From an uncultured Lachnospira sp. (GTDB lineage: Bacteria > Bacillota > Clostridia > Lachnospirales > Lachnospiraceae), in NCBI GenBank assembly GCA_910585095.1, contig CAJUBU010000002.1:76622-140621 (forward strand): DNA of 64,000 nt, given 5' to 3'. Every line of letters starts with the position of its first letter. The first letter of the stretch is position 1. The position numbers and the translations under genes were made by a program. The notes under the pieces are model-generated. The model was not told the origin of the DNA. It ran no database searches and was given only the letters and a program-made list of their open reading frames with translations. This document shows positions 1 to 64,000 of the stretch, piece after piece.

Positions 1-393
1 ATGAATGTTTCTTCCAGTGCAGGATTATTACCTGGCGGACCGCATATGGCAACTTATTATGCTACAAAAGCATATGTTACTAGTTTAACTTGTTCTATCT
101 ACCAAGAATTAAAAGAATCTAAAAGTCATGTGCATATCTGCGCATTATGTCCAGGTCCTGTTCAGACAAATTTTAATAAAGTTGCTAATGTCCAATTTTC
201 TATAAATGGAATATCTGCATCGTATTGTGCAACCTATGGACTTAAAAAAATGTTTCAAAAAAAGCTGCTTATTATACCAACATTTTATATGAAAGCCGCT
301 GTCTGGGCAATGAATAAAACACCTCGCAAAATAGCACTTGCAATTACCTCACATCAACAGCACAAAAAATATAATAAATCAAAAGCTTTATAA
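1..393 (+). CDS. Short-chain dehydrogenase/reductase (SDR), C-terminal fragment; the 5' end lies outside the window
   Basis: SDR catalytic YxxxK block (YYATKAY) followed by the typical CPGPVxT motif. The ORF is open to the window edge. Confidence 0.7.
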   Translation: MNVSSSAGLLPGGPHMATYYATKAYVTSLTCSIYQELKESKSHVHICALCPGPVQTNFNKVANVQFSINGISASYCATYGLKKMFQKKLLIIPTFYMKAAVWAMNKTPRKIALAITSHQQHKKYNKSKAL

Positions 394-485
394 TTTATTA
401 TTTTTACAAAAAAATAATAGTGTATATAAGCAAAATATTATTACTTACACAAATCCATTTTTATTTTCTTATAAGCACTGTGAAA

Positions 486-1406
486 TTACTCTTTTCGCAG
501 TGCTTGTGCAATATCACTTATCTTTCTAAGCCGATGATTTACGCCTGATTTTCCAACAGGTGGAGAAAGTCGCTCTCCAATATCCTTAAGATTCATATCT
601 GGATTTTCAAGACGAATCATCGCTACATTATACAAAGGCTCTTTCAGATAACCAAGCCCCATTGTATCTCTGATATATTCTATATCTTTAATCTGTTTTA
701 CTGCCGCTTCAACCGTCTTATTGATATTGGCAGTCTCACAGTTTACCTTTCGATTTACATCATTGCGCATACCTTTTAAAATCATTACATTATATAAATC
801 CATCTGTGAGACAAACGCTCCCATAACATTAAGGCAGTCCGTAATATGATTGCCTTCTTTGATATAAGTAATATAATTATTTTTTCTGGCAATGACTTTG
901 GCGTCCAATTCAAAAAATGCAAACATTTCTTTAAGCTGTATTGCATCGGTCTGATTGGTACACACGATTTCATAATGATAGGATTTATTGGGATCACTTA
1001 TAGACCCTGCTGCCAAAAAAGCCCCTCTTATAAAAGCTCTTTTGCAACACTCCTTTTGTACAAGCAAGGAATTATTCAGCATTTTTCTTTCTGAATCATT
1101 CCACTTGATTGCCATTAATATTTTTTCAGTAACACTTTTATTTTGTATTTTTATATTAATAATATTATTTTTTTTGCCTTCATATTGCAATGCAATATCT
1201 TTGTTTGATACATTAAATGCACATTTTATTAACTGTACAAAAACATCTGCCACAATATCATTTTCTGTTGTTGCACAAAGTCCATCCCATTGATTACAGG
1301 TATTTGCACAAAATGCCATAATAGCGGCAAGTTCTGCTATCTGACAATCTTTGGCAGTATCAATTTTATGTTTTAATTCTTCTTTAACTTGTGATGAAAA
1401 AGACAT
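486..1406 (-). CDS. whiA: DNA-binding sporulation/cell-division regulator WhiA
   Basis: Starts MSFSSQVKEEL, typical of WhiA, with a LAGLIDADG-like middle region and a C-terminal HTH (GKSGVNHRLRKI). The ATG at 1406 lies 1 nt after the rapZ stop. The longer ORF start at 1436 is unlikely. Confidence 0.9.
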   Translation of the reverse strand: MSFSSQVKEELKHKIDTAKDCQIAELAAIMAFCANTCNQWDGLCATTENDIVADVFVQLIKCAFNVSNKDIALQYEGKKNNIINIKIQNKSVTEKILMAIKWNDSERKMLNNSLLVQKECCKRAFIRGAFLAAGSISDPNKSYHYEIVCTNQTDAIQLKEMFAFFELDAKVIARKNNYITYIKEGNHITDCLNVMGAFVSQMDLYNVMILKGMRNDVNRKVNCETANINKTVEAAVKQIKDIEYIRDTMGLGYLKEPLYNVAMIRLENPDMNLKDIGERLSPPVGKSGVNHRLRKISDIAQALRKE

Positions 1407-1407
1407 T

Positions 1408-2277
1408 TCAATCCTTTCGTTTGGAATCCTTATCAATATCCCGATGTTCCACTTTACAGCCGTATTTACTCGTCTTTAATGTTTTTGCAACTGCATTTGC
1501 AAGCGTAACAGAGCGATGTTTTCCACCTGTACAGCCAATGGCAATAACAAGGCTATTTTTACCCTCTGTCACATAATTTGGAAGTAAAAACGCAATTAAA
1601 TCTGTTACTTTTGATAAAAAAATATGTGCCGTCTCAAATCCCATAACATAATCTTGTATTGCCTTATCATTTCCTGTCTGATATTTTAACTTTTCTATAT
1701 AATAGGGATTAGGCAAAAAACGCACATCAAATACTAAATCAGCATCTGATGGTATTCCATACTTAAAGCCAAACGATAATACAGTAACAAATAAATTATT
1801 ATAAGACTCTTCACCAACAAATAATTTTTCCAATTGCTGTTTTAATTCTCTAGTAAGCATTTGGCTGGTATCCATAATGTAATCGGCACGATTTCTTAAA
1901 AACTGCATCTGTTTTCGCTCAACAACAATAGCATGGTCAACACGGTCATCTTTTGCTAATGGATGTGTTCTTCTTGTCTCTTTATATCGTTTTACTAAAA
2001 CATCATCATTGGCATCTAAAAACAAAATTTTACATTCATAATTTTCAGACTTCATTTCATCTAAAATGGGTTCCATATCATTTATAGAAACTGCATTTCT
2101 GATATCAACGCCTAGCGCAATATTAGAATAACCTTTTTGCCCTTCTGCCAACTGGGCAAATCTTGGAATAAGCTCAATAGGCATATTGTCTACACAGTAA
2201 TATCCACAGTCTTCCAATACATTAAGCGCTGTTGATTTGCCAGCTCCAGACATTCCTGTAACTATTATAATCTTCAT
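1408..2277 (-). CDS. rapZ: RNase adapter / nucleotide-binding protein RapZ (YvcJ)
   Basis: N-terminal Walker A GMSGAGKST; full-length similarity pattern to the YvcJ/RapZ family; C-terminal CTGGKHRS motif. Confidence 0.9.
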   Translation of the reverse strand: MKIIIVTGMSGAGKSTALNVLEDCGYYCVDNMPIELIPRFAQLAEGQKGYSNIALGVDIRNAVSINDMEPILDEMKSENYECKILFLDANDDVLVKRYKETRRTHPLAKDDRVDHAIVVERKQMQFLRNRADYIMDTSQMLTRELKQQLEKLFVGEESYNNLFVTVLSFGFKYGIPSDADLVFDVRFLPNPYYIEKLKYQTGNDKAIQDYVMGFETAHIFLSKVTDLIAFLLPNYVTEGKNSLVIAIGCTGGKHRSVTLANAVAKTLKTSKYGCKVEHRDIDKDSKRKD

Positions 2278-2420
2278 AGTTTATCTCCAATATTCTCAAA
2301 AAATACACTCATATTTTTTAGTATATATATCTTCAATATTTGTTTTTACTAACTGTTTTTCAAATATATATTTAGCTTTTGTGCTGCAACTGATTTTAAG
2401 AGCAGTTAATAACTCCATTT

Positions 2421-3359
2421 TCATCCGTCAATAAACCCTAATTTTTTCACTTCTAATTCAAGCTTTACTCCTGTTTGTTCCTGTACAATACGCGCAACTT
2501 CGTCTGTTAATTTTATAAAGTCCTGTGCTGTTGCCATCCCTGTATTGACAACAAAGCCCGCATGTTTTTCAGAAACCTGAACTCCTCCAACTCTAAATCC
2601 TTTAAGACCAGCATCTGATATTAGTTTACCCGCATAAAACCCCTGTGGTCTTTTAAATGTACTGCCTGCACTTGGATATTCTAATGGCTGTTTTTCTTTT
2701 CTAAGAGCAGCTAACGATTCCATCTTTTCCTTAATTGCTTTTGGGTCATCTTGTTTAAGTTCAATGACTGCCTCAAGCACAATATAATTTTTTTCTTGAA
2801 TAATACTTTTTCGATAGCCTAATTCCAGCGCTTCTTTTGATAATTCTATTAAATTTCCATCTCTGTCACAAACTGTTGCTGACAAAATAACATCTTTTAA
2901 CTCACTGCCATATGCCCCTGCATTCATGCAAACACCACCGCCCAAGCTTCCCGGAATGCCACTGGCAAACTCGAATCCTGTACAACCTTCTTTAGCCGCT
3001 ATAGTTGCCAACTTTATCATACTAATACCTGAAAAAGCCTTGAATTGCACTGTTTTTCTATCTTTACACCAACAAATGCTATAATCAGAATAATGATGAT
3101 ATAATTGTATAATAACACCTCGAAAACCATCATCACTGACAAGAAGATTACTGCCATTACCAATTACATAATAATTTATATTAAAATTTTTTAATGCTTG
3201 TATTAATTGCGGTATTTGTCTTAAATCTGTCGGAGTGACAAAACAATCTGCTGGTCCGCCTATTTTTAAAGTCGTATGATGTTTCATTGGTTCTGACAAC
3301 TTTACACGTTCTTTTCCAACAATTTTTTGTATGTATTGTACTATATGATTATCAATCAT
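2421..3359 (-). CDS. murB: UDP-N-acetylenolpyruvoylglucosamine reductase MurB
   Basis: FAD-binding motifs (KIGGPADCF, GNGSNLLVSD) and a MurB C-terminal domain. The ATG at 3359 overlaps the upstream glucokinase stop by 8 nt. The longer ORF start is unlikely. Confidence 0.9.
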   Translation of the reverse strand: MIDNHIVQYIQKIVGKERVKLSEPMKHHTTLKIGGPADCFVTPTDLRQIPQLIQALKNFNINYYVIGNGSNLLVSDDGFRGVIIQLYHHYSDYSICWCKDRKTVQFKAFSGISMIKLATIAAKEGCTGFEFASGIPGSLGGGVCMNAGAYGSELKDVILSATVCDRDGNLIELSKEALELGYRKSIIQEKNYIVLEAVIELKQDDPKAIKEKMESLAALRKEKQPLEYPSAGSTFKRPQGFYAGKLISDAGLKGFRVGGVQVSEKHAGFVVNTGMATAQDFIKLTDEVARIVQEQTGVKLELEVKKLGFIDG

Positions 3360-4287
3360 TCTCGCTCTCTCCATGAACAGACTGCAAATCTCCCAATACC
3401 AATTTTGCTGCGCCATATATACCAGCATCATTTTCTAACAATGCCTTTACTATAGTAGTATCTTTGCTGGCATGAAATGCAAACATTTGATAATATTTTC
3501 TAATTTTTTGTAAAAAATATTCGCCTGCTGCCGATACGCCGCCGCCTATAATAAAACATTCGGGATCGACAACACCAGCTATACAAGCCATTCCCTTTGC
3601 AAGATATTTTGATACATTCTCTATTACAGCATCCATTGCTTTATCGCCAGCTATCGCCTTGTCAAACGCCTCTTTTGCATTGTTTGTTCCTGCAAGCCTT
3701 GCAATTCCTGATGCGGAAGCCACTTGCTCAAGACACCCTGTATTTCCGCAAGAACACGCATAATCAAGACCTTCCACAACTGGAAGATGTCCTATCTCAG
3801 CAGCAGCGCCATGAAATCCATTAACAATGTGTCCATCAAGAATAAGTCCGCCTCCGACACCTGTTCCAATCGTAAGCATCATAATGCTATGATATCCTTT
3901 TCCGCTCCCTTTGAAAAATTCTCCAAGCGCGGCAACATTCGCATCATTTGCTATATGAATACAATCTTTAGAAACATTTATCATCTTAGACAGTTCGTCT
4001 GCAACATAAACCACACCCCAGCCCAAGTTAACACATTTATTAACAGCGCCATCATTTCGGATTGCACCTGGAATACCAATACCAATACCTAAAATATCCG
4101 AAATTTGAATTGCATTTTTTTCAATCGTTTTAATAATATACTGTGCAATATCTACTAAAATATATTTGCCATTTTCCTGCGTTCTGGTAGGAATTTCCTC
4201 CTTTATGACAAGCTCTGCATCACCGTCAAACACACCGCACTTAATGGTACTCCCGCCTATATCAATGCCAAATATTGTCTTACTCAT
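3352..4287 (-). CDS. ROK-family glucokinase
   Basis: N-terminal GIDIGGSTIK ATPase motif and ROK zinc motif CSCGNTGCLE, with no N-terminal HTH. The ATG at 4287 sits 6-7 nt after GGCGGTG. Confidence 0.8.
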   Translation of the reverse strand: MSKTIFGIDIGGSTIKCGVFDGDAELVIKEEIPTRTQENGKYILVDIAQYIIKTIEKNAIQISDILGIGIGIPGAIRNDGAVNKCVNLGWGVVYVADELSKMINVSKDCIHIANDANVAALGEFFKGSGKGYHSIMMLTIGTGVGGGLILDGHIVNGFHGAAAEIGHLPVVEGLDYACSCGNTGCLEQVASASGIARLAGTNNAKEAFDKAIAGDKAMDAVIENVSKYLAKGMACIAGVVDPECFIIGGGVSAAGEYFLQKIRKYYQMFAFHASKDTTIVKALLENDAGIYGAAKLVLGDLQSVHGESEND

Positions 4288-5227
4288 CGTCATCACCGCC
4301 ACGCATAAGATTTTCTTGCACTCTTCTGTACAACTCTTTTGCCGCATTGTATCCCATTTTCTTTTGTCTATGATTAACTGCAGCCGCCTCTACAATAACA
4401 GCCAGATTACGTCCTGGTCTTATTGGAAGTGAATGACATACTACCTTATTTCCAAGATACTCTGTATACTCTTCTTCCAAACCAAGTCGGTCGTACTCTT
4501 TATCTTTATTCCAATCCTCTAACTTGATTACCATATCAATCTGTTGTTCTTCTTTGACACTCTCAACGCCAAACAACGTCTTCACATCAATAATACCGAT
4601 ACCTCTTAATTCAATAAAATATTTGGTGACGCCTGGCGCTGAACCAATTAAAGTCTCATCACTTATCTTTCGGATTTCAACAGCATCATCGGTTACAAGA
4701 CGATGTCCGCGCTTTAACAGTTCAAGTGCAGCTTCACTCTTACCAATACCACTCTCTCCTATAATAAGCACACCTGTGCCATATACATCAACAAGAACAC
4801 CATGAATAACGATACATGGAGCTAACTCAACATTAAGCCATCTTGTCACTTCAGCAACAAACGCCGATGTTGCTGCTTTTGATTTTAAAATTGGTATCTT
4901 ATATTTATTTGCCAATTCGATTATTTTTTCTTCTGGCTCTAAATTTCTGCAAAATACAAGACATGGTATATTACTTGATAAAAGCTGCATATAGCGCTCA
5001 AAACGTATATCTTGTGAAAGGCTTTTAAGATAAGCAAATTCGACATTGCCAATAATTTGTATACGGTCGTTATCAAACTGGTCATAAAATCCTGTAAGCT
5101 GCAATGCTGGTCTATTGACTTCAGGTATATTAAGCCAAATTCCTTTTGTGTCAATATCTGGAGTTAAGTTTACCAGTTCCATCTTTTCTATTACTTTTGA
5201 TAATCTCACTCTCTCTGTTGAATTCAT
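4280..5227 (-). CDS. hprK: HPr kinase/phosphorylase
   Basis: P-loop GESGIGKSE followed by the HprK signature ELLKRGHRLVTDD. A GGAGGA RBS precedes the ATG at 5227. Confidence 0.9.
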   Translation of the reverse strand: MNSTERVRLSKVIEKMELVNLTPDIDTKGIWLNIPEVNRPALQLTGFYDQFDNDRIQIIGNVEFAYLKSLSQDIRFERYMQLLSSNIPCLVFCRNLEPEEKIIELANKYKIPILKSKAATSAFVAEVTRWLNVELAPCIVIHGVLVDVYGTGVLIIGESGIGKSEAALELLKRGHRLVTDDAVEIRKISDETLIGSAPGVTKYFIELRGIGIIDVKTLFGVESVKEEQQIDMVIKLEDWNKDKEYDRLGLEEEYTEYLGNKVVCHSLPIRPGRNLAVIVEAAAVNHRQKKMGYNAAKELYRRVQENLMRGGDDDE

Positions 5228-5376
5228 AATTAATCCTCCATTCTTACTCAGCAAACAAGCTTGAATATATACTCAACCTTGCTATTATCTTTTAATCTAC
5301 CAACTTGTGCCTCTACTTTTAACACTTTTTACATAACATTTTTTAGGATATCAATTTATTTTAACACATTTATGAA

Positions 5377-7197
5377 TCAATGAAAATATCTGTATATATT
5401 TTGTGCGATATTCTTTGTGATACCATCTGCTTTCATCAACTCATCAACCGATGCTTGTCTAATTTTTTCAATATCAAGAAAATGTTTCATTAAAGACTTA
5501 CGCCTTGTAGGTCCAATACCTTCAATCCCATCCAATATGGAATGTACTTGCTGCTTACTTCGGAGGCTTCGATGGTATTCAATAGCAAATCGATGTGCTT
5601 CATCTTGTATTCTTGTAATTAGTTTAAATCCTTCACTGTGTGTATCAATTGCAATTAATTTATTATTATAATACAATCCTCTGGTATTATGTTTATCGTC
5701 TTTGACCATTCCACAGACTGGTATGGAAAGACCAAGCTCTTTTAAAACCCCTAATGCAATATTGACCTGTCCTCGACCGCCGTCCATCATAATCAAATCT
5801 GGATATATCTCAAAGCCTTTTGAACCCTCAATTGCCCGCTTAAAACGTCTGGTAAGAACTTCTTTCATACTGTTGTAATCATCAGGTCCTTTTATGGTCT
5901 TGATCTTAAATTTTCTATAATCGTTCTTTTGAGGTTTGCCATCTTGAAATACAATCATTGAACCAACTGATTCCACTCCATTTGTGTTAGATATATCATA
6001 TGCTTCTGCCCTTTTTATTGCAGGCAGTCCTATTAAGTCTGCAATCTCTGCCATTGCGCCAATTGTTTTTTTCTGTTCATTTTTTATTCGTTCAGTATCT
6101 TGCAATAAAACATTTTGAGCATTTTTATATGCAAGTTCAACCAATTTTTCTTTATCACCTTTTTTCGGTGTAATAATTTTTACTTTTGTTTTTTTTATAT
6201 CCGTTAGCCATGCTGCAACAATATCTGCATCTTCTATTTCTTTTTGTATCATAATAACATTTGGAATATATGGTGTTCCTCCATAATACTGTTTAATAAA
6301 CTGAGAAAGAATTTCACTTAATCCATCACCTTGTGCTACTGACATATGAAAGTGATCTCTCCCTAATAGTTTTCCTTCTCTTACAAAAAACACCTGAACG
6401 ACCGCATCATTACCATCGCTAGCACAGGCAATCACATCTCTGTCTGCATTGTCGTCTGTTGTTATTTTTTGCTTTTGAGCTACCTGTTTTACACTGCTTA
6501 TCAAATCTCTATATTTTGCTGCATCCTCATACTGCATATTTTGTGCGCACTCTTTCATACTATCCATAAGATTTCCCAAAATTTTAGTATAATTGCCATT
6601 TAAAAATTCAATTACTTCATCAATAGCTTTTTTATACGTTTCTTCATCAATATATCCTTGACATGGCGCACTGCATTGTCCAATATGATAATTTAGACAA
6701 GGTCTTTCTTTACCTGTATCTTTAGGAAGACGTCTATTACATGTACGAATCTTATATAACTTACATAATAATTCAATTGTATCATTCACTGCTTTTGAGG
6801 AGGTATACGGTCCAAAGTAACGCCCTGTTCCATGTTTGATATCTCTTGACACAAACACTCTTGGATATGCCTCTTGCGTTGTTACTTTGATAAACGGATA
6901 GGTCTTATCATCTTTTAACATGGTATTATACTTAGGACTATGCTCTTTTATCAAATTACATTCCAATACAAGTGCTTCAAGCTCGGAATCGGTAATAATA
7001 TATTCAAAATAACTAATATGGGATACCATCTGTTTAATCTTGGCAGTATGCTTTGTACTTTCCCTAAAATACTGTCGGACACGATTTTTTAAATTGACCG
7101 CTTTTCCTACATATATAATGGTATCTATATTGTCGTGCATAATATAAACTCCCGGCAAATCCGGGAGTTTTTTTAATTCTTCCTCTAAATCAAACAT
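5377..7197 (-). CDS. uvrC: Excinuclease ABC subunit C
   Basis: GIY-YIG N-terminus ([22 protein letters not shown]), UVR domain and C-terminal (HhH)2. Length is 606 aa. Confidence 0.95.
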
Positions 7198-7230
7198 ATT
7201 ATTTCTCCATTTTTATAGCATTGTACAATT

Positions 7231-7278
7231 AAGCGAATATTCGCAATCCACTATGCTGCTTGCTCATAACCTCATTGC
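7231..7278. repeat. Dispersed intergenic repeat, copy 1 (begins with the perfect 12-bp palindrome GCGAATATTCGC)
   Basis: AAGCGAATATTCGCAATCCACTATGCTGCTTGCTCATAACCTCATTGC. About three quarters of positions are identical to copy 2 at equal length, and related copies occur at three more intergenic sites. Confidence 0.6.
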
Positions 7279-7305
7279 CAATGCCTTTGCAACATAGTTC
7301 ATTTA

Positions 7306-9627
7306 TTAATATAACCAACGAATATACCATGATATATTACGAACAATGTATTTTCTTAACTGTTTGGCATTATACGTAAACTCTTTCATTTGCCTTGTAT
7401 TGACAGCATACCTCCCGCCACTTAAATCAACATTTGTCACCATATTACACATTTTAGAAAATTTCATTCTTTTAAAAAACGAATCCATCTGTTCCATATA
7501 ACTGCCAAAACTTTCATATTCCATATATTCTGGTCTTAAAAATCCTGCCTTGCTCATAATTTTTTCTAAATAATTATACATTGTTATAACATTATATGAA
7601 CGAAATATTTTATTAATCTTCCTTTTTCTCACAAGAATACAAAAAGCAATACCCACAGCCAAAATAAAAATAGCAATAACAATTGTAAAAATAATAGTTC
7701 CTATAAAGGTATTTCTTTGAGTTATATCTTCTACATTAACATTTAAAACAGGATTTTCAGCTTCATCCTCATCGGTTTCATTAATCAACTCATCATCTTG
7801 ACTTTCTTCTTCATCGTCTTCTGCTAAATTTAAATCTTCATCAACCTGCCCTGTATTTGGAAAATTTGTTATATTTACTGGAGTAATTCCTGTTCCTGAC
7901 GGTGTTGGATCAACATTAATCCAACCAATTCCATTTAAGTACACCTGTGTCCAAGCATGTGCATCCGAATCCTTTACTTCAACAACATATCGGTCTTTAT
8001 TAGACTCATAAGTGGACCTTATCACTCTATCAAATGGAACAGCATACCCTTCCACATATCTTGCTGGAATCCCATATGCTCGAAACATCAATGTTGCCGC
8101 AGTTGCAAAATAAGAACAATAGCCTTGCTTACTTTCACTCAAAAAATATTTAAAAAAATCCTGACCATCTGGAATTTTTCCTGGTGATAATGTATAAGCA
8201 TAATTATTCTGTAGAAAATCTTTAACATACTCGATACAATCCAGTTCTAGTTCTAGTGTAGCAGTACTCCTTTCACCTGCCGCTTCAAAAATTAATTCTT
8301 TCTGCGGTGCAGATATTTGAAGATAACTATATGATGCGGCTGCATCTGCTTTTTTAGCTGACCGAACAATATTATTACTATCATCTTTTGACAGCTGTAC
8401 TTCATCTCCATCTCTATTTATAATTCCCTCTGATATCTTTTGAAGCTTCTCATAATACTCACTATTTAATTTTATACCTGTTGTATCTTTAATATTTCTT
8501 TTAGAAAAAAGACGATCAAACCTATAAAAATTATCTTGTATTTCAAGCCCTGTTTGTTCAAGATATCTTTTCCAGCCAGGTATTGCTTTAACTCTATCTA
8601 ACAAAAGCCCCGTATAATCATCGCATATTTCATAAGATTCTCTCTTTGTCCAATAATTAGAATTTTCTATATAATTTTTACCATAAAATATTGTAATATA
8701 CTGATGATTTCCTATATTTGGTGTACGCATTGTAAATACATCTTGATTTTTGTAAACAATTTCATCTACCTTTCCAAGCTCGCCTCCTTTTATATTGTGA
8801 GAATATGAAAAATCATTTCCATATATAACACTATTATCACCCAAAAGGCTGCTTCCTGCACCGCCTACATTGCCAACCATATCATCCACAAAATAAGTAA
8901 GTTCTGCCAAATACTCATTAGAATTAATAAATGATAATATATTTGAATTCATTTGAACAAATATCTGTGGACGCTTATATTCTTTTGTATTTGTTATCAA
9001 TAACATAATAGACGATATAGCCACACTCATTGCTATAATAAACTTTACATTATTTACCATTTTCTCATCCATAGACGAAACACACAAAACGTGAGTGATA
9101 CAAAAAATCCATATCAGACAAGATGGTACTCTTAGACATATTGTATAGACACATAAAAGAGGAAGCACCATAATTAATGACAGCGCAACACTACGAACAT
9201 AATAAATATTGGCACACACTAAAAATGTTACAACAATACAAAACATCAGTATAGCTAACAATTCATTTACTTTAATTACTTCAAGCCGTTGTGGTGATGG
9301 TTTGACAATTTTTCCATTAAAAATGCTATCATATATGTCATTTACTAAATAGATAACGCCTTGTACCATACGCTTTCCAAATAATATTAATATTAAAATA
9401 AGCGTTCCATCAAAGGCTGGAATCATTATTTTTCCTATCTTTTTAATATGGATTCCTGTCATAAAGACAATTGTCATAAGACAAAGTATACTATATACAA
9501 TATATGGATTTACATAAAGTGCTTTTGTTGTATATAATGTACCTACAATACCAATTTCCCCTAATAATGCTACTATAATCTGCCATATAATAATAGATAT
9601 GTCATATTTCTTTTCCTGATTGTTCAT
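7306..9627 (-). CDS. Transglutaminase-domain integral membrane protein (YebA-like)
   Basis: Multi-TM N-terminus. Transglutaminase-core Cys-His-Asp context (GYCSYFATAATLMFRAYGIPARYVEGY ... DAHAWTQVY ... VDPT). Acidic linker and a C-terminal TM. The ATG at 9627 is preferred over the TTG at 9651 and overlaps the DUF58 gene end. Confidence 0.8.
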   Translation of the reverse strand: MNNQEKKYDISIIIWQIIVALLGEIGIVGTLYTTKALYVNPYIVYSILCLMTIVFMTGIHIKKIGKIMIPAFDGTLILILILFGKRMVQGVIYLVNDIYDSIFNGKIVKPSPQRLEVIKVNELLAILMFCIVVTFLVCANIYYVRSVALSLIMVLPLLCVYTICLRVPSCLIWIFCITHVLCVSSMDEKMVNNVKFIIAMSVAISSIMLLITNTKEYKRPQIFVQMNSNILSFINSNEYLAELTYFVDDMVGNVGGAGSSLLGDNSVIYGNDFSYSHNIKGGELGKVDEIVYKNQDVFTMRTPNIGNHQYITIFYGKNYIENSNYWTKRESYEICDDYTGLLLDRVKAIPGWKRYLEQTGLEIQDNFYRFDRLFSKRNIKDTTGIKLNSEYYEKLQKISEGIINRDGDEVQLSKDDSNNIVRSAKKADAAASYSYLQISAPQKELIFEAAGERSTATLELELDCIEYVKDFLQNNYAYTLSPGKIPDGQDFFKYFLSESKQGYCSYFATAATLMFRAYGIPARYVEGYAVPFDRVIRSTYESNKDRYVVEVKDSDAHAWTQVYLNGIGWINVDPTPSGTGITPVNITNFPNTGQVDEDLNLAEDDEEESQDDELINETDEDEAENPVLNVNVEDITQRNTFIGTIIFTIVIAIFILAVGIAFCILVRKRKINKIFRSYNVITMYNYLEKIMSKAGFLRPEYMEYESFGSYMEQMDSFFKRMKFSKMCNMVTNVDLSGGRYAVNTRQMKEFTYNAKQLRKYIVRNISWYIRWLY

Positions 9628-10690
9628 ACGATGAATTGCTAAACCTTTCAACTACATTCAAAACATTAAATTCTTCTATTTTATAATCTTTTGAAGTTAT
9701 GACAATAATGTTTTCACCAAAATTGTTCTTCTCTAAAAGTACATTTTCCAATAACAAATCAAATGAATATAAGCTGCAATTTATCTTCATAATCGTTTCC
9801 ATTGCTTCATATAATCCTTCAATGCTGTTAAAATCAAATAATTCTATATCACCTTTTCGACAATCCCAATATATAAAACTTGTCTCAATCCCTGCATTAA
9901 CGCATGTGTTTGCCACAGAGTACGCTAAGCGATAGATATTGTCAAGAACATAGCGAAAATTTTTCTCATTATACCATGACAAATCCAATACAATACAATA
10001 ATGCCTTTTTAATTCTTCCCCAAATTGTTTTACAATAAAATCTTCTGACATGATACTTCTTTTCCAATGAATATGATTTAGAGAATCCCCTTCAACAATA
10101 TTGCGTAAATCTTGTACTTCTGTATTGTCTAATTCTATAGGTGACAATGTATATTGGTCTTCTTGATGAATATAGTTCATTTCTGTTTCAATCATTTCAG
10201 CCTTATCTGGAAATATATAAAAAACATTCTGTGTATTATACTGTATTTTTTTTGAGAACATTCCAAGATAATCTCTTACTTCAAACTCACACACATGCAC
10301 TGTAATAAAACCAATATGCTCCAAATTTACATTTATTATTGTATTTTTTTGAAATTGTTTTAACCCCTGAAAAACGACCTCATTTTCATACTCTTTATCA
10401 CTGTTTGAATAACTCACTATGACTTTACATCTACACCATGGAATTTTCATATTAAATTTATTTCCAAACCAGATAACTACATCCAAATTACTGCCATATG
10501 TATATCTTATATTATCATTTGATACATATAATTTCATACTTGCCAAAGAAAACTTGTATACAATCCATGAAATAGAAGGAATAATAACTAATATACATAA
10601 TACTATCATAAATTCATAATTGATAAAAAGACAATTTATCAGCAAAACAATTAAAAGACCAACAATATATGCAAACTTTCTTAACTTCAT
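9602..10690 (-). CDS. DUF58-family protein (YeaD-like), membrane anchored
   Basis: Two N-terminal TM helices. DUF58-type motif IHWKRSIMSEDFIVKQF. Lies between MoxR and the transglutaminase gene, as in the B. subtilis yeaC-yeaD-yebA arrangement. Confidence 0.7.
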   Translation of the reverse strand: MKLRKFAYIVGLLIVLLINCLFINYEFMIVLCILVIIPSISWIVYKFSLASMKLYVSNDNIRYTYGSNLDVVIWFGNKFNMKIPWCRCKVIVSYSNSDKEYENEVVFQGLKQFQKNTIINVNLEHIGFITVHVCEFEVRDYLGMFSKKIQYNTQNVFYIFPDKAEMIETEMNYIHQEDQYTLSPIELDNTEVQDLRNIVEGDSLNHIHWKRSIMSEDFIVKQFGEELKRHYCIVLDLSWYNEKNFRYVLDNIYRLAYSVANTCVNAGIETSFIYWDCRKGDIELFDFNSIEGLYEAMETIMKINCSLYSFDLLLENVLLEKNNFGENIIVITSKDYKIEEFNVLNVVERFSNSSYEQSGKEI

Positions 10691-10748
10691 TTAAATCCCC
10701 CATATTGGAGCAGCTCATTTTGTAAACTATTTAAATTCATCTAATCCT

Positions 10749-11714
10749 TTAACGTGATGAAGCAACCGCCTTTGGAACTTCAACTTTTTTTATAAGTTCA
10801 GAAATAACATCTTCTTCTGAAATTCTGCCCCTTTTAATTGTTTTATTAATCAACAGTCTATGTGCAAATACATCCTTTATGACATATTGTATGTCTGATA
10901 TCAGCACATAATTATTGCCCCTTAAAAAAGCCTCTGCTTTTGCTATTCTTATCAATGCCAAACTCCCTCTCGGACTAATTCCTTGCAGAATATCAGGAGA
11001 ATTGCGTGTTTCGTTTGCAATTTTTGCAACATACTCTAACACTCTGTCATCAACATAGATATCATCAACTAATTGTCTCATAACTTCAAATTCTTTAGCA
11101 GACAATATATTATAAGGTATCTCATTTTCCTTGGATTTATTTTGTTTTATGCGAAGAATGGCTACCTCATCATCAATTGTTGGATAGCCCATATTTAATC
11201 TTACCATAAATCGGTCTAACTGTGATTCAGGTAATTTCTGGGTACCTGTAGAACCATATGGATTTTGCGTTGCTATAACAATAAATGGCTCTGGCAATTT
11301 CATTGTTTTGCCATCTACAGATACCTTTCCTTCCTCCATCACTTGAAGCAGTGCAGACTGTGTTTTAGGGGAGGTTCTATTTATCTCGTCTGCAAGAAAG
11401 ATATTACACTGTGCAGCGCCTTCCTTAAATTCAAATGAATTTGTCACTCTATTATACATATTAAAGCCTATAATATCAGAAGGCATCACATCTGGCGTAA
11501 ACTGCATTCTATTACACTTTAAATCCAACGCTGTAGCAAAAGCTGACGCCATCGTTGTCTTTCCCACTCCAGGTATATCCTCTATCAATATATGTCCTCT
11601 GGCAAGCATTGCCATAAGTGCTTTACATAACACTTCATCTTTTCCAACTACACACTTTCTTACTTCCACAAGAACATTTCTTGCTAAATTGAGATAGTAA
11701 TTTTGTTCTTCCAT
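10749..11714 (-). CDS. MoxR-family AAA+ ATPase
   Basis: Walker A GVGKTT, Walker B FLADEINR, and MoxR-type C-terminal region. A GGTGGA RBS precedes the ATG at 11714. Confidence 0.9.
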   Translation of the reverse strand: MEEQNYYLNLARNVLVEVRKCVVGKDEVLCKALMAMLARGHILIEDIPGVGKTTMASAFATALDLKCNRMQFTPDVMPSDIIGFNMYNRVTNSFEFKEGAAQCNIFLADEINRTSPKTQSALLQVMEEGKVSVDGKTMKLPEPFIVIATQNPYGSTGTQKLPESQLDRFMVRLNMGYPTIDDEVAILRIKQNKSKENEIPYNILSAKEFEVMRQLVDDIYVDDRVLEYVAKIANETRNSPDILQGISPRGSLALIRIAKAEAFLRGNNYVLISDIQYVIKDVFAHRLLINKTIKRGRISEEDVISELIKKVEVPKAVASSR

Positions 11715-11768
11715 TATTCCACCCATCATATAATAAAATTGTGTGCCGCAAAACAGCACACGATTTTA

Positions 11769-12890
11769 TTACTGTGGTAAGTAATTAATATATGTGCTGT
11801 TAAAACTAAATCCCTGATTATAAAAATCTGAATAGTTTATCAGTACACTTCCAGAATCTAAATTTTGCGTTTTTCCTTCGGCACCACTATTATAATACAT
11901 GTTATTTATCAAAAAAACAATCCCCTGTGGCGTAAGATACCAATTTAGTTCTCCTTCTTCATTATATAAATCACCAATTTCGTTTACATCTGTTGCCTCT
12001 TGCCTTGTAGACTCTTTTGTAGACTGTATAGAAGATTTATCATTGTAATAATCTGAAAGACGATTAAAAATATAATCCATACTTTCTGGTTCATTAAATA
12101 ATGCCTCTAACTCTATTGGTTCACCTGTTTCTGCACTAAATGTTCGCGCATATGTATTATTATAAATTCTTAATATATTATTATACTCACTATTGACTTT
12201 CTCATACGCTATAAATGTTATTAATTTTTCATTAATAGACTCTACATTCTGCACATGATACTCAATTGTTGTATAACAGTTTGTTCCTGTCATTATTCCC
12301 TTTAAATATTCTTTTCTTATATTGTCTTCCAACATTTCAATAACACCATTATAGTATTCTTCAATATAGAATTGTTGGGTCTTTTCTTGTGAATTATATT
12401 TTATTGTAGGATAAGTACATTCTAAACGCCCGCAATTACTAGTATCATATTGAGTTGAAAACACCGAATCTATGTAAAATTGATTATTAACTTCAAATTG
12501 TATACGTTTACTATTATCATTTTTATACTCTACATTTTTACTAAATGCTACATATTCAATTTCAATAGAATCATTTATTAAATAAGATTTTGTTGTCGTT
12601 TTCGATTGATTATCTTCAAGAATAGACTCACATTTTTTAAGAGGCTGTACTGTATCTTTAACAGGTTTTCTCATAAAGTCAACCAACACAATCAAAGAAA
12701 CAATTGCAGCTATTGATGAAGCTGTTTTTAACAATCGGATTATTTTATCATTCTTCTTTTGTATTGGTTTTAACTCTGTAAAACCATCATAAGTTAAATC
12801 ATCTTCAAACATACCTGAGTTTTTAATAATAGCTTGTATCTGTCTGTCAATTTGTCTTTGTTTTGGATAATCCACTCTACTCATAATCAC
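11769..12890 (-). CDS. Putative anti-sigma factor / single-pass membrane protein with a large extracytoplasmic domain
   Basis: Overlaps the upstream ECF sigma gene by 14 nt. Has a cytoplasmic region of about 55 aa, one TM helix (IAAIVSLIVLV) and an outside domain of about 300 aa. No zinc-finger anti-sigma motif is visible, so the call rests on position and topology. Confidence 0.4.
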   Translation of the reverse strand: MIMSRVDYPKQRQIDRQIQAIIKNSGMFEDDLTYDGFTELKPIQKKNDKIIRLLKTASSIAAIVSLIVLVDFMRKPVKDTVQPLKKCESILEDNQSKTTTKSYLINDSIEIEYVAFSKNVEYKNDNSKRIQFEVNNQFYIDSVFSTQYDTSNCGRLECTYPTIKYNSQEKTQQFYIEEYYNGVIEMLEDNIRKEYLKGIMTGTNCYTTIEYHVQNVESINEKLITFIAYEKVNSEYNNILRIYNNTYARTFSAETGEPIELEALFNEPESMDYIFNRLSDYYNDKSSIQSTKESTRQEATDVNEIGDLYNEEGELNWYLTPQGIVFLINNMYYNSGAEGKTQNLDSGSVLINYSDFYNQGFSFNSTYINYLPQ

Positions 12891-13458
12891 TCAACCCCTT
12901 TCTTAATTTTTTTATTACAGTATAATATTTATTCTTTGTTGTCGAAGGATTCATATCCATTTCTTGCGCAATATCGTTGAACGAATATCCTTTTTCTGCC
13001 CTCATTACAAATATTTGTCTTGTATTTTCATCCTCATCGTTCAATTTTTTCATAATTTCTTCTTTTGCAGCTTTGTTAATCACATTATTCTCAATATCTT
13101 CTTCGCCAGGTTTATCATAATTTTTTAAAACTTCTGTTAAAAGCGACTCATGATTTTGACGACTTCTTCTGTAATCAATCACTTTATTTCCTGCTATTCG
13201 TGTAAGCCATGTCTTAAAAGAAGCCTTTTTTATATCAAAACTTTTCAATCCTTTAAGCATAGCAATAAATGTTTCTTGTGTTAAATCCATCGCTAACTCT
13301 CTATCAGAAGTCTTTATGTATATTTCTTTATAAACGTATTTATAATACCTGTTAATCAATAATTCAGCGGCATTTTTATCATTGTTATCTACTATCAACT
13401 CTATTAAATATTGGTCCGTTTCAAGCCATTTTGAAATGATACGCTTTTTTTCACCCAT
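12877..13458 (-). CDS. ECF-type RNA polymerase sigma-70 family factor
   Basis: Region 2 (DLTQETFIAMLKGLKSFD ... FKTWLTRIAGNKVIDYRR) and region 4 HTH (SFNDIAQEMDMNPSTTKNKYYTVIKKL). A GGAGG RBS is present. Confidence 0.8.
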   Translation of the reverse strand: MGEKKRIISKWLETDQYLIELIVDNNDKNAAELLINRYYKYVYKEIYIKTSDRELAMDLTQETFIAMLKGLKSFDIKKASFKTWLTRIAGNKVIDYRRSRQNHESLLTEVLKNYDKPGEEDIENNVINKAAKEEIMKKLNDEDENTRQIFVMRAEKGYSFNDIAQEMDMNPSTTKNKYYTVIKKLRKGLSDYE

Positions 13459-13897
13459 ATGGACCTCCTTATTAATGAAAATTTATCCAACTTTTTGTAA
13501 CTATTTAAAGTCATCATTTGTAGATTGGTATAATCCAATCTTTTCTTACACCTCCTATTAAATAGTCATTTGCTAGTTATATACGAAGCATTTTATCATT
13601 TAGTTTAATATTTTTCAAAATCTTTTTTTACATTTTATTTAAGAGCTGTAATTTTTAACCTTTCCTATAAAATAAAAAAGAGGCGCTGCCTTCTTATCCA
13701 TATCATCTTAAATAAGATAATACTGTGTCTAAAGCACGCCTCATTGTTATATTAATTATTTATTTACAAAACTAAAATTTATAATTCTTCTTCACCTTTA
13801 TGTAACTACTTCTTTTATAAACCACTCTATCCATCATTTATCTTCACTTTGAAGTATAAATATAGACTTCTTACTGAAAAATTCTTACTGTACAAAT

Positions 13898-15109
13898 TTA
13901 AAAATCAACTTCTGTGTCATAATAACAGCATTTAAGGAGTTTTTCCATCTCTTCCTGACTTGGCTGTCTTGGATTTGAACCTGTACAAGCATCAAGCAGT
14001 GCATTTGCTGCAATATCTGGAAGCTTCTTAAGGAACTCTTCCTCTGAGACAAAGCCCGTTTCTGCTGGAAGTCCGCCCTCACCATAGTTTTTAATACAAT
14101 GTGGAATATTCAAATCATCATTCATCTTACGAAGCATTGCAACAAGCTTATCAATCTTTTCTTCAACTGTTGTTCCTCCAAGATGGATAAAATCGGCAAT
14201 CTCTGCATAACGCTTTGCTGCTGTCTCATCCTTTGCATTGAATTTGATAACTTTTGGAAGATACATTGCATTTGCTGCGCCATGAATAATATGTCCACCC
14301 TCAAATGCGGCACCTGTCTTATGTGCCATTGAATGTACGATACCAAGCAGTGCATTAGAAAATGCCATACCAGCTAAACACTGTGCATTGTGCATTGCAT
14401 CTCTTGCATCCATATCACCATTATATGATTTAACAAGGTCTTTATCAATCATCTTAATTGCATGAAGCGCAAGAGGGTCTGTATAATCGCTGTTTGCCGT
14501 TGAAACATACGCCTCAACTGCATGTGTAATTGCATCCATTCCCGTATGTGCAACAAGCTTTACTGGCATTGTATGTGCAAGCTCTGGGTCTACAATAGCA
14601 ACGTCTGGTGTAATTTCAAAATCAGCAATTGGATATTTGATACCTTTTTGATAATCTGTAATAATTGAAAATGCTGTCACCTCTGTTGCTGTGCCAGATG
14701 TTGATGAAATTGCACAGAATTTTGCCTTTGTTCTAAGCTTTGGCAATCCAAATACTTTACACATATCCTCAAAGGTAGTCTCTGGATACTCATATTTAAT
14801 CCACATTGCTTTAGCTGCATCGATTGGAGAACCGCCACCCATTGCAATAATCCAATCTGGCTGAAATTCCTGCATCTTTGCTGCACCCTTCATAACCGTC
14901 TCAACAGAAGGGTCTGGCTCAATTCCCTCAATCAGGTCTACTTCCATTCCAGCCTCTTTTAAATAATCCTCTGCTTTTTGTAAAAAGCCATTGCTCTTCA
15001 TAGAACCCCCACCTATGCAGATAATAGCTTTCTTGCCTTGCAGTGTCTTTAATGCCTCTAATGCTCCTTTTCCATGATATAAATCTCTTGGTAAAGTAAA
15101 ACGTGTCAT
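13898..15109 (-). CDS. Iron-containing (group III) alcohol dehydrogenase
   Basis: GGGSPIDAAKA motif and metal-binding His-rich blocks (HTGMDAITHAVE, HSMAHKTG). The ATG at 15109 follows an AGGAGG RBS. The longer ORF start is unlikely. Confidence 0.85.
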   Translation of the reverse strand: MTRFTLPRDLYHGKGALEALKTLQGKKAIICIGGGSMKSNGFLQKAEDYLKEAGMEVDLIEGIEPDPSVETVMKGAAKMQEFQPDWIIAMGGGSPIDAAKAMWIKYEYPETTFEDMCKVFGLPKLRTKAKFCAISSTSGTATEVTAFSIITDYQKGIKYPIADFEITPDVAIVDPELAHTMPVKLVAHTGMDAITHAVEAYVSTANSDYTDPLALHAIKMIDKDLVKSYNGDMDARDAMHNAQCLAGMAFSNALLGIVHSMAHKTGAAFEGGHIIHGAANAMYLPKVIKFNAKDETAAKRYAEIADFIHLGGTTVEEKIDKLVAMLRKMNDDLNIPHCIKNYGEGGLPAETGFVSEEEFLKKLPDIAANALLDACTGSNPRQPSQEEMEKLLKCCYYDTEVDF

Positions 15110-15217
15110 AATTAAAATATACCTCCTATACATTATTTTATAGATTGTTAAAATTCCAACAATCTTACATAAATTATAACAAGAATTTTGAAGCATGACA
15201 ACACATAATTTAATTTT

Positions 15218-16594
15218 CTAATCATAATTATTAGCGTCCAATTTATCCTCTGGCAATTTCTTTAAAAAGTGAATAATAACAGGCGCTGCCACAAAAAAGG
15301 ATAAGATATCCGATATTGGCTGTGAAAGCTGAATACCCAATGCGCCTAAAGTAGCACTCAGTATATATATCAAAGGAATGAAAAATATTCCACTTCTAAG
15401 CATAGAAAGAATCGTAGCCATTCCCTTTTTTCCTGTACTTTGCAATGTCATATTGGACAACACAATCAACGGCTGCAAAAATAAAGCATAACATTGATAC
15501 TGTAATGCTGGTGTTCCAAATGCAATAACATCAACATCATCACGAAATACAGATATGGCTTGAGGCGAACATATCAACCCAATAACTGCAAATGCACCTA
15601 ACATAACCTCGCTGACAATCAGTGTAAATCGAAATGCCTTTTTTACTCTGGAATATTTCCCCGCACCATAATTAAAGCCGCACACTGGCTGAAAACCTTG
15701 ACCGATTCCCAAACCAACCGCAAAGATAAACATACTGATTCTTGATACAATACTCATTGCTGAAACAGCGGCATCGCCGTATATTTTTGCCTGCCTGTTT
15801 AACGCCATTGTAGCAATACTTTGAAGTCCCTGCCTTACAAGACTTGGAAATCCTGTTGCTATAATCTCTGCCACATCGCCAAATTTTCTTGTTATTTTAA
15901 AGATAGATAATTTACTCTGGGACCTTCCTGACAAAAACATAAACAATAAAATACTAAAGCTGACAAGCTGTGATAATGCCGTAGACAATCCTGCTCCTGC
16001 AATCCCCATATCAAACACAAACATAAACAATGGGTCACCTGCTATATTAAGAAGCGCTCCAGCCATCAAACCAATCATTGCAAGGGAAGCTTTTCCCTCA
16101 AATCTTAATATATTATTCATAACAAACGTACTTGTCATAAACGGAGCGGCAAGCAAAATATATCTTATGTACTGCTTTGCATACGGCAAAATAGTATCTG
16201 TACTGCCCATTAAATAGATTAACCTATCATTAAAAATAAAACCCAATATACAAATAATAATACCTGTGACAATTGCCATAAAAAAACTAGTGGAAGCTAT
16301 CCTTGTCGATGTCTCATTATCTTTTTGTCCAAGTCGTCTTGAAATAATACTGCCCGCTCCCTGTCCATACATAAAGCCAAAAGCCTGCAATATCGCCATA
16401 AAACCAAAAACAATGCCAACTGCTCCGCTAGCGCTTGTTCCTAATTTTCCCACAAACATTGTATCAACCATGTTGTAAATATTGGTTACTAACATGCTGA
16501 TTGTCGTTGGTACTCCTAATTTCACGACTAATGGAGCCACCGGAGATTTTGTCATCTTATCATATTGATTTTCATATTTTACAGCTTTTTTCAT
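15218..16594 (-). CDS. MATE-family efflux transporter
   Basis: 12-TM profile, 458 aa, with conserved MATE N-terminal pattern (PVAPLVVKLGVPTTISMLVTNIYNMVDTMFVG). Confidence 0.85.
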   Translation of the reverse strand: MKKAVKYENQYDKMTKSPVAPLVVKLGVPTTISMLVTNIYNMVDTMFVGKLGTSASGAVGIVFGFMAILQAFGFMYGQGAGSIISRRLGQKDNETSTRIASTSFFMAIVTGIIICILGFIFNDRLIYLMGSTDTILPYAKQYIRYILLAAPFMTSTFVMNNILRFEGKASLAMIGLMAGALLNIAGDPLFMFVFDMGIAGAGLSTALSQLVSFSILLFMFLSGRSQSKLSIFKITRKFGDVAEIIATGFPSLVRQGLQSIATMALNRQAKIYGDAAVSAMSIVSRISMFIFAVGLGIGQGFQPVCGFNYGAGKYSRVKKAFRFTLIVSEVMLGAFAVIGLICSPQAISVFRDDVDVIAFGTPALQYQCYALFLQPLIVLSNMTLQSTGKKGMATILSMLRSGIFFIPLIYILSATLGALGIQLSQPISDILSFFVAAPVIIHFLKKLPEDKLDANNYD

Positions 16595-16771
16595 TTTTTT
16601 CTCCTATTCTGTTATTATTTAATACTGCAAAATAACTCTATTCATCTATTCCACATATAATCTTTGCTATTTCCAAATCACCTCTATCTTGCTATATCTC
16701 AATTATATAAGAATTTTCCTTTGTTTACAATAAAATTCAGATAAGATTTTTATATTGAAAATTTACTAGCC

Positions 16772-16819
16772 AAGCCAATATTCGCAATTCATTTGGCTGC
16801 TCGCCTAGAACTTCATTGC
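16772..16819. repeat. Dispersed intergenic repeat, copy 2
   Basis: AAGCCAATATTCGCAATTCATTTGGCTGCTCGCCTAGAACTTCATTGC aligns without gaps to copy 1. Confidence 0.6.
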
Positions 16820-17017
16820 TATTTTCTTGATAAAATCAAATTTTATCTTAATTCAACAAAAAATTGTAAATAGTTACCATAAAATATGGTTAAATTTTAT
16901 TAAAAAAGCTGAACTTAACAAATATTGTATGTAATATATTGACAAATAATTTTGCATATATTAAATTAATTACAACAAATTGATATACTTAATGTATTTT
17001 ATATGACATGTGATATT

Positions 17018-17110
17018 GGAGTGTTACCTTTCCTTGTTGACTTGGGCATGACCAACTTTTGTACGAATGTTTTTTGCAATTGTATTAAAGTTGGTTTTTT
17101 TATTTTTATT
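17018..17110 (+). promoter_or_regulatory. RAT-like element overlapping an intrinsic terminator in the leader of the antiterminator/PTS operon
   Basis: GGAGTGTTAC...GGCATGACC resembles the ptsG-type RAT halves (GTGTTAC / GGCATGA). Its 3' half overlaps the 5' arm of the hairpin ACCAACTTT(17051-17059)/AAAGTTGGT(17088-17096), which is followed by a T-run (17097-17110). A possible sigma-A promoter is TTGACA at 16939 with TAAATT at 16962. Confidence 0.4.
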
Positions 17111-17132
17111 GGCAAAAAAGGCGGACGAAATT

Positions 17133-17969
17133 ATGAAAATCATTAAAGTGATAAATAACAATACCGTATGTGTTCTGGATGAAAAAGGCAAAGAACAAAT
17201 TATGTCTGGCAAAGGCATTGGCTTTGGCAAAAAATATGGTGATGAAGTCGATTCAAAACACATTGAAAAAATTTACATGGTTACGGATTCAACACTCCGA
17301 AAAAAATTAATTGAATGTTTATCTGAGATTCCTTATGAATATATAAAACTTACAGATGACTTAGTACGATATATTTCTTCTCAAATACAGGGTTCATTAA
17401 ACAACTCGCTTATTGTAACATTATCAGATCATATTGCATTTGCAATTGAACGAAAAAAACAGGGAATGGAATTTTCAAATCCTTTGATGGATTCCATACA
17501 TGATTGTTTTCCTGATGAACTTGCACTTGGAAAGTATTGCCTTAATGAAATCAAAGAAAAACTTGGTATTGAACTTCATGCAGATGAGGCTGGTTTTATA
17601 GCAATGCACATTATCAATGCCCGTATGGGAACAACTATGGGGCAGGTTCCTGATATAACAAAAATGATAAATGGGTGTGCTGAAATTGCAGACCGATTTT
17701 ACTCTGGTAAAATTGACAAGACAAAAGTGGCATATGACCGATTTCTTGTCCATTTAAAATTTCTTGCCAAACGGCTTTTTAGCTCGCAGGAACTTCCAAA
17801 CGTTTTAAGTAAAGATGAAGAGATATTATCCCTTATAAAACTAAAATTTAAAAAGCATTACAAATGTGCAAAATGTATACAAGACTATATTTTGAAAAAT
17901 TATGCAAAAACTATATGCGAAGATGAAATGCTCACTCTTGCTATTCATCTAAAAAAAATTAGTGAATAA
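17133..17969 (+). CDS. glcT: BglG/LicT/GlcT-family PRD transcription antiterminator
   Basis: CAT RNA-binding domain (MKIIKVINNNTVCVLDEKGKEQIMSGKGIGFGKK) followed by two PRDs. Synteny is antiterminator-ptsG-ptsH-ptsI, as in B. subtilis. The ATG is at 17133. Confidence 0.8.
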   Translation: MKIIKVINNNTVCVLDEKGKEQIMSGKGIGFGKKYGDEVDSKHIEKIYMVTDSTLRKKLIECLSEIPYEYIKLTDDLVRYISSQIQGSLNNSLIVTLSDHIAFAIERKKQGMEFSNPLMDSIHDCFPDELALGKYCLNEIKEKLGIELHADEAGFIAMHIINARMGTTMGQVPDITKMINGCAEIADRFYSGKIDKTKVAYDRFLVHLKFLAKRLFSSQELPNVLSKDEEILSLIKLKFKKHYKCAKCIQDYILKNYAKTICEDEMLTLAIHLKKISE

Positions 17970-18124
17970 GTTTCTTATAAGTTTATCCATCATTGCAAGT
18001 GGCGCCTATGCAATGATAATTTGCGGTATTTGCCAATATGCTTAAATGAAAACCATTTATTTTAAACAAAACATTTGGCTTATTGCCTGCAACAATAAAT
18101 TAATATGAATAAGGAGGACTACTT

Positions 18125-20281
18125 ATGAAAGATAAGATTTTTGGTGTATTGCAGCGTGTTGGTCGTTCTTTTATGCTTCCTATTGCGTTGCTGCCTGTGG
18201 CAGGACTTCTTCTTGGTATAGGCAGCTCATTCACCAATCCAACGACAATTGAGACCTATAATCTCAGCGGCATTATTTATGAAGGTGGTATTCTCTACAC
18301 CATTTTGGATATTATGAGCAAAACGGGAAGCGCTGTTTTCGACAATCTCGCCCTGCTCTTTGCTATGGGTGTTGCCATTGGAATGGCAAAAAAGGAAAAA
18401 GAAGTTGCTGCACTTTCAGGTGCAATCGCATTTTTAGTTATGAATACAGCTATCAGCGTTTTAATTTCCGCCAAAGGCGGCGTAGAGGCGATGGCAGAAA
18501 ACTCAACCACTTCTGTATTAGGTATCACAACCCTGCAAATGGGTGTATTTGGAGGTATTATTGTCGGTCTAGGCGTTGCCGCCCTACATAATAAATTCTA
18601 TAAAATTGAACTGCCTCAGGTACTCTCCTTTTTTGGCGGAACAAGATTTGTGCCAATTGTAGCAACAGTTGTCTATCTTATTGTCGGCATTATCATGTTT
18701 TACTTGTGGCCAGTTGTACAGTATGGAATTTCTCAACTTGGCGTACTTGTATTAAATTCTGGTTATGCAGGAACATGGGTTTATGGAATATTGGAACGCG
18801 CTCTTATTCCTTTTGGACTTCACCATGTTTTCTATATGCCATTCTGGCAGACCGAACTTGGTGGTTCTATGATAATTGACGGAAGTGTTGTAACAGGCGC
18901 ACAAAATATTTTCTTTGCAGAACTTGCTTCAAAATCAACAGAGGTCTTCTCTGTATCTGCAACAAGATTTATGTCTGGCAAATTCCCATTTATGATTTTT
19001 GGTTTGCCTGCTGCTGCTTTTGCCATGTATAGAACATCTCGTCCTGAAAAGAAAAAAGTGGTTGGCGGTCTGTTGCTTTCAGCAGCGCTGACTTCAATGC
19101 TTACAGGAATTACAGAACCGCTTGAATTTACATTTATCTTTGTTGCACCTCTTATGTATGGTGTACACTGTGTACTTGCAGGACTTTCTTATATGCTTAT
19201 GCACATTTTAAATGTAGGCGTCGGTATGACGTTCTCTGGCGGCGCTATTGACCTTACGCTGTTTGGTATTCTTCAGGGCAATGAAAAAACACATTGGATT
19301 TGGATTATTGTTGTAGGCTTAATTTACGCTGTTGTATATTATTTTGTTTTCTACTTTATGATTACAAAATTAAATTTAAAAACACCAGGTCGTGAACCAG
19401 ATGACGTTGAACCAAAACTTTACAGACGAAGTGATGTAAATGAAGCAAAAGCAGCAAAAGCTTCTGGCACAAACACAGATACCATCAGCGCACTTATCTT
19501 AAAAGGTCTTGGCGGAAAAGATAATCTTTCCGATGTTGACTGTTGTGCGACACGTCTTAGAATAACCGTTATTGACGTTTCAAAAGTAAGCGATAGCCTG
19601 CTTAAACAAAGCGGCGCTTCAGGCGTTATACACAAAGGAAATGGCGTGCAGGTAATATATGGACCAAGAGTTTCTGTTGTCAAGTCAAATCTTGAGGTCT
19701 TTATGGATTCTCCTTTGTCCGACAATCTTGACAGCATTTTAGATATTCCATCCGAAGAACCGGCTAACCAAAAAGCGGAAGCAAAGGATAGTTCAAATAA
19801 TCAACCTGAACCATCATCTTCTGGAAACGATACCATTACACTGTTTGCTCATATGAACGGAACAGTTGTTCCTCTTGAAAACGTAGAAGATGATGTCTTT
19901 TCACAAAAAATACTTGGCGATGGAATCGCTGTCGAACCTCAGGAAGGAAAACTGTTTGCTCCATGTGACGGCAAAATTGATTCTGTATTTGACACAAAAC
20001 ATGCAATTAATATTGTTTCTAGCAATAACACTGAAATATTGCTTCACATAGGAATTGATACTGTTAAATTAGAAGGCAAACATTTTGAGACGCATGTTTC
20101 TGACGGTCAAGATATTAAAAAAGGTGATTTGCTTATATCTTTTGATATGGAAGCCATCAAAGCAGAAGGCTTTAAACTGACAACACCATTAATTATATGC
20201 AACACAGACGATTATTCAAATATCACTCCTGCTGCACAAGGTGCTATTTTGGCAGGCGATGAAATAATAAAAATAAATTGA
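18125..20281 (+). CDS. ptsG: PTS glucose-family transporter, fused EIIC-EIIB-EIIA
   Basis: EIIC membrane domain, EIIB active-site CATRLR, and EIIA-Glc domain with HIGIDTVKLEGKHF. An AGGAGG RBS is present. Confidence 0.9.
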   Translation: MKDKIFGVLQRVGRSFMLPIALLPVAGLLLGIGSSFTNPTTIETYNLSGIIYEGGILYTILDIMSKTGSAVFDNLALLFAMGVAIGMAKKEKEVAALSGAIAFLVMNTAISVLISAKGGVEAMAENSTTSVLGITTLQMGVFGGIIVGLGVAALHNKFYKIELPQVLSFFGGTRFVPIVATVVYLIVGIIMFYLWPVVQYGISQLGVLVLNSGYAGTWVYGILERALIPFGLHHVFYMPFWQTELGGSMIIDGSVVTGAQNIFFAELASKSTEVFSVSATRFMSGKFPFMIFGLPAAAFAMYRTSRPEKKKVVGGLLLSAALTSMLTGITEPLEFTFIFVAPLMYGVHCVLAGLSYMLMHILNVGVGMTFSGGAIDLTLFGILQGNEKTHWIWIIVVGLIYAVVYYFVFYFMITKLNLKTPGREPDDVEPKLYRRSDVNEAKAAKASGTNTDTISALILKGLGGKDNLSDVDCCATRLRITVIDVSKVSDSLLKQSGASGVIHKGNGVQVIYGPRVSVVKSNLEVFMDSPLSDNLDSILDIPSEEPANQKAEAKDSSNNQPEPSSSGNDTITLFAHMNGTVVPLENVEDDVFSQKILGDGIAVEPQEGKLFAPCDGKIDSVFDTKHAINIVSSNNTEILLHIGIDTVKLEGKHFETHVSDGQDIKKGDLLISFDMEAIKAEGFKLTTPLIICNTDDYSNITPAAQGAILAGDEIIKIN

Positions 20282-20300
20282 GAAGAATAGGAGGATTCAT

Positions 20301-20558
20301 ATGAAAACATTTAATTACACTATCAAGGACGAAGTAGGTATTCATGCAAGACCAGCAGGCTTGCTTGCAAAAAAAGCAAAGGAATTTGAAAGTACCATTA
20401 CCATTCAAAAGGGCGAAAAATCGGTTAATGCCACCAAATTGATGATGCTTATGGGACTTGGTGTAAAATGCGGTGAAACTGTAACTATTACTGTTGAAGG
20501 TGCTGATGAAGAAAAAGCCGCTGTTGAAATGGAAGCATTTTTTAACGAAAATCTCTAA
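20301..20558 (+). CDS. ptsH: Phosphocarrier protein HPr (His15 present; canonical Ser46 not present)
   Basis: 85 aa with the GIHARPA active-site block and a GGAGGA RBS. The alignment position of Ser46 reads NATKLMML. Confidence 0.9.
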   Translation: MKTFNYTIKDEVGIHARPAGLLAKKAKEFESTITIQKGEKSVNATKLMMLMGLGVKCGETVTITVEGADEEKAAVEMEAFFNENL

Positions 20559-20573
20559 TAGGAGGTGTATGCT

Positions 20574-22208
20574 ATGATTCAGTTCATAGGTAAAGGCGTG
20601 TATGGCGCTATTGCTATGGGGAATGTTTCTATCTTTAAAAAACAAGACACCGTTGTAAAACGTGTTCATGCAGAAGATACAGAAGCAGAAAAAAAACGTG
20701 TTATCGCTGCTAGAGAAGCCTCAGCACAGCAGCTTAAAGAAATTTATGACAAGGCATTAAAAGAAGTTGGCGAAACACACGCTCAAATTTTTGATATACA
20801 TATTATGATGCTTGACGATGATGATTATAACGAATCCATTGAAAACATCATTGACACTCAAAGCGTTAATGCAGAGTATGCTGTTGCTGTTACTGCCGAT
20901 AATTTTGCCCAAATGTTTTCATCTATGGACGATGCCTATATGCAGGCTCGTGCCGCTGATGTAAAAGACATCTCTAATCGAATTATTGCAAACCTTACAG
21001 GGGCAATTTCACCAGAAACGCTTTCTAATGATAAAATGATTATATGTGCAGATGACCTTGCACCTAGTGAAACAGTCGCTCTTGACAAAGAAAAAGTCCT
21101 TGCATTTGTAACTGCACATGGTTCATCTAATTCGCATACGGCTATTCTTGCAAGAAATATGAATATCCCTGCCGTTATAGGTGTAGGTGATGATTTTCTT
21201 GCAAAAATAAAAAATGGTGATGAAGCTATTGTTGATGGATTTACAGGTGAAATCTTTATCAACCCTGATAACGCAACAAAAGAAAAAATGTTGCAAAAGC
21301 AAAAAGAAGATGAAGATAAAAAAAGATTGTTACAAGAACTTAAAGGCAAAGAAAATGTTACTCTTGATGGAACAAAAATCAATATTTTTGCCAATATTGG
21401 AAGCGTTGATAATATTGGAGCCGTTCTTGTAAATGACGCAGGTGGAATTGGTCTTTTTAGAAGTGAGTTTCTCTATCTTGAAAATGCAGATTATCCTACG
21501 GAAGAACAACAATTCAGTGCATATAAAAAAGTGCTTGAAAGTATGGCAAACAAAAAAGTCATTATCCGAACACTTGATATTGGTGCAGATAAACAGGTGG
21601 ATTATTTCAAATTGAAAAAAGAAGAAAATCCTGCACTTGGATATAGGGCAATTCGTATCTGCCTTAAACGCCCTGAAATTTTTAAAACACAGTTAAGGGC
21701 ATTGTACAGAGCTTCTGTATTTGGCAATTTAGGAATTATGTTCCCTATGATTACAAGTGTTTCAGAACTTGAAAAAATCTTAGAAATCTGCAATATTGTA
21801 AAATTAGAGCTTCAAGCTCAAAAAATAGAATATTCTGATAATATTGAGTTGGGCATTATGATTGAAACGCCAGCCGCTGCTATCATAAGCGACCGACTTG
21901 CACCAATGGTCGATTTTTTCAGTGTTGGAACAAACGACCTTACACAATATACGCTTGCCTGTGACCGACAAAACTCCGATATTGAAGAATTTGTCGATAC
22001 ACACCATGAAGCTATTTTGCGTTTAATTGAAATGTCTGCTGTCAACGCACATAAGCACGGTGCATGGATTGGCATATGCGGAGAACTTGCCGCTGACACA
22101 ACACTTACAGAAAACTTTTTGCAAATGGGAATTGATGAACTTTCTGTATCGCCAACATTTGTGCTTAAAGTACGAGATGCTGTGCGAAAGATTAATTTGA
22201 AAAAATAA
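20574..22208 (+). CDS. ptsI: Phosphoenolpyruvate-protein phosphotransferase (Enzyme I)
   Basis: Phospho-His block GSSNSHTAILARN and a PEP-utilising C-terminal TIM domain (IGTNDLTQY). The ATG at 20574 lies 8 nt after GGAGG. Confidence 0.95.
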   Translation: MIQFIGKGVYGAIAMGNVSIFKKQDTVVKRVHAEDTEAEKKRVIAAREASAQQLKEIYDKALKEVGETHAQIFDIHIMMLDDDDYNESIENIIDTQSVNAEYAVAVTADNFAQMFSSMDDAYMQARAADVKDISNRIIANLTGAISPETLSNDKMIICADDLAPSETVALDKEKVLAFVTAHGSSNSHTAILARNMNIPAVIGVGDDFLAKIKNGDEAIVDGFTGEIFINPDNATKEKMLQKQKEDEDKKRLLQELKGKENVTLDGTKINIFANIGSVDNIGAVLVNDAGGIGLFRSEFLYLENADYPTEEQQFSAYKKVLESMANKKVIIRTLDIGADKQVDYFKLKKEENPALGYRAIRICLKRPEIFKTQLRALYRASVFGNLGIMFPMITSVSELEKILEICNIVKLELQAQKIEYSDNIELGIMIETPAAAIISDRLAPMVDFFSVGTNDLTQYTLACDRQNSDIEEFVDTHHEAILRLIEMSAVNAHKHGAWIGICGELAADTTLTENFLQMGIDELSVSPTFVLKVRDAVRKINLKK

Positions 22209-22214
22209 ATATTA

Positions 22215-22258
22215 AAAGATATTCATTTTGCTTTACTGCTTTCTCATAACCTTATAGC
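22215..22258. repeat. Dispersed intergenic repeat, copy 3 (diverged 5' part)
   Basis: AAAGATATTCATTTTGCTTTACTGCTTTCTCATAACCTTATAGC. The 3' half, CTGCTTTCTCATAACCTTATAGC, closely matches copy 1 CTGCTTGCTCATAACCTCATTGC. Lies in the ptsI 3' UTR before the terminator. Confidence 0.45.
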
Positions 22259-22272
22259 TGCCATCACAACAC

Positions 22273-22322
22273 AAGTCCCCCGTTTATATCTCTACGATAT
22301 TGAAACGGGGGACTTATTTAAT
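22273..22322 (+). terminator. Rho-independent terminator of the PTS operon
   Basis: 13-bp GC-containing stem AAGTCCCCCGTTT / AAACGGGGGACTT followed by ATTTAAT. Confidence 0.7.
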
Positions 22323-22355
22323 AAGGTTAAAATATCATTATCTTATACATATTAT

Positions 22356-22419
22356 TTACCTAACTGGCATAAAAATTACCTAATTGATTTTTAAAAAATA
22401 TAAATAATATGCTATACTG
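22356..22419 (+). promoter_or_regulatory. Direct repeats plus extended -10 promoter upstream of the LytTR regulator gene
   Basis: TTACCTAA occurs at 22356 and 22376 (period 20 nt). The proximal repeat ends 30 nt before TGcTATACT (22411-22419). Confidence 0.4.
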
Positions 22420-22455
22420 ATTTGGAACAAAGCTATTAAAAGGAGTGAATTTTCT

Positions 22456-23178
22456 ATGTTAATATACTTGTGTGATGACTCTGAAAGTGATATTCTCCGT
22501 CTAAAACACTATCTAAATACATATGCAAAACAAATGAAACTATGTTTTGAACTTGCCTCTTTTTCTTCTGGCAATGAACTACTTACAGTTTTTAAACAAG
22601 CAAATCAAAAACCAGAACTCATTTTTTTAGATATTTTTATGGCAAATCTAAATGGCATTGAAGTGGCAAGATATTTAAGAAATATGCACTATCAGGGAGG
22701 TATTATTTTTACGACTTCCTCCACTGAACATGCTATGGACAGTTATGAAGTTCATGCACTATATTACCTTCAAAAACCTTATAAACGCAAACATTTTGAA
22801 AATGCCATGACACGCTGTAGTGTTCTTTTGCAGAAAGCAAAACCATGCTTTACGTTCACTAGAAAGAAAAAAGAAATTTCTATACCATATGAAAATATTG
22901 TATTTTTTGAAACAGGTCAATCTCACACTATTTTTTTGCACACTACATCTGATGTTTATTCTTTTTCTGGTACACTCACGCAGATAACAGCGTTCTTCAA
23001 AGAAATAGATTACTTTCTTTCCGTTGGACAAAGCTTTTTAATCAATCTAAATCACGTATCTGGACAGATAGAAAACGACCTTGTTATGTCTGATGGCTCT
23101 ATTGTTCAGATTCCTTTACGAAAACGAAAAGATATTCTAACACTTATAGAAAGATATCAAAAAGAACTGCCTTTATAA
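22456..23178 (+). CDS. LytTR-family response regulator
   Basis: Receiver domain (LCDDSESD ... IFLDIFM) and a C-terminal LytTR DNA-binding domain. An AGGAG RBS is present. Confidence 0.85.
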   Translation: MLIYLCDDSESDILRLKHYLNTYAKQMKLCFELASFSSGNELLTVFKQANQKPELIFLDIFMANLNGIEVARYLRNMHYQGGIIFTTSSTEHAMDSYEVHALYYLQKPYKRKHFENAMTRCSVLLQKAKPCFTFTRKKKEISIPYENIVFFETGQSHTIFLHTTSDVYSFSGTLTQITAFFKEIDYFLSVGQSFLINLNHVSGQIENDLVMSDGSIVQIPLRKRKDILTLIERYQKELPL

Positions 23179-25821
23179 TAAAAGCAGTTCTTTTATTGTA
23201 CGCTGTATACCATTTACTACCTTATTCCACTCTTTGACAGCAAACATATAGATTTGTTCTATCTTTTCTTTGTCTTGAGTTCTGCCTGCCATCTCCATTT
23301 GATAGAAATATTCACCAAGAACCGAAGCGCCAATGCCCCTTGCTTCACCTTTTAACCCATGACAAGAAACTATCCACATATTCCAAAGCGCACTACTTTC
23401 TGTCGTTTCATATTTTTTCTTCTCACTTTTTATTATCAATGTATTTTCTTGTTTTATAATCTTTTGAAAAATCTCATTTAATTTTTGCTGCTGTTTTTCT
23501 TTTTGCTTGGCAAATAAAATAAGTAATTCTTTGTAAAGTGATATATCCATATCTGCATACCGCAATCCTTCTTGTGTATGAATACCATTTTGTTCTAACT
23601 GTATCAACCACTTATCTTCTGTTAATAATTCTTTTTCTGCATTTTCTATACCCTCTTTTGCCTTATCGACTTCCTTTTCTAAAGAAAGATAGCGAAACAA
23701 CACTTGTTCTAATTTTTTTGGTTCAACAGGTTTTGTCAAATAATCAGCAAATCCTTCTGACAAATACATCTGTTCTACTCCTTTTCCAGCATTGGCAGTC
23801 AATGCAACAATCGTGGTATCCCGATTTTTTCCGTTCTCTCCCTCCTTAATTTGATGAAAAACAGCAATACCATCCATTCCCGGCATCATATGATCTAATA
23901 AAATCAAATCATATTTTTTGTGAATACAGGCTTGCACAGCTGCTCTCCCATCTAGTGCTGTCTCTACTATAACTTTTGTTCGTTTCAGCAAATATTTTAG
24001 CACTTTTATGTTATTATTATTGTCATCTACTATAAGAATCGTTTTTGTATGAAAATCCAATAATTTTTTTTCTTGTTCATCTGTTATAAATTCTTCTTTT
24101 TTTTCCCATGCAGAAAAATCTTCTTCTTCTGCATCTATCCATGTTAATGAAACGGTAAACACACTTCCCTCTCCAAGTATACTTTCTACAGTAAGAGTTC
24201 CACCTATTACATCAACTAGCTGTTTTACAATAGCAAGCCCAAGCCCTATGCCATCTCTGCCGCTTGTATTGCTTCCACGCTCAAAATTATCAAATATCTT
24301 TGTCAATTCATCCTTTTGAATTCCAATACCACTATCACTAATAGATAATAAAAGTTTCTTATCTTTCAATGTTTTCTGTATTTTTGCTTTCAAACAAACA
24401 AAACCATTGTCTGTATATTTCATTGCATTGGATAATAAATTAACCAATACTTGAAAAATATGAGCCTCATCACCCATTTGATATTTATTTTCTGAAGTCA
24501 AACATTCCTCTATTTCAACAGTAAATACAAGTCCTTTTTTTTCTATCTGCGGTCGCATCAGTTCTTCTACTCGCCCTATCACTTCACTTATCTGATAAGG
24601 CGTTTTTATACTGGTAATCGTTCCATTCTCCAACCTAGAGGCATTTAATATTTCATCAATTAAGGACATCATATGTCCTCCTGCTGCTGCCACCTCTTTT
24701 GCATAATTTTTGATTTCTTCCTCACCGCTTTCACGAACAATCATTTCATTTATTCCAAGCATCGTATTCATAGGAGTGCGCAGCTCATGACTTACCTTCA
24801 TCAAAAATTGTGTTTTTGCCTCATCTGCCTCTTTAAACTTTTGTATTGTCAAAAGGGATTGTGTCTGGTCAACAAACCACAACATACAACCATTTTTTTC
24901 ATTATGTTCAATAATATCCTCTACACGTAATTCATAAACTGTTCCATCTGTATGGAGCAAATGTTCACCCTCATTCATTAACTTGGTGATTTCTGGATAA
25001 CAATCAATTATACTGCCCTTATGAATATTAGGAAATAGTGTATTCATTCTATGATTGACAAAAACAATTGTATTTTCCTTATCCAAAATAACTAACCCTT
25101 CATTTCCATGATTAAACGCATTATCAATAGCTGCATGAAGTGAATCAAAATAACTGTACCTTATCATTGCTATCATCATGCAAAACATGTTAAATGTCAT
25201 AGCAATTACAATTGGATTATAACTTCCAAAAACACCTATTCTCTTTAAAAGAAGCAATGTTTCTAATACACTAAATCCTACTATTATATATATAATTCTT
25301 TTTTTGTGCATAGGCGTACTTTTTTTATATTTCATCATACATAAAATCAAAATGGTAAACACTACTGCATCTAAAATAATAAAATGCAAATACCAAAGAA
25401 TACCATGACCTACTTTAATTCGATTATACATACCATCTGTCAATATCTCCATAGAAGTATAAAAAAAATGATGTTTTTGTGCTGTAAACACTCCTATAAG
25501 CACAAAAGTATCACATATTGCTTCCAGTCCATATACCCATAAAGGAATGTAAAATTTGGCAAATTCTGAAACAAACCATAAAAGTGCCAGCAATAAACCT
25601 GCCTGTCCTACATACTGTACACATAAACCAGATAAAGCTTCTCCTATGGTATCTGAATGCAGCAATTCTAAATGAATCCCCACAACAAATATAATCGTAA
25701 ACACATCATATAAAATAAATGCTGTCTGAACTTTGGAAGGCTGCTGTTTTAATACAACTACCAGCATAAAAAGCATAAGAAGAATGGCTATAATATTGAC
25801 TATTTCTAAAAATAGCAGCAT
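23173..25821 (-). CDS. Hybrid sensor histidine kinase: 7TM sensor, PAS, HisKA, HATPase, REC, Hpt
   Basis: N-terminal multi-TM region, H-box SHELRTPMN, G-boxes (DSGIGI, GIGLGLAIV), receiver (LILLDHMMPGMDG) and C-terminal Hpt (HGLKGEARGIGA). Confidence 0.85.
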   Translation of the reverse strand: MLLFLEIVNIIAILLMLFMLVVVLKQQPSKVQTAFILYDVFTIIFVVGIHLELLHSDTIGEALSGLCVQYVGQAGLLLALLWFVSEFAKFYIPLWVYGLEAICDTFVLIGVFTAQKHHFFYTSMEILTDGMYNRIKVGHGILWYLHFIILDAVVFTILILCMMKYKKSTPMHKKRIIYIIVGFSVLETLLLLKRIGVFGSYNPIVIAMTFNMFCMMIAMIRYSYFDSLHAAIDNAFNHGNEGLVILDKENTIVFVNHRMNTLFPNIHKGSIIDCYPEITKLMNEGEHLLHTDGTVYELRVEDIIEHNEKNGCMLWFVDQTQSLLTIQKFKEADEAKTQFLMKVSHELRTPMNTMLGINEMIVRESGEEEIKNYAKEVAAAGGHMMSLIDEILNASRLENGTITSIKTPYQISEVIGRVEELMRPQIEKKGLVFTVEIEECLTSENKYQMGDEAHIFQVLVNLLSNAMKYTDNGFVCLKAKIQKTLKDKKLLLSISDSGIGIQKDELTKIFDNFERGSNTSGRDGIGLGLAIVKQLVDVIGGTLTVESILGEGSVFTVSLTWIDAEEEDFSAWEKKEEFITDEQEKKLLDFHTKTILIVDDNNNNIKVLKYLLKRTKVIVETALDGRAAVQACIHKKYDLILLDHMMPGMDGIAVFHQIKEGENGKNRDTTIVALTANAGKGVEQMYLSEGFADYLTKPVEPKKLEQVLFRYLSLEKEVDKAKEGIENAEKELLTEDKWLIQLEQNGIHTQEGLRYADMDISLYKELLILFAKQKEKQQQKLNEIFQKIIKQENTLIIKSEKKKYETTESSALWNMWIVSCHGLKGEARGIGASVLGEYFYQMEMAGRTQDKEKIEQIYMFAVKEWNKVVNGIQRTIKELLLL

Positions 25822-25920
25822 TTTAATTACCCTTTCCTATCAAATTCATAAAATTTATCATATAATATCATTAATCCACTTAAAATAAAAGATTCATTAA
25901 ATATAACCAATTATTGCTTA

Positions 25921-25957
25921 CAAAAAAGAACTGTTACAAAATTTTTTTGTAACAGTC
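25921..25957 (-). terminator. Rho-independent terminator downstream of transketolase
   Basis: On the minus strand, the near-perfect stem ACTGTTACAAAA/TTTTGTAACAGT is followed by TCTTTTTTG. Confidence 0.6.
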
Positions 25958-26061
25958 CTAAATATCTTTATATTTTTTTAATACAATTATTTCTTAAATA
26001 CTATAATATTAAATATACACTTTACCATTGATTTTTTATTTAGTAAATAATTTATATTTGA

Positions 26062-28050
26062 TTACATAATGCTCTTTACAGTCTTTACTACATTATCCAC
26101 TGTAAATCCAAATTTTTCAAATAAAAGATTTGCAGGACCAGAAGCGCCAAATCCCTTCATTGCCATAACTGCACCGTCAAGTCCAACATATTTATACCAG
26201 CCAAAATCAGAAAGAGCCTCAATAGCAACTCTCTTTCTAACAGACTTTGGAAGGACTGCATCTTTATATTCCTGAGGCTGTGCATCAAATAAATCCATAC
26301 TTGGCATACTTACAACTCTTACATCAATTCCATCCTGTGCAAGTTTTGCCTTTGCATCTACTGCAAGACTAACCTCTGAACCGCTTGCAATAATAATTGC
26401 ATCTGGCTCTGCCTTTGATGAATCATCAATAATATATCCACCCTTTAATGCATCCTTTGAAGAACCTGGCATCTGTGGCAGATTCTGTCTTGTAAGCACA
26501 AGTCCTGTTGGTGTCTTTTTTGACTGAACGGCGTACATCCAAGCTGCTGCTGTCTCCAATCGGTCACAAGGTCTAAAGATAGTAAAGTTTGGAAGCGCTC
26601 TAAATGCTGCAAGCTGCTCAATTGGCTCATGTGTTGGTCCATCTTCGCCTACACCGATACTGTCATGTGTAAATACATAGGTCACAGGTAAGCCCATAAT
26701 TGATGTTAATCTTACCATTGGCTTTGTATAATCACTAAATACAAAGAATGTAGCAACAAAAATCTTCAAACCGCCATGAAGTGCAATACCGTTAGAAATA
26801 GCTGCCATTGCCTGCTCTCTTACGCCAAAATGAAGATTGCTTCCTGAATAGTCATTCTTTGAAAAATCGCCAGCATCTTTCATATTAGTCTTGTTTGATG
26901 GCGCTAAGTCTGCTGAACCGCCAATAAGATTTGGCATAGACTTCTTTATCATATTTAATACAGCGCCTGATATATTTCTTGTTGCTTCTGGCTTATCGCC
27001 TTTATCCCAATATTCATCTGAATTAAATAACTCAGACATATCATAGCCATTATAATAATTATCCCACTTTTCTTTCATCTCAGGATATTTTGCACAGTAT
27101 TCGTCAAAAAGCTTATTCCAAGCTTCTTCTGCTTTTGCGCCCTGTGCTGCCAACTCTTTATAATGGTCATAAACTTCCTGTGGTACTTCAAAATCACCCT
27201 TACAAGGCCATTTGATATTTTCTTTAAGGGCGGCAACATTCTCCTCGCCAAGCGGCTCGCCATGCGCACTTGCCTTACCTTGTTTTGCTGGACAGCCATA
27301 TCCGATAAGGGTATTAACCTTAATCAATGAAGGTCTGCTCTTATCAGCCTTTGCCTCCTCAATTGCCTTGCCGATAGCTTCCAAATCTGTTCCGTCGCTC
27401 ACTTCTATTGTCTGGAAACCAAATGCCTTAAACTTCTCTACAACATTTTCTGTAAAAGCAATATCTGTGCTTCCCTCAATTGAAATGTTGTTTGAATCAT
27501 AAAATACAATAAGTTTACCTAAACCTAATGTTCCTGCAAGAGAAAAGCTCTCTGAAGAAATACCTTCCATCATACAGCCATCTCCGCCTAATACATATGT
27601 ATAGTGGTCAACAACATCAAATCCTTCTTTGTTAAACACTGCGGCAAGATGTGCTTCTGCCATTGCCATACCGACTGCCATTGCCATACCTTGTCCAAGC
27701 GGACCTGTTGTTGCCTCAATACCTACTGTGTGTCCATACTCAGGATGACCTGGTGTAAGAGAATCTAATTGTCTAAAATTCTTTACATCTTCAATACTTA
27801 AATTTCCATATCCGAACAAATGTAGTAAAGAATATAACAACATAGAACCATGTCCGCCTGAAAGAACAAAACGGTCTCTGTTCTTCCATTCAGGATTTGC
27901 TGGATTATGATTCATATGCTTTGCCCATAACTCATAAGCCATAGGTGCAGCACCAAGCGGCAAACCTGGATGTCCCGACTTTGCTTTTTGAATAGCATCG
28001 GCTGACAATACTCTGATTGCATTAACTGACAACTCATCAATATTACTCAT
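26062..28050 (-). CDS. tkt: Transketolase
   Basis: Full-length match pattern: TPP-binding [12 protein letters not shown], and C-terminal domains. The ATG is at 28050 ([13 protein letters not shown]). Confidence 0.95.
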
Positions 28051-28292
28051 AACAATTCCCATCCTTAAAATTATCTTTTTATGTCATTCTATAACATAAA
28101 TTTACAGTATGCAATACTTTTATAAAATATTTTTATAAAAGTTTTTATTCCCAAATTTGCACTACAAAATAATTTATAAAAAATAGTTTTAATCTATGCT
28201 AAATTTTTTATCTTATCAAATAAATCCACTTCAATATTGTAGAGATATAAGCAAAAAGGTATGGCTTGCGTATAACAGCTAAATACTTTTAT

Positions 28293-31200
28293 TTAATCCT
28301 TAAAATCTGCCTCAGATAAAAAGAAAATATCCCCTTGCTCGCCACGTTTTTTCTTTACGCCGCCAAAAAATCGCCTTGCAGCTCTTTTTTCTGAATGTGC
28401 AATTGCCTTATTAATAATCTCTTTTATATCATCCAACTTAATATTGTCGGTCATAGAATGCAGTTCATTAATTTTAAGATATAATGCCAACAACGCATCA
28501 TCATCTACTTCATATTGACGCTTGCGTGCAAATTTTCTTGCCATCTCAACCAATTCATTAACCGTGTATTGTTTTAAAACAATTCTGTGATTAAACATAT
28601 TGACTAAATCTGGATTAAAATTTAACAACACATTCATCTGTGCATCGGAATCTTCAAAAATCACTATCATTCTTCCAGTATTTTGTTCCAGACAATCCAT
28701 CAATTCCTCAATACGCTTTGGCTGAATAGAACCTGCTCCCTCTACAATCAGCACTGTTCCACGCAGCTTTGACATCGCTTTTGCAATTCCCCTATGATTG
28801 ATACTGTCACCTGTTGTCTTTGCAATCTTTTTAGGTACTTCTGGATACAAATAATTTAATGCTCTTACTATATTTCTTGCTAAATCGGTCTTATCAGAAC
28901 TTGAATTTCCTGTGATAAGAATATTGCCAACGCTAGAATCAACCATATTCATCTCATCATCAATCGATGCAAAATAAGCTGCAAGTTGGCTCTCTATTCC
29001 TGGCATTTCTCTATATTTTCTAAATATCTTTGCCAATTCACCCTCAAGCTTGAGATTTTCTGCAAACTCTCCTTCCTCATATTCGTCTATTGATTCAACT
29101 AACTGTGGTCTTCTTATTTTTCTGCTTTCGTCAGAAAATGATTCTGATGACAAATCTCTTTCTACAAATTGTTCTTCTAAATAGGATTCATTTGAAAGCT
29201 GTTCTTGTAAAACACTTTCTTCTACAAATTGTTCTTCTGAAATATATTCTTCTGAAATCTGCTCATTTAATGATTCTTCCGTTGGAAATTGTTTGTTAGA
29301 AAATCCTTCGTCAACTTGCTGTTTATCAAAATCATCATTATCCAAAACACTTTGCTTTTGTACTAAATCATCTTCAATTTGTTCATTTTTATTTAAAGAT
29401 TCATTAGTAGTATTTTGACTTTGTTTTTCTAATTCCTTTGTAACATATTTGCGTAAAAGTTCATCAGAAACAACTTGCATTTGGATTGTATGTAATAAAA
29501 CTTCGGAAATTTCTTCCTCTGAAATTTTATCTGTATTATTACTTATTTTCTTTGTTTTTGCGCCAGCAGAATCTATTGTATTGACATCTACGAACTTATC
29601 AATCGTTCCATTAGATTCTATTTGTTTAATACTTTCTTTTATATTTTCTTGAATATAAGGTGAATGAATAAGCCTTATAATTTCATCTTCAAGACTGCGT
29701 GTTGCTTTTCCTGTTCGGAAAGCTAAATCCGTTTTTACCGAATCCACTAACATCTGAATATACTCTTTTTTCTTAGCATCATCAAAATCAATATCTGTAG
29801 AATTTTGTGCCTCTTGTTTTTGTTTTTTCATCAACATTTCATAAGCAGCACTCTTTTCATCTTTCTCCTCAAGCATACGCATTAATTCTTGCTTAGAAAA
29901 CTCTCTTGTACTTTGCTGTCCATATTTTTGTTCTCTTACAGATTCCATCCAATCTGCAAGATTCATCTGCCCTTCAATCTGTTCATTATCACTATAGCCT
30001 TCTAAATTAGAATCTTCTTCTTTGTTTGATGGCGTTATATTGGGTCTTAACTTTTCAATATCATCGTCCAAAAATTCTGCTAAAGTTTGAGCAATCGTTT
30101 CTTGAAGGTTTTGTGTATCATAAATATTATCGTCTGGCATCTTTACCTCTTCGATAACCATTTTATCCTCTCGTTCCCTCATCAACTGCTCTTGCTTTTC
30201 ACGTTCTTTTTTTATACGCTCTTGCTCATGTTCCTTATTCATTTCATTATAGCTGGTATCAATACTTTTTCTTGCATTTGAAATCAACTTCATTAAAGAT
30301 TCTGGAATTTCTCCTGTATCTTTTTTAACCGTCGATTTTACATTTTCTTGATTCTGCAAAATATCGCTTTCTACTGCTATAGTCGTCTGCTGATGCTCCT
30401 GCGTTTTTATTTGTTCTTGTTCATGATTTTTGTTTAAATCACTAATATTATTAGAATGATTCATTTTATCGGAATCATTAACTATACTTGAACCACTCAT
30501 TCTATCAAAATGATTTGTTTCTTCATTTATATTATTTATCTTTTCATTATCAACATATTTATTGTTTTCACTTATATGTGCTTGTGAATCAACATCTGTT
30601 ATCTCAGATTTTTCTTCTTTTTCAGGCAGCTCAAATGTTTCTAATTCTTCTGGCTGCTGTTCCTTCATCCGTTTTTCTTCAGACTCACGAACCTTTGCTA
30701 AAACAAATTCTCTAAGATTATATGTCACATTACTATTTGCTGTATCTGCTTTTTCTTTGACATCTTCTTTTTCTGTTTTATTATCAATTTTATTATCCAT
30801 AAAAGGATTTTTCTTTTGAGATTTGTCTTTTGTCGACTCACTGTTTTGTTCATTCTCATAAATATCAATAGCTTCTTTTGGCAATGGTTTAGAAGCTGGT
30901 TTTGAAAAAAGTCCAAGCAATCCCCTGCTTTTCTTTTCATCTTCTTCTAAAACTTCGTCAATATCATCATGCTGCATTCTTGTCAGTTCAGATTGCTGTT
31001 CAAATAGTAAATCTCTTGATATTTTTGAATCTTTCTTTTTTGCTTGCTCAAGCTGTTTTGTTTGATGTTTTGTCAATTCTCCGCCGACTTTACTTTTAAG
31101 CAACATTGCTTTCTCAACATATTTTCCATCTTGAAACAATAAAGCTAATTCATCACAAGCCTCAATACATTCATTTGTCCTGCCTGTTTTTGAGTATAAC

Positions 31201-31661
31201 TTTGCCAATTCATACATATATTTTTCATCAATTTCTTTGGCTTTATACTCTTCCAAAATTTCTACAAGTTCGTTATTTGATGCCCCTTGTGCCTTTTTTA
31301 AATTATATTGTAAAATATATCGATTGACATCATGCGAAGACATCTTTTCATACTCATCATACAACCCTTGCGCCTCATCAAGCTGTTCCAATTTAATTAA
31401 AAGTTCTGTCAACTTATATACAAGCTTTCGACCGCCAAGATTACGGTTGTATGCTAAAATAGCCATATCTCTTGCTTCTTCATAATCACCAACTGCTTCA
31501 TGAACACTGATAGCTGCTGCTAATGCAGACCAATCTTTAACTTTGTGCCAGCTCATACTTTTAGCCATCTCTGCCGCTTCTTTGTATGACTTAATTGAAG
31601 CTAATCTTTTTATTTCTTCTATTTTTAAATTTAATTCATATTTATCCAATCCAGACGCCAC
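28293..31661 (-). CDS. Giant TPR / acidic low-complexity / SpoVK-CbbX-like AAA+ protein with degenerate Walker motifs
   Basis: N-terminal TPR-like helices. About 650 aa are rich in E/K/Q/N/D. The C-terminal block aligns to the SpoVK pattern (NILITGNSSSDKTDLARNIV ... VLIVEGAGSI ... NFNPDLVNMFNHRIVLKQYTVNEL). Confidence 0.6.
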   Translation of the reverse strand: MASGLDKYELNLKIEEIKRLASIKSYKEAAEMAKSMSWHKVKDWSALAAAISVHEAVGDYEEARDMAILAYNRNLGGRKLVYKLTELLIKLEQLDEAQGLYDEYEKMSSHDVNRYILQYNLKKAQGASNNELVEILEEYKAKEIDEKYMYELAKLYSKTGRTNECIEACDELALLFQDGKYVEKAMLLKSKVGGELTKHQTKQLEQAKKKDSKISRDLLFEQQSELTRMQHDDIDEVLEEDEKKSRGLLGLFSKPASKPLPKEAIDIYENEQNSESTKDKSQKKNPFMDNKIDNKTEKEDVKEKADTANSNVTYNLREFVLAKVRESEEKRMKEQQPEELETFELPEKEEKSEITDVDSQAHISENNKYVDNEKINNINEETNHFDRMSGSSIVNDSDKMNHSNNISDLNKNHEQEQIKTQEHQQTTIAVESDILQNQENVKSTVKKDTGEIPESLMKLISNARKSIDTSYNEMNKEHEQERIKKEREKQEQLMREREDKMVIEEVKMPDDNIYDTQNLQETIAQTLAEFLDDDIEKLRPNITPSNKEEDSNLEGYSDNEQIEGQMNLADWMESVREQKYGQQSTREFSKQELMRMLEEKDEKSAAYEMLMKKQKQEAQNSTDIDFDDAKKKEYIQMLVDSVKTDLAFRTGKATRSLEDEIIRLIHSPYIQENIKESIKQIESNGTIDKFVDVNTIDSAGAKTKKISNNTDKISEEEISEVLLHTIQMQVVSDELLRKYVTKELEKQSQNTTNESLNKNEQIEDDLVQKQSVLDNDDFDKQQVDEGFSNKQFPTEESLNEQISEEYISEEQFVEESVLQEQLSNESYLEEQFVERDLSSESFSDESRKIRRPQLVESIDEYEEGEFAENLKLEGELAKIFRKYREMPGIESQLAAYFASIDDEMNMVDSSVGNILITGNSSSDKTDLARNIVRALNYLYPEVPKKIAKTTGDSINHRGIAKAMSKLRGTVLIVEGAGSIQPKRIEELMDCLEQNTGRMIVIFEDSDAQMNVLLNFNPDLVNMFNHRIVLKQYTVNELVEMARKFARKRQYEVDDDALLALYLKINELHSMTDNIKLDDIKEIINKAIAHSEKRAARRFFGGVKKKRGEQGDIFFLSEADFKD

Positions 31662-31787
31662 CTTTTCTATTTAAACATAAGTAGTTACAGTTTAACATAC
31701 TAAAAAAATGTTGTAAATAAGTAGTCCCTTTACAATTAAGTTAAGAATTATAAATTTTTTATAATGTAATAAAAAATTGCAGATTTT

Positions 31788-32384
31788 TTACAATTCGATT
31801 CTGCCTTCCAATGCACGTAACAAGGTCACTTCATCAATATATTCCAAATCTCCTCCAACTGGTACACCGCTTGCAATTCTTGTCACCTTAATTCCTGTCG
31901 GTTTAATTAACTTACTTAGATACATCGCCGTTGTCTCACCTTCAAGACTTGAATTTGTCGCAATAATTACTTCGTCAATATCCGTCTCAAGTCGTTTTAT
32001 AAGTTCTTTTATTTTTATATCAGATGGTCCAATTCCTAACATTGGGCTAATTGCACCATGCAATACATGATACACACCCTCATATTTTCCAGTTTTTTCA
32101 TAGGCAGCTAAATCCCTTGTCTGTTCTACTACCATAATCATTCTATGATTTCTCTTTTCATTGCGACATATTGGACACACTTCTTCATCGGTAAGTGTAA
32201 AACATTCTTTACAATACCTCACATTCGATTTTGCATCAGTTATTGCCCTTGTCAAACTGTTCACTTCTTCCTCTGGCATGTGAATAATGTGAAATGCCAG
32301 GCGTTGTGCACTTTTAGCTCCAACACCTGGTAATCTTGACAACTGTTCAATTAAATTATTAATATGGTTACTGTAAATATCCAT
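31788..32384 (-). CDS. recR: Recombination protein RecR
   Basis: HhH N-terminus, C4 zinc finger (CKEC...CPIC) and Toprim domain. Length is 198 aa. Confidence 0.95.
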   Translation of the reverse strand: MDIYSNHINNLIEQLSRLPGVGAKSAQRLAFHIIHMPEEEVNSLTRAITDAKSNVRYCKECFTLTDEEVCPICRNEKRNHRMIMVVEQTRDLAAYEKTGKYEGVYHVLHGAISPMLGIGPSDIKIKELIKRLETDIDEVIIATNSSLEGETTAMYLSKLIKPTGIKVTRIASGVPVGGDLEYIDEVTLLRALEGRIEL

Positions 32385-32743
32385 CAGAATAATCCTCCGC
32401 CTAGACCTCCAAGTCCAGACAAACCGCCTGTAATTTTTGACATTGAAGCAGCCGATTCTTCTTCACATTTGCGCAATGCTTCATTGATAGCCGCCATAAT
32501 AAGGTCTTCAAGCATCTCCACATCATCTGGGTCAACAGCTTCAGGATCTATCTTTACCTTTGTCACTTCTCTTTTTCCTGTAACGGTCACTTCCACAGCT
32601 TTCCCGCCTGCTGCCGCTGTAAATTCTTTCCCTTCAAACTCTGCCTGCTGTGTCTCCATCTGCCTTTGCATTCTCTGTGCCTGCTTCATTAAATTATTCA
32701 TATTTCCAGGCATACCGCCAGGAAATCCGCCTCTTTTTGCCAT
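32384..32743 (-). CDS. ybaB: Nucleoid-associated protein YbaB/EbfC
   Basis: 119 aa with the typical NMNNLMKQAQRMQ start. Lies between dnaX and recR. Confidence 0.9.
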   Translation of the reverse strand: MAKRGGFPGGMPGNMNNLMKQAQRMQRQMETQQAEFEGKEFTAAAGGKAVEVTVTGKREVTKVKIDPEAVDPDDVEMLEDLIMAAINEALRKCEEESAASMSKITGGLSGLGGLGGGLF

Positions 32744-34398
32744 CAGATTAAATCCTCCTTATCATCTATTTCTATCTCCATATGAACCAACTCGGTTATA
32801 TCAATAAATCGGTTTTGAAAATCCTCATTACTTTTTAATTTTGTTATAATAACATCTGCATGAACGCCCGTTCTTTCTTCTATTACATTTTCAAGCCAAG
32901 CTTTGTCTTCCTCTCTTGAAAGCGCACCGTATGCTACTGTTGACTCTACCATAATTTCAAGACTCTTATTATCTTGTGCTAATGTCACATGGGCCTGTTT
33001 TAAATGCTGCGCTAACAATGGCTCTTCTATTGAATTGACAATAGTCATCCATTTTTTTGCAATTTCTTTAATATCATCTGGCAAAGCTTGAACAACACGT
33101 TCTTTCTCAGCCTGAATATTCTCTTTATTATATGCTGTATGTTCTCTATCTATTTTAAAATTTGATGTCTCTGGAAAAAAATCTGCCTTCGACACCATTG
33201 CCTGCAATTTTTCATTCAAATTTTTATCCGCTTTTTCTAACTGATTTTCAAGAGTTGAAACCCTTGCAGACAACTCAATAACATCATTTTCATGTTCCAT
33301 TGAAGGTCTGCACAATTTAATAAATGCAACCTCCGCTTTTATTCTTTTTTGTGTGGCATGTTTGATGTCATTTGACAAATCAGAAAGCACTCTTATATAG
33401 CGCATCAAAAGTCCATCATCAATTTTATTTGCATCATCTGCAAGCTGCATTAAATGCTCTGATGACATATCAATAATATCTTGCAAAGCGACTATATTAT
33501 CGGTTGTTTTTACAAGCAGCATATTTCTAAGATACCATACAAAATCTGATACAAATTGTGTAATTTCCTTGCCTTTCATAATTATATTTTCAATAAGCTG
33601 CATACATCCTGCCACATCGGATGCAAGGATACATTTTAACATCGATTCAAACACTTCTGTATCAACTGCACCAAGCACTTTTAACACATTTTCATATGTG
33701 ATTTCCTGCCCTAAATAAAATGCAATACACTGGTCAAGCAAACTAAGCGCATCACGCATAGAACCGTCTGCCGCTTTTGCCACATACCTTATTGCTCTCT
33801 TTTCCACAACAACTTGTTCTTCCTTCATAAGCTCAGAAAGTCTGTCTGCAATAATATCAATTGTAATTCGATGAAAATCATACCTTTGACATCTTGAAAG
33901 AATCGTTATTGGAATCATATGTGCCTCTGTTGTCGCCAAAATAAATATTACATAGGATGGTGGCTCCTCAAGAGTCTTTAAAAGTGCATTAAATGCACCT
34001 ATTGAAAGCATATGCACCTCATCAATAATATACACCTTAAATTTGCCTTCTGTTGGAGAATATTGCACTTCTTCTCGAATTTGGCGGATATTATCCACAC
34101 CATTATTAGAAGCCGCATCAATTTCTATTACATTCATAGAAGTGCCTGCTGCAATTGCTTTGCAAACCGAACATTCTCCGCAAGGATTTCCATCAACAGG
34201 TTTTTCACAGTTGACTGCCTTTGCAAAAATCTTTGCTACAGTCGTTTTTCCTGTACCTCTTGTGCCACAAAATAAATAAGCATGACCAATTCTATCAAGT
34301 TTAATCTGATTTTGTAAAGTTGTTACAATATGTTCCTGCCCTTTGACATCGTTAAAATTATTGGGACGCCACTTTCTGTAAAGTGCCTGATATGCCAT
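32743..34398 (-). CDS. dnaX: DNA polymerase III subunit gamma/tau
   Basis: AAA+ clamp-loader motifs (GTRGTGKTT, IIDEVHML, SRCQRYDF) and a zinc module CGECSVC. Confidence 0.95.
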   Translation of the reverse strand: MAYQALYRKWRPNNFNDVKGQEHIVTTLQNQIKLDRIGHAYLFCGTRGTGKTTVAKIFAKAVNCEKPVDGNPCGECSVCKAIAAGTSMNVIEIDAASNNGVDNIRQIREEVQYSPTEGKFKVYIIDEVHMLSIGAFNALLKTLEEPPSYVIFILATTEAHMIPITILSRCQRYDFHRITIDIIADRLSELMKEEQVVVEKRAIRYVAKAADGSMRDALSLLDQCIAFYLGQEITYENVLKVLGAVDTEVFESMLKCILASDVAGCMQLIENIIMKGKEITQFVSDFVWYLRNMLLVKTTDNIVALQDIIDMSSEHLMQLADDANKIDDGLLMRYIRVLSDLSNDIKHATQKRIKAEVAFIKLCRPSMEHENDVIELSARVSTLENQLEKADKNLNEKLQAMVSKADFFPETSNFKIDREHTAYNKENIQAEKERVVQALPDDIKEIAKKWMTIVNSIEEPLLAQHLKQAHVTLAQDNKSLEIMVESTVAYGALSREEDKAWLENVIEERTGVHADVIITKLKSNEDFQNRFIDITELVHMEIEIDDKEDLI

Positions 34399-34459
34399 AG
34401 TGTTCCTTTCATGTTTTGCTGTTTATGCAATTTATACATTATAAAATCACATTATAAAA

Positions 34460-34722
34460 CCGCGCATCTGATATCGAACGCTAGCCCACAGACGTTACCG
34501 ATACAGTTAGCTCGATTCAGGCACCCTTTCGGCACACGAAAGGTTTCACTTAATGCTGCTTCATTCCTGACCTGACATGATTCATGAATTTCCGTTGCGA
34601 AAGACCCAAATGTCAACACCACTTTTATCGGGCTGCTCCATAAACTATCGCCCTCCACCAGACATCACCCCTGCTATAGCGGATTGCAGGTACAAGGTGC
34701 CGCTACTACCCCGGCTGCGCGG
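34460..34722 (-). ncRNA. ffs: Signal recognition particle RNA, large Bacillus/Clostridium type with Alu domain
   Basis: The minus strand reads ...GUCAGGUCAGGAAUGAAGCAGC..., matching the conserved SRP domain IV. The termini pair (CCGCGCA / UGCGCGG). It lies immediately upstream of dnaX, as in B. subtilis scr. Ends are approximate (+/-10 nt). Confidence 0.8.
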
Positions 34723-34937
34723 TATAAATTATTATACATAATATAAGGTAAAAGTGTCAAGTAGTAACAAACATATGATTTAAATTTTTATAAGCCATTT
34801 GTATATAATCAATATATTTTTTATATATTTTATAAAACTTTTCAATAAATCTTTGTACATGCCTTTGCTATTAAACAACCATTGGGAGCAGCACTAAAAT
34901 ACTACTCCCAATATATATATCTAAAAATATATTTGCT

Positions 34938-36587
34938 CTATTGACTATAATCCAAACTATTTCTTTTCCTGTTCTGTTCATTTCGCTTCTCATAGCCTTG
35001 TGCTAACTTTTTTTTATCTAATATCTTTAAATGTCCAGCAGTAAAAATTAATTCTGCCTGTATACATATCAATCCAGAAGATGTCATAACAAAATCTAAA
35101 ATGGAATTAAGCACAATCACAATTATAATCGCCTCACTTGGAATACCTAATTGTGCAAACATAACTATAAAAATAAAAAGCGCTCCATTTGGAATCGGAG
35201 GTGCTGCCATAGCCAAAAAACCTGCTGTCAAAACAGCGGTTATCAGCCATATGATTGTAATCTCTATATCATAATATTCTGCCATACATAAAGCTATGGC
35301 AAGAAAACTAATGACTGCACCTGGTTTATAAATCATCTGTCCCAATTGAATTGCAAAATTTGCTATCTTATTTGGGATTCCAAGTCGAACGGTACAAGTT
35401 TCAAGATTGGTAGCGAAAGCTGCCGCAGAAGAACCTGTTAACAAGGCAATAAAATATGTAGGGAGCTGTTTTTTTACCAGTAAAATAGGATTTATCTGAA
35501 ATTTTGCCGCTACCATAATCACATAAAACAGTATAAGAAGCAAACAAGCAGGTATTGCAAGCGCAAAAACTTTTACAATTCCCCAAAAATTCACTCTGCT
35601 ATCAAACAGCAGCAGATTAAAAATGCTTAAAAATACAAAAACAGGAACAAACTTTCCGATTACTTCCATCAGAAAACGCACTACTTCATTTGCCTGTACT
35701 ATAACATCCCGAAACGCTGACGCCCTTTGTTCCAAGATAAGCAATACTATGCCAATACATCCACCTAAGAAGATAATCTGCAAAGCATTTCCTTCCAAAA
35801 AAGGCGATATAATATCAGATGGTATAATTCCTAGCACCATTGCATAAATATCCTCAAAACCACCAAAAGCCGCTTTGTTTTTTCCCCATACAATCTTAAA
35901 AAAAGGACTTGCCAGCAGAATAAATGCAGTACCAACGGCAAATGTACTAATTACCATTCTTATAATGAACCGCTTTCCGATTTTTCCCATAATTGTAAAA
36001 TCTCCAATGCTGATAATTCCCCAGCAAACTGCAAGAAATATCATCGGGGAAGAAATTGCCTGCAATATATCAAGAATGGTATTGAAAAATGGTTCTGTAA
36101 TTCCAATAGCAATATCTTTTACCCCCTCTGGAAGAATCCTTATAATGCCTCCAAGAAAGAGCGCAGCCAAAATTGCAATTGCCAGTCCTGCCATCTTCCT
36201 GATATGAGCCTTTGGAGGAGGACAACATATTAAACAATTTCTTCCATTTTTATAAGAATAGTTAAGAGCAAGCCCTGCCTGTGACAGAATTTGGCTACCA
36301 AGCAGAAAACCTTGTGCTTCTTCATCAATGCTAATCTGCATCCCCTCCACACACACCTCAATAGTAAGTCTTCCAAATTTCTGCACCGTTTTATACAAAA
36401 CAAACATGCCTTCTAATTTTTCCAGCCATGTTCCTAAAACTTCTTCTAAAGACCGACGGATACGGATAACATCCCTTTTGTCTGTCCCTGCTTCTTTTAA
36501 AGCTCTGGCAAATAATCGTGACAATCGGTCGATTGTCTCTGCCGATAATATAAATTCTCTTTTGCATTGTCGCATTATAAATGTCAC
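34938..36587 (-). CDS. Dicarboxylate/amino acid:cation symporter (DAACS) family transporter with an extra N-terminal cytoplasmic domain of about 130 aa
   Basis: The C-terminal 400 aa or so show the DAACS-type multi-TM/hairpin pattern. The N-terminal soluble extension has no obvious motif. Confidence 0.7.
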   Translation of the reverse strand: MTFIMRQCKREFILSAETIDRLSRLFARALKEAGTDKRDVIRIRRSLEEVLGTWLEKLEGMFVLYKTVQKFGRLTIEVCVEGMQISIDEEAQGFLLGSQILSQAGLALNYSYKNGRNCLICCPPPKAHIRKMAGLAIAILAALFLGGIIRILPEGVKDIAIGITEPFFNTILDILQAISSPMIFLAVCWGIISIGDFTIMGKIGKRFIIRMVISTFAVGTAFILLASPFFKIVWGKNKAAFGGFEDIYAMVLGIIPSDIISPFLEGNALQIIFLGGCIGIVLLILEQRASAFRDVIVQANEVVRFLMEVIGKFVPVFVFLSIFNLLLFDSRVNFWGIVKVFALAIPACLLLILFYVIMVAAKFQINPILLVKKQLPTYFIALLTGSSAAAFATNLETCTVRLGIPNKIANFAIQLGQMIYKPGAVISFLAIALCMAEYYDIEITIIWLITAVLTAGFLAMAAPPIPNGALFIFIVMFAQLGIPSEAIIIVIVLNSILDFVMTSSGLICIQAELIFTAGHLKILDKKKLAQGYEKRNEQNRKRNSLDYSQ

Positions 36588-36677
36588 CCGCTTTCTAATA
36601 TAAAAAACGAAGTCTCTTTTTTATGACATCCATTATTTTATCTATTTCTTTTTTATGTCTATTTGGATTCTTTTCTT

Positions 36678-37022
36678 CTAAAAATTACTTCCGTTCCAAC
36701 CCCATTTATAGCATTCTTCATATTTTACATAGATGCAGTCTTTCTTAATTTGAAGTTCTGTTTCATATATTTCACAAATCCTTTTTGTCATTCCATCAAG
36801 ACAATCTTCCGGAATTTTGCCAAACACCTTGATTTCTATCATAGCTAATGGCTGTGTATTTGCTCCTTTGAAATATAAATTACAATTATCTGCCAATTCC
36901 AACATAAGCCATTCTTCCGACTTTCCCGGAATCATAGCAATTGCGCTGCCCAGCTTTTCTTTTATCGTCTCCTTCTGCTGTTCTGTCATATCAATACTTA
37001 CTCTTGAATTTATAAATGGCAT
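36678..37022 (-). CDS. MIF/tautomerase-superfamily protein (Pro1 after Met)
   Basis: 114 aa starting MPF (catalytic Pro1 hallmark). Size and beta-alpha-beta pattern fit MIF/phenylpyruvate tautomerase-like proteins. A GAGGAGGAAAG RBS is present. Confidence 0.55.
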   Translation of the reverse strand: MPFINSRVSIDMTEQQKETIKEKLGSAIAMIPGKSEEWLMLELADNCNLYFKGANTQPLAMIEIKVFGKIPEDCLDGMTKRICEIYETELQIKKDCIYVKYEECYKWGWNGSNF

Positions 37023-37238
37023 AACTTTCCTCCTCTATCTTCAATATCTGTGTCAATCTACTTAAACTTTCATTGCAAACTATATTTATCAATAAAATAA
37101 AATTTATTTATTTTTTTACTTTCTGCTATTTTAACAATCCATGGTCTTTTATTGTCACAAGTATTCACAATGCTCCTCCTTTTTTAAAACTCAACTCAAA
37201 TAATATATACATAACAATTATTGCTACTCTTGTTTCGC

Positions 37239-37309
37239 TATATACCATATCAAAAAAAATACTTAAAAAGTGTATTTGGCATATTTGGTCACTTTTTTGG
37301 CATATTTGG
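37239..37309 (-). promoter_or_regulatory. Candidate LytTR operator (two 14-nt direct repeats, period 21) plus extended -10 promoter
   Basis: The plus strand has TTTGGCATATTTGG at 37275-37288 and 37296-37309. On the minus strand the proximal repeat ends 30 nt before TGgTATATA (-10 at 37239-37244). Confidence 0.45.
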
Positions 37310-37367
37310 CTAAAGAGATATTTATAATATTTATTAAAAGAAGAATATATTAACAACAATAGCCGTC

Positions 37368-38639
37368 TTATAGATTCAAGACAGCACAAGCTGAACAGAT
37401 TCCATTTTCCACCCTGTAATCTAAATTTCCATCATATTTTTGGCAAACAGCAAGAATACTAGATATACCAATACCTTTTGGAACAGGCAGACCGTCTGCA
37501 AGCTCCAGATTATCCAGGCAGGTATTGTTACAGACAATAAGAAGCCTGTCACTGTCCAAACGAATATAAATTTCAATATATGAGTTTTCTTTTTCAGCCT
37601 TCTGACAGCCATGCAAAGCATTTTCCAGCAAATTTCCAAAAAGGGCAATTAAATCAATATCTTTCACTGTTATTTTTTCCGGCACATTGCACCTGACAGA
37701 AAATTTAATACCGCTTTCCTCCACCTTGCCTGCATAAACAGAAAGAATCATGTTTATCATACTATTTATGGAATACTGTTTTACTGCCGCTTTTGAAATC
37801 TCAATGCTGTACTCTCTGACATAAGCAAGAATACTGGATACATCGTCGGCTTTTGCATATTCTGCAATTATTTTAAGGTGATGTCGTATATCATGACGAA
37901 ATCTCTGATGCATTTTCTCCGCATTCTGCAAAGTAGATATTTGTGCTGAAAGGTACTCTGCATTCTGGCGAACCAAAGCAGCCTCTGCATCCTTTTTCAT
38001 ATAGCTGATATTGCTAAAAACAACGCCATATACTGCACACATAAAAAAACTGACTACAACAAATATCAAAAACATAGATAACTTTGGCATCACACTCCAT
38101 GCTTTCAAAATAGTCAAAGCAGCTTGCAGCAAATAAAACATCAGAGCAATCAATACCAATTTCCACCACCTTCCCTTGCCAATATCTGCAATAGAACGAA
38201 CAACCGATGCCGCATACTTTTTATACAGCGCCAATATCAAAAGCAGCGCCGCCGTGCGAAGCACATTAGCCAGATAATACCTCACTGGAGCAGACAACTG
38301 TGACAAAAGCAAATCTATTATGAGACTTAGACTGTTATCTATGATGGAAAATAAGCCAAAATAAGTAAGAAATAAAAAACTCTTCTTAGAAAAGCACTCC
38401 TGAGAAACAATACAGAAAAAAAAGAACAGGCAGACTGCAATTCCTATGTATGTAAATATCGCATTTACACCCCTTATCGCATATGCGTACCCACCCATAC
38501 AGACAAAACTTGCTATATACAGACAGCTATAAAGTACAAATTTTCTTTTGGCATATCTAGATTCCAACATATGGTAAATAACAATCACATGACACAATGC
38601 TGTAAGAAACAATCCTGGTATCTGATATGGCACACTCAT
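37368..38639 (-). CDS. AgrC/ComD-like (HPK10) sensor histidine kinase, GHKL ATPase
   Basis: Six or seven N-terminal TM helices, H-box RFRHDIRHHL, N-box GNLLENALHG. Its start overlaps the regulator stop as ATGA. Confidence 0.8.
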   Translation of the reverse strand: MSVPYQIPGLFLTALCHVIVIYHMLESRYAKRKFVLYSCLYIASFVCMGGYAYAIRGVNAIFTYIGIAVCLFFFFCIVSQECFSKKSFLFLTYFGLFSIIDNSLSLIIDLLLSQLSAPVRYYLANVLRTAALLLILALYKKYAASVVRSIADIGKGRWWKLVLIALMFYLLQAALTILKAWSVMPKLSMFLIFVVVSFFMCAVYGVVFSNISYMKKDAEAALVRQNAEYLSAQISTLQNAEKMHQRFRHDIRHHLKIIAEYAKADDVSSILAYVREYSIEISKAAVKQYSINSMINMILSVYAGKVEESGIKFSVRCNVPEKITVKDIDLIALFGNLLENALHGCQKAEKENSYIEIYIRLDSDRLLIVCNNTCLDNLELADGLPVPKGIGISSILAVCQKYDGNLDYRVENGICSACAVLNL

Positions 38640-39364
38640 TGTAATGCCTCCTTCCTGCAAAAATCCATATATGCCCTCTGTACTTCTACACTGCTTCTTC
38701 TAGGAATGGGAATTTTTCCATTTGACAGTTCTATGATACTTGCAGAAACTTTCCGTACAAAAATAAAGTTAGCAATATAAGAAGCCCCAATCCGAATAAA
38801 CTCGGGATATTTCTTAAGTTCCTCATACATTTGAGTCAGTTTCCCACGCTGCCTAAGTATCTTCCCGTTAGAAAGATGAAAAAGCAGATAGTGTCCCTGT
38901 GATTCTATGGATACAATTTCACTAGTGCGTACACGATACATACCATCCACACATGTAAGAGAAAGCAATATTTCTTTTGGCATTTTTACAACAGCACGTT
39001 CAACAGCTGCATCGAATTGTTCCTGTGTAAAGGGTTTTAACAGATAATGGGTAGCATTCATTGCAAATGCCTCTACTGCATATTCATCGCTTGTTGTCAA
39101 AAAAATAATATTAGTGTCTGAAGACTTTGCAAGCATTTCCTTTGCAACATCTGTTCCAAGAATGCCAGGCATACAGATATCGAGAAGGGCAATGTCATAC
39201 GTTTTTTCCTTCTCCACAGCATTTAAAATATCAAACGCTGTATGATATTCATCCATATTAAAACATATTTCAGGATGAATTTCTCCATAAGTCCTTAGAG
39301 CCGTTTTAATGTTTTCCAGCTCATTTTGTATATCATCGCAAATTGCCACATTGAGCAATAACAT
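38636..39364 (-). CDS. LytTR-family response regulator
   Basis: Receiver (VAICDD ... IALLDICMPG) and a LytTR domain. The ATG at 39364 lies 6 nt after GGTGA. A sigma-A promoter is TTGAAA-18-TATAAT at 39551-39580 (minus). Confidence 0.85.
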   Translation of the reverse strand: MLLLNVAICDDIQNELENIKTALRTYGEIHPEICFNMDEYHTAFDILNAVEKEKTYDIALLDICMPGILGTDVAKEMLAKSSDTNIIFLTTSDEYAVEAFAMNATHYLLKPFTQEQFDAAVERAVVKMPKEILLSLTCVDGMYRVRTSEIVSIESQGHYLLFHLSNGKILRQRGKLTQMYEELKKYPEFIRIGASYIANFIFVRKVSASIIELSNGKIPIPRRSSVEVQRAYMDFCRKEALQ

Positions 39365-39613
39365 TCTTATCACCATCTTTTTAATAATTTTTTTAAGTAT
39401 ATCATATTTTTTTATACATAGCATAATAATTCAACAAAAACAAGATTGTTTTAAATATTTTTTTATATATTAACAAACAGTAAGAGTAAAAATATCACCC
39501 TCATTTTGAGTTATTATAAATGGAAACAATTTATAATTTGTATTATATTTATTATACTAAAAAAAATATAAGATTTTCAATAAGATTATTTTTAGTAAAT
39601 AGCATAAATTGAT

Positions 39614-39660
39614 GCAAAAAGCTGCTGTATGAAGCCTTACAATCTGCCTCACACAACAGC
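39614..39660 (-). terminator. Rho-independent terminator downstream of the FecR-domain gene
   Basis: On the minus strand, a 14-bp stem (CUGUUGUGUGAGGC / GCUUCAUACAGCAG, with three G-U pairs) and a loop of about 9 nt are followed by CUUUUUG. Confidence 0.6.
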
Positions 39661-39688
39661 CCTGCTATTTAAATTTAATATTTTAGTT

Positions 39689-39735
39689 AAGCGGATATTT
39701 GCAATTTGCTACACTGCTTGCTTAAACCAATTATT
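39689..39735. repeat. Dispersed intergenic repeat, copy 4
   Basis: AAGCGGATATTTGCAATTTGCTACACTGCTTGCTTAAACC aligns without gaps to copy 1. Lies between the stop codon and terminator of the FecR-domain gene. Confidence 0.55.
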
Positions 39736-39777
39736 ATACAAAATGATAAATGGTACAATTAATTATATAAATTATTC

Positions 39778-41703
39778 TTATTGTTCCTTAAATATATACT
39801 CTTTGGTTACAGAAACATAAAACCTCGAATTTCCTCTATATATAATATTCTCATTATCTACTGTCCACAATCCATCTTCCAACTTATATGGAATATTTGT
39901 TTTTAATAGATAACTTCCACTTGTATAAACCTTTTGAGTACTCATCTTTCCATCAAGTACATCGGACATTATATATATATCAGAATCTTTCAATGACCTT
40001 GTATCTTTCCAACGTATCTGCCTATTGGACAAATCTTTCATCTGGCTTCCAGTCATATTAATACTACTTGCCCAAGAAGTCCATTCACTCGTTGTTCCAT
40101 CATCATATATCACTCTTGTGCTAATCTGATAATTTGCAGGTGCAATGATTGTTACAATTCCTACATAATTTCCATTAGGTAATTTTATACCAACAACATA
40201 CAAAGGTTTTTCTGGCAATTCAATATAATCTGAATGATTATTATCTTCTTCACCATCTTCAGCTATCCATTGAATTGTTAAATCAGAATTTACCAAAGCA
40301 TCAAAATCATATTTCCAATACCCTTTTTCTGTTGGCTGCAATGCAGGCTTACAAACCTGTTCATTTTCTAACACCTTACTTGTGCTAAACACATTATTAT
40401 TATATACAAACTGAACAATATACGTATGTTGTTCTGGCTGTGTTGGTACCTCTGGCTTAGTTGGCACTTCTGGCTGCGTTGGTGTCTCTGGTTTAGTTGG
40501 CACTTCTGGCTGCGTTGGTGTCTCTGGTTTAGTTGGTTCTTCTGGCTGCGTTGGTGTCTCTGGTCTAGTTGGCACTTCTGGCTGTGTTGGTACCTCTGGT
40601 TTAGTTGGTTCTTCTGGCTGTGTCGGTGATTCTGGCTTGGTTGGCTTTTCTGATTCTGTTGGTTTCTCAGCCTGTGTTGGTTTTTCCACATTGGTTGGCT
40701 TCTCTATTTGGGTTGGTTTTTCTGGCTGTACTGATGGACTCTCCCCTGTGGTTGGTTCATAAACGGATTGAGTATCATTATTTGCTTTCCAAACTGTTGT
40801 TTGATTATTGTAACTAGGCTGTACATTGATTATATTGTCATCAATAACTACTTTTGTTTCTTGTCTCACAATTGTATTTTCTTTTATCTCAGACTCTTTG
40901 TTGGTATCAACAGTTTCATTTTTCTTCTCAGCCATTGCAATAGCATTCTTTTCCTTAATAACTTTTTCCAGCTCACTCTTGTCAATTGAAAAGTTTTTAT
41001 TCTTTTCATTTGCCAATATCCTATTTAAAAATTGCAATGCATCTAAATTAAGATTTTTATAATTGACTGTTCCATTAATGAACTCGTAATTTGCAGTTCC
41101 TTTTGTTCCGTCAACCTGTATGGAATCACCTTTTGTTACCATTACAATTTCTTCATTCATGGTTCCATCTGGATTTTTTAATTGACAGGCAACGGTTCCT
41201 TCCATAACCTCTAATATCGTGTGAGGTGTGCCATCCTTATCATAATTTACTTCCATTCTAAATGTTGTACCTCTTACAGCCATTGTAGAATTTGGTGTAT
41301 TGACTTCATAGCTTGAATTTTCTCCAAGTTTATTTTGTAAATTATTGATAATAGCACCTTTTTTTAATTCAATAATCGTTTTACTATCTTGACTATTGCC
41401 TGAAGCTACCAGCTGAATCTGTGTATCTGCCTCAAGCAAAGCATATTTATCATTATCCAGCTTTAACTGCATAGAACCGTCTTTTGACACACTCACTTCA
41501 TCATTGTTTTGTAGCTGCATATTATTGTATGCTTCAAGGGTTTGATTATTGTTTCTTTTTACGCTTGCCGTTCCATTTAATTCATACACTTGAATCTGTC
41601 TATATACCTCTTTCTTATTCAGGAAAATAAACAGAACAGCAACAATAGCAACAAGGCTTGCTACCACCGTAGTGGCAATCAAAGCTACTTTTTTCTTATC
41701 CAT
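39778..41703 (-). CDS. Membrane-anchored FecR-domain protein with a Pro/Thr/Glu-rich repeat linker and a C-terminal beta-rich domain
   Basis: N-terminal TM anchor. FecR-like block (...TPNSTMAVRGTTFRMEV). About 100 aa of (E/K)PT repeats. The C-terminal region starts with a Listeria/Bacteroides-repeat-like motif (YIVQFVYNNN...PTEKGYWKYDF). An AAAGGAG RBS is present. Confidence 0.6.
   Translation of the reverse strand: MDKKKVALIATTVVASLVAIVAVLFIFLNKKEVYRQIQVYELNGTASVKRNNNQTLEAYNNMQLQNNDEVSVSKDGSMQLKLDNDKYALLEADTQIQLVASGNSQDSKTIIELKKGAIINNLQNKLGENSSYEVNTPNSTMAVRGTTFRMEVNYDKDGTPHTILEVMEGTVACQLKNPDGTMNEEIVMVTKGDSIQVDGTKGTANYEFINGTVNYKNLNLDALQFLNRILANEKNKNFSIDKSELEKVIKEKNAIAMAEKKNETVDTNKESEIKENTIVRQETKVVIDDNIINVQPSYNNQTTVWKANNDTQSVYEPTTGESPSVQPEKPTQIEKPTNVEKPTQAEKPTESEKPTKPESPTQPEEPTKPEVPTQPEVPTRPETPTQPEEPTKPETPTQPEVPTKPETPTQPEVPTKPEVPTQPEQHTYIVQFVYNNNVFSTSKVLENEQVCKPALQPTEKGYWKYDFDALVNSDLTIQWIAEDGEEDNNHSDYIELPEKPLYVVGIKLPNGNYVGIVTIIAPANYQISTRVIYDDGTTSEWTSWASSINMTGSQMKDLSNRQIRWKDTRSLKDSDIYIMSDVLDGKMSTQKVYTSGSYLLKTNIPYKLEDGLWTVDNENIIYRGNSRFYVSVTKEYIFKEQ
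40430..40740. repeat. Tandem 36-bp (12-codon) and 18-bp repeats encoding the PTQPE(E/V)PTKPE(V/T) linker
   Basis: Near-identical units GGCACTTCTGGCTGCGTTGGTGTCTCTGGTTTAGTT are repeated head to tail on the plus strand and lie in frame within the 39778-41703 CDS. Confidence 0.85.
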
Positions 41704-41729
41704 GTTTTACATCTCCTTTCATATATTTT

Positions 41730-43196
41730 TTAAAGCAACGTCTGCTCTTTAACCGCCTGTTCCAACCACAATACTAGGCGTTCTTCAAGCTTCCCTTCTT
41801 GTGCCATCTTCTTTAAAATTCCAAAAGCAGTCTCTTTTGAAAATGGTTCTTTATATGGTCTATCACTACAAGTCAATGCATCGTATACATCAACCACTGC
41901 AAGTATTCTTGTTTCTAACTCCAACTGGTTGCCAGACAAATGATTCGGATAACCGCTTCCATCTAAAAATTCATGGTGCGATGCAGCAAATCTTGCAACA
42001 TTAGAATAATGCGAATTAAAATGAACCCTATCAAGAATCCTTTTTGTCACTACAACATGCTCGCGCATCTGCCTTCGCTCATCTGGCGTTAATGTACCAC
42101 TTTGTACATGTAAACATTCTTGTTCCCTTTCTGTAAGCCAAGGGATTATTTCACCACTATCTGTAACATAAACTACTTTAGCTATTTCATCAACTCTTTT
42201 TATTACATCTTCTGTAATATATTCATATGTATCTGTCTGATGTATAAATTCAAGATTATCATCCATTTGTTTAATAATATTCTCAAATTCTTCTTTTGTA
42301 ATTTTTCCTTTAATCATATCCAGTTCATAATATACTTTTAACAGCTTATATCGCTGCTCTAACTTGTCTATATCCTTATCCAAACGAGATTTTTTATTCA
42401 TAATATCAAGCGGTACAACCATCTTTCCAATATCATGCAAAGAAGCTGCCAATTCAAGCTGTTCCATTCTATTCTCATCAAAATATTCATCACACTCACC
42501 CTCACTGTTCTTTTTATTAATATATTTGGCAAGTACATGAGCATATATGGTTACATTTCGCGTATGACAGCCATTATAAGGGGTTATCTCATCAACAGCC
42601 GTTGCAAATGCTGCCACAAAAGAGTGCATTTGCTGCCTGATTTCTTCTGTATACATCATATTTGAAACGGCAACACCTGCCTGTGAACCAAGTGATGTGA
42701 GCATAAATTCAGAATCTTCATTAAAGGTAATAACATTTCCATTTTTATCTAAAGCATTAATCAGCTGAAGCACACCCACCAATTCGGAATCCATATTCAT
42801 CATTGGTATAACTAACATAGATTCTGTGTGATATCCTGTCATAGAATCGTAATTTCTTGGTCCTGAAAAATCAAATCGTTCACTGTTATACACATTTGGA
42901 ATATTGACAAGCTCCTGATAAATAGCCGCATAAGCACACACATTTTCCTTTTTCAGCGGTACTGGCGGAAGATTAATTTTTTCTCCGTTTACTCCCTGAT
43001 TAACATTCATCGATATTGTTTTCATAATCTTAAAATTAAGACTATTATCCTGATACAGATACAAAGTACCCGCGTCACAGTTAGAAATCTTCATAGCTTT
43101 CACTAATATCATCTCTAACAGCTTATTTTTATCCTTTTCTGTTGTCAATTCAATACCCATATTGATAATATCTTTCAGGTCTTTACTACTTAGCAT
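41730..43196 (-). CDS. GAF domain / HD-GYP domain phosphodiesterase
   Basis: N-terminal GAF-like domain. HD-GYP motifs LHDIGK and HHEFLDGSGYP. A GGGGGAAGG RBS is present. Confidence 0.85.
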   Translation of the reverse strand: MLSSKDLKDIINMGIELTTEKDKNKLLEMILVKAMKISNCDAGTLYLYQDNSLNFKIMKTISMNVNQGVNGEKINLPPVPLKKENVCAYAAIYQELVNIPNVYNSERFDFSGPRNYDSMTGYHTESMLVIPMMNMDSELVGVLQLINALDKNGNVITFNEDSEFMLTSLGSQAGVAVSNMMYTEEIRQQMHSFVAAFATAVDEITPYNGCHTRNVTIYAHVLAKYINKKNSEGECDEYFDENRMEQLELAASLHDIGKMVVPLDIMNKKSRLDKDIDKLEQRYKLLKVYYELDMIKGKITKEEFENIIKQMDDNLEFIHQTDTYEYITEDVIKRVDEIAKVVYVTDSGEIIPWLTEREQECLHVQSGTLTPDERRQMREHVVVTKRILDRVHFNSHYSNVARFAASHHEFLDGSGYPNHLSGNQLELETRILAVVDVYDALTCSDRPYKEPFSKETAFGILKKMAQEGKLEERLVLWLEQAVKEQTLL

Positions 43197-43208
43197 TATC
43201 CTTCCCCC

Positions 43209-44003
43209 TTATGAAAGATTTTTGTTCAATGGATAAATTTTTTCCTTTTTCATGTACTCAAGAGAATATTCCTGTTTTTCAAAAGAATGAATTTCAATCA
43301 ATACAGAACTCTCTATATGATACTTCATCATTAAATCACTAAAATGCTTCCAGTCAATACTGCCATCTCCTATTGTTTGATGTAAATCTTTTTTTAAATC
43401 ATTATCATTAATGTGCATATGCTTAATATATGGAGCAATACGAGCTGTCCAATTATCCACATCGCCGCCAAACACGCAAGCATGCGCATAATCATAACAC
43501 AACCCAAATCTTGAATGTTCCTTCATATGTTCTGCCAATGCAACAATAGCATCGGGTGTTTGGTCAAACATATTTTCTACAAATATATTTAAGTTTGGAT
43601 ATTCTTTTAATAGCATACTCCAAAAATCTTCATTTTCTTTCAGCCATTGATTGTAATAATAATCTTGTGTGAAATTAGGTATAATATTGGTGTGGAATAC
43701 AACTCCTCTGATTCCTAACTTGTTTGCAATATCCATAGACTGTCTTATTCTTTTCATGGATATTTCTCGAATAAGAGAATCACTACTGTGAATTGTCACA
43801 TCTAAAAATGCGCCATGCATTGTATCAAATGTTCTATCTCTGTCAAGCGATTTGTAAAAATCAATTCTTTGCTGGACTATCTCTTGGTCATCTAGTACAT
43901 CTGGTAAAAAAAAATCATTGTACTCAAAATAGGCATTCCATTTTTTTGCAATAGAAAGACTTTTTTCAATATTTTCTCTGTCTGGAATAATATATACGCT
44001 CAT
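43209..44003 (-). CDS. Xylose-isomerase-like TIM-barrel protein (sugar phosphate isomerase/epimerase family)
   Basis: Pattern typical of the AP endonuclease 2/xylose isomerase-like fold (VVFHTN, FVENM, CYDYAHA, HINDN). ATG at 44003. Confidence 0.7.
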   Translation of the reverse strand: MSVYIIPDRENIEKSLSIAKKWNAYFEYNDFFLPDVLDDQEIVQQRIDFYKSLDRDRTFDTMHGAFLDVTIHSSDSLIREISMKRIRQSMDIANKLGIRGVVFHTNIIPNFTQDYYYNQWLKENEDFWSMLLKEYPNLNIFVENMFDQTPDAIVALAEHMKEHSRFGLCYDYAHACVFGGDVDNWTARIAPYIKHMHINDNDLKKDLHQTIGDGSIDWKHFSDLMMKYHIESSVLIEIHSFEKQEYSLEYMKKEKIYPLNKNLS

Positions 44004-44044
44004 TATTTCTAGTTCCTTTTCTATCTTAATCTGCATTATAACTA

Positions 44045-44090
44045 AACGGATATTAGCAATCTGCTTTGATTTGTTTATATCTTTATTGCT
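44045..44090. repeat. Dispersed intergenic repeat, copy 5 (degenerate 3' half)
   Basis: AAACGGATATTAGCAATCTGCTTTGATTTGTTTATATCTTTATTGC. The first 15 nt or so match copies 1 and 4 closely, and the remainder matches loosely. Confidence 0.35.
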
Positions 44091-44145
44091 GCTGTGCAGC
44101 ATTTTATATATGGTATTATTTTATATATGTTATCTAACATTTTAA

Positions 44146-45942
44146 CTATAAAACTTCATCTACAGAATATACAAACACACCATTACTTTTGCCTTTCAAA
44201 GGAATAATGCCAACTTCGGTCACTTGAACACGCTCTTTTACCTGCTCATAGACATCTTGACTGATAAGGATTTGTCCTGGTTTTGCATTGCTTTCTAATC
44301 TTGCAGCAGTGTTTACAGTATCGCCAATTGCTGTATAATCCATACGAGCCTCACACCCAATATTTCCCACGACTGCATTGCCACAGTTTACACCAATACC
44401 AAAACTTATTGTTTTGCCAAAACGTTTTTGGAGCTTTTCCTGCAATTCGGCACTTCCTGCTGCAATATCCCTTGCAGTACATACCGCCTTGTATATATAA
44501 TCCTCTAAATCAAATGGTGCATTAAACACTGCCATTGTTGCATCACCAATAAATTTGTCAAGTGTTCCGCCATTTTTAAATATAGAATCTGTCGTAAGAT
44601 TCAAATACTCATTTAAAATCCCTACAACTTCCTCTGGCTGCAATGATTCAGACATTGGCGTAAAACCGCGTATATCAACAAACAACACAGCTATATGGCG
44701 ATTTTCTCCGCCTAAGGCAATCTGGAAATCTCCTTTTTTTGAAATTTCCTCCACAACTTGTGGTGCAACATATTTTTTAAATGCAGATAAAACTTTTCTT
44801 TTATGAAGCACCTCTGCCAAATATTCATATATTAAGTGTACCACGTATGTTAATAACAGAACAATAGGCAATTCTACAATATTTATAATAAAGCCGTTTA
44901 AGTATAAAACTTTGCCCACAGCAACATCAAAAACAATCAGAGCCAGCAATAAAATAATACTGTAACGAATCTTTAATTTTCGGATTAAAAAATAAAATCC
45001 TACAACAATAACTGTACATATTAATGCGTAAAGCGCGCTATTAACTGGAAGTGCTGTTTTTCCTTCCATAACAGCCTCAAGTATATTGGCATGAATTTCT
45101 ACCCCGTACATCTGTGCGCCTTTTTGGACAGCTACATTGTAGGCATCCTGAAGTCCTGGTGCATATACGCCAACCAGAACAATTCGGTCAGCAAACGCCC
45201 TGACATCAACTTTTCCCTGCATAACATCAAGCATAGAAACAATTTCATAAGCGCCGCTTTTTCCTGTAAATGTAAAGCCAAAAATACCATTGGCATCGGT
45301 GTCTGGCATCTGCACTGCAATTCCCCTGCTCTCACAGTAATGCCTGTAAGCACAGATTGCTAAGGAAGGGATTTCTTCTCCCTTATAGTCCGCTTTTGTC
45401 AACGCATAACGAATATATCCATCGGTATCTTGTATCGTGTTTGCAAAGCCATAATCTGTTACTTGCTTTAATGCCTCATATGGAAACTCCACTGTCTCCA
45501 CATGGTTACTATCCACATAAAGACCATTGGAACCTTGCGTTACTTTTGTTTTCCTTACCACGTCAACGGCAGTGATAACGTTGCCTGCCTTCTTACAGGC
45601 ATCGGCAAATTCTTTATCATCTGCATCATTTGTTGTGCCTGCATATATAATATCCATAACAATAGCTGAAGGCGCCGACTGCTCATTTTGATTTAACATT
45701 TCAATAAGCTGTGCATATCGGCTTCGACTCCATGTTTCAATCTTTCCATATTCTTGCAACGTTTTTTCGTCGATTGCAATGATTGCAATATCTTTATTGG
45801 CTGTTGTCGGCGTTTGATAACACATATCTGAAAATATCTTATCAAACGAATACAAAATCTGCGACCAACATAACAAAAATGTCAATAAAGCAATAATAAC
45901 AGGAATGATATATTTCCATATAAGTTTTCTTGTATTTTTCAT
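44146..45942 (-). CDS. CHASE2-sensor class III adenylate cyclase
   Basis: An N-terminal TM and a periplasmic CHASE2-like domain (IAIIAIDEKTLQEYG...WSRSRYAQLI), followed by three TM helices. Cyclase domain (VLFVDIRGFT, LDKFIGDATMAVF, DYTAIGDTVNTAARLES). A GGAGA RBS is present. Confidence 0.85.
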   Translation of the reverse strand: MKNTRKLIWKYIIPVIIALLTFLLCWSQILYSFDKIFSDMCYQTPTTANKDIAIIAIDEKTLQEYGKIETWSRSRYAQLIEMLNQNEQSAPSAIVMDIIYAGTTNDADDKEFADACKKAGNVITAVDVVRKTKVTQGSNGLYVDSNHVETVEFPYEALKQVTDYGFANTIQDTDGYIRYALTKADYKGEEIPSLAICAYRHYCESRGIAVQMPDTDANGIFGFTFTGKSGAYEIVSMLDVMQGKVDVRAFADRIVLVGVYAPGLQDAYNVAVQKGAQMYGVEIHANILEAVMEGKTALPVNSALYALICTVIVVGFYFLIRKLKIRYSIILLLALIVFDVAVGKVLYLNGFIINIVELPIVLLLTYVVHLIYEYLAEVLHKRKVLSAFKKYVAPQVVEEISKKGDFQIALGGENRHIAVLFVDIRGFTPMSESLQPEEVVGILNEYLNLTTDSIFKNGGTLDKFIGDATMAVFNAPFDLEDYIYKAVCTARDIAAGSAELQEKLQKRFGKTISFGIGVNCGNAVVGNIGCEARMDYTAIGDTVNTAARLESNAKPGQILISQDVYEQVKERVQVTEVGIIPLKGKSNGVFVYSVDEVL

Positions 45943-46133
45943 TGCTTTTTTCTCCAAAACTTTATAAGTACTATAAAAATTAAATATAATATTCAACTTA
46001 TAACTTAAAAATAAATCTTAATATTCTCTACAAAATAATCAGTTTACATAGTTTATATATATATCGGCAATTTCTTTTAAAAACATAGCGAAAATTGCTA
46101 TAAAATAACAATTTTACTATAACAATGAAACTG

Positions 46134-46802
46134 CTATAACCATTCTTTAAAATTGGAATCTAAACTATTGAACTGAAAATCCTTTAACGCATGATCCAAT
46201 GCTTTTGTAATAGTCTCCGACTGTTTAGCAAGCTTTTCCAATTCCATATAATCATAATCCAACGAAGTTATAAATATCACTCGAACTGCTTTTACAGCCC
46301 TATGAACACCATACTGTTTTATATAGGCAGCACCTATCTTACTAAAATTCAATCCTTTTCGGACAGCTTCCTTACTGACACGCACCTGTTCTCTATAACT
46401 ATTCACCGATATCCTTGTCATAAAACCATACGGATGCACATGATATTTACTGTGCTGTATACATTTAATAGAGTCATAAATTGTGTCGTCTAAAAGAATC
46501 TCATCTTCATCAACCAGCAGTTGAATAATTCGAGCATAAGGCGTATCTTCTTTTATTTGACCAATATCTTTCCCTATAAGAAGAATCTCATTCTCTTTTA
46601 CTAACGAACAGTCCGTAGTCATCATTTGAACAGAGATGGACGGCATAGATGCTGCACCTAACTCATATGCCATATCAGGCATAAAAACAATACTGTCACT
46701 GTCGTTATCCGGCCAACTATTCATATGAATATGCAATGTTTGCGTATAAGAACATTCTATACTTTTATTTAATTTTTTTATTATTTCATCATATATCTTC
46801 AA
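46134..46802 (-). CDS. Hypothetical protein, 222 aa, no recognisable motif
   Basis: Clean ORF with non-repetitive composition, standing alone between flanking operons. I cannot assign a family by eye. Confidence 0.5.
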   Translation of the reverse strand: MKIYDEIIKKLNKSIECSYTQTLHIHMNSWPDNDSDSIVFMPDMAYELGAASMPSISVQMMTTDCSLVKENEILLIGKDIGQIKEDTPYARIIQLLVDEDEILLDDTIYDSIKCIQHSKYHVHPYGFMTRISVNSYREQVRVSKEAVRKGLNFSKIGAAYIKQYGVHRAVKAVRVIFITSLDYDYMELEKLAKQSETITKALDHALKDFQFNSLDSNFKEWL

Positions 46803-46946
46803 ATTATAATCTCTTTTTCTTTTTTATTAATAAAAAATTATACTCCTATCCAGAAAAATCAGCAACTATAAGATGAATTACATTTTAACCTTATCTTGCA
46901 CATATCTGCTTTATTATTCCAACTATGTAAAATAATAATTTTTTTA

Positions 46947-46975
46947 TTGACAAATGTTATATGGTGTTATATATT
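46947..46975 (+). promoter_or_regulatory. Sigma-A type promoter with overlapping repeat/palindrome (probable GntR autoregulatory operator)
   Basis: TTGACA (46947-46952), a 17-nt spacer, then TATATT (46970-46975). GTTATAT is directly repeated, and TGTTATA...TATAACA is inverted across the -10 region. Confidence 0.5.
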
Positions 46976-46999
46976 ATGTATAACAGTTGAGGAGGTACT

Positions 47000-47380
47000 A
47001 TGAAAATTATTATTAGCAACAGCAGCTCCACTCCTATTTATGAACAGATTAAAAATGCAATCATAAGTCAAATTATGAATGGAGAGCTCAAGGAAGATGA
47101 AAATATACCTTCTATCCGCTCATTAGCACAAGATATACGAATCAGCGTTATGACTATCAAAAAAGCTTATGATGAGCTTGAACAAGAAGGATATATTATA
47201 ACAAGGCAGGGAAAGGGAAGTTTTGTAGCACCAAAAAACACCGAGCTTGCAAAAGAACAGGCAAAAAAAGATATTGAAAAACATATATCGCAAATTATAA
47301 TGATAGCCAATAAATTTGACATCAGCAATAAAGACATATTGGATTTATTTAAATTTTTAATGGAGGATATGACAACATGA
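47000..47380 (+). CDS. GntR-family (YtrA-subfamily) transcriptional regulator
   Basis: 126 aa. Winged HTH IPSIRSLAQDIRISVMTIKKAYDELEQEGYIITRQGKGSFV with a short C-terminal helix pair. A GAGGAGG RBS is present. Confidence 0.85.
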   Translation: MKIIISNSSSTPIYEQIKNAIISQIMNGELKEDENIPSIRSLAQDIRISVMTIKKAYDELEQEGYIITRQGKGSFVAPKNTELAKEQAKKDIEKHISQIIMIANKFDISNKDILDLFKFLMEDMTT

Positions 47381-48243
47381 ACAATGCAATAGAAATTAAT
47401 CATTTAATTAAAAAATACGATTCCAAATTTCAATTGGGAGAAATTAATTTAAAAATGCCCAGTGGTACAATTATCGGCTTAATTGGTGAAAATGGAGCAG
47501 GCAAAACAACACTTATCAAATCCATTTTAAATATTCTTCATATTGATAAAGGCAGTATTAAAATTTTTGACAAAGACTATCAAAAAGAAGAGAGCTTAAT
47601 TAAAGAAGATATTGGCGTTGTTTTAGATGATATCTTTCTTCCAGAAATCTTAAATGTAAAAGATATTGATTCCATTATGAAAGATATTTATAAAAATTGG
47701 GATTCCGATTTATATTTTAAATATTTAAAAGATTTTGAAATACCTACAAACAAACAGATAAAAAAGTTGTCAAAAGGTATGAGAAAAAAATTTGAGATAG
47801 CAACTGCCCTGTCCCATCACCCTAAATTATTAATACTCGATGAGCCAACCAGCGGATTAGACCCTGTTGTCCGAAATGAAGTATTAGATATCTTTTTAAA
47901 ATTTATTTCGGATGAAGAACACACCATCCTTTTATCAACACATATTACAAGTGATTTAGAACATATTGCAGACAATATTATTTTTATCGACAATGGTCAA
48001 ATTATTTTAGAGGACACAAGAGATACTATTATGGACACCTACGGCATTTTAAAATGCGATATTGACTATTTTAGAAATATTGATAAAGAAGATATCATTT
48101 CTTACAAAAAAAATAAATATGATTATCATATTTTAGTTAAAAATATGAATCAAATCACAAAAAAATATAGTAACTGCATCATTGATAAAATCACCCTTGA
48201 GGATTTAATGGTGCTTATGATAAAGGGGGAAAAATCATGTTAG
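47377..48243 (+). CDS. ABC transporter ATP-binding protein
   Basis: Walker A GENGAGKTT, signature LSKGMRKK, Walker B LILDEPTSGLD. Has a 4-nt overlap with the GntR gene. Confidence 0.9.
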   Translation: MNNAIEINHLIKKYDSKFQLGEINLKMPSGTIIGLIGENGAGKTTLIKSILNILHIDKGSIKIFDKDYQKEESLIKEDIGVVLDDIFLPEILNVKDIDSIMKDIYKNWDSDLYFKYLKDFEIPTNKQIKKLSKGMRKKFEIATALSHHPKLLILDEPTSGLDPVVRNEVLDIFLKFISDEEHTILLSTHITSDLEHIADNIIFIDNGQIILEDTRDTIMDTYGILKCDIDYFRNIDKEDIISYKKNKYDYHILVKNMNQITKKYSNCIIDKITLEDLMVLMIKGEKSC

Positions 48244-48869
48244 GATTAATTAAAAAAGATTTGTTTATGGCAAAAAGCAACTTTAAAACATTAGCAATTA
48301 TATTTGTTGTATTTACATTTACCGCAATCAACGGAAATGAAAACTTTGTTTTTATTCCTGCTTTTATGAGCGTTATGATAATGATGTCAACATTTAGCTA
48401 TGATGAATATAATAAAACCGATGCTTTTATATCAACGCTTCCAAATGGCAAAAAAAATGCAATCAAATCAAAATATGCAGCAACGCTATTTATTACTTTA
48501 ATATCCGTTCTATTAACGTTTATTATTTGCGTTGTTGTTGGATATGCAAAAAATAGTTTAAATATGGAATATATTATAGCAACGACTTTAGGCTGCTGCG
48601 TAGGGGTTATATTGTTACAGTCTATTATTTATCCATTTATTTTTAAATATGGAATAGAAAAAAGCAGAATCGGAATATTTGTAGGGATATTTGCAATTAC
48701 AGGCATTGCTGCATTTCTGGCGAAAAGCGGATATACAATAACGATTCCTCAAAATATCCTCACCTTGCTTAATAATTACTGGATGATAATGATACCGCTT
48801 ATTACCATCATCATATTATTTCTTTCATATAAAATATCAGAGCATTTATATTGTAAAAAGGAATTTTAA
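48237..48869 (+). CDS. ABC-2 type membrane permease
   Basis: Six predicted TM helices, and overlaps the ATPase gene end. This matches the standard YtrA-type regulator / ATPase / ABC-2 permease module. Confidence 0.7.
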   Translation: MLGLIKKDLFMAKSNFKTLAIIFVVFTFTAINGNENFVFIPAFMSVMIMMSTFSYDEYNKTDAFISTLPNGKKNAIKSKYAATLFITLISVLLTFIICVVVGYAKNSLNMEYIIATTLGCCVGVILLQSIIYPFIFKYGIEKSRIGIFVGIFAITGIAAFLAKSGYTITIPQNILTLLNNYWMIMIPLITIIILFLSYKISEHLYCKKEF

Positions 48870-48945
48870 TTGTAAGAAATTATAGTATATATAGTAACTG
48901 TAATAAAACCTGCTTTTCTCCAAATTAAATAGGAACTGCCACACT

Positions 48946-49010
48946 GATATGCTCCCTCCTAAGTGACAAGCTTTTATTATTTCACTTGTCTACCTAGATG
49001 GGAGCATATC
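48946..49010. terminator. Long imperfect palindrome between convergent genes (possible bidirectional terminator)
   Basis: GATATGCTCCC (48946-48956) pairs perfectly with GGGAGCATATC (49000-49010). Inner partial pairing is GTGACAAG / CTTGTC-AC. A/T-rich flanks on both sides. Confidence 0.35.
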
Positions 49011-49202
49011 AAATCCATCAGCAGAAAAACTTTTTATTTTTTCAATTGTCTATTTGACGGAAAGCAGTTTATTTTTGTTTTAATTTCGTATTTTTTTCAG
49101 CACATTACTTTTCATTTTTACAATTACATATCATACAGCTATTTTTATCATATATGTTATATAACAAAATTACTACTATCGCAATATTTACAGTAAACAT
49201 TA

Positions 49203-52200
49203 TCAAAAACATTCCCGAATTTTCTTATATATTGCTTTGCATTTGCGTCCAAATGTCTGTTTCATAACCCTAAAAATTCCCCACATACCAGATTCTACAT
49301 CCCATGCAAAACTGCCTGAGCGATAAAGGTAATCACCAGGACAACTGGCGCCATCTAAAAGTTCCACATCAAACTTATTGCCAATACTAACACCACCTTG
49401 TAAAGGAATAATTCTTGAAAATGGGTCTTGTAGCTGTTCTTTCCATAAATGGTCGTGAATTGCAATAGATGTATTTCTTGGCTTATCTGCGGGCATTATA
49501 ACTCGAAAAACAACTCGGTCTCCAGGATAGGCTTTCCATATAGGAGTTGCTGGGTCGCCATGTACTTTACTACTAAATACCTTCCATACTCTAGGGTCTC
49601 TTGCAAGACGATTTGCAAATCGTTCCGACCTATAATTGTAGCCTTTTTCTCCTGTGTCTTCTGCATCTACTGGCTCTCCGTTATCCTCTGCCGCAGTTTG
49701 GATTATATTTCCCTTTACATCAAGCAAACGGATTCCATTTTGAATAAATACAACATATTCTCGAAAATTCTCAATTCCTGGCGCTGTAATTACTGCCTGT
49801 TCTGCAAAATCATCTTTTTTTCTGGTAAAATTTCGATACCACTCTGCACCTGCTGGTTCTACAATAACCGCTCCAAATAATCCATGATAACGATGGTTTC
49901 TCATATCTCCAAAAGACTGTATAATACAGCCTCCATACTCTTGATTTGCATGCCAAAGATATCGCTTGCTCTCTCCAACCCCTACGGTCTGTTCCATTTC
50001 ATTATACCCTATATTGATGCCAGAATCACAAACGGGATTATATTGCAGAAATTGCGGATTTAAAGAAACTCTCATAGAAGGTGTATATTCCTTATCCAAA
50101 GGAACTCTCGGATAAGAAAAATAAGGAATTGGATGTTCTGGATTCCATGCATTATGCAAGGTAACCTCTATCCAGTCGCCTACATTTGCCCTGAGAATTA
50201 ATGGCTTTGGCATACATTTTCCTGACAATATATTATCCAAGTCCTCTAGGGGAACAAATAGCAAGCCATTTGGGTCATGGTCACCATATCGGTTGTAAAT
50301 TAACTTCTTTTGCACAGCAACAATTTCATAGCGCCTAATTACATCATCTTTTGACGGACAAGGCAAAAGAGGGTGAATCATACCTTTTCCTTGATATAAT
50401 GGTTTTAAGTGCTTTCTATATCTTCTATGCACTCGTATAATCCCCCAAAGTCCAAGCCATACATCATCAATACCTCCAAAATAATAGAGATAGTCTCCTG
50501 CACCATATTTTTGCGTTACATTCAAATTAAATGCCTCTGATACTCCTAATGTCTGAGAAGCGGCAAGGGGTGACTTGAAATCTGCGGATTCTTTTTTCCA
50601 TGACATACCTGTAATATTAAAGGAATGCTGTTCCTCATGCGCTCCGTCAAGCAGGCGAATCATCAATTCATCACCTGGATAGGTTTCAAAAATTGGTGTT
50701 GCTGGGTCACCATGCACAAAAGAGCTAAAAATATATGCTGGGTCTTCTTTTTTGCGAAGACGCTCTCTCATTGGCTCTGCTCTGTAATTAATTCCCATAA
50801 CACCTGGGTCGTCATGAGAACCAGGAACTTTCGGCGGATTAAGCGGGTTCCCTTTTCTATCGAAAAGAAAAGCAAAATCATGGACAAACAAAGCAAATTC
50901 CCTGAACGAAGTTCCATTTTTTCTGCGGATAACCGCCTGTGTTCCAAAACGCAGCTCTTTTCCATTCTGTGGATTATGAAATGTAGCTCCTGCCTCCTCA
51001 ATAATCAATGCGCCAAACAATCCATGCTGCTGATGAACATTAGCAAACAGATGGTCATGAAAGAATATCGTTTTTAATTCTTCATTTGCAAAAAAACGTT
51101 CCACTAATGTTTCGTATCGCCTTGCACCTGCAATATTATTCCAGCCATTAGCTGCCCCGTCTGAAACAATAGTATCAAATTTTACTAAATGTACATGATG
51201 ACCTACAATATCCGTCCTCGTTTTAGGCTGAAATGGACTTTCTTCAATAAATTCAGGCAAAAGGTTTGTGGTGCGTAGCTCAATACAATCTCCTGCATTT
51301 GCACGAATGACTAAAGGTTCTACTTTTATTTCTTGTTTTTCTACTTTACGAATATAACACTCCAAGCCTCCATAACGCTCCAATTCTTCCTTGAGAACAA
51401 AAAAACGTCCCTGTGGGTCATGCCAGCCATAGCGGTTATAGGTGATTTTTGCCTGTACCATGGCAATCTCAAATATTTTTACATTCTTATCTGTATGACA
51501 TGGACAAGTGTCTGTATACAATGCACCAGGCACTGCATTTTCCACAAAATTAGCACGCTCAAGCGGGGTTGGTTTATTAGTCACTTCCCCATTTGGTCTC
51601 AATACACCAAGCGGTGGCTGCAACGGCTTTTCACCAAACTTGCCCTCAATAAAATTAGGATAACCTGGATGCATGTTATCTTTCTTTGGTGGACACTCCC
51701 TGTCTTTTAACGGCACAAGCGGCAAAATAGGTGTCCCATCAGGCAATTTTCCACTCCCATCCTGAAGTCGGTCATAAATTCTCCATAAAGTCCACATTCC
51801 CTCAATAAAATGAGGATAGAGATGACAATGAAATATCACGTCTCCAATCACTCTATTTAGGCTTCCAGCTCCGTATAAAATATCTAATGTATAACATTCT
51901 TGTGGACTAATACTAACAGAATCCAGAATCGTTGAAACGGGATTGTCTGGCTCTAATCTCCACTGATGGTTATGAAGATGAAAAACATGAGTTTCCTTCA
52001 CTCCACCATGAATCAATCGTATCTTTACTGGGTCGCCGACATAAGCAAAAAGTATTGGCGGCGCTGGGTCACCATATACCCATGAACTCATAGATACATC
52101 TTCTGCAGAGTCAGCAGGGTCATGTGTTTTTGGCATTCGATTTCGCATAGGTTCAGAACGATAACTGATTGCTGTTGTTGATGCTGGAAGTCCTGTATGA

Positions 52201-52850
52201 GTATCAACTGGCGGTTCACCATCTTTATTTAAAATTTCCAACTCATCGTGAAAAAAAATACTATACTCCCTAAATGCTGGCTTTCCGGGCTGGTAAATAT
52301 CTGCCATCAACCCGCTTTTCAATTCTTCACCCGTTTCTGGATTAAACCACTTTGCTTCTGGCGCTTCTACAATAACAGCTCCAAACAGACCATGAATGTT
52401 AGTTGCATCTTCTGTACTTCTGCAATCTGCCATATCGTGAAACAGATATACGCCCTCTGTATCCGCATACCACGTATACCAGATTTCTCCGCTTGTAGTG
52501 CTGTCATTATTGTATCCTACACTGCTTCCATCTGAAGTATTAACATCATAAGAAAGTCCTTGTACATGTATCGACAATCTCCGATTGAGACAATTCCGAA
52601 ATCGAACTTTCACCGTATCTCCTAAATTAACGCGAATTACTAACGGTTGCACTTCCTTATATGGCTGTGGTATATCCATCTCAAATCGTTGGAGTGCTTC
52701 TCTTTTAATCCTTGCAGCATCTTCCTCAAACACATAAAGCAGTCCATTCGGGTCATAATCTCCATATCGATTATATACAATAGGAATCTGTATTGCCTCA
52801 ATATGAAAAATCTTGACATTTTCTTTCTTTGGGTATTTGCATAATTCCAT
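49203..52850 (-). CDS. Leaderless multicopper-oxidase-like protein of about 1215 aa built from three tandem two-domain repeats (six predicted cupredoxin domains)
   Basis: Canonical MCO motifs HVFHLH (HxxHxH) and HCHLYPHFIEGM (HCHx3Hx4M), plus HHVHL and FHDH. Three-fold repetition of the blocks NVKIF.I..Q..YNRYG.(Y/H)DP.G, PL(V/I)(I/L)RAN.GD, HGLFGA(V/L)I(V/I)E, FRE(Y/F), YR(S/A)E and HGDPA(T/P)PI. The ATG at 52850 follows a GGTAGGA RBS and lies 1 nt after the upstream stop. Confidence 0.7.
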   Translation of the reverse strand: MELCKYPKKENVKIFHIEAIQIPIVYNRYGDYDPNGLLYVFEEDAARIKREALQRFEMDIPQPYKEVQPLVIRVNLGDTVKVRFRNCLNRRLSIHVQGLSYDVNTSDGSSVGYNNDSTTSGEIWYTWYADTEGVYLFHDMADCRSTEDATNIHGLFGAVIVEAPEAKWFNPETGEELKSGLMADIYQPGKPAFREYSIFFHDELEILNKDGEPPVDTHTGLPASTTAISYRSEPMRNRMPKTHDPADSAEDVSMSSWVYGDPAPPILFAYVGDPVKIRLIHGGVKETHVFHLHNHQWRLEPDNPVSTILDSVSISPQECYTLDILYGAGSLNRVIGDVIFHCHLYPHFIEGMWTLWRIYDRLQDGSGKLPDGTPILPLVPLKDRECPPKKDNMHPGYPNFIEGKFGEKPLQPPLGVLRPNGEVTNKPTPLERANFVENAVPGALYTDTCPCHTDKNVKIFEIAMVQAKITYNRYGWHDPQGRFFVLKEELERYGGLECYIRKVEKQEIKVEPLVIRANAGDCIELRTTNLLPEFIEESPFQPKTRTDIVGHHVHLVKFDTIVSDGAANGWNNIAGARRYETLVERFFANEELKTIFFHDHLFANVHQQHGLFGALIIEEAGATFHNPQNGKELRFGTQAVIRRKNGTSFREFALFVHDFAFLFDRKGNPLNPPKVPGSHDDPGVMGINYRAEPMRERLRKKEDPAYIFSSFVHGDPATPIFETYPGDELMIRLLDGAHEEQHSFNITGMSWKKESADFKSPLAASQTLGVSEAFNLNVTQKYGAGDYLYYFGGIDDVWLGLWGIIRVHRRYRKHLKPLYQGKGMIHPLLPCPSKDDVIRRYEIVAVQKKLIYNRYGDHDPNGLLFVPLEDLDNILSGKCMPKPLILRANVGDWIEVTLHNAWNPEHPIPYFSYPRVPLDKEYTPSMRVSLNPQFLQYNPVCDSGINIGYNEMEQTVGVGESKRYLWHANQEYGGCIIQSFGDMRNHRYHGLFGAVIVEPAGAEWYRNFTRKKDDFAEQAVITAPGIENFREYVVFIQNGIRLLDVKGNIIQTAAEDNGEPVDAEDTGEKGYNYRSERFANRLARDPRVWKVFSSKVHGDPATPIWKAYPGDRVVFRVIMPADKPRNTSIAIHDHLWKEQLQDPFSRIIPLQGGVSIGNKFDVELLDGASCPGDYLYRSGSFAWDVESGMWGIFRVMKQTFGRKCKAIYKKIRECF

Positions 52851-52851
52851 A

Positions 52852-53763
52852 CTAATTCCTACCCTTCTGTGCATGATTTAAAATACGTAAATAGTGATTT
52901 GCTTCACGAAGTACATGGTCTGCCAAAAGAGGAAGAATAACAGAACGGATTTTACAATCTGTAATACCTTGTGTTCCCGCTGTCTTAAACTGCTGATATT
53001 GTTTTGTTGTCTGCAATGTTGTTGCAGTCAACGCATTCATTACTTTTCTTTCCTGTTCTCTCGCCTCTTCTAAAAGATGACAGTAATCTTTTGCAAATTC
53101 ATTGGCTTTTTCAATCAATTCACACTCTGTTGGGTCTAATAATCCCCGAATAAACTGAGCATGTTCCATCATAATCTGATTCCAAAATATTTCCATATTT
53201 CTTAAATCAAACATTGGGATTCTACCATTCTTTTCAAGCTCTAAAATAATCTGGCGATATAATTTCGCTTCCCGCAAGATATGTTCAATCAACAGGGGAT
53301 AATTTGTAGTATAAAGTCTACACCTTGTCACTTCTCTTAAAACCTCTTCTTTAAATGAAATCAATCCATTCAAGCTTTTTAGCATCTGGCGATTTAACAT
53401 TCTTACCTGAGAAATCATTTGTCTATTTACCATCATATTATTTTTAGAACAAAGTTGTTCTTCCTCCTCCGTAATCTTCACATCAATTGGGATTCCTGTC
53501 AAATCGCTTGTCTGGCATTCTGCTTTTTGCGTAAATTCTGTTACAACCTCTCCAGAATCTAAAACAGCTTGGCTTACAATGCCATTTGCAAGCTCTACTG
53601 TCTTTTTTAATCCCTCCTCAAATTCTTGTCGGAAGCAATCTGCACGCTGTATAAACTCGGTTTCCTTTGTCGGAAAACTTGCGAGCAAAAATAAGGAATG
53701 TTCCTTCATAATTCTTCCAAAAAAAAGATGTGTTTCTAGTGATAAAGTCGCATATTCTTTCAT
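52852..53763 (-). CDS. DUF2935-like helical (putative metal-binding) protein with internal duplication
   Basis: Two homologous halves each carry IM(K/M)EH(S/A).F and PLL(I/A)(E/D)H(I/V)LREA(K/N).Y. From memory the pattern matches Firmicute DUF2935 proteins. Confidence 0.6.
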   Translation of the reverse strand: MKEYATLSLETHLFFGRIMKEHSLFLLASFPTKETEFIQRADCFRQEFEEGLKKTVELANGIVSQAVLDSGEVVTEFTQKAECQTSDLTGIPIDVKITEEEEQLCSKNNMMVNRQMISQVRMLNRQMLKSLNGLISFKEEVLREVTRCRLYTTNYPLLIEHILREAKLYRQIILELEKNGRIPMFDLRNMEIFWNQIMMEHAQFIRGLLDPTECELIEKANEFAKDYCHLLEEAREQERKVMNALTATTLQTTKQYQQFKTAGTQGITDCKIRSVILPLLADHVLREANHYLRILNHAQKGRN

Positions 53764-53967
53764 ATATTAGCATACCTTTATAATTTAGAGTTCTCTATAC
53801 TATATGCAAAAAATATCAAAAAGACATACATAAAACCAAGAAATCTATGAAGTTTTCTGCTCTTTTTTGACATAGAACAATTAGAATGAATTGAAATTTC
53901 ACAATATTGGTGATATGATAACAAATATGATAAAAACTGCCAAAAAACACCAAAAGGAAATAAGCTT

Positions 53968-54513
53968 GTGAATAATAACAATCCAAACATGATTATTACA
54001 AATAATTTTTGCGACAACTTATATTCGCCTGATACAAATTTTTATAAAGAAGATATAAAATATATGAAAGCTGCAATCAATCAGGCAAAAAAAGCCTATG
54101 CGCTTATGGAAGTACCAATTGGCTGTGTTATTGTATATCAAAATAAAATTATCGGACGCGGATACAACCGCCGCAATACAGATAAGACAACACTTGGTCA
54201 TGCAGAACTTACTGCTATTAAAAAAGCGAGCAAAAAAATAGGCGACTGGCGTTTAGAAGATTGTGTTATATATATCACTTTAGAGCCTTGCCAAATGTGT
54301 GCTGGCGCCATTGTACAAGCCCGAATACCAAGAGTTGTAATAGGCGCTATGAATCCAAAAGCAGGCTGTGCTGGTTCTATATTAAATATTTTAGAAATGC
54401 CTCAATTTAATCATACATGCCATGTTACAAGAGGCGTTATGAATGATGAATGCAGCAATCTGCTATCACAATTTTTTAAAGAACTGCGCCTTTCTAAAAC
54501 AAAAAAAATATAA
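53968..54513 (+). CDS. tadA: tRNA adenosine(34) deaminase TadA
   Basis: CDA zinc motifs HAELTAI and PCQMCAGA. The GTG at 53968 follows AAGGA with about 9 nt spacing. Alternative ATGs at 53989 and 54064 lack an RBS. Confidence 0.85.
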   Translation: MNNNNPNMIITNNFCDNLYSPDTNFYKEDIKYMKAAINQAKKAYALMEVPIGCVIVYQNKIIGRGYNRRNTDKTTLGHAELTAIKKASKKIGDWRLEDCVIYITLEPCQMCAGAIVQARIPRVVIGAMNPKAGCAGSILNILEMPQFNHTCHVTRGVMNDECSNLLSQFFKELRLSKTKKI

Positions 54514-54730
54514 TTTCTTTGCAAACAAGCGCAAATAAAACTTGTTGCAACAATAAAAATAAGCTTATTACCTATTTATGCTGAAACGTTACAAATAGGG
54601 TTTGACACGACAATAGAATCCACCTTACAAATGTTTTAGCGTTTTCTATTGTCCAACTCCTACGCTTCAAAATAGAGGATTAGTGTGAAAAATAAATTGT
54701 TTCACAAGTTAAATAAAATTTAACTAACAA

Positions 54731-54818
54731 TTTGTGTCTGCGCGTTGCTTGACACAAAGTTGTAAAAACAAAATGTTTTATTTTGTTTTTTGCGCAAAAA
54801 GCAGCGCAGAAATGGGGA
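54731..54818 (+). promoter_or_regulatory. Conserved leader element, copy A (hairpin plus loop-to-downstream complementarity ending at the SD)
   Basis: TTTGTGTC[TGCGCGTTGCTT]GACACAAA hairpin. Loop bases are complementary to AAGCAGCGCAG (54799-54809), which lies just before GAAATGGGGA and the ATG at 54824. A near-identical architecture occurs at 60911-61000. Confidence 0.45.
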
Positions 54819-54823
54819 TTTTT

Positions 54824-55363
54824 ATGAATACTACATATTCCAACAGCCACATTACACTGCGCGTATTAGATGAACGCCACAGTCGGCATATTCTTGATTT
54901 TTACAGCAATAACCGACAGTATTTTGATATTTACGAAATGGATAAACCTGCTTCTTTTTATACATCCGACTTTATAAAACAAATGACAAAAGCGGAATAT
55001 AATGCCTTTATTCAAGGAACATTTATCCGCTATTTTCTATTTGCCAACAATAATCCAGACCAAATTATTGGCTGCATATCCTTTTCAGATATCAAAAAAA
55101 GTATGCTTTCTTGTACGATTGGATATAAAATTGACAAAAATTATCAAAATTTAGGTTATGGGAGACGTATGTTGACTATGGCTTTAAAATTTATGGTTAC
55201 AGAATGTAATATGCATCGAATTGAAGCTTATATTCACCCTTGTAATCGGGCATCGCTGCACCTTGTAAAAACACTTGGTTTTATTGATGAAGGCACAGCT
55301 TATGCCTATGCCAAAATAAACGGACAATGGATAGACCATCTTCGATTTGTTTATATTTCCTGA
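54824..55363 (+). CDS. GNAT-family N-acetyltransferase (RimJ/RimL-like)
   Basis: About 180 aa with an acetyl-CoA binding block (QNLGYGRRML) and a typical RimJ-like N-terminus (ITLRVLDERH). The ATG at 54824 follows GGGGA. Confidence 0.8.
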   Translation: MNTTYSNSHITLRVLDERHSRHILDFYSNNRQYFDIYEMDKPASFYTSDFIKQMTKAEYNAFIQGTFIRYFLFANNNPDQIIGCISFSDIKKSMLSCTIGYKIDKNYQNLGYGRRMLTMALKFMVTECNMHRIEAYIHPCNRASLHLVKTLGFIDEGTAYAYAKINGQWIDHLRFVYIS

Positions 55364-56634
55364 TACCAATATCCAAAATGAGGGTTGGCATAATCACTTC
55401 TATGGCTCTTTTTAAAATTGACAAACCCAAACATAGAAGCCATATAACGCTCACGATTACAATATATTCCTGGCACTCCAATAAAATATTTTGTATGCCT
55501 GTCATTATCTTCAACTCTGCCAAACAAAATATGTTTAAAATTATAATAGCCATGTATTAGGAAACTATTTCCTAATATAATCTCATCTGAACCTATTGCC
55601 TTTTCTATCTGCTGCGGCGTTACCTCAATACAGTCATATAAATCATCATCACTAAATACATTGATAATATCGGCATTGATAAATAATTCTTCAAATTCTT
55701 TAATTTCATTGGTTTGAATTTCATTCTGCCTACTTGTCTGCTGTTCATTTTTTGAAGATGATTTATCCTCATATTTATTTTTTTCTAAAATAATCGATTC
55801 TTCCTTTGGCTGTTCTTGTTGTGTCACTTTTTCTTCTGCTCTAATTATATCATTTTCGCAGGCAACAAGGTCTTCCCTGTTTTCTAATTCTGATTTTAAT
55901 GGAAAGGATATTATCCCAGCTTTCTCTTTTAATGCTGTTTCTTTTACTGTTGTTTTATTCGTTTGTTTTTTTTCTTCAACTTCCGTATTTGACTTTTTTT
56001 CTTTCGGTTCAAATGCTACTTTTGACATGGTTTCTGTAGTATCAAATATGTTTTCTGATATTTGTTCTTTATCAGCTAATGATGTTTTTGATATTTGTTT
56101 TTCTGTATCGTGTGATTTTGAAAACATACTGGCTGCTGTAATCTCTGACATTGGATTAACAACTTTAACCACTTTCATATTCTTCTTATGTTCTTTTGGA
56201 AGTACATTGCATTTGTTTACATCAATTTCTCCTTCATTCCACAAACTAAAAATTGTATAATACGACTGATTGTCTGCTTTAATTGCCATTCCCTCAATAT
56301 CATCATAATTATATGCAGAACCTATAATATCTTCTGGATTAACCATAACATTACATTGACCTGCACCATTATAAATATTCATCTCAGATATTTTTAATAG
56401 ACTAAAGGATGATTTTTCATCCTCCGTATTTGTTTTTCTATCCACAAGCAGATATATACCATAAGTTCCAGAAGCTCCAGCATACATACCCCTTATTGAT
56501 ATATTAAAACTAAGCCTCTCTCCGCGCACTTCAATTCTAGCAAAGCCAATATTTTTATCTCTCACTCCTCCAATATAAGAGTGCATATATGATATTAACC
56601 TTTTATATTCTATCAATTTAAGCCTTCCTTTCAA
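55351..56634 (-). CDS. Hypothetical protein: conserved-looking N- and C-terminal domains joined by a low-complexity E/K/T/S linker of about 200 aa
   Basis: The ORF is clean and has no motif I recognise. The start is uncertain (TTG at 56634 or ATG at 56586). Confidence 0.5.
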   Translation of the reverse strand: MKGRLKLIEYKRLISYMHSYIGGVRDKNIGFARIEVRGERLSFNISIRGMYAGASGTYGIYLLVDRKTNTEDEKSSFSLLKISEMNIYNGAGQCNVMVNPEDIIGSAYNYDDIEGMAIKADNQSYYTIFSLWNEGEIDVNKCNVLPKEHKKNMKVVKVVNPMSEITAASMFSKSHDTEKQISKTSLADKEQISENIFDTTETMSKVAFEPKEKKSNTEVEEKKQTNKTTVKETALKEKAGIISFPLKSELENREDLVACENDIIRAEEKVTQQEQPKEESIILEKNKYEDKSSSKNEQQTSRQNEIQTNEIKEFEELFINADIINVFSDDDLYDCIEVTPQQIEKAIGSDEIILGNSFLIHGYYNFKHILFGRVEDNDRHTKYFIGVPGIYCNRERYMASMFGFVNFKKSHRSDYANPHFGYWYQEI

Positions 56635-56690
56635 TTATACAATGCCTATTGCAATGTATGATTGATGGAAGGCTTTTATTACATAAATCC

Positions 56691-57587
56691 TTAAGAATTA
56701 AAAAGCATACTGCTTAATTCATTGCTAAGCTGTGCAAATTGCTGCAAGTTCAATGCTTCTCCCCTGACCGTTGACTTAAGACCACATTGTTCTAATGCTG
56801 TCAATAACTGTTCTTTTGTAATGCCTAAATTGGCATTGACAACACTGTTTGTCATCGTCTTTCTTCTCTGATTAAAAGAAGCTCTTATAATATCAAACAT
56901 CAGCTTTTCATTTTCAACTGATACTGGCGGTTTATGATGACAGGTTAGTTTTATTACGGCTGAGTCCACATTTGGACGCGGCATAAAACAGCTTGCAGGT
57001 ACTATAAGAACTACTTGAGGGTTTGCATAATACTGAACAGCTAATGACAATGCCCCATAATCCTTTGTTCCTGGTCCTACCTGCATTCTATCAGCCACTT
57101 CTTTCTGAACCATAATTGTTATGCTCTCTAACGGCACATGGCTTTCAAATAATCCCATAATAATTGGTGTTGTTATATAATAAGGCAGATTGGCAACAAC
57201 CTTAATTGGCTTGCCTTCATTGTGTTCTAATATAAGCTTGTTGATATCAAGCTTTAATATATCCTCATTAATAACGGTTACATTATCATAAAACGACAGT
57301 GTATCTTGTGTTAAAATGGGTATCAGCTTTTTATCAATCTCTACCGCCACAACTTCTCTTGCATTTTCACAAAGAATCTGTGTCATTGTACCGATACCAG
57401 GTCCAATTTCTAAAACAAAATCATCCTTTTTTACGCCTGATTCTTGCACAATCTTTTTTACAATATTGCTGTCTATCAAAAAGTTTTGCCCATATTTTTT
57501 TTGAAAAGAAAATCCATATTTTTCAAGTATCTTAATGGTGTTCGTTGGATTTCCAAGATACATTACATTATTATAATCTGTCATCAT
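56691..57587 (-). CDS. rsmA: 16S rRNA (adenine1518/1519-N6)-dimethyltransferase RsmA/KsgA
   Basis: KKYGQNFLID and the SAM-binding motif LEIGPGIGTMT. Confidence 0.95.
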   Translation of the reverse strand: MMTDYNNVMYLGNPTNTIKILEKYGFSFQKKYGQNFLIDSNIVKKIVQESGVKKDDFVLEIGPGIGTMTQILCENAREVVAVEIDKKLIPILTQDTLSFYDNVTVINEDILKLDINKLILEHNEGKPIKVVANLPYYITTPIIMGLFESHVPLESITIMVQKEVADRMQVGPGTKDYGALSLAVQYYANPQVVLIVPASCFMPRPNVDSAVIKLTCHHKPPVSVENEKLMFDIIRASFNQRRKTMTNSVVNANLGITKEQLLTALEQCGLKSTVRGEALNLQQFAQLSNELSSMLFNS

Positions 57588-57733
57588 TTATCCCTTTCAA
57601 TTACTCTGCAAAGTATTATCAGTAAATCTTCTTTATAATCTTATTGCTTCTTTATAATATTTTGAGGCTATCACATCAAGAAAATGCAATAACCTCAAAA
57701 CATATCAATGAAACTTTTACTTAAAACACAAGA

Positions 57734-58528
57734 TTATCTAATAAGCTGAAATATCTTCCTTGCATTTTCATTTGTCTTATCAATCACTTGTGTTGTACTT
57801 ATCCCTTTTATCTGTGCAATTTTTTCTGCTATAAATGATATATTCGTACTGTCATTGCGCTTTCCCCTATAAGGCTCTGGAGCAAGATAAGGGCTGTCTG
57901 TCTCTAGTAAGAGCTTATCCATTGGAATATACTCTACTGCCTCTATTAATTTCTTTGCATTTTTAAACGTAATTACACCGCCAATTCCAAAATAAAAACC
58001 CATATTCAAAAAATCTTTTGCTGTCTCTTTTGTATACGAATAACAGTGTACAATTCCGCCAACAGCGCTTGCATTCTCCTGTTTCATAATATCAATCGTA
58101 TCCTGACAAGCATCCCTTGAATGGACAATAATAGGCTTTTTTACTTTTTTGGCTAATGCAATCTGTTCTATAAACCATTTGTTTTGAATATCTTTAGACG
58201 GACTTTGATAGTGATAATCAAGTCCGATTTCACCGACAGCCACTACTTTTGGATTTTTAACTGCATTTTCATACAACCATTCCATATCGCTTGCAGTAAG
58301 AGCTCCTACATCTGATGGGTGAACGCCAATTGCCGCATACACCTTATCATATTTTGCTGCAAGTGCTAATGAATCCTTACATCCCTTTAACGATGCCCCT
58401 ATATTAACGATAACATCAATCATGCCAGAATCGCCTAACATTTCCGTAAGTAAATACTCTCTGTCTTTATCAAATGACTCATCATCATAATGAGCATGTG
58501 TTTCAAATATTTTCACGCAAACATCCAA
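57734..58528 (-). CDS. TatD-family metal-dependent hydrolase/DNase
   Basis: FETHAHY N-terminal motif, and the conserved motifs GEIGLDY, HSRDA and ETDSPYL. Confidence 0.9.
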   Translation of the reverse strand: MDVCVKIFETHAHYDDESFDKDREYLLTEMLGDSGMIDVIVNIGASLKGCKDSLALAAKYDKVYAAIGVHPSDVGALTASDMEWLYENAVKNPKVVAVGEIGLDYHYQSPSKDIQNKWFIEQIALAKKVKKPIIVHSRDACQDTIDIMKQENASAVGGIVHCYSYTKETAKDFLNMGFYFGIGGVITFKNAKKLIEAVEYIPMDKLLLETDSPYLAPEPYRGKRNDSTNISFIAEKIAQIKGISTTQVIDKTNENARKIFQLIR

Positions 58529-58563
58529 GCCTTTCTATAATTATATTGTAAAGTAAAATTTTT

Positions 58564-60549
58564 TTAGCAGATTTCACTTCCGCTGACAATATCTTTATCG
58601 ACTGTCATTACAGAAAGATTGCCCTTATCGTCACCTGCCGCAAGTATCATTCCCTGTGATTCTACACCACATAACTTGCATGGTTTCAAGTTTGTGATAA
58701 CAGCAACTTTTTTTCCAACCATTTCTTCCGGCTTATAATAATTGGCAATTCCCGAAACAATCTGTCTTATCTCTTTCCCCACGCGAATTTGTGATACAAG
58801 AAGCTTCTTTGATTTTTTGACAGGCTCACATTTTAATACTTCACCGACTTGAATCTGTACCTTATCAAAATCATCAATCGTAATTTCGGATTTCTTTTCA
58901 ACTTCTGGATAAACATCTTCCGTTTCTTCTTGAGCCTTTTGGAGTTCTTCTACTTGTTTCAATACATCTTCTAATTCCAGTCTTGCAAATAAAATTTCAG
59001 GTGATTTTGTGACCTTTATGCCAGATTCTCTAAGTCCAAATGTTCCTAAATCATCAAAATCCCTTACACCACTTGCAGGATTGTCTGGATATAACTGTGC
59101 TAATATTCGGTCTGTTGTTTCTGGCATAAATGGAGCTAAAAGATTCGCGCCAATTGTGATACTCTCCACAAGATTATACAAAACTTCCTGCAATCGCTCT
59201 TGCTGCGACTCATCTTTTGCTAACACCCATGGCATTGTCTCATCTATATACTTATTGCATCTTTTAAATAGTAAAAATATATTATAGATTGCATAAGAAA
59301 CATGAAGTGTTTTCATATTTTCTTGTACCTTCTGTTTTACACTTGTAACAAGCGTTTTTAACTGGGCATCAAAATCAAGGTTGGCATCACTGCCTGTCGT
59401 ATCTGCGCCTGTCTTATTTACAACGCCATCAAAATATTTATTGGACATAGCAATCGTTCTATTGACAAGATTGCCAAGCGTATTGGCAAGCTCTGAATTG
59501 ATACGCTCAACAAGCAGTTCCCATGATATAACTCCGTCATATTCAAAAGGCATCTCATGTAGCACAAAATAACGAACAGCATCCACCCCAAACAATTTTA
59601 CTAAATCATCGGCATAGATAACATTTCCTTTGGACTTGCTCATCTTGCCATCACCCTGCAAAAGCCAAGGATGTCCAAATATCTGCTTTGGAAGTTCAAT
59701 ATCAAGCGCCATCAAAAGAATTGGCCAATAAATCGTGTGAAATCTCAAAATATCTTTGCCAATCAAATGCAAATCTGCCGGCCAATATTTATTGAATTTT
59801 TCATCATTATTGCCGTCTGCATCATAACCAAGCCCTGTAATATAATTTGTCAATGCATCAATCCATACATACACCACATGCTTATCATCAAAATCAACAG
59901 GAACACCCCATTTAAATGATGTTCTTGACACACATAAATCTTGAAGCCCTACCTTTAAAAAATTATTCATCATCTCATTTTTTCTGGATTCAGGCTGTAT
60001 AAATTCTGGATGTGTCTCAATATGCTTAATCAATCTATCTGCATATTTACTCATTTTAAAAAAGTATGCTTCTTCCTTTGCTGGCTGGCACTCTCTGCCA
60101 CAATCTGGACACTTTCCATCAACGAGCTGTGATGGTGTAAAAAACGCTTCACAAGGCGTACAGTACATACCTTGATATTCACCTTTATAAATATCTCCCT
60201 TATCATACAATTTTTTAAATATCTTTTGAACTTGCTTTTTATGGTCGTTATCCGTTGTTCTTATAAATTTGTCGTATGACGTATTCATTAAATCCCAAAT
60301 TCTTTTAACTTCTGTTGATACTTCATCTACAAATTCTTGTGGCGTCACGCCGACTTCTTCTGCTTTTAATTCGACCTTTTGTCCATGCTCGTCCGTTCCT
60401 GTCTGAAAATATACATCATATCCTTCTTGTCTTTTATATCTTGCAATACTGTCCGCTAACACGATTTCATAGGTGTTGCCAATATGCGGTTTACCTGATG
60501 TATATGTGATTGCTGTCGTCATATAAAACGGTCCTTTATTTTGTGGCAT
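58564..60549 (-). CDS. metG: Methionine--tRNA ligase with a C-terminal tRNA-binding (Trbp111-like) domain
   Basis: HIGN (KPHIGNTYE) and KMSKS motifs, plus a zinc knuckle CTPC...CPDC. The ATG at 60549 follows GGAGGAAA. Confidence 0.95.
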   Translation of the reverse strand: MPQNKGPFYMTTAITYTSGKPHIGNTYEIVLADSIARYKRQEGYDVYFQTGTDEHGQKVELKAEEVGVTPQEFVDEVSTEVKRIWDLMNTSYDKFIRTTDNDHKKQVQKIFKKLYDKGDIYKGEYQGMYCTPCEAFFTPSQLVDGKCPDCGRECQPAKEEAYFFKMSKYADRLIKHIETHPEFIQPESRKNEMMNNFLKVGLQDLCVSRTSFKWGVPVDFDDKHVVYVWIDALTNYITGLGYDADGNNDEKFNKYWPADLHLIGKDILRFHTIYWPILLMALDIELPKQIFGHPWLLQGDGKMSKSKGNVIYADDLVKLFGVDAVRYFVLHEMPFEYDGVISWELLVERINSELANTLGNLVNRTIAMSNKYFDGVVNKTGADTTGSDANLDFDAQLKTLVTSVKQKVQENMKTLHVSYAIYNIFLLFKRCNKYIDETMPWVLAKDESQQERLQEVLYNLVESITIGANLLAPFMPETTDRILAQLYPDNPASGVRDFDDLGTFGLRESGIKVTKSPEILFARLELEDVLKQVEELQKAQEETEDVYPEVEKKSEITIDDFDKVQIQVGEVLKCEPVKKSKKLLVSQIRVGKEIRQIVSGIANYYKPEEMVGKKVAVITNLKPCKLCGVESQGMILAAGDDKGNLSVMTVDKDIVSGSEIC

Positions 60550-60910
60550 TTTATTTCCTCCCATCTTCTCTAAAAATTTATTTCCGTAAGCAATGAGCCA
60601 AGTGCCGTGCTTGCACGAGCATTTGGCGAATGCCGTGAGGGTCAAATACCCCGCTGCTCTGTAGCGTTACAAGCTTGATATTCCGTTGCTTGTAGTAGGG
60701 TATTTGATTTTTCCAAGCAGTAAGCCAAACATTATACTTAAAGTCAACATATCATTTCACTGATTTGTTTAGCATATTGGCAAATGCTATGAATGTCAAA
60801 TAATAATGATTTATTCAATATACCACAAGAAAATTCTTATATCAAGAGTCTTTGCATATGTTATAATAATGTTGCAATAATTTAGTCTATACAAAATTTT
60901 CACATTAAAC

Positions 60911-61000
60911 TTTGTGTTTATGCGTTGCTTGACACAAAGTTACTAAAAAAATTCTTTGAGTTTTTTACATTTTTATAAAAAAGCAACGCAGAAATGAGGA
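60911..61000 (+). promoter_or_regulatory. Conserved leader element, copy B
   Basis: TTTGTGTT[TATGCGTTGCTT]GACACAAA hairpin. The loop sequence TGCGTTGCTT is perfectly complementary to AAGCAACGCA (60981-60990), just before GAAATGAGGA and the ATG at 61006. An extended -10 (TGTTATAAT, 60859-60867) lies upstream, so the element should be transcribed. Confidence 0.45.
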
Positions 61001-61005
61001 ATTTT

Positions 61006-62814
61006 ATGTTTTTCACCAAACAAACATTACCTAAAAAATTGCTGATACTTCTTTTATGTGTCAGTATGATACTATGCAGCAGCTGTCAAAGTCCTTTTAA
61101 CTCCAAACAAGAAAATACAACTGCTGCCAGCCATTCAGACAATCAACAAGTCAATCAAGATTTTGATTCCTTTGTCAAAGAACTATTTTATAATACTGTA
61201 ACTTCAAGCACCATATATCTTCACACCTTTTTAGAACACCCTGAAAACTACGGAATTACAGAATATGATGTTACCTATGGAGACATTGATTTAGAAAACC
61301 TTGACGATATGAGCAATCTTTCGGACAGCTTATCACAGTTACTCTGTTATGACAAAGAGCAGCTTACTGCATCCCAAAAGATTACTTATGACGAATTAAA
61401 ATGGTATCTTGAAACCGAGTTAGAATACAGCGACTTAGCATTATTAGAACATATCTTTTCTCCTGTAATTGGCGTTAATGTGCAATTGCCTATCACACTG
61501 GCACAATATGCTTTTAAAGAAGAAAAAGATGTCAAGGAATATCTTACATTGTTAGAAGATACTGACCGCTATTTTTCTCAACTAATGGCATATGAAAAAT
61601 TAAAAAGTGAAAAAGGGTATTTTATGGAAAGTGGCAACGCTGAAAAAATAATCAAACAATGTCAAGAATTTGTAAACGATTGCAATGATGGATTTCTAAT
61701 AACTTCTTTTAAAGAACGATTGGACACTTTACATATCAATGATGAAAATAAAATCAACGAATATATTGAAAAAAATAAAAAAGCAGTCAATGACCATGTT
61801 AAGAAAGCCTATCAGATTATAATCGACGGATTTAATGAAATTAAAAACACAGGAAAATGTACGGGCGGACTATGCAATTATCCAAACGGCGATAAATACT
61901 ACCAATATTTAATTGAATCGGATATGGGCTGGCAAAAATCATTAGATGAATACGATGATTTTATCAATAAATATATCACCTATTTTTCTAATATGCTGTC
62001 CAAATTAATGACAGACGATATAACCCTTGCCTACCAACTTGAAAATCTTTCCTTTGGCAATAAAACACCTGAAAACATGCTTTCTGACTTAAAAAATAAG
62101 ATAGCAAATGATTTTCCAGAACCTGTAAATGTAGGTTACAACATAAAATATATTGCAGAATCTCTCCAGCCTTACGCAAGCCCTGCTATGTACTTTTTTC
62201 CGCAAATTGATGATTTAAATGATAATTCTATCTACATTAATCCCGGAACCAATGATGCATCGGATTTATATACAACAATGGCGCATGAAGGATATCCCGG
62301 ACACTTATATCAAACCACCTACTTTGTCAACACCAAACCTGATTTAATCCGTCATCTTATATCACTTGGCGGTTATACAGAAGGATGGGGAACTTACTGT
62401 GAAGCACAGTCTTATATGTATGCCGAGACAGACAATACCAATTTAAAAATGCTTGCACAGGCAAACTTTTCATTAACAATGCTTATGTATGGAAAAGTTG
62501 ATATTGGTATCAATCACTATGGCTGGACAGAAAATGATGTTTTTAGCTTTATTGAGACATTTGGAATTTCAAGCCGCTCCATTGCACATGATATGTACAA
62601 TTCCATTGTTGCAGAACCAGGCAACTATGCAAAATATGTACTTGGATATATTGGATTTTTGGAATTAAAAGAGGAGGCTAAAAAACTCCTTAAAGATTCA
62701 TTCAATCTCAAGGAGTTTCATCAATATATATTAGATATGGGACCTGTTCCTTTTAAAATGTTATTTGACAATCTAAACACTCTAACAATAAAGACAACCG
62801 CTTCCACAAAATAG
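61006..62814 (+). CDS. DUF885-family protein, probable lipoprotein (metallopeptidase-like HExxPGH motif)
   Basis: Signal peptide ending in Cys residues ([16 protein letters not shown]). Has the block [10 protein letters not shown], characteristic of DUF885. The ATG at 61006 lies 5 nt after GAGGA. Confidence 0.8.
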
Positions 62815-63528
62815 ATTACAGCAGGCATTGGCAAGGCACAATTTACAGCATACATCACCATTTGCTGCCTGTGTCCTTCCATATGCCTGTCCTCTGTCTG
62901 AATACCATTGTCCGCCGCTTTGAAGCTGTCTGTATAATTGCTGATAACGCATGTTGTCTGGACTAAGCTCCACAGCATGTCTGGCATGTTCTAGAGCGGT
63001 TGCCGTGTTTCCTAATCCAGCATTAGCCTGCGCACTGTAATAATACCATCTTCCATCACGTTCACTGATATTCTCAAGAACATTCAACGCTTCATGGTAT
63101 GAGCCATTTCTTATATAATTAACAGTCGCTTGAAAATATCTGCCATTTTCATCATCACTAAAAGATTCCGCATAGCCTCCGCCAAAGCCAAATGGACCAA
63201 AACCCCAAAACGTACCAAAATCTCCATATGGGTTGCCATTATTTCTATCATTTTGATAGTCTCCATCAGAGCGATAACGCCCGGTGTTTGGGCTGCCTGG
63301 GTTGCTTCCATAGGTGCCGTAGCCTCCAGAATAACCAGATTCACGTTCTTTCATAATCTGATTATATGCCTGCTGCACAACCTTAAACATCTCTTCTGCC
63401 TTATCCTTGTTTGGATTATTAATATTCGCATCGGGATGATACTTGCGGCTTAATGTTCTATATGCTTTTTTTATATCTTCTTCTGATGCATCTTCTGATA
63501 CACCAAGCACTTTATATGGATTTGTCAC
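62782..63528 (-). CDS. J-domain protein with a G/F/Y-rich region, TPR-like helices and a C-terminal cysteine string
   Basis: J domain with HPD (YKVLGV...[13 protein letters not shown]). The tail [22 protein letters not shown] has 8 Cys in 22 aa. Confidence 0.8.
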
Positions 63529-64000
63529 CTTTACTTCTCCGTTTCTTTATGCTAGAATATCGTATCCACACACCAGAATAAATGATATTCCTCAAAATTT
63601 CAACATCTTTTATTATCGGTAATCGTTCAAAATACCTCGCACACTGCGCCATAAGCGTATTTAACATGGTTTCAATAAATTCATTAAAATTCTCTTTATT
63701 TTTATAAAATTTTAAAACATTGTATCGATTCTCCTTTATATCCTCTATCATATCATCATATGCATCAAGAATATAAATATACTTGCCTAAAAAGAAACCT
63801 ATTTTTTCTAATGCTTCTTTCCATTCATCATTTTTTATTGCAAATATAGTTCCCAGTATTGTCCCAAAACATGATGATACTTTATCAATATCTTTAGAAT
63901 TATTTTTTTCATAAGTATGTAGCTTTTTAAATTCTTTTTGCAATCGCTTGCATTTTTGTGGATATTTTGCCAAGAGCATACGCATATTTTTGCGTATCGT
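63512..64000 (-). CDS. Hypothetical protein, C-terminal part only (the reading frame stays open to the window edge)
   Basis: No stop occurs upstream of the first Met in frame up to position 64000. It overlaps the J-domain gene start by 17 nt, which suggests an operon. I recognise no motif. Confidence 0.5.

Follow-up and report, generated by a model that had tools for sequence, protein, structure and literature searches.

An MnxG-family multicopper oxidase gene paired with a DUF2935 gene behind a putative sporulation promoter in gut Lachnospiraceae

Results

The window, i.e., the whole 64,000-nucleotide stretch of DNA that was analyzed, comes from a gut Lachnospiraceae bacterium and carries a two-gene operon on its minus strand, on which all features given below lie unless stated otherwise. 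The first gene (52852..53763) specifies an all-helical protein of 303 amino acids with two DUF2935 repeats (Pfam PF11155, 221.7 bits). It is followed by the gene of a six-domain multicopper oxidase (MCO) of the MnxG family (49203..52850), 1,215 amino acids long, as identified from PDB entry 9bxa_A, Pfam, and a structural model. The stop codon of the DUF2935 gene (TAG, 52854-52852), a single T, and the oxidase ATG at 52850 succeed each other, which confirms the 1-nt gap noted in the preliminary description and leaves the two genes tightly coupled. This arrangement also makes 52850 the likely start of the oxidase (1,215 amino acids), instead of 52874, from which the protein had been numbered before. 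The purine-rich GAAGGGTAGGAA (52856..52867), within the 3' end of the DUF2935 gene, marks the ribosome-binding region of the oxidase gene, and a Shine-Dalgarno-like AAAGG (53775..53779) lies upstream of the DUF2935 start in a leader, TATAAAGGTATGC, that is kept across related loci.

Between the oxidase gene and a convergent ABC-2 permease gene, a strong hairpin (48945..49011, no strand assigned) is formed by 20-nt arms of 85% complementarity (RNA fold, -39.3 kcal/mol; z, -6.45) and is a candidate terminator, perhaps bidirectional, closing the operon. It was missed by a simple terminator scan, and a simple scan for sigma-70 promoters and terminators gave counts at the level of shuffled sequence. 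Rfam returned no match to a leader RNA between 48800 and 54100. The window is a housekeeping region (whiA, rapZ, murB, hprK, uvrC, dnaX, recR, metG, tatD, and ksgA), and no sporulation genes were found within its 64 kb.

The oxidase is a single chain of three fused units resembling two-domain laccases, with six cupredoxin domains. Repeat 1 (amino acids 11-455; 51486..52820) comprises domains 1 and 2 plus a linker and harbors the sole T1 copper site together with four of the eight trinuclear-cluster ligands; repeat 2 (amino acids 456-835; 50346..51485) consists of domains 3 and 4, with the other four cluster histidines in domain 3; and repeat 3 (amino acids 836-1197; 49260..50345), domains 5 and 6, is devoid of a canonical copper site and keeps H1134 and the invariant H1132. 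BLASTP aligned repeat 1 with repeat 2 at 31.5% identity over 400 amino acids (E, 3e-57), repeat 1 with repeat 3 at 30% over 388 (E, 3e-40), and repeat 2 with repeat 3 at 32% over 379 (E, 4e-50). The internal triplication that had been read from the open reading frame is thus well founded, and so are the ordered blocks described for every repeat: YNRYG, DPxG, PL[VI][IL]R[AV]N, HGLFGA, FRE[YF], YR[SA]E, and GDPA[TP]P each occur exactly three times with their order kept. The proposed Pfam check placed both Cu-oxidase_3 (E, 7.9e-16; 58.7 bits; cutoff, 21) and Cu-oxidase_2 (E, 6.4e-7; 29.7 bits; cutoff, 20.4) above their cutoffs. The earlier six-domain assignment agrees with the AlphaFold model (pLDDT, 71.6), which matches 9bxa_A with TM scores of 0.91/0.90 and, next, the six-cupredoxin folds of ceruloplasmin and factors V/VIII (TM, about 0.52-0.65). 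The N terminus, MELCKYPKKENVKIF, indeed lacks a hydrophobic or twin-arginine leader.

All T1 copper ligands (H288, C342, H347, and M352) are contributed by domain 2, and the trinuclear cluster takes its eight histidines from domain 2 (H291, H293, H341, and H343) and domain 3 (H552, H554, H598, and H600). They are carried by HVFHLHNH (amino acids 288-295; 51966..51989), with T1 His288 and cluster His291/His293; by HCHLYPHFIEGM (amino acids 341-352; 51795..51830); and by HVH (amino acids 552-554; 51189..51197) and HDH (amino acids 598-600; 51051..51059). HVFHLHNH, like all 12 ligand positions, shows no variation among 56 sequences of the Lachnospiraceae clade and 60 of Bacillaceae, and the ligands are also conserved in four more distant relatives. 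H288/H291/H293 and H341-C342-H343...H347...M352 occur in repeat 1 only, H552/H554 and H598/H600 in repeat 2 only, and the equivalent positions of the other repeats are mostly substituted. The canonical MCO motifs of the preliminary description are therefore present with all 12 ligands, but the full set occurs once, so that the catalytic copper set is kept at only one of the three pseudosymmetric unit interfaces. H347 aligns with an Ala position of PDB 9bxa, an entry titled "Mnx H340A complex," for which our literature search retrieved no publication. Histidines invariant in Bacillaceae MnxG are replaced by other residues here at positions 186, 226, 253, 254, 516, 767, and 931, and the Lachnospiraceae clade has conserved His/Cys of its own (e.g., CPCH, 449-452). 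Therefore, the substrate could differ from Mn(II).

MnxG, the best-studied bacterial manganese oxidase, comes from the spores of aerobic marine Bacillus. A phmmer search of the PDB aligned residues 13-1199 of the oxidase with residues 3-1207 of MnxG chain 9bxa_A (E, 0; 1,033 bits), and identity to Mesobacillus MnxG was 43.5% over 1,234 columns. The protein thus belongs, over its full length, to the MnxG family of the Bacillus type, and what had been proposed as an undescribed scaffold turns out to be a homologue of a structurally solved enzyme, to which the earlier mention of a six-domain MnxG had correctly pointed. The NCBIfam equivalog NF041487 scored 342.6 bits, short of its cutoff of 3,100, which says little on Bacillus-type membership as this model spans 1,894 positions versus the roughly 1,200 amino acids of the Bacillus-type proteins and probably represents the long Pseudomonas-type MnxG. 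A one-genome-per-species collection yielded 493 matching stretches, the hosts being anaerobic gut Lachnospiraceae. Blautia hominis KB1, Faecalicatena fissicatena KCTC 15010, Sporofaciens, and Anaerostipes faecalis are among the carriers in culture. MnxG-like proteins of Clostridium were listed already in 2013 (PMC3600357). Literature searches combining MnxG with Clostridium or Lachnospiraceae retrieved no functional work, and no report on expression, localization, or activity in the Lachnospiraceae clade emerged from the searchable literature.

The assignment of the partner to DUF2935 was confirmed by Pfam (E, 3.4e-66; cutoff, 24.4 bits), which recognizes two stretches; BLASTP detected no internal repeat. 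Two sets of His/Glu residues are conserved, E10/H12/E21/H22/H161/E165 and E191/E200/H201/H283/E287/H290. Sequence searches matched PDB entries 3d19, deposited as a "conserved metalloprotein" (2.7e-31), and 3dby. With the structural model (pLDDT, 73.7), Foldseek retrieved only these two entries at significant levels (E, 4e-8; TM, 0.68-0.81); outside the family, the search for hemerythrin, ferritin/Dps, or DinB types of fold gave nothing significant (best match, E 0.14). The depositors' title and the conserved His/Glu residues point to putative metal binding. The family extends far beyond the pairing with the oxidase, with 7,787 matches at E<=1e-5 among 8,000 scored candidates, B. cereus proteins included. 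No relevant paper emerged from literature searches for DUF2935 and 3D19.

DUF2935 genes lie directly upstream of the oxidase gene, on the same strand, at 62 of 76 evaluable Lachnospiraceae loci, two of these copies being damaged (a truncated remnant in L005 and an apparent frameshift in L007). The spacing ranges from -20 to +21 nt in 55/56 loci, and the DUF2935 proteins have diverged to about 50% identity; such retention and tight spacing despite divergence argue for selection on coexpression. At the other 14 loci the oxidase stands without DUF2935, and several of them keep the promoter and leader; L031 retains an in-frame DUF2935 remnant of 38 codons. The gene is also absent from the nearest outgroup loci examined. 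DUF2935 has been lost by deletion more than once, and the promoter and pieces of the gene stayed behind. The neighborhood survey called for in the preliminary description hence found the pairing to be common but not universal, and not obligate as had been assumed. MnxE/F are required for the active Bacillus complex (PMC5622069). tblastn with Mesobacillus MnxD/E/F and their Anaerosporobacter homologues detected none of the three in the window or within 6 kb of the oxidase in 80 related loci (best E, 0.19-0.75). A plain MnxG orthologue accompanied by MnxE/F, the outcome that would have made the system a familiar one, is therefore found in its first half only: an MnxG homologue is there, and MnxE/F do not adjoin it. 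As candidates for a diverged DUF2935 protein in Mesobacillus, MnxD and the 297-amino-acid product of the gene downstream of mnxG were both rejected (BLASTP E of at least 0.29; no Pfam hits).

A sigma-K-type element (53798..53823) sits 43 nt upstream of the DUF2935 ATG and comprises a C (53823), a 16-nt spacer, and the -10 sequence CATATAGTA (53806-53798); its -35 reads GTC, not the consensus AC. In an alignment of 51 loci, CATA[T/C]AnT[A/G] lies 31-50 nt ahead of the start and 80% have C at -17; further upstream of this C-N16-CATAtAnTA element, the sequences are unrelated from one locus to the next. The full motif has a background of 0.034 per kb (2.27 Mb), yet 39 of 59 loci have it at exactly this position. 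Motifs of the same type stand ahead of mnxD in Mesobacillus and ahead of the mnxE/F-like operon in Anaerosporobacter, and a sigma-K-like site upstream of mnx was reportedly described by van Waasbergen in 1996. From its resemblance to the consensus, we infer that the element is a sigma-K-type (late mother-cell) promoter. In C. difficile, genes of the coat and exosporium are driven by promoters of this class, which combine a -35 AC with a CATATAAT-like -10 (PMC3789822). About 150 nt upstream of the gene, a sigma-70-like site (TTGGCA-17-TATCAT, 53943-53915) falls into a region that is not conserved in other loci.

MnxG of Mesobacillus is a spore-surface enzyme (bioRxiv 10.1101/2022.11.10.515945) that likewise carries no leader, and the exosporium is the reported location of Bacillus MnxG. 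A 55%-identical homologue in a Clostridium sp. is followed by two endospore-appendage (A_ENA) genes. Given the conserved late-sporulation-type promoter, the oxidase most likely belongs to the spore surface and not to a new redox system of the cytoplasm. The cytoplasmic location deduced earlier from the missing leader was a weak inference, as leaderlessness is common to spore-surface MnxG.

Discussion

Our analysis favors, with reasonable though far from full confidence, a bicistronic sporulation-controlled operon that places an MnxG-family oxidase and a DUF2935 accessory protein on the spore surface. Both proteins would be made in the mother cell from the sigma-K-type promoter and laid onto the spore coat or exosporium, for which a signal peptide would be as unnecessary as it is for Bacillus MnxG. 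Upon contact of the spore with air, the T1 copper would take single electrons from the substrate and the trinuclear cluster would reduce O2 to water. Homology makes Mn(II) the most likely substrate, with Mn(III/IV) oxide as the product; CotA-like oxidation of phenols or pigments and a metallo-oxidase activity are alternatives. DUF2935, which fills the operon position of Bacillaceae mnxD-E-F, may act as a coexpressed accessory protein in metal handling, folding/assembly, or coat anchoring. As the gene has been deleted in several lineages that still have the oxidase and promoter, its product would be of help without being essential. A bolder version of this proposal, which we regard as rather unlikely, makes DUF2935 the functional replacement of MnxE/F, i.e., a metal-binding assembly or chaperone subunit in a new type of Mnx-like complex that strictly anaerobic gut Lachnospiraceae would carry on their spores. 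Such a complex would be switched on solely by the oxygen that spores encounter outside the host and would cover them with Mn oxide or a different oxidized product.

In a different spore-surface scenario, the enzyme is a CotA-like laccase that forms phenol products or pigments, or a cuprous/ferrous oxidase, and DUF2935 is a functionally unrelated coat protein that shares the promoter. We deem this possible but see it as a minority option. It would account for the clade-specific changes at Bacillaceae-invariant histidines and the loss of MnxE/F, as well as for the repeated deletion of DUF2935 next to a retained oxidase, its absence from the nearest outgroups, and a family much larger than this pairing; set against this are an overall architecture and a complete copper ligand set of the MnxG type, and a DUF2935 gene that about 80% of loci have retained, at a spacing of -20 to +21 nt, despite divergence. 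The oxidase could also be an inactive structural remnant, a coat scaffold with a cupredoxin fold. Copper ligands have been lost at two of the three pseudosymmetric interfaces, and six-domain relatives such as factors V/VIII are noncatalytic. We nevertheless consider an inert scaffold highly improbable, since the complete T1 and trinuclear set is invariant in 116 sequences and four distant relatives, and the active Bacillus enzyme has the same single-site arrangement.

The reading advanced at the outset, a vegetative cytoplasmic six-domain MCO-like scaffold with an obligate four-helix-bundle metalloprotein partner, serving an anaerobe as a redox system for the detoxification of O2 or metals, now seems improbable. 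Several observations would suit it: an oxidase without signal peptide or Tat leader, tight coupling to a putative metalloprotein, gut anaerobes as hosts, a CsoR-like repressor and a P-type ATPase adjoining one 49%-identical homologue, and the sigma-70-like site upstream in the window. However, spore-surface MnxG is leaderless too, the sporulation-type promoter is conserved at a set distance in 51 loci, unlike the sigma-70-like site with its nonconserved surroundings, the pairing with DUF2935 is not obligate, and endospore-appendage genes neighbor a related locus.

Neither the enzyme family nor its fold or copper chemistry is new, and the system is not of a new kind; what sets it apart is the lineage-specific DUF2935 partner. 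Anaerobic gut Lachnospiraceae widely carry a colinear relative of MnxG whose copper site is intact, and if this protein does reside on the spore surface, organisms unable to grow in air equip their spores with an oxygen-dependent enzyme, which bears on the survival and transmission of gut commensal spores. The pairing also offers a first functional handle on DUF2935. Should DUF2935 replace MnxE/F, the complex would aid oxygen tolerance and host-to-host transmission of commensals, and this large family of the Firmicutes, whose two crystal structures are orphans so far, would gain its first function.

CotA, the spore-coat laccase of Bacillus subtilis, is a multicopper oxidase that is deposited on the spore without a signal peptide. 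It is a weak structural match, with three domains and about 510 amino acids, and is not homologous over the full length. Ceruloplasmin and factors V/VIII share the six cupredoxin domains at about 12% identity. In ceruloplasmin, domains 2, 4, and 6 carry T1 sites and domains 1 and 6 enclose the cluster, a pattern that the oxidase does not follow: its single T1 site is in domain 2, its cluster is built by domains 2 and 3, and the ligand positions in domains 4 and 6 are substituted. Each repeat aligns with the trimeric two-domain laccases (SLAC, Streptomyces; E, about 1e-12; TMt, about 0.7), in which the trinuclear cluster likewise forms where domain 2 of one unit faces domain 1 of its neighbor; SLAC units are separate subunits, whereas here three are fused and copper ligands are kept at one of three interfaces. 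The DUF2935 protein resembles 3d19 and 3dby of B. cereus in its two repeats, fold (TM, about 0.7-0.8), and (E/D)H ... H..RE motifs. Those proteins have no described function or known MCO link, whereas the gene studied here is translationally coupled to an MnxG-family oxidase.

In a more distant Lachnospiraceae clade, the Anaerosporobacter locus L083 encodes a clostridial six-domain MnxG homologue with 41% identity to the window protein, again behind a sigma-K-like motif, CATATACTA. It has a 113-amino-acid MnxE homologue (E, 4.6e-16), an 80-amino-acid MnxF-like gene (E, 0.003), and no DUF2935, the reverse of the window clade. Also close is MnxG, the catalytic subunit of the Bacillus Mnx complex (MnxE3F3G; Bacillus sp. 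PL-12/SG-1), which is of similar length (1,227 amino acids), aligns colinearly from end to end at about 43% identity, and is equipped with the same single T1 and trinuclear ligand set at the repeat-1/repeat-2 interface; it also shares the missing signal peptide and the sigma-K-like motif ahead of the operon. The Bacillus operon has mnxD-E-F upstream, where the Lachnospiraceae loci have a DUF2935 gene or nothing, and its hosts are aerobic Bacillaceae, whereas those described here are anaerobes of the gut.

Relationship to the Bacillus manganese oxidase

The window oxidase (49203-52850, minus strand) had been described preliminarily as an internally triplicated, six-domain multicopper oxidase-like protein, and this architecture was borne out. 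Its three segments are mutually alike (30-32% identity over 379-400 residues, E 3e-40 to 3e-57), and seven blocks, i.e., YNRYG, DPxG, PLxxRxN, HGLFGA, FRE[YF], YR[SA]E, and GDPA[TP]P, are each found three times in constant order. Pfam searches recovered Cu-oxidase_3 and Cu-oxidase_2 above threshold in the oxidase and DUF2935 in two stretches of the smaller protein (E 3.4e-66). Searching the PDB by sequence gave one overwhelming match, the "MnxG" chain of 9bxa (chain A; 1033 bits; oxidase residues 13-1199 against 3-1207 of 1227); everything else retrieved was a two-domain laccase (~1e-12) or coagulation factor V. When residues 1-1200 were modelled with AlphaFold (pLDDT 71.6), the model superposed on 9bxa_A with TM scores of 0.91/0.90, followed by ceruloplasmin and factors V/VIII (0.52-0.65); two-domain laccases superposed on single repeats. 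This full-length alignment and the model superposition confirm six cupredoxin domains and establish that the protein belongs, over its full length, to the Bacillus-type MnxG family. Mesobacillus MnxG, which we used for comparison and which is 93% identical to the 9bxa chain, shares 43.5% identity with it over 1234 columns.

Aligning the repeats showed the second domain of repeat 1 to be the sole carrier of the type-1 (T1) copper ligands H288, C342, H347, and M352. The histidines of the trinuclear cluster are likewise restricted to that domain (H291, H293, H341, and H343) and to the first domain of repeat 2 (H552, H554, H598, and H600). The canonical copper motifs noted earlier are therefore present, but once and not per repeat. 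None of the 12 ligand positions varies among 56 Lachnospiraceae-clade and 60 Bacillaceae sequences, or in four more distant relatives; in the PDB chain, from an entry entitled "Mnx H340A complex," alanine occupies the position of H347. At the repeat-3/repeat-1 interface, H95 and H1132 are invariant histidines in both clades, whereas at the repeat-2/repeat-3 interface further histidines at positions 747 and 931 (window oxidase numbering) are found in Bacillaceae but not in the Lachnospiraceae clade. It is tempting to speculate that such vestigial sites bind the substrate metal. Conserved within the Lachnospiraceae clade, and not within Bacillaceae, are a CPCH motif (residues 449-452) in the linker joining repeats 1 and 2 and cysteines near both termini (residues 4 and 1204; MELC..., ...KC...); these could be extra metal or cross-linking sites.

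The gene pair and its putative promoter

The DUF2935 ORF (303 codons, 52852-53763, minus strand) ends with TAG at 52854-52852, inside the long ORF that encodes the oxidase (49203-52874, minus strand). A single T separates this stop, as reported earlier, from an ATG at 52850, which is preceded by the purine-rich GAAGGGTAGGAA. Therefore, 52850 is most likely the oxidase start, yielding a protein of 1215 aa (MELCKYPKKENVKIF...), and the two genes are coupled. Beyond the oxidase, the 330-nt gap to a convergent ABC-2 permease gene holds a hairpin (48945-49011; 20-nt arms, RNA -39.3 kcal/mol, z -6.45) that a simple terminator scan did not pick up and that is probably a bidirectional terminator. Elsewhere in the window, a 1122-aa ORF (28293-31661, minus strand) had no Pfam match at 1e-5, and the stretch 44146-46802 (minus strand) encodes a CHASE2-sensor adenylate/guanylate cyclase (616 aa) and, after it, a 222-aa protein that weakly matches CdhC (CO dehydrogenase/acetyl-CoA synthase beta, 27.5 bits).

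Upstream of DUF2935, related loci are dissimilar apart from two elements, the block GCATATAnTATAaAGAA and the leader TATAAAGGTATGC. When 51 loci are aligned on CATA, C stands at -17 in 80%, with A/C at -18 and -19, a spacer of 16 nt, and CATA[T/C]AnT[A/G] 31-50 nt from the start codon. The full motif occupies this one position in 39 of the 59 loci with enough upstream sequence and occurs 78 times in 2.27 Mb, both strands considered (0.034 per kb). In the window, the sigma-K-type motif comprises C at 53823 and CATATAGTA at 53806-53798. Sigma-E and sigma-K promoters of Clostridium difficile have a common -10 and differ in the -35, which is ATA for sigma-E versus AC for sigma-K, as in the sigK P2 promoter (-10 CATATAAT, -35 AC); the sigma-K regulon includes coat and exosporium proteins, metal enzymes among them (PMC3789822). 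An AC-N17-CATAnnnTA arrangement is also present ahead of mnxD in Mesobacillus (40 nt upstream) and ahead of the Anaerosporobacter operon (59 nt upstream). This match to the consensus suggests late mother-cell expression of the window operon, whose own -35 reads GTC. A Tyzzerella metagenome-assembled genome (MAG; L074) carries a second promoter and leader copy (TTGCATACTATAAAGAG...TATAAAGGTATGC) in the DUF2935-oxidase spacer, 71 nt before the oxidase ATG, so that its oxidase may have a sporulation promoter of its own. A sigma-70-like site with TG (TTGGCA-17-TATCAT; 53915-53943, minus strand) is located ~150 nt upstream of the window DUF2935 gene, in sequence not conserved in related loci.

Distribution and loss of the DUF2935 partner

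Scanning 185,579 species, each represented by a single genome, uncovered 493 stretches encoding relatives. The best 80 (68-91% identity) all come from Lachnospiraceae or from related Clostridia of the gut, among them the cultured Blautia hominis KB1, Faecalicatena fissicatena KCTC 15010, Anaerostipes faecalis, and Velocimicrobium porci, and isolates of Sporofaciens and Diplocloster. A DUF2935 gene immediately precedes the oxidase gene, on the same strand, in 62 of the 76 loci with enough upstream sequence, although it is a truncated remnant in one of these (L005) and appears frameshifted in another (L007). Its stop falls -20 to +21 nt from the oxidase ATG in 55 of 56 cases. Flanking genes vary between loci, which leaves the pair itself as the conserved unit.

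Nonetheless, the two genes are not obligately paired, contrary to the preliminary proposal. At 14 loci the oxidase stands alone beside unrelated genes, several of them (L025, L029, L054/58/59/69, and L065) retaining promoter and leader. In a Mediterraneibacter MAG (L031, 1042-1198), DUF2935 is cut to 38 codons that join its first and last conserved helices in frame (MNNYIRTSLETHLFFGRIMKEH|VLREANHYLRILKQGGE), with the promoter CATATATTA and the oxidase gene intact. DUF2935 was not found nearby in the nearest outgroup loci examined (Clostridium sp., 55% identity; a Bacillota MAG, 49%; and a 39% relative). The partner is thus lineage-specific, having often been retained and repeatedly lost. In the Clostridium sp. 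(L082, 9122-10540), the solitary oxidase precedes two A_ENA (PF26595) genes and a P-type ATPase; in the Bacillota homologue (L084, 8824-11713), it converges with a CsoR-like repressor, a 66-aa gene, and a P-type ATPase, a single occurrence of a possible copper-homeostasis cluster.

In sequence, the DUF2935 protein matches two solved structures from B. cereus, 3d19 ("conserved metalloprotein," 2.7e-31) and 3dby, and these are also the only matches of its all-helical model (pLDDT 73.7). Across 59 partner sequences, conserved charged or metal-type residues form two similar sets: E10, H12, E21, H22, H161, and E165, and E191, E200, H201, H283, E287, and H290. We found no account of the family in the literature searched; position and co-expression are what suggest its role.

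A putative spore-surface enzyme

Absence of an N-terminal leader had been taken to predict a cytoplasmic location. Mesobacillus MnxG also starts without a leader, and coat proteins need no secretion signal, since they are synthesized in the cytoplasm of the mother cell and assembled there on the forespore. The Bacillus enzyme resides in the spore coat/exosporium and is active only after sporulation (bioRxiv 10.1101/2022.11.10.515945), a location also credited to Francis et al. 2002 in a citing paper. Leader absence is therefore not diagnostic of a cytoplasmic redox system and fits a spore-surface enzyme; at one homologous locus, that of the Clostridium sp., two endospore-appendage genes follow the oxidase. 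As the most likely mechanism, we propose that late in sporulation a bicistronic mRNA is transcribed from a sigma-K-type promoter and that DUF2935 and oxidase, produced by coupled translation in the mother cell, are both deposited on the spore. When the spore meets O2, the oxidase would take single electrons from its substrate, most plausibly Mn(II) by homology, at the domain-2 T1 copper and reduce O2 to water at the domain-2/domain-3 cluster. DUF2935 might assist metal supply, assembly, or anchoring, while being dispensable.

Comparison with known systems

The notion of an undescribed cytoplasmic system thus does not survive. MnxG-like six-domain proteins of Clostridium were already listed in 2013 (PMC3600357), and the enzyme family, structure, and chemistry are known. 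New with respect to the literature searched are the large Lachnospiraceae clade, its conserved sporulation-type promoter, and the replacement of mnxDEF by DUF2935. The copper arrangement at the repeat-1/repeat-2 interface is that found between subunits of trimeric two-domain laccases; unlike in these, the units are fused in one chain, with one of three interfaces still equipped.

The active Bacillus enzyme is an MnxE3F3G complex in which MnxE/F bind copper (PMC5622069). The alternative of an MnxG orthologue with MnxE/F partners, raised in the preliminary description, holds for the MnxG homology but not for the partners: Mesobacillus queries detected no MnxD/E/F homologues in the window or the 80 loci (best E 0.59). 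In Mesobacillus itself, the C-terminal part of MnxD (L081, 5509-6273) is paralogous to a 297-aa gene overlapping the mnxG end (10668-11561; 28.7% over 136 aa, E 2.5e-8), neither having a Pfam match. In contrast to the window locus, that of Anaerosporobacter, from a more distant Lachnospiraceae cluster (41% identity), has its MnxG gene immediately preceded by genes for a homologue of MnxE (E 4.6e-16) and an MnxF-like protein (E 0.003). Both operon types thus occur within Clostridia, the window representing that without MnxE/F. Whereas mnxD (254 aa), mnxE (110 aa), and mnxF (97 aa) precede mnxG in the Bacillus-type operon of Mesobacillus, most loci of the window clade have DUF2935 instead.

Follow-up and report, generated by a model that had tools for sequence, protein, structure and literature searches.

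The 64-kb stretch of DNA analyzed here (the window) encodes on its minus strand a large oxidase in which the copper ligand motifs follow an unusual order along the chain, motifs 3 and 4 preceding motifs 1 and 2. What kind of oxidase is this, how many copper centers does it hold, and how did such an order come about? The coordinates of the relevant features are collected in the table below. The open reading frame comprises 1223 codons, and residue numbers in the preliminary description, as well as here, start at its first ATG (52874). The start codon is probably M9, at 52850, giving a protein of 1215 aa: homologs are 1215–1217 aa long and begin with MELC.., and a GGTAGGA ribosome-binding site lies ahead of this codon. 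The real residue numbers are thus probably 8 lower. A signal peptide is not evident at the N-terminus (MELCKYPKKENVKIF...).

The closest characterized relative of the oxidase is, by far, the Mn oxidase MnxG. The MnxG of Bacillus sp. PL-12/SG-1 is a spore exosporium Mn(II) oxidase. A phmmer comparison with the MnxG chain of PDB 9bxa ("Mnx H340A complex," released 2024) gives an end-to-end match (E = 0, 1033 bits, residues 21–1207 against 3–1207), collinear and with 42% identity, and this structure displays the same six-domain fold. Pfam matches are found to Cu-oxidase_3 in domains 1, 3, and 5 (D1, D3, and D5), and to Cu-oxidase_2 in D2. The NCBIfam model for the Pseudomonas-type MnxG equivalog (NF041487 copper_ox_MnxG, 1894 positions) is also matched, with 342 bits in eight fragments, but this falls below the curated cut-off of 3100; we therefore reject membership in that equivalog and place the protein in a related superfamily. 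Source annotation of the protein is generic, as "multicopper oxidase domain-containing protein"; JGI names some of its relatives "manganese oxidase." Overall, the gene product is an MnxG-type six-domain multicopper oxidase of a Lachnospiraceae-like gut Clostridium.

Table. Features of the oxidase locus, in coordinates of the window.
Feature	Residues	Coordinates	Strand	Basis or remark
MnxG-type six-domain multicopper oxidase gene		49203..52874	minus	longest ORF, 1223 aa; translation and homology
Repeat 1 (domain 1, domain 2, long D2–D3 linker)	17–459	51498..52826	minus	repeat alignment
Repeat 2 (domains 3 and 4)	460–840	50355..51497	minus	repeat alignment, MnxG cross-matches
Repeat 3 (domains 5 and 6)	841–1223	49206..50354	minus	all four motif positions degenerate
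Motif 3, domain 2, THVFHLH	295–301	51972..51992	minus	translation; MnxG equivalent THVFHYH
Motif 4, domain 2, HCHLYPHFIEGM	349–360	51795..51830	minus	translation and MnxG alignment
Motif 1, domain 3, HHVH	559–562	51189..51200	minus	translation, repeat alignment; MnxG equivalent FHIH
Motif 2, domain 3, FHDH	605–608	51051..51062	minus	translation, MnxG alignment, invariance
Degenerate motif-1 position, domain 1, IHVQG (H103-V-Q105)	102–106	52557-52571	minus	
Degenerate motif-2 position, domain 1, FHDM (H146-D-M148)	145–148	52431-52442	minus	
Degenerate motif-3 position, domain 4, HSFNITG	750–756	50607-50627	minus	
Degenerate motif-4 position, domain 4, YYFGGIDDVWLG	797–808	50451-50486	minus	
Degenerate motif-1/2 positions, repeat 3	N939/Q941; Q986/F988		minus	
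Degenerate motif-3 position, domain 6, IAIHDH	1137–1142	49449-49466	minus	
Degenerate motif-4 position, domain 6, YRSGSFAWDVESGM	1184–1197	49284-49325	minus	
DUF2935 gene, 303 aa, upstream in the oxidase operon		52852..53763	minus	Pfam PF11155, E 3e-66
CATATAGTA box, 43 nt upstream of the DUF2935 start codon		53798..53806	minus	candidate -10 element

The oxidase consists of three two-domain repeats, with pairwise identities of 33–37% in a MAFFT alignment of the internal repeats, and the repeats of MnxG cross-match every one of them. Each repeat keeps the normal 1-2-3-4 order of motif columns. In agreement with the preliminary description, translation of 49203..52874 (minus strand) recovers each of the motif strings at its place, and the alignment sets the replaced strings of the other domains in the very columns of the intact motifs, with H-x-Q and H-x-M in D1, and Y-F-G in D4 and R-S-G in D6 where H-C-H is expected.

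The intact motifs lie in D2 and D3. In motif 3, H296 is the predicted type-1 (T1) copper ligand, with H299 and H301 as predicted ligands of the trinuclear cluster; the corresponding MnxG columns, H281, H284, and H286, have the same pattern. In motif 4, C350, H355, and the axial M360 are assigned to the T1 site, and H349 and H351 to the trinuclear cluster, making up the putative Cys-His electron path. H355 aligns with MnxG residue 340, which is the one mutated in 9bxa; save for this engineered H340A, all 12 ligand columns are the same in that chain. The remaining predicted trinuclear ligands are H560 and H562 of motif 1, and H606 and H608 of motif 2. The reading of HHVH as motif 1 holds for H560 and H562, which are ligand-equivalent, but not for H559, a nonconserved position occupied by Phe in MnxG and by Q, L, or M across the family. 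Used alone as a query, D3 retrieved no PDB relatives besides MnxG, and so the equivalence of its motifs to those of classical oxidases rests on the repeat alignment and a weak Pfam Cu-oxidase_3 match.

The conservation of these residues was examined in an alignment of 150 homologs (A2; mean column identity 49%), from a search seeded with a distant representative (P0127). The 12 copper ligands, eight in D2 and four in D3, are invariant throughout. Together with the end-to-end MnxG match, this indicates that the motif pattern is no accident. Domain completeness was counted separately, in the 150 best representatives of 2679 family matches. Within this set the ligands are complete in 111 of 116 representatives for D2 and 100 of 106 for D3, and in none for D4, D5, and D6; D1 displays HH/HH in 13 of 101.

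These patterns bear on whether the protein is an enzyme at all. A noncatalytic structural spore protein that merely retained the motifs would suit hosts that are strict anaerobes, as well as the absence (see below) of the partner proteins reportedly required for active Bacillus Mnx. Yet invariance of all 12 ligands in 150 sequences against a mean column identity of 49%, and complete sets in at least 94% of the family representatives counted (from the best 150 of 2679), are what purifying selection on a functional copper site would produce; we thus reject the pseudo-enzyme reading, which we regard as very unlikely. A second matter is whether further metals are bound. The conserved vestigial residues outside D2 and D3 (H103/H146 in D1, H750 in D4, H1140/H1142/M1197 in D6) might form extra mononuclear Cu sites or substrate (Mn) sites, in which case these domains would be more than the noncatalytic scaffold proposed in the preliminary description. 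H750 (D4) is indeed invariant in A2 and present in 118 of 134 representatives, H103 (D1) in 86 of 103, and H1142 (D6) in 85 of 102 (again among the best 150 of 2679), which exceeds the expectation for a dead remnant. Nevertheless, no vestigial position has a Cys or a full His set, complete sets being absent from D4–D6 in the same representatives, and such residues have been read as the evolutionary residue of lost sites (PMC3600357). More than one metal center is, on balance, unlikely.

The data therefore support a lone T1 copper in D2 with a trinuclear cluster predicted to be split between D2 and D3. This single-center arrangement, already put forward in the preliminary description, draws on the collinearity with MnxG (9bxa), the invariance of the 12 residues, and the literature: the same layout was reported for all bacterial six-domain oxidases, Clostridium MnxG included, with C. 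perfringens ZP_02951893 and C. methylpentosum CLOSTMETH03020 listed among the MnxG homologs (Vasin et al. 2013, PMC3600357). Similarly, Cu region D was found upstream of region B in mnxG (PMC3039467). The "permuted" single-center layout is thus already known as a hallmark of the MnxG-type family and, taken alone, offers little that is new.

How the motif order arose is a separate question. The layout had been described as circularly permuted; this is correct for the order 3-4-1-2 along the chain but not for its origin, the protein being a triplicated two-domain oxidase. A true circular permutation, in which the gene for a classical three-domain oxidase such as CotA or CueO was rearranged, would also bring motifs 3-4 before 1-2. 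However, we find three collinear D(odd)-D(even) copies, each with normal 1-2-3-4 columns; every repeat resembles the two-domain laccases; and ceruloplasmin, with its six domains, is collinear with the chain as a whole (TM 0.56–0.67). The explanation given in the literature for the motif pattern is instead differential loss among the three interfaces (PMC3600357). We thus reject circular permutation as extremely improbable. The motif order results from the retention of D2|D3 out of three equivalent interfaces between repeats; ceruloplasmin retained the pseudo-equivalent D6|D1.

The predicted fold is in agreement with this origin. The AlphaFold (AF2) model obtained with the diverse alignment A2 (pLDDT 92.1, pTM 0.92) superimposes in Foldseek on the MnxG chain of 9bxa with a TM of 0.93 and an rmsd of 2.9 Å at 42% identity; ceruloplasmins match it with the TM values given above, and two-domain laccases match a single repeat with a TMt of ~0.68. 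A model built on 52 close homologs (76–91% identity) reached a pLDDT of 49.6 and a pTM of 0.43, and its Foldseek matches are weak support. The cupredoxin units form three tandem two-domain (SLAC-like) copies in a pseudo-threefold ring.

The Bacillus Mnx complex has the composition MnxG·E3F3, with mnxE and mnxF directly upstream of mnxG. At Bacillales-type loci (L086–L088) we identified homologs of both MnxE (9bxa_B, E 3e-27) and MnxF (9bxa_E, E 1e-14). In contrast, phmmer and profile HMM searches of the six-frame translation of the window and of 85 related loci found neither, and the window has a DUF2935 gene upstream of the oxidase instead, whose stop codon falls 1 nt ahead of the M9 ATG. Among 75 species loci that could be assessed, 52 have the DUF2935 gene next to the oxidase gene in the same orientation; carriers of the operon include Faecalicatena contorta and Anaerostipes faecalis. 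Its product matches PDB 3d19, a "conserved metalloprotein" (E 3e-31), and conserves E21/H22, H161/E165, E200/H201, and H283/E287, suggesting a putative di-metal helical-bundle protein; it had no match among phage families, and a literature search returned no relevant account of DUF2935. No credible small ORF was found downstream of the oxidase gene. Since Bacillus MnxG reportedly needs MnxE/F for active expression (PMC5622069), their absence here implies that activity or substrate may differ. The co-transcribed DUF2935 metalloprotein may act as an accessory of the oxidase.

The region upstream of DUF2935 provides additional clues on when the operon might be expressed. We regard the CATATAGTA box as a candidate -10 element of the type recognized by mother-cell sporulation sigma factors (sigmaE/sigmaK). 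It is an instance of a CATATAnTA box that displays position-specific conservation over 58 distinct upstream regions and agrees with the mother-cell -10 consensus CATATTAT/CATATAAT (PMC3789822); where DUF2935 is absent, a similar box immediately precedes the oxidase gene itself. Conservation is poor in the -35 region of the putative promoter, and scanning the locus for sigma-70 promoters and for terminators gave results no better than those for shuffled sequence. In B. spizizenii the homolog sits amid cotX/cotZ/cotO genes. Taken together, the likeness to MnxG (42% identity, same fold), the sporulation-type box, and the absence of an evident signal peptide lead us to infer that the oxidase is a mother-cell product that ends up on the spore surface. 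An O2-dependent enzyme looks odd in strictly anaerobic hosts, unless it acts on dormant spores.

We consider it very probable, as a whole, that this is an MnxG-type oxidase with a lone D2|D3 copper center, produced in the mother cell for the spore surface, with DUF2935 as a possible accessory. The ancestor would have had a copper site at each of its three inter-repeat interfaces, of which just the D2|D3 site would have been kept. By the general mechanism of multicopper oxidases (MCOs), the T1 copper (H296, C350, H355, M360) would oxidize the substrate one electron at a time, and the H349-C350-H351 triad would relay the electrons to the trinuclear cluster (H299, H301, H349, H351, H560, H562, H606, H608), where O2 would be reduced to water; homology suggests a T1-to-cluster spacing of ~13 Å and the Cu-ligand distances. 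By analogy, the enzyme may become active once spores come into contact with oxygen, and its most likely substrate would be Mn(II), another metal ion, or a phenolic. An active oxidase with a substrate other than Mn(II), i.e., a laccase, bilirubin oxidase, ferroxidase, or cuprous oxidase with, for example, a CotA-like role in spore pigment or cross-linking, is a distinct possibility, although not the one we favor: identity to MnxG is just 42%, the accessory proteins differ, and the source annotation is purely generic, but the nearest characterized relative is by far a Mn oxidase and the JGI naming noted above points the same way.

More tentatively, and with some doubt, we put forward that a large clade of gut Clostridia (Lachnospiraceae, Oscillospiraceae, and relatives) possesses an MnxG-type oxidase that lacks the MnxE3F3 hexamer, is translationally coupled to a His/Glu-rich helical-bundle metalloprotein (DUF2935), and is driven by a mother-cell sporulation promoter. 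If so, strict anaerobes would have an undescribed spore-surface oxidase that uses O2 and consists of two components, with DUF2935 as a metal-loading or redox partner, and this orphan family would gain its first functional context. Thousands of gut-microbiome "multicopper oxidase domain-containing" proteins could be assigned as MnxG-type. As a side observation, a probably spore-borne, O2-dependent oxidase, DUF2935-linked and devoid of MnxE/F, is widespread among strictly anaerobic gut bacteria, with possible relevance to how spores tolerate oxygen, to metal handling, and to the transmission of gut commensals.

The comparison with known systems places the window oxidase among several families. 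CotA and CueO have the same four ligand motifs and chemistry, and CotA is also a spore-coat enzyme; yet their motifs run 1-2...3-4, and their cluster is held between the N- and C-terminal domains. Given the six domains, the order 3-4-1-2, and a weak structural match (TMt 0.25–0.47), a classical three-domain MCO (CotA, CueO, laccase) is rejected. Streptomyces two-domain laccases align with residues 78–138 and 273–366, and the monomer of SLAC (Streptomyces coelicolor) and relatives such as 3cg8 and 7w6v resembles one repeat (E ~1e-12). In SLAC trimers, too, the trinuclear cluster is shared by domain 2 of one unit and domain 1 of its neighbor. SLAC is, however, a homotrimer of ~300-aa chains with three full copper sets, whereas here three units are fused into a single 1215-aa polypeptide in which two of the three sets were lost, and a two-domain MCO of type B is likewise rejected. 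Human and rat ceruloplasmin, hephaestin, and coagulation factors V/VIII have in common with the window oxidase the six-domain pseudo-threefold ring (TM 0.54–0.67) and T1-capable domains at even-numbered positions. Ceruloplasmin retains the trinuclear cluster at D6|D1 and a T1 site in each of D2, D4, and D6 (PMC3600357), in contrast to the D2|D3 cluster and single T1 here. Sequence identity is ~12%, and since the D1, D4, and D6 ligands are replaced, leaving the fold alone in common, this family is rejected too. The algal six-domain ferroxidase Fox1 of Chlamydomonas has its trinuclear His ligands in domains 2 and 3, but is eukaryotic and described as having an extra mononuclear site in domain 4 that is missing from the bacterial proteins (PMC3600357). 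MnxG of Bacillus sp. PL-12/SG-1, in turn, is alike in length (~1220 aa), in its six cupredoxin domains and three repeats, in the T1 site in D2 and the trinuclear cluster between D2 and D3, and in having no signal peptide. It differs in its MnxE/MnxF partners and in its host, a Bacillus rather than an anaerobic gut organism of Lachnospiraceae type, while both oxidases are accompanied by spore-associated genomic signals.

Translation of the minus-strand oxidase ORF reproduced all the motif strings of the preliminary description at their exact residues and coordinates (table). The protein, a six-domain (D1-D6) MnxG-type multicopper oxidase, is composed of three repeats of two cupredoxin domains each (residues 17-459, 460-840, and 841-1223), which share 33-37% pairwise identity in the repeat alignment; Pfam matches are Cu-oxidase_3 in D1, D3, and D5 and Cu-oxidase_2 in D2. 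The degenerate strings share columns with the intact motifs in the three-repeat alignment, in agreement with their description as replaced motif positions. A single complete ligand set is found, divided between D2 and D3, with eight His for the trinuclear cluster and His/Cys/His/Met for the type-1 (T1) copper. The assignment of HHVH as motif 1 holds for H560 and H562 but not for H559 as a ligand, this position being Phe in MnxG and Q/L/M across the wider family. Just ahead of D3, the D2-D3 linker contains a C-P-C (residues 457-459 within TDTCPCH; 51498-51506, minus strand). Of the representatives, 60/91 keep C457, as does MnxG, and 76/107 keep C530; the two cysteines could be joined by a disulfide or provide an accessory site for Cu(I).

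Features of the oxidase locus, with residues counted from the first ATG of the oxidase and aligned ligand positions in the other domains
Feature	Residues	Position	Strand	Basis	Intact ligands; aligned positions
Oxidase ORF, 1223 codons		49203..52874	minus	translation	
DUF2935 gene, upstream in operon		52852-53763	minus	Pfam E 3e-66	
GCATATAnTATArAGAA box, ~43 nt 5' of DUF2935 start		53798-53806	minus	conservation	
HHVH, motif 1 (HxH), D3	559-562	51189-51200	minus	translation	D3 H560-V-H562; D1 H103-V-Q105, D5 N939-P-Q941
FHDH, motif 2 (HxH), D3	605-608	51051-51062	minus	translation	D3 H606-D-H608; D1 H146-D-M148, D5 Q986-S-F988
THVFHLH, motif 3 (HxxHxH), D2	295-301	51972-51992	minus	translation	D2 H296..H299.H301; D4 H750..N753.T755, D6 N1134..A1138.H1140
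HCHLYPHFIEGM, motif 4 (HCHxxxHxxxxM), D2	349-360	51795-51830	minus	translation	D2 H349-C350-H351...H355....M360; D4 Y-F-G...D....L, D6 R-S-G...D....M
IHVQG, replaced string, D1	102-106				
FHDM, replaced string, D1	145-148				
HSFNITG, replaced string, D4	750-756				
YYFGGIDDVWLG, replaced string, D4	797-808				
IAIHDH, replaced string, D6	1137-1142				
YRSGSFAWDVESGM, replaced string, D6	1184-1197				

Close homologues are 1215-1217 aa long and begin MELC.., and a GGTAGGA ribosome-binding site lies 5' of the second ATG, so the true start is probably M9 (52850). The oxidase gene is slightly richer in GC (0.40 over 50001-52000) than most of the window, where values span 0.28-0.40 and are typically 0.30-0.36.

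A PDB sequence search gave one dominant match, MnxG of Bacillus sp. PL-12 (9bxa_A; E=0, 1033 bits), with a collinear alignment (residues 21-1207 vs 3-1207). The MnxG equivalents of the four intact motifs (THVFHYHVHQW, HCHLYPAFGIGMW, GFHIHFVKFD, and FFHDHLF) are all conserved; the lone apparent mismatch, an Ala opposite H355, is explained by the engineered mutation that 9bxa carries ("Structure of Mnx H340A complex from Bacillus sp. PL-12"). Next in rank come two-domain laccases from Streptomyces (covering D1 and D2; E ~1e-12), then factor V. The NCBIfam copper_ox_MnxG equivalog, a 1894-position Pseudomonas-type model, scored 342 bits, short of its cut-off of 3100. With 52 close homologues as input, AlphaFold reached a pLDDT of only 49.6; a diverse alignment of 150 sequences (mean column identity 49%; search seeded by the distant representative P0127) gave a model with pLDDT 92.1 and pTM 0.92. 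In Foldseek this model matches 9bxa_A with TM 0.93/0.92, rmsd 2.9 Å, and 42% identity, compared with TM 0.56-0.67 for ceruloplasmins and ~0.55 for factors V/VIII, while two-domain laccases match one repeat (TMt ~0.68). Given these matches, the predicted six-domain ring is that of MnxG and ceruloplasmin, and from the near-identical fold and identical ligand columns we infer a corresponding copper-site geometry. The oxidase is thus an uncharacterised member of the known MnxG-type family.

All 12/12 copper ligands are invariant in the 150-sequence alignment. Furthermore, 1.84 billion cluster representatives, scanned exhaustively with HMMER, yielded 2679 relatives (846 at E≤1e-30). Among the best 150 of these, all ligands are present for D2 in 111/116, for D3 in 100/106, and for both in 85/91; none has a complete set in D4, D5, or D6, and D1 HH/HH occurs in 13/101, chiefly in far larger proteins. 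Judged by sequence, the copper-motif pattern of the window is the norm for the family. Members of 1500-3400 aa that also carry D1 HH/HH (P0126, P0137, P0145, P0150, P0163, P0174, and P0177), some with Cys..His..Leu remnants in D6, may have a second copper site partly preserved. Single histidines at lost-site positions are strongly conserved: H750 (50625-50627) is present in 118/134 representatives and invariant in the 150-sequence alignment, H103 (52566-52568) is present in 86/103, and H1142 (49449-49451) in 85/102, all on the minus strand. They may still serve a structural purpose or bind metal or substrate, which qualifies the proposal that the other four domains are non-catalytic scaffold.

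The oxidase is the second gene of a two-gene operon. The DUF2935 stop codon lies 1 nt from the oxidase ATG, and the two genes are translationally coupled. Of 75 assessable species loci, 52 have DUF2935 directly beside the oxidase and in the same orientation, 6 have it nearby, and 17 lack it. Its product is akin to a "conserved metalloprotein" (PDB 3d19), and oxidase-linked copies keep paired E-H / H-x3-E motifs; the conserved residues (E21/H22, H161/E165, E200/H201, and H283/E287) look like a di-metal helical-bundle site. We found nothing in the literature on DUF2935 function. Two further neighbours, a CHASE2-adenylate/guanylate cyclase gene (44146-45996, minus) and one (55351-56634, minus) whose 427-aa product ends in a DUF6128 domain and has a long middle region of low complexity, rich in Glu/Lys/Ser, show no linkage to the oxidase in other genomes.

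Two types of MnxG-like locus emerge: mnxE-mnxF-mnxG in Bacillales and Lachnospiraceae KM106-2 versus DUF2935-oxidase in the window clade. In Bacillus spizizenii, Priestia flexa, and KM106-2, two small genes lie upstream of the oxidase relative; the B. spizizenii pair matches MnxE (9bxa_B, E 3e-27) and MnxF (9bxa_E, E 1e-14), and the other pairs match it reciprocally. DUF2935 is absent from all three. Conversely, phmmer and profile HMMs detected neither MnxE nor MnxF in six-frame translations of the window and 85 window-type loci, and active expression of Bacillus MnxG reportedly requires MnxE/F (PMC5622069). The window clade therefore appears to be an E/F-less variant, in which DUF2935 may be the partner.

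The GCATATAnTATArAGAA box keeps its position across otherwise diverged upstream regions (the window and equivalents in the window-type loci L006-L085), and a similar box lies directly 5' of the oxidase at loci without DUF2935. It agrees with the C. difficile mother-cell sigmaE/sigmaK −10 consensus (CATATTAT/CATATAAT; PMC3789822); a clear −35 region is lacking. The B. spizizenii mnxE-F-G-like cluster (L086, 1-11700) lies amid spore-coat genes (Coat_X, CotZ, and CotO families), supporting a spore-surface role for the family. Together with the missing signal peptide, this neighbourhood and the candidate promoter box suggest a spore-surface enzyme. By analogy with established multicopper-oxidase chemistry, substrate, with Mn(II) as the best guess from MnxG, would lose electrons to the T1 copper of D2, and the H349-C350-H351 triad would relay them to the trinuclear cluster between D2 and D3, where O2 would be reduced to water.

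The single T1 site with a D2/D3 trinuclear cluster was thus correctly proposed, but is not new. Vasin et al. (2013; PMC3600357) placed the trinuclear-site histidines in domains 2 and 3 of all bacterial six-domain oxidases analysed, including Bacillus and Clostridium MnxG, and the mononuclear site in domain 2 only, with residues of lost sites remaining; in older mnxG work (PMC3039467), copper region D (HCHL) had already been mapped as preceding region B. "Circularly permuted" is apt for the motif order but not as a mechanism; Vasin et al. explain the pattern by an ancestor that had three clusters (D1/D6, D2/D3, and D4/D5) and three T1 sites, of which different lineages lost different ones (PMC3600357). 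The sole modestly novel point is that, in anaerobic gut spore-formers, the operon pairs the oxidase with DUF2935 and lacks MnxE/F. Relatives of the oxidase occur in >569 species genomes, the top 80 nearly all gut Clostridia; the nearest genomes, at ~90% protein identity, are MAGs of Faecalicatena-like or Lachnospiraceae type. Of the three pseudo-equivalent interfaces between repeats, the MnxG-type lineage retained D2/D3, whereas ceruloplasmin retained D6/D1.

Follow-up and report, generated by a model that had tools for sequence, protein, structure and literature searches.

Evidence for a dispersed family of portable, structured ribosome-binding leaders in Lachnospiraceae

What kind of element recurs directly in front of two different genes of one gut bacterium? 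A 64-kb stretch of DNA from an uncultured Lachnospira species (the window, taken here at its full length of 64,000 nucleotides) carries, 6.2 kb apart, two leaders of the same architecture, one upstream of a GNAT acetyltransferase gene and the other upstream of a DUF885 lipoprotein gene. A sequence-only reading of the first leader, copy A, took the pair for a riboswitch-like or protein-bound RNA that co-regulates both genes. The comparisons described here argue for something more unusual than a twin riboswitch, namely a real family of portable, structured ribosome-binding leaders, whose function and mechanism of mobility we infer.

The twin arrangement itself is confirmed by exact coordinates (Table 1). 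Both copies lie on the plus strand (copy A at 54730-54823, copy B at 60910-61005) and contain a 9-bp hairpin with the arms TTTGTGTC/GACACAAA, the loop of which is complementary to a block adjacent to the Shine-Dalgarno sequence (SD). The distance from the hairpin start to the ATG is 93 nt in copy A (54731 to 54824) and 95 nt in copy B (60911 to 61006). Copy A is composed of ATTTGTGTC-TGCGCGTTGCTT-GACACAAAG, a 38-nt A/U spacer and AAAGCAGCGCAGAAATGGGGATTTTT-ATG, copy B of CTTTGTGTT-TATGCGTTGCTT-GACACAAAG, a 40-nt spacer and AAAGCAACGCAGAAATGAGGAATTTT-ATG. The 20-mer GCGTTGCTTGACACAAAGTT and the 22-mer AAAAGCARCGCAGAAATGRGGA, which covers the SD-proximal block, have exactly two occurrences apiece within the 64 kb, always on the plus strand, with 0.00 occurrences expected from shuffles. 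A strict architecture screen of the window with exact 8-mers passed copy B alone, and AT-only matches stayed at shuffle level.

Loop and block form 9 bp in copy A (GCGTTGCTT:AAGCAGCGC, with one U.G), where a second register of 7 bp (TCTGCGC:GCGCAGA) is available, and 10 bp in copy B (TGCGTTGCTT:AAGCAACGCA). The two copies had been thought to covary, with both partners changed together. The change is one-sided: the loop strand GCGTTGCTT is the same in A and B and the block alone differs (G versus A), which exchanges a U.G for a U-A pair. The extent first assigned to the element, 54731-54823, is indeed part of the conserved unit, but the full unit is longer and runs from 54682, including an extra hairpin termed P0, to the SD.

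Table 1. Features of the two leaders and their surroundings in the window.
Feature	Position	Strand	Remarks
X1 leader, older sister family, native tadA-GNAT spacer	54570-54681	+	uninterrupted in L001, L039
X1 P1x hairpin	54570-54600	+	
X1 variable hairpin	54609-54653	+	
X1 tail CTACGCTTCAAAATAGAGGATT	54660-54681	+	ends in native SD AGAGGA, now vestigial
Copy A of Y element, 139-nt insertion	54682-54820	+	between native SD...ATT and TTTATG
P0 hairpin GTGTGAAAAAT..TTGTTTCACA	54683-54706	+	GTG 6 nt past native SD, at start-codon position
Optional AT-rich palindromic module AGTTAAATAAAATTTAACTAACA	54707-54729	+	contains stop of 12-codon uORF begun at P0 GTG
P1 hairpin	54730-54759	+	5' arm 54730-54738, loop 54739-54750 (12 nt), 3' arm 54751-54759
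Loop strand of pseudoknot or long-range helix, GCGTTGCTT	54742-54750	+	partner 54799-54807
P2, variable A/U-rich hairpin within spacer	54764-54790	+	
3' block AAGCAGCGC	54799-54807	+	complementary to P1 loop
Tail AGAAAT, element-borne SD GGGGA (54814-54818) and spacer	54808-54823	+	GNAT start 54824 next
GNAT (Acetyltransf_3) gene, behind copy A	54824-55363	+	
Extended -10 TGTTATAAT, probable DUF885 promoter (activity presumed)	60859-60867	+	conserved in window, L001, L007, L006
Copy B of Y element, older copy	60897-61005	+	orthologous copies in L001, L017, L051
Copy B P0 remnant, decayed	60897-60904	+	
Copy B P1 / P2	60910-60939 / 60945-60966	+	
Copy B block AAGCAACGCA / SD GAGGA	60981-60990 / 60996-61000	+	DUF885 start 61006
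DUF885 lipoprotein gene, behind copy B	61006-62814	+	
Empty site TAATAGGAGGTGTATGCTATGATT, ptsH-ptsI junction	20556-20579	+	synteny of L023 with window 19044-22217

The window comes from a Lachnospira/Eubacterium-like bacterium of the family Lachnospiraceae. The GNAT loci of related genomes reveal copy A as an insertion. In the closest relatives (L001-L004 and L017, with a GNAT 90% identical), the spacer between tadA and GNAT ends in ...CAAAATAGAGGATTTTTATG and the empty site reads ...AATAGAGGATTTTTATG; in a second lineage (L039-L044, GNAT 89% identical) the spacer ends in ...CAGAATAGAGAATTTTTATG and the empty site reads ...AATAGAGAATTTTTATG. The window contains the same spacer as these relatives plus 139 nt between AGAGGATT and TTTATG, with the old SD stranded upstream. 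GGATT is found at both ends of copy A, and the junction is ambiguous within this motif. In a relative with a 76% identical GNAT, tadA overlaps the GNAT gene and the element is absent. GNAT orthologues at 90%, 89% and 76% identity all stand without the element, which we call Y, and among the compared GNAT loci copy A is confined to the window.

The reverse situation is encountered between ptsH and ptsI. Lachnospira sp. MGBC164289 (L023, of the L001 lineage) is ~91% identical and syntenic to positions 19044-22217 of the window and holds a 160-nt Y copy between the two genes, where the window is empty and reads TAATAGGAGGTGTATGCTATGATT. Presence and absence are reciprocal between genomes ~90% identical, and both directions of the polymorphism are visible from the window. 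Copy B has a different distribution, as it is common to the window, L001, L017 and L051, with U.G-compatible changes in those orthologous copies. It is absent from DUF885 orthologues at 85% and 74% identity (L006, L007), which possess an unrelated leader; the promoter TGYTATAAT is conserved across the orthologues and the sequence downstream of it is not. Since these orthologues retain the promoter and not the leader, a conserved DUF885 riboswitch was rejected. The patterns at GNAT, ptsI and DUF885 together show that copies were acquired at different times in the clade. The closest match to copy A is the L022 copy, with 91% identity over ~180 nt and a different downstream gene.

A search for further copies, advised in the sequence-only reading, was carried out with a P1-only pattern on one genome per species and yielded 14 further sites in 7 metagenome-assembled genomes (MAGs), six of them in one Lachnospira MAG and four in one 'Eubacterium' MAG. 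All 14 possess the block and SD and then, 60-190 nt downstream, a start codon on the gene's own strand, and every start behind a scanned copy opens a real ORF. According to Pfam the genes served are unrelated (Fer4_12, PAP2, AP_endonuc_2, PyrI, FlgE/F/G, CoaD-type, PtsI and KDPG aldolase; further HIGH_NTase1, P-II, YqaJ, DUF3848, a large serine recombinase and a cohesin protein); an NrdG-like activase and an Nfo-type endonuclease are other descriptions among them. Besides GNAT and DUF885, 20 downstream ORFs with unrelated Pfam domains were found, some on mobile-element contigs. The total of ~26 copies comprises 18 of family Y (including a 3'-only fragment in L011), 5 of family X and 3 of family V, all in sense orientation and at a fixed distance to the start codon. 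The modest number of copies encountered counts against a recently mobile family; a metagenome scan contributed a single additional locus, which had been assembled twice (L024/L025), besides one chance match. An nhmmer search for extra diverged copies in the retrieved loci returned one 3'-only fragment and nothing else, and a plasmid BLAST gave no match. A number of short-read contigs terminate within P1 or precisely at the ATG, which is what a repeat would produce.

A full Y unit follows the target's SD by 4-8 nt and begins with (AGT)GTGAAAAATAAATTTTTCAC, which forms P0, followed by a linker or the AT-rich module and by P1. Its 3' part consists of a variable spacer, the block, AGAAAT, G(A/G)GGATT, three nucleotides and the ATG. 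The palindromic AT-rich module is restricted to a subfamily made up of copy A and the copies in L012, L022 and L023. The spacer, 13-110 nt long in other copies, is usually a hairpin of unrelated sequence and is tandemly repeated in L011 and L021. The 3' end is far more uniform: the replacement SD keeps one fixed distance to the start (..AGAAATGAGGATT-N3-ATG), and almost every copy has the same tail and spacing, GAAATG-N9-ATG. Distant copies and those on mobile-element contigs have a P0 of identical sequence (GTGAAAAATAAATTTTTCAC); its variants are a compensatory GGTTG/CAACC change in L018 and a loop enlarged by an 11-nt insertion in X2. The native SD is kept as well: an SD-like 4-mer lies at most 14 nt 5' of the P0 GTG in 13 of the 15 P0-bearing copies, against a background of 5%. 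P0 is missing in L011, L016, L019 and L021, and a 3'-only copy is present at L011:7495-7542. These P0-less and 3'-only copies indicate a constant 3' boundary and a variable 5' boundary.

None of this resembles a catalogued RNA. With Rfam 15 at gathering thresholds, neither the window nor five copy-bearing loci gave a match, in agreement with the earlier remark that no known riboswitch class fits, and at E<=10 the region 54600-54900 gave chance-level matches only, to unrelated eukaryotic and sRNA models. The exact element sequences had no match in the searchable literature, and the element family is apparently undescribed.

The relationship of Y to its sister families is informative about which parts are held constant. 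Family X1 has the form CCTATTTGTG-[CYGAAGCGT]-CACAAATAGG, a variable hairpin, then CTACGCTTCRGAAT(A/G)GAGGATT-N3-ATG. It constitutes the native GNAT leader of the window (54570-54681), with homologous copies at two other L022 loci, and its loop is the reverse complement of its own tail block. This complementarity is perfect in the plus-strand copy of L022, includes a compensatory C-G to U-A change and one U.G in L039 (CTGAAGTGT/ACGCTTCAG), and is degenerate in the window (-4.9 kcal/mol). The Y copy of L022, like copy A, follows an X1 leader, the last 29 nt of which match at 24 of 29 positions. X2 (L020, minus strand, upstream of the HIGH_NTase1 gene) combines P0 and a TTTGTG/CACAAA stem with the loop CCGAGAACGT and the block GCGTTCTCGG. 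An exact search of viral contigs with the P0 20-mer identified three copies of family V on the mobile-element contigs L046 and L047, upstream of YqaJ, DUF3848 and the large serine recombinase, with loops TGCCTGCGGCY and blocks resembling G(T/C)CGCAGGC. Two Y-specific patterns gave only chance 18-mer matches in viral contigs, and degenerate P0 and gapped P0+P1 patterns only unrelated palindromes; a phage origin was considered and rejected.

The TTTGTG/CACAAA stem and the SD-proximal tail are common to Y, X1, X2 and V2/3, whose loop and block sequences differ and are mutually matched. The claim that the loop is complementary to the block abutting the SD, in pseudoknot geometry, stands and is greatly strengthened by these other matched pairs. 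In a cross-pairing matrix, where each P1 loop was paired with the 30 nt upstream of each SD, the mean energy of a loop with its own block was -14.4 kcal/mol, compared with -6.9 across families (sd 3.2, n=90). As measured in Y, X1, X2 and V1, the pairing comprises 9-10 bp and ends 3-8 nt before the SD; V2 and V3 have no clear SD from which to take this spacing. Over 18 copies the P1 stem is 98.8% paired, with U.G changes and one C-G compensatory change, and P1 and loop:block together are 98.1% paired; four copies have a loop:block mismatch, internal in L011 and L012 and at the helix ends in L013 and L016. Substitutions are of the U-A, U.G and C-G kinds and keep pairing on the plus strand only. 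Given the own-versus-cross energies and this strand specificity, we take loop:block pairing to be a selected feature of a sense-strand single-stranded nucleic acid, most simply mRNA. Covariation within family Y, which had been proposed as a check, was not significant in a shuffle test, where 109-177 of 500 trials reached the observed scores; the highly conserved family offers too little variation for it.

Whether loop:block and P1 coexist is a separate matter. In X1 and X2 the entire 9-10-nt loop is complementary to the block, which makes full pairing alongside P1 sterically doubtful, so that the two helices may exclude each other instead of forming a pseudoknot. Constraint folding with P1 forced or with its 3' arm blocked gave differences (blocked minus forced) of -6.4 to +4.7 kcal/mol, with similar energies in most copies. 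Of ten Y copies, seven have four of their five SD nucleotides paired in the alternative fold, as does the best X1 copy. In copy A this fold leaves the SD (GGGGA) unmasked (0/5), and the unconstrained minimum-energy fold is that with the P1 hairpin; in copy B it is the extended helix. Predicted SD accessibility lies marginally above that of shuffled upstream sequence (0.47 versus 0.42), a weak trend only.

We favour, with somewhat better than even confidence, the reading that copies A and B are members of a family of ~90-180-nt structured translation-initiation leaders, dispersed and recently mobile, in Lachnospiraceae and on mobile-element contigs. The comparisons show directly who belongs to the family, the insertion polymorphism, the position and orientation of the copies and the matching of loop to block across families. 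In sense orientation, each copy occupies the gap that separates the start codon of a gene from its original SD, and brings a replacement SD. The steps that we infer, from transcription through a two-state switch and a uORF relay to the making of copies, would be as follows. The cotranscribed RNA would fold P0, P1 and the variable P2 and would pair the P1 loop over 9-10 bp with the block immediately ahead of the new SD, and the 5' arm of P1 (CUUUGUG) would alternate between two partners. In state 1 it would pair with the 3' arm to give an H-type pseudoknot with the SD exposed, the three variable loop nucleotides serving as the crossing linker in Y. In state 2, CUUUGU and the loop would pair with the block, AGAAAU and AUGAGG to form an extended helix that masks the SD. 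A model of this kind would explain the U-rich 5' arm of P1, its perfect partner CACAAA and the 'ATG-purine' tail. The cassette would then set or gate translation of whichever gene stands downstream. Ribosomes that initiate at the retained upstream SD and the P0 GTG may turn it on, in the way that the repY uORF acts on repZ of ColIb-P9; we rate such a relay as no more than possible.

No sigma-70-type promoter was predicted on either strand around copy A, which supports the earlier argument that the embedded TTGACA does not mark a simple shared promoter, and within copy A neither an intrinsic terminator nor an antisense promoter was predicted. The scan also missed TGTTATAAT of copy B because of its weak -35; if TGTTATAAT is a promoter, copy B probably resides in the DUF885 5' UTR. 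The uORF of copy A extends over 12 codons from the P0 GTG and stops before P1. Frame, length and stop position of the uORF are not conserved, and the only uORF stops to overlap the main start are those of L015 and L018, the stop in L047 lying 1 nt ahead of it. A conserved leader peptide was considered and rejected in view of a frame shift in L010, a stop in the optional module and scattered stops elsewhere; the similarity MKNKFFT..FV exists because P0 and P1 are conserved as nucleotides. The recombinase ORF upstream of the element in L047 continues across it and terminates 1 nt short of the next ATG, which shows that overlapping gene pairs tolerate insertion. A side effect for annotation is that the element creates spurious upstream in-frame starts, either ATG-N9-ATG or the GTG at 54734.

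How do other explanations compare with that of a mobile translation-initiation leader? A classical riboswitch or protein-binding leader with a regulon including GNAT and DUF885 would account for a conserved hairpin with SD-adjacent pairing before two genes 6.2 kb apart and for the lack of a promoter within the element, and several riboswitch classes do place a pseudoknot beside the SD. It is nevertheless very unlikely: no Rfam match appears even at E<=10, the downstream genes have no common pathway, and orthologous genes in close relatives do without the element. Moreover, loop and block, the obvious candidates for a ligand pocket, vary freely between families, and the conserved nucleotides are found in helices and the SD tail. 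The co-regulation once proposed for the two genes is contradicted by the lineage-specific insertion of copy A, by the leaderless orthologues and by the ~20 unrelated genes served. Reading the element at the DNA level, with TTGACA as a -35 box and P0 and P1 as palindromic transcription-factor sites, draws on the presence of TTGACA in all Y copies and on the near-perfect palindrome of P0. We judge it extremely improbable, as there is no -10 at a suitable distance, the spacer after P1 differs per subfamily and families X and V lack TTGACA; P0 tolerates the 11-nt loop insertion of X2 and the compensatory arm changes of L018, and the U.G-type changes in P1 are strand-specific. A leader under global control in trans, where an antisense RNA or RNA-binding protein acts on the P1 stem-loop or on P0 and competes with the pseudoknot as Inc RNA does, would bring all cassette-bearing genes under one control. 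The conservation of P0 and the P1 stem in sequence, and not just in structure, even in GC-richer mobile-element contexts speaks for it, and the IncI/IncB plasmids provide a precedent (PMC4705826). Against it, copy A has no predicted antisense promoter, the analysis turned up no candidate protein, and the loops differ by family, so that one antisense RNA could not serve all; we regard it as rather unlikely.

A greater challenge to the leader reading comes from a selfish, non-autonomous DNA element similar to MITEs or PATEs, in which the hairpins and loop:block pairing serve recognition or cleavage of single-stranded DNA by a transposase or recombinase acting in trans, and the RNA fold is incidental. 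Copies would survive only at SD-ATG spacers because the SD is regenerated there. The insertion polymorphism, the near-identical copies at unrelated loci in several genera and the variable 5' truncation with a constant 3' end (L011, L016, L019, L021 and the fragment L011:7495-7542) are all expected of such an element; strand-specific structure with G.T-tolerant changes would fit single-stranded DNA equally, and the copies in L046 and L047 adjoin serine recombinase genes. What makes us consider it doubtful, although a real contender, is that the element has neither terminal inverted repeats nor a consistent target duplication, that the 5' and 3' hairpins are dissimilar, contrary to expectation for IS200/IS605 ends, and that tail, SD and P1 stem are conserved across families with different loops. 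With ~26 sense copies at a fixed start distance, the absence from neutral intergenic sites is hard to explain by selection alone.

The junctions bear on how the leaders might be copied. Multiple dispersed copies with presence/absence polymorphism are a trait shared with MITEs. However, no terminal inverted repeats join the ends of copy A, and the consensus termini AGTGTGAAAAAT... and ...GAAATGAGGATT are non-complementary. GGATT flanks copy A, and elsewhere the left flank ends 1-8 nt past a variable SD, with element sequence forming the right end; a consistent target duplication was not found among the copies. An IS200/IS605-type transposase was absent from the ORFs flanking the L022, L046 and L047 copies, where the serine recombinases of L046 and L047 are the sole recombinase genes, and, in place of PATE ends derived from IS200/IS605, P0 is found at the 5' end and no similar hairpin at the 3' end. 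Joining the 3' end of Y to its 5' end gives GAGGATT|AGTGTG, itself an SD-N6-GTG, and Y insertion looks like a crossover at an SD-like GAGGATT core. V and X2 copies lack the ATT or GAGGATT core at the left junction, so this cannot be the general mechanism. For copy A, ectopic conversion between X1 leaders is possible, since it is 91% identical to the L022 copy and both stand behind an X1 leader. The 5'-truncated copies with their constant 3' end hint at an RNA-templated route. A more far-reaching proposal, which we offer only tentatively, is that of a new class of self-propagating 'translation-initiation cassettes', structured RNA/DNA modules that would colonise the gap between SD and start, each substituting its own SD and relaying or gating initiation by a programmable loop:block pseudoknot switch; loop and block would define lineages, and ribosome-binding sites might be targeted via SD-core recombination or an RNA-templated route.

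If the leader reading is true, part of what shapes gene expression in abundant gut Firmicutes is a mobile leader with a ready-made ribosome-binding site, able to land before any gene. This would be a new route for translation signals to spread, by which operon-internal genes could be uncoupled and re-coupled. The matched variable loop and block on a constant scaffold would amount to a natural set of orthogonal pseudoknot switches for RNA engineering, and the strict placement between SD and start poses a testable question, namely by what means a DNA element can target ribosome-binding sites. A practical effect is that short-read assemblies are broken exactly at gene starts.

The nearest studied mechanism is that of repZ/repA in the plasmids IncI-alpha (ColIb-P9), IncB and IncL/M. 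In repZ of ColIb-P9 and IncB, a hairpin loop becomes able to pair with CGCC directly ahead of the SD when a leader ORF is translated, and the pseudoknot thus formed holds the initiation site open in competition with an inhibitory fold (PMC4705826, PMC8053102). The element is alike in its upstream SD with a short ORF, in a stem-loop ~100 nt upstream whose loop pairs directly 5' of the downstream SD, and in the inhibitory alternative fold of the initiation region. The full pairing of ColIb-P9 is 4 bp, whereas that of the element is 9-10 bp. Its downstream SD and ATG are strong, in contrast to the weak SD with GUG of repZ, no antisense RNA is evident and the uORF stop is not fixed near the downstream ribosome-binding site. 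It also has no sequence similarity to IncI/IncB and no plasmid match, and is present in multiple copies before unrelated chromosomal genes.

Other RNA switches share single traits with the element. As in fourU and ROSE thermometers, a U-rich strand pairs with the SD via U.G and U-A pairs in the predicted alternative fold, and as in the preQ1-II and SAM-II/V riboswitches a pseudoknot abuts the SD. The element differs from all of them in having no Rfam match, no conserved ligand pocket and no coherent gene set.

Among small repeats, the Correia elements of Neisseria, ERIC, RUP/BOX and the Rickettsia palindromic elements are structured, multi-copy and polymorphic sequences of 100-200 nt that are cotranscribed and can alter expression; the Rickettsia elements are tolerated even at constrained positions. 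Like these and other bacterial MITEs, the element is non-coding, structured, multi-copy and polymorphic in presence. Those repeats, however, have terminal inverted repeats and/or target duplications and occupy loose intergenic or in-frame sites in either orientation, and to our knowledge none of them is found in an SD-start spacer supplying the SD. Finally, the PeSL 'mobile regulatory cassettes' of T4-type phages combine early promoters with a terminator-like stem-loop and act as recombination substrates between whole genes. They too are short, conserved expression signals repeated before unrelated genes, marking indel boundaries between close relatives (PMC2839356). The leader described here differs in that it carries an SD and not a promoter, and in that it is inserted alone, with no gene along, inside the spacer between SD and ATG.

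The architecture of the Y element, a portable structured leader with its own Shine-Dalgarno (SD) sequence, is common to the sister families X1 and X2 (see table): a TTTGTG/CACAAA stem carries a loop complementary to a block adjacent to the SD, with loop and block sequences unlike those of Y. In the window, where X1 is the native leader of the GNAT gene, and in the related locus L022, a Y copy is stacked immediately behind an X1 leader. Copies of a further sister family, V, lie on GC-richer mobile-element contigs, 5' of genes for YqaJ, for DUF3848 and for a large serine recombinase that is the second in a tandem row of three. On L047 the recombinase ORF upstream of the V copy reads across it, its stop codon lying 1 nt 5' of the following ATG.

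Sister-family leaders in the window and related loci, and the SRP RNA of the window
Feature	Locus	Positions	Strand	Match
X1 leader	window	54570-54681		
X1 leader	L022	2895-3012	+	
X1 leader	L022	514-646	-	
X2 leader	L020	7060-6908	-	
V copy	L046	323-450	+	
V copy	L046	1342-1425	+	
V copy	L047	3457-3378	-	
Large bacterial SRP RNA	window	34460-34722	-	Rfam RF01854, 196 bits

The spacer between the main hairpin (P1) and the block varies, and at two loci is lengthened by tandem repetition: three units of ~33 nt in L011 (~960-840, minus strand) and at least five 19-nt units, GCTGTTCATGAATAAGAAA, in L021 (~400-260, minus strand). A typical Y copy with compensatory changes in the 5' hairpin P0 occurs on JAMPHH010000018.1, from a MAG labelled Muribaculum (Bacteroidota), which could reflect mis-binning or horizontal transfer.

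Annotation around the element is prone to error. Both Y copies in the window carry a conserved in-frame ATG 12 nt 5' of the real start (ATG-N9-ATG; 54813-54826 and 60994-61008), and a further start-like codon, GTG, lies upstream of GNAT at 54734; ORF callers therefore lengthen both genes (54734..55363 for GNAT, 60994..62814 for DUF885). In the proposed two-state switch, the upstream ATG would serve in the SD-masking pairing and not in initiation. Assembly breaks at the element are another practical hazard for annotation. Independent short-read assemblies break exactly there, one contig (L038) beginning at the GNAT ATG and three (L051-L053) within P1, which is indirect evidence that the element is present as a repeat in those genomes.

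Elsewhere in the window, 49203-52874 (minus strand) is a replaced island relative to L001 (3387-5995), because gene content between the ABC-2 permease and DUF2935 genes differs: the window has a multicopper-oxidase-like ORF of 1223 aa, in whose place L001 encodes radical-SAM, HxlR, AraC and cupin proteins. The SRP RNA is consistent with a Firmicutes genome.
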